In this document: in pieces, positions 1-18,378 of the stretch
Position numbering within the stretch: the first letter of the stretch is position 1
How the letters are laid out: each line of letters opens with the position of its first letter
From: Paraspadella gotoi
Lineage: Eukaryota; Animalia; Chaetognatha
Direction: 5' to 3'
Assembly: GCA_051294375.1 (NCBI GenBank)
Contig: JBJCIZ010001572.1
Location: forward strand, 1-18,378
DNA length: 18,378 nucleotides
Notes under the pieces: model-generated
Told to the model about the DNA's origin: nothing
Seen by the model: the letters and a program-made list of their open reading frames with translations, nothing else
Database searches by the model: none
Position numbers and translations under genes: made by a program

Positions 1-249
1 AACAACCAGAGAGACGATCGTCCTATGCACAGCAGTCCTCGTAGCCACCAGCGTCGAAAAAGTGCTGGATGCGTCCGCCGATCCGCATTCCGATATCAGC
101 CATTTCGTTCGGAGAAGATCAAAGGTCCAGCGGTCCCGCCTGTCGACAACAAACGGTTTGCCGTGCTCTCGTCCAAATCATCTCGTGAGACAAGTTGCGT
201 GCGAAGGTTGGTGCATTGATCTAGAAAAAAATAAAAACGAAAGAAGGAA

Positions 250-2450
250 TGAGACTAAGAATCAAGAAACAAGAGAAATGGAAATCAGAAGCCCGGAGGA
301 ACAAAATTCCTGAAAAAGGAGGAAAGAATAGCCGAGACGACAAAATTCGCATCGTTAGCCGCGAATACGTGAGACGAAGCACCCTCGTTTTTGTAGATCG
401 TTACTCTAACGCGATCCAACGGCATCGCAAAAGAAGCGGACGTATCGAAGGCACGTCAGACCGGCCGAGGAACGTCTGTCGTAATGACCCGTCGCCGTGA
501 GGAGCGGTCGTCAGGAGCGAACCGCCGCCTCGAGGAAAAGCGCCGCTCATGAGGAGCGACGTACGTGAGGACCCGCCGAGAGGAGTGCCGGCTTGGAAGC
601 ACGGCCGTCCTTGGAGGAACGACGCGTCGAGGAGCGCCGCCCGAGCAAAGTTCTTGTGGAACGAGAGGCTGAATCTGGCGATCCGGTTAACGAAAACGCA
701 GCGCCAAGACGTGTCAGCAAAGACACAATTGCTCTCCGCGGTAAGGAGTCGGCGACCGGAAAAGGGATAACGAGCAGAGAATTTCAAGGCCCGAAGTTCC
801 TTTTCTTACGTTTTCAGAGCATTGGGGAGAAACGATGACTTCGAGTTGCTTCGCCGCCATCCGCAGCATAGTCACGCGGAGTTCCGCCGCCATATAACGC
901 GCCCGTTGTCCGCGAGAAACCGCTACGGATCGTTCCGCCGCCCGTCAAGCGTTCGTGCCGGTTGAGTTAACGTCGAGTGAGCCGCCGGCTCGCCCACCGC
1001 GCCCGCGCCCGCCGCCAGCGTCCTGAAAAAACGCGGTTCTTAACACAGGAAAAAAAATGTTGCTTGAGTCAGCATGTTCGGCGCCGGTTATTAAGAAAAC
1101 GCCCGTCGTCATTTAATCGATTATGCACCGCCAGGCGTGATGTCTTGTTAAGTTCTTCTTGTAAACGAGAGGATCGCGCAAGTAGTGCCGCCATCGGCTC
1201 GTTGACCGCGCTCGGAAGAGGATGCGTCCACTGGAAGGAAAGGGAATTGAAGAAAAAAGGTCACGAAATTTGATAATTCGCAACAACAAGATGCATTAAA
1301 ACACAGCGTTTGTATTTTACAAAACGCACAACAAGCGCTAAGTTTTTATTGACAGACACACGTCCAAAACTTAAATTTAATGGAAGATCGGTAGAGTTGA
1401 TTTCGAGTCCGCAAATGAATTTCGTTTGATGTCGTTAAGTTCGTGTCGCCGGAGTAACGGATTGAGATTTTTAACTGTCCGAGTTGAAAGAATATTTCGA
1501 CGGAGACGCCGGGGGATAATTGTTTCTCAACATGATAGCTTCGAGTCGACCACATAAGGGAGCTCTCGAAAAAGGCTGAAAAAAAGTTTTAACGATATGA
1601 ATTTGGTCGTAAGAAATTTCACCAGCGAGACAAAATGTTGGAGATTTATTGAAGGGCCCGAAAATCTGCTGGATCGATGATTACGCCGGGAGGCTAGAAC
1701 TTTTATACTCGGAAAATGGAAAAAGTTTTGCACGTTCGTGGCGTCGAAACCAATCGGCGCCGCCACTTTTTCCACTGCAAGAAAACATACAGCTGAGGGT
1801 TATTTCAAAGAAATTGCCGTTTTTAGGCAGGTCGGTCCTCGAAGAGGAATGATTTGTCATGAAGATGTCAGTTTTGAAAGGGGAAATAGAGAAAAGGGAA
1901 ATGTCTCGAGATGGACTTTGGGAGAATTCTATCATCGAACTAGTGAAGGAATTTAACGAAGGTAGCGAGAGAAAAGGAATGCTTTTAAAACACAGTAACC
2001 AAGGCAATGTAAGCGGAGAAAGTAAATGAGAACAATCAATCGATGGCGGCACGCACATACGTATCATAGAAACAACGTATCCGTTCGCGTGCACGTCACG
2101 ACCACGAAGGCCGCCGTCGCCGCGAATTCAAACATTTCGCTAAATCCAAATTCCTGATCCAAATACGCATGCATCCGAGGGGCCGCGGAAATCCAAATGT
2201 GATTTTTGGTGAAAAACACATTCTACTGGAGTATGTTCCAAATTTCTTGAGTTGGATTGAGGACGAAGGGTCAACATGGAATGAGGGAGAAAGGTTTTAT
2301 GTATGTTATGTTTTCGGGTCGAGGACATCAAGCGAGATCATGCTGCGACTTGATGGCTGCCAAACGTGTGGTACTGTGCGTCATCACAGCATCTCTGCAT
2401 CGTGAAGGACCGTCAAATGAGGAAAATTCTTCCTGACTAGCGGCCGCGTA
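250..2450 (+). pseudogene. gag: BEL/Pao gag (frameshifted) with three C-terminal Cys/His zinc knuckles; 5' boundary uncertain
   Basis: Reading across indels gives C.FC.EKH...C (~2198-2238), CYVCF..GH.AR.C (~2300-2346) and C..CGTVRHHS.LH (~2357-2400). Three knuckles are typical of BEL/Pao Gag. Upstream sequence is coding-like, Glu/Arg-rich and fragmented. Confidence 0.65.
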
Positions 2451-2499
2451 TGTGAACGACGGGCGCGTGTCAGAACGCAATAGTACCTGTTGTTGTACG

Positions 2500-2975
2500 A
2501 ACGAAAATAAATCTGTTGTTTACAATAGCGCTATCGTTAGACAGCGGAGCAACGAGGTCGGCAATTTCAATAGATTAGCTCGAAATTTAAATTTAAATAC
2601 ATTATTGCTGAATTTACAAATTAACGCAACGTAACCAACAAAGTATCAAAAGCCTGGAGAGATTACAACGGACATAGAAATTTCGAATTTGGAGCGGGAA
2701 CTTACAGCTACGGAAATAAACAAAGGTTTTAGTCCGGCGACGTATTGACGACGAGACCGACCGACCAAGCAAAAAACGCATGAATTGAAGAACTAATGAT
2801 TACATGGAAGGAGTGAGATTCTGAAAGAGTTAGATGAAGGAACGCGGTTGAGATGATTCTCGACGCCAGGTTGGCACATGCATGGGTTGGTGGAGAGACG
2901 AGGATTGGGCCGGAAGGGTTTCCACGGTTGCACTGAAGAGCGAAGTTCGGGTGGACGGCTGATCGGAGCAAGTGA
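2500..2975 (+). pseudogene. pol: Aspartic protease domain of BEL/Pao pol (frameshifted)
   Basis: tta gac agc gga gca acg agg tcg gca att = LDSGATRSAI at 2537-2566. ETRIGPEGFPVAL..KFGWT..G at ~2895-2968 matches the BEL/Pao P.A..T.(L/F)GW...G motif. Confidence 0.8.
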
Positions 2976-3439
2976 GACGAAAGCGGAGATCACGTGAGTT
3001 GTTGTTCGACCGCTGGCCAGAGAACGGAGAAAACTGGAATAATTTGATTCGCGAATATGTTTCGTCATGATTTTTTTTGTTGAAAGGGTGCCGACTGTAT
3101 CCGTCCGAGGTTCAACGATCCGTCCCGTGCAAGATGGGTCCGCGATTGAAACAACTCTTGAGAGAGAAATTTATTTACAATGAGTCGAGGGCCATTATGT
3201 CGCGCCGTCGCCATGGAAACACACGGAGGGAAAAAACCGCGAGATGTTGCGCGAAGCAATGAAAGAAGAAGTTATCGAAGAGCGCCGAGAACAAGCGAGG
3301 AAGTTAGCGAATGAAGATGAGAAAAGATCCGTGTGCTTTTGAAGAGGGTGTTTCGCAGACGATGGAGGAAACCATAAAGGTTAGGTCACATGCGAGAAAA
3401 GCTAAAGTCGAGAATTCGTCCGCCGAATTTGTGGCCCGT

Positions 3440-4010
3440 GTTTTTCGGCCGTGCCGTTACTTGGTCGTTACCAGAGCGGACGAAACCTGGCAAATTTCGG
3501 ATTTGTCAGGATGCGTCGTCAAAGTAAGAGGGAAAGTGTTTAAATGATTTTTTGAATCGCTGGTCCCGATAACCTTACACCTTTAGTCGGCATGGTGTTG
3601 TTTAAAATTTCGCTCGAAAAAGGTAACAACTATTTTCCGGAGAATATTTAAAGGATTTTTTCACCAGTTGAGCTCGCATCCAAAGGACGTGGCAGCGTAT
3701 CAGGTACCAACTGGTACAAAGATAAGTCGATGAAAGGGAATCTGGAAAGTACAAACGAACCACTCGTTCACGGTTCGTGCGCCGGAAGTCCAGGTAAATA
3801 ACTACGTTGTGCTGCAATATCATGGAAAGAAGACTAAGTCAAAAAGAAAGAGTTTTCGCGCGGAGGTAATAGCCGCGTTTTTTTGGAAAGTTATCACGTC
3901 GATGATTTTTTGGAATTCGTTGGACGGGATTAAGGAAGCAAGGAAATGAGAAAGGACATGACTGAGGCGATGAGAAAGGGTGGATTCGAGCTGGAGAAAT
4001 GGCAAATGAA
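3440..4010 (+). pseudogene. pol: Reverse transcriptase domain of BEL/Pao pol (frameshifted)
   Basis: PYLVV..KPGKFRICQDA (~3455-3516), GPDNLTPLVG..KFR (~3562-3613), GDIKDFFHQ-like (~3639-3667), catalytic (Y)VDDFL (gtc gat gat 3898-3906), GGFELEKW (~3979-4002). Confidence 0.85.
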
Positions 4011-4169
4011 GCGTCGACGAAGGATCTTGTCGGACAATAGGCGGCACGATACCGAATGATGAAAGACAAAGTGAGTCGACATGGTCGCGGTACGAAGAAC
4101 TGGAAGATGAATTCAGGAAGATGGCCGAGAAACGGCACTGCGGAGGATCCGTCGATCGACGATATGATT

Positions 4170-5020
4170 CGAAGGTATTGGAGTTGGATATAATTCGAAA
4201 CGAGATGTATTCTTTGCGCGTGTAACGAAAAAGGAAGAAAACGAAGTGAAAACGAGGCGAGAGATGTTGAAGGTTGGGTCGCGTCCACGTTTTTTGATCC
4301 GCTCGGTTCGTTGCGAAGGTCGTGCTGAAGGGTATAGAATATACAAAAGTTGTTTAGTGCAGGACTTGTTGGGACGAGAAGTTGCCGGAGATCTTCACGA
4401 CGCGTTTCGAGAATGGAGAAAGAAGCTGTTCAGCAATAAAAAGAGATTCGAATCTCGAGATGGATCCGTTCGATCCTGGGTTTTGGAGTGCGTAACGACG
4501 AAGTTAATCGTTTTCTGTGATGGCGTGTCCTCGATGGTTACGGCGCCCGCAATTTATTTAAGAAAAGGAGGAACAAGAAATGGAGAGAGAGGACATACAC
4601 TTTGCTATTCGCTAAAGCCATGTGTGCCTATCAAGATGCAAGAAAAATCAATTCTAGTCGAATCAACTCGACCACCTGGATTTCGATGCCACGTTTGGAA
4701 TTGAAGCGCCGCAGCGACTGGCTGCCGCAGTTAAGAGACTTGAAAATGATCCGAGAATCGAGGTGAGGATTCGATTGAGATTTACATTGTTGACGGATTC
4801 GGTGACGGTAATCAGATGGATCGAGACTTGGACAAAAAGATTCAAAAACGTAGGGAATTTCGTTTTCAAACGATTAGACTTTTATCCAGGCGCAAGCGAT
4901 GGTTTCTACGTACCAGCAACGAGAACCCAGCGGATCTTACAAAGCAGAGGACTTGATTGCCCAGACTGACACGGATAGCAATGGTGCGACATTCACAAGG
5001 GCGCCAACTGGTTGAAAACC
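4170..5020 (+). pseudogene. pol: Pao 'peptidase A17' / RNase H region of pol (frameshifted)
   Basis: KVLG (~4172), TRREMLK (~4252), FDPLG (~4293-4307), LIVFCD..GYGA.IYLR (4504-4563), MPRLEL (4686-4703), TDSVTVIRWI (4793-4822), YVP..ENPADL..RG (~4907-4952), GANWL (~4999-5013). Confidence 0.88.
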
Positions 5021-5549
5021 AAAGGAGGGAAAAATTGCCAAATCACTCAAACGATTGCTGGAGAGCATAAAAAAGAAAAGAGAAATCAAGGTAAATCATT
5101 GCCGCAATAAACGAAGATAGCAAATTTTAAGTGCATATGAAACTCATTTTCGAAACGCGACAAGAGAGTATCCAGAGAAAGGGAAACGAAAAAGAGAACG
5201 GCAGATTGGGTGATGAGAGTGCAGAAAAGTGAGCGGAATGGGTAAAAAGGTGAGACGGGTGGCTGTATTCACAAAGGCAAAATAGTGAATGATAATCGAG
5301 TTCGAAGAAAGAAGAAAAAAGGAGAGAGAGACGAGAAGAAGAAAAATAAGATTAACGAGAGACAAGAGTTTTGAAAGGGCTGAAAAACAAATCGTGAAAT
5401 CGATCCATAAGCCAAGAATATCGAAAAAAGAGATTTTCGAGTTGATAAAAATGGGAGTGACGACCCCCGGATGCGGCATAGAGAGCTGAAGAAATAGAAA
5501 CTCGAAAATAATCTTCACTGAGGTCCGTTTATTGATGAAGAAGGGGTAT

Positions 5550-6400
5550 GATTGAGAACGGGCGGGAGATTAGGAATAGTAAGAGACTTGGACGTATGAC
5601 GCAAATACCCAATCATTTTACCAAATAAGATGACGAATCGTCGATTGCATATAAGATAGCCGACATGAGAAACTTTATCACGCGGTGCATGTGGCGACTT
5701 TCCACTACGCTACGTCAAAAGTTCACCTTGCTAGGAGGTAGATCCCGCCGTCCGAAAAAGTTTCATTTCGCCGATGGCGTCACTTGTTGTCAGCGAAATT
5801 TCAAAACGCCGAACGCGGCAAAAAAAAGAATAAAAAATAAAAAAAAAGAGGAGAGAATTGCCAGAATTCAGGGATAAATCAGCGATCCGTTCGAAGACGA
5901 CCGGACTAGATTGCTTCGGCCCAATCCAGTGTGAGACACGCAGGGTGTAGTGCCTGAACAAGAAAGAATGTAAGTTTTATTTACATGCATGACGACAAGT
6001 AAGCCTTACTTTTTGAAATTCTGAAAGACATGTCCGCACAATCAATGTTAAATGGCATATATACGTTTTAAGAATTGTATACCCAGGATTACGTACGCTC
6101 GTGTCGGACAATCGGAACAATCTGGGGGCCGGCCAACAACGAGATCGAAAAACAATTGAAAAGAAATTCAGAGGACGATAAGGTGAACGAAAGAATAGCA
6201 GAAAGAGGGATATCTCATGGATTTTTCTTGTCCACCTAACGCACCGCATTGGGGCGGAGTGTGGGAGAAGGCTCGTCAAAGAAACAAGAAGCACTTGACG
6301 GCGCGCGTTGCCTCCGGAACCGGACATTCGAGACGAGCGTTCGCAACGATATTGAGTGTAAGTCGCAGGTATTCTGAATAGACGCCCGAGTCACACTGAG
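5550..6400 (+). pseudogene. pol: Integrase (H2C2 zinc domain + DDE core) of BEL/Pao pol (frameshifted)
   Basis: GGRL (~5560), YDA.YPIILP (~5595-5623), HEKLYHAG (~5664), LRQKF..CVTCQR (~5710-5796), TGLDCFGPI (5900-5926), LFTCMTT (5977-5997), VSDN (6101-6112), PNAPHWGGVWE.LVK (~6235-6280), GILNRRP (6368-6388). Confidence 0.9.
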
Positions 6401-6499
6401 TCATCTGTCCGCTTAGCGATATTGCATTGGTCGCGCCATGATACTATTGTATCGCTATAACTTTTAGTACGTCAACGTCTCTAACTAATTTTTTAGCCG

Positions 6500-6850
6500 T
6501 ACGCAACGTCAGAAAGGAGTATTGTATGAGAGCGACATGGAGACAAGTAGAGAAACGGCAAGACAATTTTGGCAAAAATGGTAACGAGTACCTGGTCGTC
6601 CAATTGCAGGAACCGTACAAAGTGGAGGACATCGTGCGGAGAATCTACAAAAGGGCAAATGGTCTTGCTCGTTTGGAACCGAACGCGCCGCGCGACAAAT
6701 GGAAGAACGGGCATACGAGTCATCGAAGTAAAGGGACAGGGCCGGCGGAAGGAGAAGCCGTCGTGCGACTTCGGATGGAAAAACTCTTCGCGTCAATCAC
6801 ACACGCGTTGGTGGCACTCGAACATACGAAAATGGACTTCGTAATCAAAA
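6500..6850 (+). pseudogene. pol: C-terminal DUF5641-like domain of BEL/Pao pol
   Basis: WRQVE..DNFWQKW.NEYL..LQ (read across frames) followed by EPNAPRDKWK.G; partly captured by ORF 6526..6948. Confidence 0.75.
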
Positions 6851-7013
6851 GTCAGCGTTCGGAGAATCTGAGAAAAATAAAGTATACGAGCGCCTTCAAT
6901 GAAAAATTGCGAAATAAAAATGTAAATAAGAACTCGATTGTGAAATAAATTTAGATTGCGATAAATAAAGAAAAATTGAATATTCGCGATAAAGTGAAAT
7001 AGTAACGATTCCC

Positions 7014-7418
7014 ATGAAAAACTTTGAAAAATATCCTTGGATATTTGGATGGAAGACCTGAAAGAGGAAAGTTGAAATATAAGAACTTGGAATACGAACC
7101 GGAAAAAGAAATGAAAGCTTGACTTTAAATGGCGACGAACCGGAGACGAGAAGAGATTAAAAAAAATCGAGTCAAGGAATACAGAGACGATTTAGCTTTG
7201 CAGGCCAAGCGTGATAGCAAAAAAGAGGACTTAAATCAAGATTTAGAAGAATGCTTTAGAGTTCCAGAAGAGGAAATGAAACTAAAAGATGGTGAACAAG
7301 ACGATAAACGATGAATGAAAATATGACGTCTCGTCGAGGGAGAACTAAGCTCAGTACGATGAAGTATGAAAGGAGCGAAGAAAAAAGAAAAAAATAGAAG
7401 CTGAAATAAATACATTAG
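7014..7418 (+). pseudogene. Accessory ORF A, copy 1 (frameshifted; Lys/Glu-rich, acidic C-terminus)
   Basis: ATG at 7014 (MKNFEK.LDIWMEDLKEE); aligns by eye to the cleaner copy at 12718-13095; shared CAT-TAG end. Confidence 0.6.
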
Positions 7419-7485
7419 GGCCGTGATAAAAAGATTGAAACTAACCATCGTTAATCGTTTTGTTGAATATTAAATCTCAGAAAAA

Positions 7486-7905
7486 AGGAAGACTGTGAAG
7501 CCATCCGCCGAAAATGTGGGAAACCGAAGATCTGAAAGTTTGGAAAGTGGGAAGCAAATCGAAAAGGAAGAACCGGAAGAAAAACAGAGAAATGCCTAGT
7601 ATTGGTATCTGGTGTTGTTGGAGAAGGAGACAAAAAAAGTGAAGAAGTAAAAGGTAAAGCTGAAATGTGAGTGCAAAGAACGTCCCAGAAAAAGTTTCAT
7701 CGGAGACTTATATACAAGAGTTGAGTACATTGAAAGACTCATAGAACATGTTTGAATAAAGGCAAATCATCGATTTCCCGACAAGAAAGAAATATTATGA
7801 AAAAATATGGAAAAAACGAAACAGAGAAGAGTTTATCGAAGTCCATGAGAATGAAGAAATTAAAAATTCCAAGAAGCCAGAAAGAAAACAGGAGTCCAAA
7901 TATGG
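7486..7905 (+). pseudogene. Accessory ORF B, copy 1 (frameshifted; coiled-coil-like)
   Basis: Nucleotide homology to ORF 13158..13545; start codon corrupted; many small indels. Confidence 0.55.
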
Positions 7906-8034
7906 AATCTATTTTTGTTGCATTAAACAATTATCTATATAGGTTAGATAATTGCCCAAACATAAAAACAATTAATTGATCTTTCTTTATGTTTACAAAG
8001 TGTTTGTTAATACAATTTAGCATATACGATCAAT

Positions 8035-8573
8035 ATGACGACGAGCAAAATGAAAAGGAAACTCGAATCCTCTACTCGATTTAGCCAAGATGACGAATCC
8101 GTTTGAAAGCTTAAGACGCTTCGAGAGGCAGATGCGAGAATCGACGCGCATGATAGTTGGATATTCCTGGACAATTCTCGAACGACACGCTTGATGAAGC
8201 TGGAAGGGGGGGGGGTGGGGGGGGATGAACGACGAAATGGTTAGACGGGATATACTTCGATTTCATGATAAATTGTTCCTTGTATAACAATAAAGCAAAA
8301 ATTAAGTGGTGCTCTTTACAAAAATAGACAAAAAAAATGAGATCGATTACTGAAAAGATGGAGCAGAAATCAGTTGAAGATGACGAAAAATCTTTTCGAG
8401 GAGACTAAAGACCGGAATAAAGACATCGAAATGCGTTAAGTTCAAAGAAAACTATGAAAAAAGAAAATTCAAAGTTCTAAAAACGAAACGGTAAAAAACA
8501 AAGGAAGAGGAGGCATTTCAAAGAAAATGCCGGATTGACGAGAAACATTGTAATGAAACAAAAGTTTCTGTGA
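8035..8573 (+). pseudogene. Accessory ORF C, copy 1 (frameshifted)
   Basis: Homologous to 13665-14121; contains a G-run (~8206-8224) and a ~35-nt insert, both absent from copy 2. Confidence 0.55.
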
Positions 8574-8654
8574 AAAAGACAATCAAAAATATTTGATCGT
8601 GTTACTGTTATTATTTATTTAAAAGTAAATTGGCTTTCAGCCTACAGCACAATA

Positions 8655-9083
8655 ATGGAAATAGTGCGAAATGGACAGATGATCGAGGATTACATAAAGG
8701 AGAAGAATATTTCAGAGCATGGCCAGGATCAGTGGACATGAAAGTGAGGAAGGGCGAAGTCGGGAGAATGAGGTTGACAGTAAAAAGTTTTCGCGGATCA
8801 GAAGCGAGATTGGTATACGAGATGTTCCGTGGAACAAATCAACGACTTCTGGAAGGAAACGGAACTGGGAGAGATATGGCGATGAAAGACGAAGAAGGAG
8901 AACGATGGAGAAGAAGAGAGTGAGGAGAGAAATGACGATAACAGAGAGAACGACTACGAAGAAGAAGACGAATCCGCAAACGAGGAAGAAGACGATCTCG
9001 AAAACGAAGACGAAACGCACCCACCTGGTTACTATATAACATTCGACGAGACAGAGGAATTCGACTATTTGATTTCCGAATAA
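8655..9083 (+). pseudogene. Accessory ORF D, copy 1 (frameshifted 5' half; acidic protein)
   Basis: TTTCAG at 8635-8640, ATG at 8655; homologous to 14198..14614; near-identical C-terminus THPPGYYITFDETEEFDYLISE*. Confidence 0.65.
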
Positions 9084-9148
9084 ACCAAATAAGTGATTAT
9101 TGAAATTGTTAATTTGTTGCTTAAAATTCAAAGCTTTACAGAGAAATT

Positions 9149-9493
9149 ATGGGCGTACAGCAGGAACCAGAAAAGACGAGGTCAGACGACGAAGACGAAG
9201 ATGAAACAAGAGACATCGAACCACCCAGAGTTGAGAGGACGTACGAGATCGAAAGACCGACCATCTACATAGAAAGAACAGACTCAGAAACAGACGAGAC
9301 CGGCGAAAGATTCAGTTTTTACGTGGACGAAGGGGAAAGTAATCCAGAGATAATAGAAAGAATAGAAAGACTGCACCAATACAATTGGGCGAACATCTTC
9401 AGACAGTTGGAAGAAGAAGCGAGAGAAAGGAGAGAATTGAAGGAGGAAAAGGAAACTCTCGAGAGCATTAGGAATTTATTTCAGTACGAATAA
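9149..9493 (+). CDS. Accessory ORF E, copy 1: 114-aa acidic protein with C-terminal coiled-coil-like helix; function unknown
   Basis: Intact ORF; TTTACAG at 9135-9141; same length and about 90% aa identity (manual count) to 14680..15024 with no indels. Confidence 0.8.
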   Translation: MGVQQEPEKTRSDDEDEDETRDIEPPRVERTYEIERPTIYIERTDSETDETGERFSFYVDEGESNPEIIERIERLHQYNWANIFRQLEEEARERRELKEEKETLESIRNLFQYE

Positions 9494-9642
9494 ACTCATT
9501 GTGTTTAAAAAACTTTCACTGTGGCATGAAAAAACAAATCGAATTGAAAAAAAAAATAAAAAATAAAATGCAAATTTAATCCAAATTGTGTTCAATTATA
9601 TGCATTTAAATTATCAGGTAATATAATAATCTTTCCATCAAA

Positions 9643-10909
9643 ATGGCCGAATCCAGTGACCTTATAAACTATTCGACGACAATGATATTGGAATTTTAAA
9701 AAGAACTGATGTGGTGGATTCCCGACGAAGCAGGACACCGTCTACGGAGCGATGCCAGCGGCTAGAGACTTGTCCGAACTCGACGCCGAAGAAATGGAGG
9801 CGACGATCAGTTCCACGCCTGCAGTGGAATCAACCCCACAACCGGATCCGGAAGCGTCCGTCGTCGACAAAGATGTCATTGATCGATTCATCAAGCGTGG
9901 AGATTTGCCTCCACATAGGCGAGCGATGACTGATCTTTCTGTCCCGATAGTCATCGGATCGGGCGACGAAAGATTATTCATGACAGGATACCAGATTCCG
10001 CCAGGGAAGAAAAACACCATCTATCGGATTAAAAGGGCGTGGCGAAAGGTGGCACGGAACCGCGGATGGAATGACGGAGAGTTCGACGCATTGATCACTG
10101 CGTTGCGCATGGGCGTTGATCCGAAGGAGTTGGAGAGAATGGCGAGAGTCATTAAGACGAAACCCAATTGTGACGTAAACGTGGAAAACTCGTCGTTGCT
10201 GTCGGACGCGAGGAATTTAGTTCTAAAAGAGACAGTATCCAACGAAGCGGCGACAGAGGCGGCGAAAGTCATCAAAGATTCAGCTACAGCAACATCCGCA
10301 AGCGAGTGCAGCATCATCGACGCAGCCACGCAGCATGAAGCAGATTGGCCGACGACGAAAGAAGAAAAGAAAGAAAGAAAGTTGATGAAGACACAGGTAG
10401 AAAATGGGGAGCTGAAAAGAAAAATAGAAAAGTTGGAGGAAGAGTTAAAGAAGGAAAGAAAAGGAAGAATAGCTGCAGAATTAAAGTTGGATTTCCAGAG
10501 AAAAGAAGCAGAGCAACGCCGCGCCACGACGGAACGACATTGGGCTCAAGCATTTAGTAAGCTGCAAGATAAAGTTGAAAGATTATCTTGTCCGTATCCA
10601 AGGTCGCCGGAAAACAAGCACTTGTCATCCAAAGGTAACGGACTTTCCGAATTCCGTCCACCACCAGGAAAAGAGAATATGGTCAAGTCGCCGCCAAGAC
10701 CAAAGGCGCCGCGCCCGCACTTTAAGAAAACAGCAGCACTATTTCCTAGAACTGGCAAGCCTGATAAACTACGCCCCACCGCCGCCACCAGCCTCCATAA
10801 ACATACCGCCGCCACTCCCGCCAACCTCCGCCGCCACAAGAGGCCGCCACTTCGAGAATATTATCCGCCTATCGGCGAAGGAGTCGACGCGCAAGAACGT
10901 CGCGTTTGA
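9643..10909 (+). CDS. Accessory ORF F, copy 1: ~420-aa protein (acidic N-terminus, conserved globular segment, coiled coil, Pro/basic tail); function unknown
   Basis: Open frame 9752..10909 (385 aa). The upstream ATG-GCC-GAA-TCC (MAESSD) at 9643 is conserved in copy 2 (15156) and joins via small indels. Heptad-like ELKRKIEKLEEELKKE..ELKL region. Confidence 0.78.
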
Positions 10910-11499
10910 AAAGGATTCGAACTCAGAAACTCGCCAGTGTTTTTGTTTGTTTGTTTTAACGGTCTCGTGCGCGAAAGTAAGTTCCGATCAGAATCTATTA
11001 GCCGAAAGAAATTGAAATTATAAACTAAATTAGCGAACGGCCACGTCAAATTGTGACGCAGCGGTCGCATAAAATTAACCATTACAAAAAATTTAATCTT
11101 AAAACAACTAACCAAAAAATAAACTTACCTTTAAACAACATTCTTATCGCACTGTAATCTAGGAAAATTTAGACGCTAAACAAAAAGATATTAAAGAACA
11201 CAAGTAACGGAAGGTAAACAACTAACGTCGAGAAGAAAAGTAAAGTCAAAGAAGATAGTTAGCATTAATAAACCTGTAACGAGCAAACCAATTCAGAAAA
11301 ATAGCCGAAAGCTTAACTTAGTTAGATCGAATTCACGCTATAATTTCTTTAAATGTGTTCGAAAAGAAAATAATTTTATTTGAAAGAAAATTTCTCTTTA
11401 ATTTCGTGTTACGCTTCTTCCGAGCAGTTTAGCCAGAAAAAAGGAACAATTTCAATAAACAAATTTTCTTGAGTGCAAGACAAGCGGGGACGAGAAATA

Positions 11500-12420
11500 T
11501 TTAAGGCCGTCTCCGAATGCACGCACGCAAAAACATAGGCCCGCGACACGCCACTACACGCACGGCTAGCACCCAAAACATCGTGTCCAGACCAAGAGAA
11601 AACTGGAGACAAAACGAAAGACGACACGGCAGGAAAGTCATCGGAGCCAGAGCAGACACGTTCATCGAACAGAACAAACGCGCTTCATTGAAGCGCAAGC
11701 ATACATCGCGGCGTCTCAAGTCCTAGCGCGTCGTCAAGGAGACGACGCCGTGGCGCACTGTGGCGCGGAAAGAGGATCGAAACAAGACCCGCAAAGCATT
11801 CTTGCGACTCAATCGCCATAACTCTGGTCGATGATGAATGTCTGAATTACATCAAGGAGAGTCGATCAAAGACTTCCAGTCCGTCTGCAACGGCCGTCGT
11901 CATAAGGCTGTGTTGCTCAACCCCAATAATCCATGCCACATATCCTCGTCATAAGGACCCGCGGAAAGATCGTCCTAACGCAATTCCTCGTCAAAATGTT
12001 GCTCAACAAGAGGAGGCAGAAGCTCGTATTGCGAGACGATGCAGATAGCTGATCACAGCATCGTGTCGCGAGAACAGGGTGATCCGCCCAGGAACCGGAA
12101 GCAGAATCGTCCACTGCCGCCTATGCGACCCTCACTCACGGGCAAAGTTCTAACGGTGGGAGCTATTACCATGGAGACGAACTTAACACAAAGCAGAACG
12201 TTCAATCGCTGGGCAACAATGCCGACAACGTTAACGCAGGAGCTCCGTTGTCAATGGAGACGATCTAAATCTTTCATGGCGCGACATTGGAAATTCGGGA
12301 AACATGAAACATCTGCCGGGATTCGGGTAAATTACGAGAATCTTTGGGAAGAAAAGGAGCCAGTCACGTCCCGAATGAGAAAAATCAATATACCTTTCAT
12401 TCAAACATATCGCCATTAGG
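11500..12420 (+). other. Distal degraded coding-like segment of the accessory region
   Basis: GC-richer with fragmented ORFs (11517..11726, 12039..12419); homologous to the minus strand of ~17560-17270 and, weakly, ~16720-16240. Confidence 0.4.
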
Positions 12421-12495
12421 CGAAGAGATTTGTATTTGTCTCTCTTGTCACGACTAAATTCAGTAGTTTACGTTTTTTGGTCGAAGGCGTCGACC

Positions 12496-12503
12496 GGGGG
12501 GAG
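12496..12503 (+). promoter_or_regulatory. Putative polypurine tract (plus-strand primer)
   Basis: GGGGGGAG immediately followed by TGT, the usual PPT|LTR junction of LTR retrotransposons, on the gag-pol strand. Confidence 0.65.
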
Positions 12504-12617
12504 TGTAAAAATATTCGATTACGTCTACTGAATAGCCCATGTTACTGCATTGCACTAGCCTTACTACGTACTACGCACGTCGAACTCATTTTGTTTATTT
12601 GACCGTTGATCTCTCTC
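12504..12617 (+). repeat. Start of putative 3' LTR (truncated by gap)
   Basis: Begins TGTAAAAATATTCG directly after the PPT; no second LTR copy in the window to confirm. Confidence 0.5.
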
Positions 12618-12717
12618 NNNNNNNNNNNNNNNNNNNNNNNNNNNNNNNNNNNNNNNNNNNNNNNNNNNNNNNNNNNNNNNNNNNNNNNNNNNNNNNNNNN
12701 NNNNNNNNNNNNNNNNN
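12618..12717. other. Scaffold gap (100 N, size unknown)
   Basis: Run of exactly 100 N. Confidence 0.99.
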
Positions 12718-13095
12718 AATCCTTGGATATTTGGATGGAAGACCTGAAAGAGGAAATTGAAAATATAAGGACTTGGGAATACGAACCGGAAAAAGAAATG
12801 AGCTTGACTTTAAAGGCGACGAACCGGAGACGAGAAGAGATTAAAAAAATCGTCAAGGAATACAAGACGATTTACTTGCAGCCAAGCGTGATCAACAAAA
12901 AAGAGGACTTAAATCAAATTTACGAAGAATGCTTTAGAGTTCCAGAAGAGGAAATGGAAACTCAAAAGGATGGTGAACAATGACGATAACGATGATGACA
13001 AATATGACGTCATCGTCGAGGACGAACTAAGCTCAGACGATGATGAAAGGAGCGAAGAGAAAAAGAAAATAAAAGAAGCTGAAATAAAACATTAG
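12718..13095 (+). CDS. Accessory ORF A, copy 2 (5' end in gap; indels near 12960-12980)
   Basis: LDIWMEDLKEEIENIRTWEYEPEKE...CFRVPEEEME, then in a shifted frame NDDNDDDKYDVIVEDELSSDDDERSEEKKKIKEAEIKH* (TAG 13093-13095). Confidence 0.7.
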
Positions 13096-13157
13096 GCCGT
13101 GATAAAGATTGAACTAACATGTTAATCGTTTTGTTGAATTATTAAATTTCAGAAAAA

Positions 13158-13545
13158 ATGGAAAGACTTGAAGCCATCGCCGAAAAGTGGGACGAGATCG
13201 AAAGAAAGTGGGAGCAAATCGAAAAGGAAGAACCAGGAAAAAACAGAGAATGCCTAGTATTGGATCTGGTGTTGTTGGAGAAGGAGACAAAAAAGGAAGA
13301 AGAAAAGGTAAAAGCTGAAATTGAGGCAAAAGAACGTCCAGAAAAAGTTATCGGAGACTTAAACAAGAAGCTTGAGAACATGAAACGACTCAAGAACATG
13401 TTTGAAAAAGCAAAACAATCATTTCCCGAAAGAAAGAAATATTATGAAAAAATGGAAAAACGAAACAGAGAAAAGAGTTATCGAAGTCATCAAGATGAGA
13501 AATAAAATTCAAGAAAGCCAGAAAGAACAAACGAGTCAAATATGA
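13158..13545 (+). CDS. Accessory ORF B, copy 2: Glu/Lys-rich coiled-coil-like protein
   Basis: ORF 13158..13505 (115 aa) preceded by TTTCAG at 13147-13152. One extra A near 13472 probably hides the ending VIEVIKMRNKIQESQKEQTSQI* (TGA 13543-13545). Confidence 0.7.
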
Positions 13546-13664
13546 AATCTGTTTTTGTTCATTAAACAATTATCTAATAGTTAGAAATTGCCCAAAAAAA
13601 CTAATTAATTGACTTCTTTAGTTTACAAAGTGTTTGTTAATACAATTTAGCAATACAGAACAAT

Positions 13665-14121
13665 ATGACCGACGAGCAAGAAAAAGAAACTCGAACCCAC
13701 CGAGACCAAGATGACGAATCCGTTGAAAGCTAAGACGCTTCGAGAGCAGATGCGAGATCGAGCCAAGTTGGATATTCCGGACAATCTCGAACACACCTTG
13801 ATGAAGCTGGAATGGAACGAGAAATGGTTAGACGGGATATACTTCGATTACATAGCATTAGGTGTGCTCTTTACAAAGAATATGAGAAACAAAATGGAGA
13901 GTCGATTACCTGAAAAGATGGAGCAAAATCATTGAAGATGACGAAAAAATCTTTTCGAAGGAGACTAAAGACCGGAATAAAGACATCGAAATGCCTTAAG
14001 TTCAAAGAAAAACTATGAAAAAAGAAAATTCAAATTCAAAACGAAACGGTAAAAAAGGAAGAGGACATTTCAAAGAAATGCGGATGACGAGAAACATTGT
14101 AATGAAAACAAAAGTCATCTG
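13665..14121 (+). CDS. Accessory ORF C, copy 2 (several apparent indels)
   Basis: ATG at 13665 after ATTTAG/ATACAG; core frame 13711..13935 (KLEWNEKWLDGIYFDYIALGVLF); coding-like sequence continues to a TGA near 14120. Confidence 0.6.
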
Positions 14122-14197
14122 AAAAAGACAATCAAAAATATTGATGTGTTACTGTTATTATTTATTTAAAAGTAAATTGTTTCAGCCACAGCAAATA

Positions 14198-14614
14198 ATG
14201 GAAAAGTGCGAAATGGACAAGATGATCGAGATTACAAAAAGGAGAAGAATATTCAGAGCATGGCCAGGATCAGTGGACATGAAAGAGAGGAGGGCGAAGT
14301 CAGGAGATGAGTTGACAGTAGAAAGTTTCGCGGACCGAACAAAATTGGTATACGAGATGTTCGTTCGGAAACAAATCAACGACTTCTTGGAAGGAAACGG
14401 ACGGAGGAATGGCGATGAAGACGAAGAAGGAGACAATGGAGAAGAAGAGAGTGAGGAGAGAAATGACGAAAACGGAGGGAACGACGACGAAGAAGAGGAC
14501 GAGTCCGCAAACGAGGAAGAAGACGATCTCGAAAACGAAGACGAAACGCACCCACCTGGTTACCATATAACATTCGACGAGACAGAGGAATTCGACTATC
14601 TAATATCCGAATAA
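14198..14614 (+). CDS. Accessory ORF D, copy 2: 138-aa protein, basic N-terminal domain + long Asp/Glu tract
   Basis: Intact frame (within ORF 14141..14614); TTTCAG at 14180-14185, ATG at 14198; conserved with copy 1. Confidence 0.78.
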   Translation: MEKCEMDKMIEITKRRRIFRAWPGSVDMKERRAKSGDELTVESFADRTKLVYEMFVRKQINDFLEGNGRRNGDEDEEGDNGEEESEERNDENGGNDDEEEDESANEEEDDLENEDETHPPGYHITFDETEEFDYLISE

Positions 14615-14679
14615 ATCAAATTAGTGACTATTGAAATGTTAATATGTTGTTTAAAATTCAAAGTTTTACAGAAAAAATT

Positions 14680-15024
14680 ATGGGCGTACAACAGGAACCA
14701 GAAAAGATGAAGTCAGACGATGAAGACGAAGACGAACCAAGAGACGTCGAACCAATCAGAGTTGAGAGGACGTACGAAATCGAAAGACCGACCATCTACA
14801 TAGAAAGAACAGACTCAGAGACAGACGAAACCGGCGAAAGATTCAGCTTTTACGTTGATGAAAGGGAGAATAACCCAGAGATAACAGAGAGAATAGAAAG
14901 ACTGCACCAATACAATTGGACGAACATCTTCAGACAGTTGGAAGAAGAAGCAAGAGAGAGGAGAGAATTGAAGGAAGAAAAAGAAATACTCGAGAGTATT
15001 AGAAACTTATTTCATTACGAATAA
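14680..15024 (+). CDS. Accessory ORF E, copy 2 (114 aa)
   Basis: Intact; TTTTACAG at 14664-14671; ATG at 14680 matches the copy 1 start. Confidence 0.8.
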   Translation: MGVQQEPEKMKSDDEDEDEPRDVEPIRVERTYEIERPTIYIERTDSETDETGERFSFYVDERENNPEITERIERLHQYNWTNIFRQLEEEARERRELKEEKEILESIRNLFHYE

Positions 15025-15155
15025 ATTCATCGAAAACATTCATTGTAACATGAAAAAACAAATCAAATTTAAAAAATAAAATACAAATTTATTTCAAATT
15101 GTGTTCATATATATGCATTTAAATCATCAGGTATCATAATAGTCCTTCTATCAAA

Positions 15156-16204
15156 ATGGCCGAATCCAGTGACACGATAATGACATTGGAATTTTGAAGA
15201 AAGAACTGATGTGTGGATTCCCGACGAACAAGAGCAGGACACCGTCTACGGAGCGATGCCAGCGCGAGAGACTTGTCCGAACTCGACGCCGAAGAAATGG
15301 AGGTGACGGCCAGTTCCACGCCCGCAGTGGAATCAACTCCACAACCGGATCCGGAAGCGTCCGTCGTCGAGGAAGATGTCGTTGATCGTTTCATCAAGCG
15401 TGGAGAATTGCCTCCACATCGGCGAGCGATGACAGATCTTTCTGTCCCGATAGTCATCGGATCAGGCGACGAAAGACTATTCATGATAGGATACCAGATT
15501 CCGCCAGGGAAGAAAAACACCATTTATCGGATTAAAAGGGCGTGGCGAAAGGTGGCACGGAATCGCGGATGGAATGACGGAGAGTTCGACGCACTGATCA
15601 CTGCATTGCGCAAGGGCGTCGATCCGAAGGAGTTGGAGAGAATGGCAAGAGTCATAAAGACGAAACCCAATTGTGACGCAAACGTGGAGAATCCATCATT
15701 GCAGCTAGACGCAGCGTCCGACGGAGCAGCGACAAAGGCGGCGAACGAAGATTCAGCTATAGCAGCATCCACAAGCGAGTGCAGCATTATCGACGCAGCC
15801 ACGCAGCATGAAGCAGATTGGCCGACGACGAAAGAAGAAAAGAAAGAAAGAAAGTTAATGAAGATGCAGGTAGAAAATGGGGAGCTGAAAAGAAAAATTG
15901 AGAAGCTGGAGGAAGAGTTAAAGAAAGAAAGAAAAGGAAGAATAGCTGCAGAACTGAAGCTGGACCTCCAGAGGAAAGAAGCCGAGCAACGCCGCGCCAC
16001 GACGGAACGACATTGGGCTCAAGCATTCAGCAAGCTGCAAGATAAAGTTGAAAAGTTATCTTGTCCGTACGCGAGGTCGCCGCCACCGGAAAGCGGACAG
16101 TCGTCATCCAGAGGTAACAGACTCTCCGAATTTCGTCCACCACCAGGAAAAGAAAACTTGATCAAGTCGCCGCCAAGACCAAAGGCGCCGCCTTTTAAGA
16201 AAAC
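15156..16204 (+). CDS. Accessory ORF F, copy 2 (3' end displaced by the inversion)
   Basis: Open frame 15213..16226 is homologous to ORF F copy 1 up to ..KAPPFKK; conserved MAESSD start at 15156. Confidence 0.75.
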
Positions 16205-18378
16205 TCACGCAATAAGTACATCTTAAGTAAATCATGTAGTCTTCGCACCCTAAGTACCTGGCCTAAAATTATTTGACATGAGGGTAGTTGACTTTTTTGC
16301 TTCAGCGTTACTGCCCACTTTCCAAGTTCATGTTCACCGAAAGATCCCAAAAGTTCATTTCGCCCGTGATCCAACTCGGAAAAGGTCGCGAACCCAGGCT
16401 TTCGTCGTCTACCAGGAAACGAGACTCGCTCCGCGGTTAAGTATGTTGTCCGTTCCGCTTTCGTCGTCTCCATGGCCAACGGTGAGCCTTCGCCGGAATC
16501 CCGTTAACGGTTGGTTCCTGTCTGCTTTCAGTCGTCTTCATGGAAGGAGCTCCCCCGCGCTTAACGTTGCAATAATCTTGCGCTGGCGAGTAGACACGTT
16601 GACACTGCTGCCGCGCGTCGTCCTGCTTCCGTATCCGGCAATCAGCCTCTCTGGATGGCGATCTGGAGCCGCCTTCTGGAGCGCAAATCGCGTCTCCACA
16701 TTGACAAGCACATTGCTCTCCGCATTCGGTGGTGTAAGTTGACAAATATGAGACAAGATGTATTTCGTTTTGAGACGGAATAATCACTGTTGTGAAGCCA
16801 GGAATGAGTCGCCTTGATCGTATGGATTGCGTGGAGACCTGATGAGCATTGTATATATTTGGTGTCGACGCGAATCGTTGGTGCAATACCCGTTCTATTG
16901 TATTGAAAACCTGTAACGTAACAAAAAATAACAGTTTATTGAAACAAAAACGTATTCTGTTAAATGGAAATGAATTGAATCTTTGACACGCCATGCTGCA
17001 GACATTGCCTCTCGGCTGACTTCATCGATGATGAATTTGCGGCGCAATCTTTGAGTAGTTCTTTGAATGGATTGATAAACTCAGAACTTGTTTCGGGTCC
17101 GGCTTCTAAGGACTCGTTGAAGCGTCGAAACGATCTCTTGGACGCAGGCTCTTTGACGAGGCGTTGCGACAATCGGTAAACTTTTTTTGAGAAGATCGGC
17201 GGTTCGCAGTGGTTATCCGGTTGCTCGCTTCATGTGCTCGTGCGGCGTCTACGAACTAGTCTTTGACCTTTAATCTTTGGTTCTTTATCTTTTCCACGCC
17301 ACGGCGAGCCCGCGGCGTCGTTCTCCATTTGACCGAGAGCGCGCTAAGGACTCGAACGCAAGCGAATGGAATGCTTCCGCTTACGAGTGAGCGCGTGTGT
17401 TCTGGTTCTGCAGTGACTTTTCCTGCCTGCTATGGCTCTTGGTCTCCGGTTTGTCATCCGTCCTTCAGTCTTCGTCCTGGAAGGAATGTTTTGTGGGTGT
17501 ACGTCGTGTGTGCGGGAGCATACGTGGCGTGGCGTTGCTATTCGAAAGACCGGGCTTAAATATATTCTCTCCCCCTTGTCCTTGCATCAGAAAAATTTCG
17601 TTTATTGAAATTGGTTCTTTTTTCTGCACTACAACTGCATCGGGCACGAAGGGTAACACGAAACTTAAAAGAAAGATTCTTTCAAGCAAAATTATTTTTT
17701 CTTTTTCCGACGTGTCTAATTAAAGAAAATTAAGTATGTAATCCCGATCTAAATAGGTATTAAGGGCCCTTTACCTTATTTGTCGCTAAGTTGGTGTACC
17801 TCGTTAACAGGTTACTATAATCTAACTATCTTGCTGTTACTTTCATTTTCTTCTCGATGGGGCCGTTAGTCTGTTTACCAACTCCGTACTTTGTCTTTTA
17901 AATTCCTTTGCTTATTAACACTTCTAACATTTTCCTAATTACCCTCAAGCTGTAGGGGCGGTGAGGAATTTTTGTTTATAAGGATAAGTTAAGATTGTTC
18001 TTTCATCTAAATACAAATTCTCTCGAATAAAGATTTAACGTACTGTTAATGGTAATATAATCGACCTCAGTCACATTTGACGTGGCTTGCCTCCTAAATT
18101 TATTCTAATTTCAATTTCTTTTCTATAGGTCCTGATCGGATAAATTATTGTCGCGCACGACCGTAATAACCAAGCAAACAAACAAACACTGGCGAGTTCA
18201 TGAATCCTTTTAGAACGCGACGCGTTGCGCGTCGACATCTTCGCCCATGGCGATAATATTCTCAGGACGTGGGCGGCTCTTGTGGCGCGCGGAGGTGGCG
18301 AGTGCGCGATGATGGAGGGTGTGGCGGCGGTGGCGCGGCGTCCGTTATCGAGTTGCAGCACTAGGAATAACGGCTGTT
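16205..18378 (-). repeat. Inverted continuation of copy 2 (equivalent to ~10729-12450)
   Basis: Reverse complement of the window end (aacagccgttattcctag...gagaatattatcgcc...gtcgacgcgcaa...aaaaggattc...aactcgccagtgtttg) matches 10729-10950. Homology continues to ~17270 (=~11790) and weakly over ~16720-16240 (=~12020-12425). Confidence 0.88.
16960..17260 (-). CDS. Possible additional accessory ORF in the inverted copy (start uncertain)
   Basis: Open frame 16960..17172 (QRLVKEPASKRSFRRFNESLEAGPETSSEFINPFKELLKDC), followed on the minus strand by AATAAA (16935-16940) and TTACAG (16911-16916), the same spacer design as A-F. Confidence 0.4.

Follow-up and report, generated by a model that had tools for sequence, protein, structure and literature searches.

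A BEL/Pao retroelement with five or six accessory genes and an operon-like layout of processing signals

Introduction

Accessory genes are usually viewed as a mark of the complex retroviruses of vertebrates. The stretch of DNA analysed here (the window, 18,378 nucleotides in full) raises the question of whether an invertebrate retroelement of the BEL/Pao group also carries such genes, and how they might be expressed. A preliminary description had proposed that the element exceeds 12.5 kb and that several genes form a cassette behind integrase, ahead of the polypurine tract; at the level of the family this proposal stands, but the copy concerned is composite and its accessory genes number five or six. 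On balance we lean towards the reading that a BEL/Pao element carries five or six orphan genes, which would be expressed in an operon-like manner as separate mRNAs.

Results

Organization of the BEL/Pao element

A BEL/Pao element, longer than 12.6 kb, occupies positions 1-12617 of the window. The features of its 5' part are as follows.

209..218 (+): candidate primer-binding site, tRNA-Gly type; one match in the window
270..1250 (+): GC-rich leader 5' of gag, containing a TTTCAG (812) and an ATG (835); error-rich
1300..2450 (+): gag region, start approximate; frameshifted in the read, seen by eye in translations
2450..6948 (+): BEL/Pao pol, broken by many indels; detected by tblastn and a profile of five BEL/Pao proteins

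Protease (LDSG at 2537), reverse transcriptase (..VDD at 3898), RNase H (4513-4935) and integrase (5477-6822) follow each other in the BEL/Pao order. The pieces aligned by tblastn (3462-4017, 4647-4843 and 5477-6691) are collinear, and the profile of five BEL/Pao proteins matched the window in two plus-strand frames with E-values of 1.4e-12 and 1e-7, the reversed-window control being empty. PF05380 (Pao RNase H) or PF18701 (C-terminal DUF5641) was present in all five pol matches (53 candidates, E 0.019-8.4). No match was obtained with the first pol query or in direct Pfam scans of the broken pol frames. The active site of reverse transcriptase reads ..VDD at 3898-3906, as given by a single base in an error-rich read. 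The pol gene had been described as ending near 6850 with neither polypurine tract nor LTR behind it; neither indeed follows pol, but the integrase C-terminal block extends to 6822 and the frame is open to the stop at 6946-6948, which is overlapped by AATAAA.

The gag region gave no Pfam match, and two Cys-His motifs (2297-2311 and 2355-2372), read by eye from the translations, lie in different frames. The primer-binding-site motif, picked after viewing the sequence, also arises in 10 of 200 shuffles, and no CA stands immediately 5' of 209-218. If this is the primer-binding site, the 5' LTR would end just 5' of it and run off the start of the window. The GC-rich leader may hold further small genes.

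The 3' end of the element

The distal part of the element is composed of the following features.

10910..11490 (+): AT-rich non-coding spacer, AATAAA at 11454; common to the flipped block (see below)
11719..11750 (+): conserved motif of 32 nt, containing an 8-bp hairpin
11790..12480 (+): variable distal segment, no match in the other copy
12496..12503 (+): polypurine tract, adjoining the LTR start
12504..12617 (+): first part of the 3' LTR, which is truncated at the assembly gap 12618-12717

The sequence GGGGGGAG followed directly by TGT, previously noted at 12496-12506, is present there and is the sole exact match of the pattern tried. Contigs from three of the four sequencing runs (X1, X3 and X8) have the first letters of the LTR in common and three different flanks 5' of TGT, the contigs across this border not reaching the 31 letters of the matching rule. 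The TGT at 12504 is the true LTR boundary. Positions 1-208 match nothing in 10900-12617. The segment 11490-11790 was considered as an LTR and rejected, given its lack of a match to 1-208 and the boundary seen directly at 12504.

A distal coding-like block had been proposed in front of the tract, but coding was not borne out: the variable segment is without a match in the other copy, and the shared part (about 11500-11790) contains the conserved hairpin. This 32-nt motif, identical in contigs of X1, X4 and X8 (three of four runs), folds with a z-score of -2.8 (reached in 2 of 200 shuffles), while the wider 91 nt around it fold no better than shuffles. From its conservation and fold, the hairpin is likely to be a cis-acting signal. 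Its pattern had no match in viral contigs, and two matches in metagenomes were taken as chance, both lying on contigs of high GC content that lack pol and any further similarity. No tRNA and no Rfam family was found in the window. The contigs listed for the four runs leave 11828-12443 uncovered in every run, which by itself carries no weight. Contig depth does not equal copy number and plays no part in the arguments made here.

Accessory genes and their second copy

Between integrase and the purine tract, genes A-F span 7049-10909, and most of the cassette recurs further downstream in the window.

7049..7419 (+): gene A, for an acidic protein of about 120 aa; frame broken here and interrupted once in copy 2 (12735-13095)
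7486..7864 (+): gene B, for a highly charged protein, of 115 aa as read from copy 2 (13158-13505)
8035..8377 (+): gene C, with an uncertain end; 13665-13935 in copy 2
8655..9083 (+): gene D, coding in copy 2 (14198-14614) for 138 aa with a small folded head and an acidic tail
9149..9493 (+): gene E, for an acidic protein of 114 aa; frame open here and in copy 2 (14680-15024)
9644..10909 (+): gene F, about 420 aa, made up of a helical domain, a coiled coil and a basic tail rich in Pro
12719..16204 (+): second family member, A-E and F to its tail; 86% identity to 7033-10712; the better-quality copy
16205..18378 (-): the second member continued in flipped orientation, with the F tail, the spacer and the hairpin region, after which comes a different distal segment that lacks a purine tract

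Six co-oriented reading frames had been listed for this region. Within 6850-12506, however, open frames are confined to E and the greater part of F (F probably starts at 9644, is broken near 9695-9710 and is open over 9710-10909). The frames of A-D are interrupted by frequent indels, with 156 events counted in 2,067 nt on comparison with copy 2, and A-D were read from copy 2, 12719-16204. Because A and C are interrupted there too and the end of C is uncertain (it may extend to about 8590 or join D), the accessory genes are counted as five or six. An Arg-rich shifted frame over the acidic tail of D was rejected as a gene, as it has no start and is a by-product of GAA/GAC runs.

Comparison of the copies gave dN/dS values of 0.12 for E (p = 2e-8), 0.21 for F over 306 codons (0.17 and 0.09 in two parts) and 0.20 for the D tail over 57 codons (p = 0.016). 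E, F and the D tail are under purifying selection (dN/dS 0.09-0.21). The pooled test of A-D gave p-values of 0.36 and 0.20, with no selection detected on A-C.

The proteins tested (A, B, D, E and F) are predicted to be soluble and highly charged, with no hydrophobic segment (best 19-residue mean 0.63), and none of them resembles an envelope glycoprotein with a membrane anchor of the kind expected 3' of integrase. Pfam searches with A-F and the read-through frames gave nothing above the cut-off, PHROGs gave no match for the cassette (0/8), and an exact look-up found none of five cassette proteins. A single frame, comprising the D head, E in full and the first half of F, had no match at E 0.001 among 1.84 billion proteins. 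F had none among 7,997 candidates, E found no relatives in viral contigs and F none in metagenome contigs, and the best hit of the PDB sequence search had an E-value of 0.72. D, E and F thus appear to be without relatives in the searches covering them. The structural comparison by Foldseek that had been recommended was made for D and F with single-sequence models and returned nothing at E 0.001, but the models were poor (pLDDT 42 and 59, the latter for D), so that these blanks carry no weight.

The occurrence of the cassette twice in the window and the mosaic nature of copy 1 had both escaped the preliminary description. Copy 2 stops at copy-1 position 10731 and the flipped block begins at 10729, remaining similar to copy 1 up to about 11785; 17551-18337, once considered a third and more diverged copy, continues copy 2 instead. 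Most of copy 1 is error-rich long-read fill. The copies differ in 24 of 869 columns left of 8900 and in 143 of 1,656 to its right, and differences remain visible when indel noise is added. By this alignment copy 1 is a mosaic of two family members with the switch near 8900, and therefore no single molecule is demonstrated from gag to LTR.

Contigs of the individual runs nevertheless link many of the parts. A is followed by B in one contig (X1 record 5), D runs into E (X1 record 6, 8513-9249) and E into F (X4 record 26, 9391-9666, the E stop and the E/F spacer being without differences), and X3 record 20 (10629-11024) crosses the F stop. A 2,910-nt contig of X1 holds the hairpin and then the purine tract in this order, with anchors of just 23 and 22 nt, and the order F, spacer, hairpin is independently read in the flipped block. 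For the junction of pol and cassette, on which reads across 6850-7050 had been asked for, none of the contigs listed bridges 6823-7033 from pol to A, but a 482-nt contig of X3 joins the pol end (6620-6823) to 8399-8443 as a shorter variant. The pol-to-A junction rests on one error-rich stretch and this contig.

Putative processing signals between the genes

The genes are co-oriented, with stop-to-start spacings of 62-262 nt (eight spacers), and the same unit is repeated along the cassette: a stop with AATAAA, a short T-rich spacer, an acceptor word and an ATG. Five of the six gene stops carry AATAAA, compared with 10 out of 149 stop triplets (p = 8e-6); the C stop has none. The stop of pol, with its AATAAA and a 100-nt spacer, is arranged as at the other genes. 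A splice-acceptor word precedes four of the five gene starts, F having none within 20 nt of its ATG; the putative acceptor sites of copy 2 are 13152, 13658, 14185 and 14671. In copy 2, all three TT[AT]CAG words lie at most 20 nt before an ATG that opens at least 100 codons (7.7% of positions; p = 5e-4), and shuffled spacers yield such a word in 0.5-1.0%. Nearly every stop carries a poly(A) signal with the next acceptor within about 60-150 nt. The distance from AATAAA to acceptor is 64 nt for A/B and 56 nt for D/E, or approximately 35-45 nt after cleavage, where 50-200 nt is given as usual for nematode operons in the part of the source used (PMC7668243). The Ur motif TAYYTT, expected some 50 nt ahead of an acceptor, was found in none of the eight spacers. 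These signals suggest that A-F are laid out like a nematode operon.

Alternative readings of the cassette

The placement of the cassette between pol and LTR could be an assembly product, A-F being an independent repeat or a host gene cluster. Error-rich fill, a mosaic copy, a flipped block and a gap all occur in the window, and the bridge from pol to A is lacking among the contigs listed. Against this, pol runs into A-D in one continuous error-rich stretch of unchanged quality, its stop bears the same signal and spacer as the other genes, the X3 and X1 contigs link the pol end to 8399-8443 and the hairpin to the purine tract, and the cassette is without the long introns that host genes would likely have. 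We regard this alternative as improbable, and the cassette very probably belongs to the BEL/Pao element. Even less credit is given to a smaller number of genes, in which the spacers would be partly short introns, A-F the exons of two or three proteins and the stops sequence errors. GT...AG segments do fit the spacers (54 nt for A/B, 48-49 nt for D/E, 38-40 nt for C/D) and the end of C is uncertain, but the D and E stops lie 5' of the GT in the accurate part of both copies, a contig spans the E stop without differences, and the letter count from acceptor to the E ATG differs by one between the copies. Only the C/D junction still fits an exon reading.

Within the same element, a donor close to the 5' LTR could be joined to each acceptor by cis-splicing, as complex retroviruses do, and AATAAA would then mark ordinary alternative 3' ends. 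Acceptor words are common to cis- and trans-splicing, the Ur motif is absent, two spacers are short, and CERV is made from a spliced Cer1 mRNA (PMC10309623, in part). Cis-splicing, however, needs no poly(A) signal at the stops, that of pol included, with an acceptor some 60-150 nt further on, which is the pattern described for operons in the part of PMC7668243 used; as a full account of the cassette it is unlikely. To judge from the signals, A-F are probably expressed as separate mRNAs via these acceptors, and the chances that these would arise by trans- rather than cis-splicing are about even.

Discussion

The mechanism that we put forward, with somewhat less than even confidence, is a retroelement operon, in which pol and five or six genes (with the leader, perhaps more) would be released by polyadenylation and spliced-leader trans-splicing, and in which the accessory proteins and the hairpin would switch the element between this route and intact genomic RNA. 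The element would be transcribed from the 5' LTR; most transcripts would be cut and polyadenylated behind a gene, a spliced leader being added at the next acceptor, and a fraction would escape all cut sites and serve as genomic RNA. As the weakest step, the accessory proteins might shield the full-length RNA, take part in its export or dampen RNA silencing in the germline, with CERV of Cer1 and, as proposed, SDG-1 of Cer9 as models, and the hairpin at 11719-11750 might be the cis signal recognised by them or by Gag. That these proteins are regulators and not envelope is, by this analogy, a tentative suggestion.

If true, the operon reading would give reverse-transcribing elements a further route to the expression of many genes, the third after cis-splicing and frameshifting, and it poses the question of how genomic RNA survives six internal cut sites. 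This invertebrate element combines five or six orphan genes with 3'-end and acceptor signals of host type and with selection on E, F and the D tail, and it offers a small panel of candidate proteins for counter-silencing or the export of RNA. The extra genes of Cer8/Cer9 may belong to a wider pattern, and such cassettes may feed apparent species-specific genes into genome annotations.

Comparison with known systems

The ICTV profile of Belpaoviridae (Tas, Atlas and others) gives one to three genes, 4.2-10 kb, and a tRNA-Arg or tRNA-Gly primer site (PMC8742986). The present element shares with this family the pol order and the purine tract before a 3' LTR starting with TG, and may share the tRNA-Gly primer site (candidate at 209-218), but differs in its length above 12.6 kb, at least seven genes and the lack of an env-like gene. 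Because Cer8/Cer9 exceed the profile too, the size range is read as descriptive and not as a bar. Tas, Cer7, Cer13 and Atlas carry an env with membrane anchor, whereas none was found among A, B, D, E and F. Cer19, an LTR element of nematodes with ORF2 besides gag-pol, and env in its C. inopinata homologue, likewise has an extra gene between the LTRs, and an expressed one (PMC7084138, in part); it has one such gene, with zinc-knuckle signatures, in contrast to five or six small charged proteins. Cer1 belongs to another family (Ty3/gypsy) and has one large cis-spliced protein, CERV, a regulator that is translated from a sub-genomic mRNA and exports the genomic RNA in unspliced form (PMC10309623, in part). 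SL2-type nematode operons resemble the cassette in co-oriented genes, short spacers and a poly(A) signal followed by an acceptor (PMC7668243, in part), but the cassette is part of a retroelement that has to keep its genomic RNA intact, and it is without the Ur motif.

A close likeness is to the Pao-family elements of C. elegans, Cer8 (19.4 kb) and the mixed Cer8/Cer9 (19.8 kb), which in the parts of the sources used hold several extra genes between the LTRs, namely sdg-1/F07B7.2, ZK262.8, C03A7.2 and ZK228.1 (PMC4367959, PMC11793870, PMC13277809). The statement that such an architecture had not been described was thus too strong (PMC4367959). SDG-1 has been shown as a protein, without homologues outside its species and with a low-confidence fold (PMC11793870, PMC13277809, 10.1101/303230, each in part). 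These elements and the present one are alike in family, in a size far above 10 kb and in carrying several extra genes. The libraries searched gave no match to D, E or F, and no sequence link to Cer8/Cer9 was found; the reverse transcriptase has ..VDD (one base, error-rich read) against YVDN in Cer7-Cer12 (PMC554778, PMC9094657). The genes here are smaller and bear operon-like signals, and a tight operon-like gene layout was not found described for Cer8/Cer9 in the parts of the sources used. Several extra genes in Pao elements are already known from Cer8/Cer9; what is new here is the operon-like layout of the signals.

Identification of the pol gene

A Pfam scan of the broken pol frames and the first protein search with a pol query gave no match. 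A query made from the integrase stretch matched five proteins among 53 candidates, with weak E values of 0.019-8.4, and all five carry PF05380 or PF18701. The five proteins map collinearly on the plus strand to reverse transcriptase (3462-4017), RNase H (4647-4843) and integrase (5477-6691); the reversed-window control gave two matches (best E 0.24). A profile of the five gave E values of 1.4e-12 and 1e-7 in two window frames, the control being empty. Motifs read by eye, with expectations taken in part from PMC554778, agree with the BEL/Pao reading.

Motifs in the gag region and pol, read by eye
2297-2372, plus strand, Cys motifs (gag region)
2537, plus strand, LDSG
3898, plus strand, VDD
4513, plus strand, FCDG
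6235, plus strand, PNAPHWGG
6808-6822, plus strand, LVALE

Judged from sequence, the window pol is assigned to BEL/Pao. The preliminary description, in which pol ended near 6850, was right on the BEL/Pao pol upstream of the cassette, but the last pol frame is open to 6948. Upstream of gag, the leader (270-1250) contains TTTCAG at 812, ATG at 835 and coding-like stretches, and may hold further small genes.

Genes of the A-F cassette

The small co-oriented genes A-F, between integrase and the polypurine tract, occur in two cassettes, copy 1 (7033-10712) behind pol and copy 2 (12719-16191) past the single 100-N gap of the window (12618-12717), which form a large direct repeat with 86% identity in the window self-comparison. 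Of the six open frames described before, B, D and E are open in copy 2 and F is open from 15210, but A and C are interrupted there. Comparison of the copies, at dS of 0.19-0.38, gave a dN/dS of 0.12 over 114 codons of E (p 2e-8), 0.21 over 306 codons of F (p 2e-11) and 0.20 over 57 codons of the D tail (p 0.016). Pooling A-D gave no significant result (p 0.36 and 0.20), as expected if the A-D parts are near-identical and noisy. The comparison of coding sequences argues for a cassette of real genes.

No relatives of F were found in the protein search, a frame covering the D head, E and half of F gave no match among 1.84 billion proteins, and A-C had no relatives in Pfam or PHROGs, the sole libraries scanned for these three. 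Folding of the cassette proteins was uninformative. In a sequence scan, the charged proteins A, B, D, E and F showed no membrane segment, so that none of the five is an envelope protein.

Linkage of the cassette to the element and mosaic structure of copy 1

Within one unbroken stretch of the window, pol continues into A-D. Among short-read contigs of four sequencing runs (X1, X3, X4 and X8), one X3 contig links 6620-6823 with 8399-8443, and others, some at about 80% identity, cover A-B, D-E, E-F and F-spacer in order; the order F-spacer-hairpin (the hairpin being a 32-nt motif at 11719-11750) is read twice in the window. The interval 6823-7033 was bridged by none of the contigs listed. The two segments are 192 letters apart in the X3 contig versus 1,575 in the window, and this contig is a variant without A, B and most of C. 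The gene order is the same in the contigs of about 80% identity (E-F, X4, 2,415 nt, window 9186-9462; A-B, X1, 2,063 nt, window 7033-7468), which represent more distant sister families in the same species.

Sequence errors are frequent over much of 1-12617. Copy 1 differs from copy 2 by 156 indel events in 7033-9100, of which 116 are letters added in copy 1, and by 15 in 9100-10712; single letters throughout pol are absent from the short-read contigs. Long-read errors, rather than decay, are therefore the most likely source of the frameshifts. About 20 nt are inserted as a G run in gene C (8204-8228); the insertion is absent from copy 2 and resembles a read artefact.

In gap-distant columns, the differences between the two copies rise from 24 of 869 positions left of 8900 to 143 of 1,656 on its right (p 2e-9); in 40 noise trials, performed as a check on this signal, the difference rate stayed at 0.079-0.115. 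Copy 1 is a mosaic of two family members: given the jump at 8900, one member, close to copy 2, supplied gag-pol-A-D, and a different one D-E-F-LTR. The change relative to copy 2, from 2.8% to 8.6%, takes place at 8870-8910, exactly at the end of the error-rich sequence, and is either an assembly join of two family members or a recombinant. The claim of a multi-gene cassette in BEL/Pao thus stands at the level of the family, for which the order pol, cassette and LTR holds, but copy 1 exactly as assembled might not exist.

The self-comparison also gave a large inverted repeat (10772-11509 versus 18337-17551, opposite strand). The block 16205-18378 (minus strand) is a reverse-oriented continuation of copy 2, with a 3-nt overlap at copy-1 coordinates 10729-10731, and is probably a mis-oriented assembly extension.

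The LTR boundary and the distal block

The sequence GGGGGGAGTGT at 12496-12506, proposed as tract and LTR start, is the sole exact match of the tract/TGT pattern in the window; one mismatch gives four matches, a number reached in 2 of 200 shuffles. Contigs of three of the four runs (X1, X3, X8) match 12520-12602, agree back to TGT and diverge upstream, hence three insertion flanks, with fewer than 31 letters on one side of the tract/LTR border. The 3' end at tract/TGT is a real LTR boundary, as proposed. In a 2,910-nt X1 contig, 11728-11750 is followed 472 letters on by 12485-12506, both anchors being short (23 and 22 nt). A candidate tRNA-Gly primer site at 209-218, if real, would make the internal region 12.3 kb long; this site was chosen post hoc, and 10 of 200 shuffles give one.

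The distal block (about 11500-12480), previously taken as coding-like, shares 11500-11785 with the flipped block (16205-18378), the remainder having no match there. Its conserved part, 11719-11750, is identical in contigs of three of the four runs and forms a predicted hairpin of 8 bp (z -2.8), the surrounding 91 nt folding no better than shuffles; it reads as a putative cis signal rather than a gene. The segment from hairpin to tract varies in length, being 734 nt in copy 1, 472 nt in the X1 contig and more than 1,070 nt in the copy-2 member. The distal segment of the latter (16437-17230, minus strand) is wholly unlike that of copy 1, contains on the minus strand AATAAA at 16940, an acceptor word at 16916 and an open frame of 194 codons that encodes several cysteines, and perhaps holds further, variable genes.

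Operon-like layout and proposed expression

Five of six stops, those of pol and of genes A, B, D and E, have AATAAA on or beside them, against a background of 10 among the 149 stop triplets of copy 2 (p 8e-6); [AT][AT][AT]CAG lies at most 20 nt before four of five starts. Since acceptors had guided the choice of start for C, D and E, the acceptor test was repeated without choosing starts: all three TT[AT]CAG words, present in 0.5-1.0% of shuffled spacers, lie at most 20 nt before an ATG opening at least 100 codons (p 5e-4). Copy 1 retains the acceptors of D and E and four AATAAA words. Spacers are 62-262 nt long. Counter to the operon reading are the lack of TAYYTT, the Ur motif, in all eight spacers, two short spacers, F without a near acceptor and C without a near AATAAA. 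The TTTCAG acceptors and compact genes suggest that the host is a nematode, or possibly another animal with spliced leaders. Donor-like words of GTGA type are located at 13099, 14624 and 9093, 3-10 nt past the stops of A and D, with the next acceptor 48-54 nt further on; their use as donors would excise the site of poly(A) cleavage, which could act as a switch.

From the structure, selection and signals observed, transcript processing and protein roles may be proposed. An LTR-driven transcript would give rise to mRNAs of one gene each through 3'-end formation combined with trans-splicing, the latter being a tentative assignment at slightly below even chance; alternatively, cis-splicing would yield these mRNAs. 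In the model with trans-splicing, full-length RNA would have to bypass the same processing sites, hence the need for an element-encoded regulator like CERV, the regulator of the retrotransposon Cer1 (PMC10309623). Purely by analogy, the A-F proteins are candidates for RNA regulation and for counter-silencing.

Comparison with known elements

In the ICTV profile, BEL/Pao elements have one to three genes and measure 4.2-10 kb (PMC8742986), and one survey bounded element size at 15 kb (PMC3118150). No multi-gene BEL/Pao cassette appears in the accessible portions of PMC9094657, PMC2774666 and PMC6086898, nor was an operon inside an LTR element found in a literature search with subscription papers mostly outside its range; part of the present findings may be in print or in Repbase. 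In C. elegans, several annotated genes lie in elements with an LTR at each end, namely Cer8-1 (19.4 kb) and mixed Cer8/Cer9 copies (19.8 kb) (PMC4367959); Cer8 is of the Pao family (10.1101/303230, PMC11662393), SDG-1 in Cer9 is an expressed, species-restricted protein (PMC11793870, PMC13277809), and ORF2 is present in Cer19 (PMC7084138).

The architecture can thus hardly be called undescribed, and altogether the preliminary observation is confirmed in part and its interpretation supported in part. Like the window element, Cer8/Cer9 are large Pao-family elements with several extra genes between the LTRs. Large BEL/Pao elements with extra genes are already known; what is new, as far as found, is the number of small orphan genes that are under selection and arranged like an operon.
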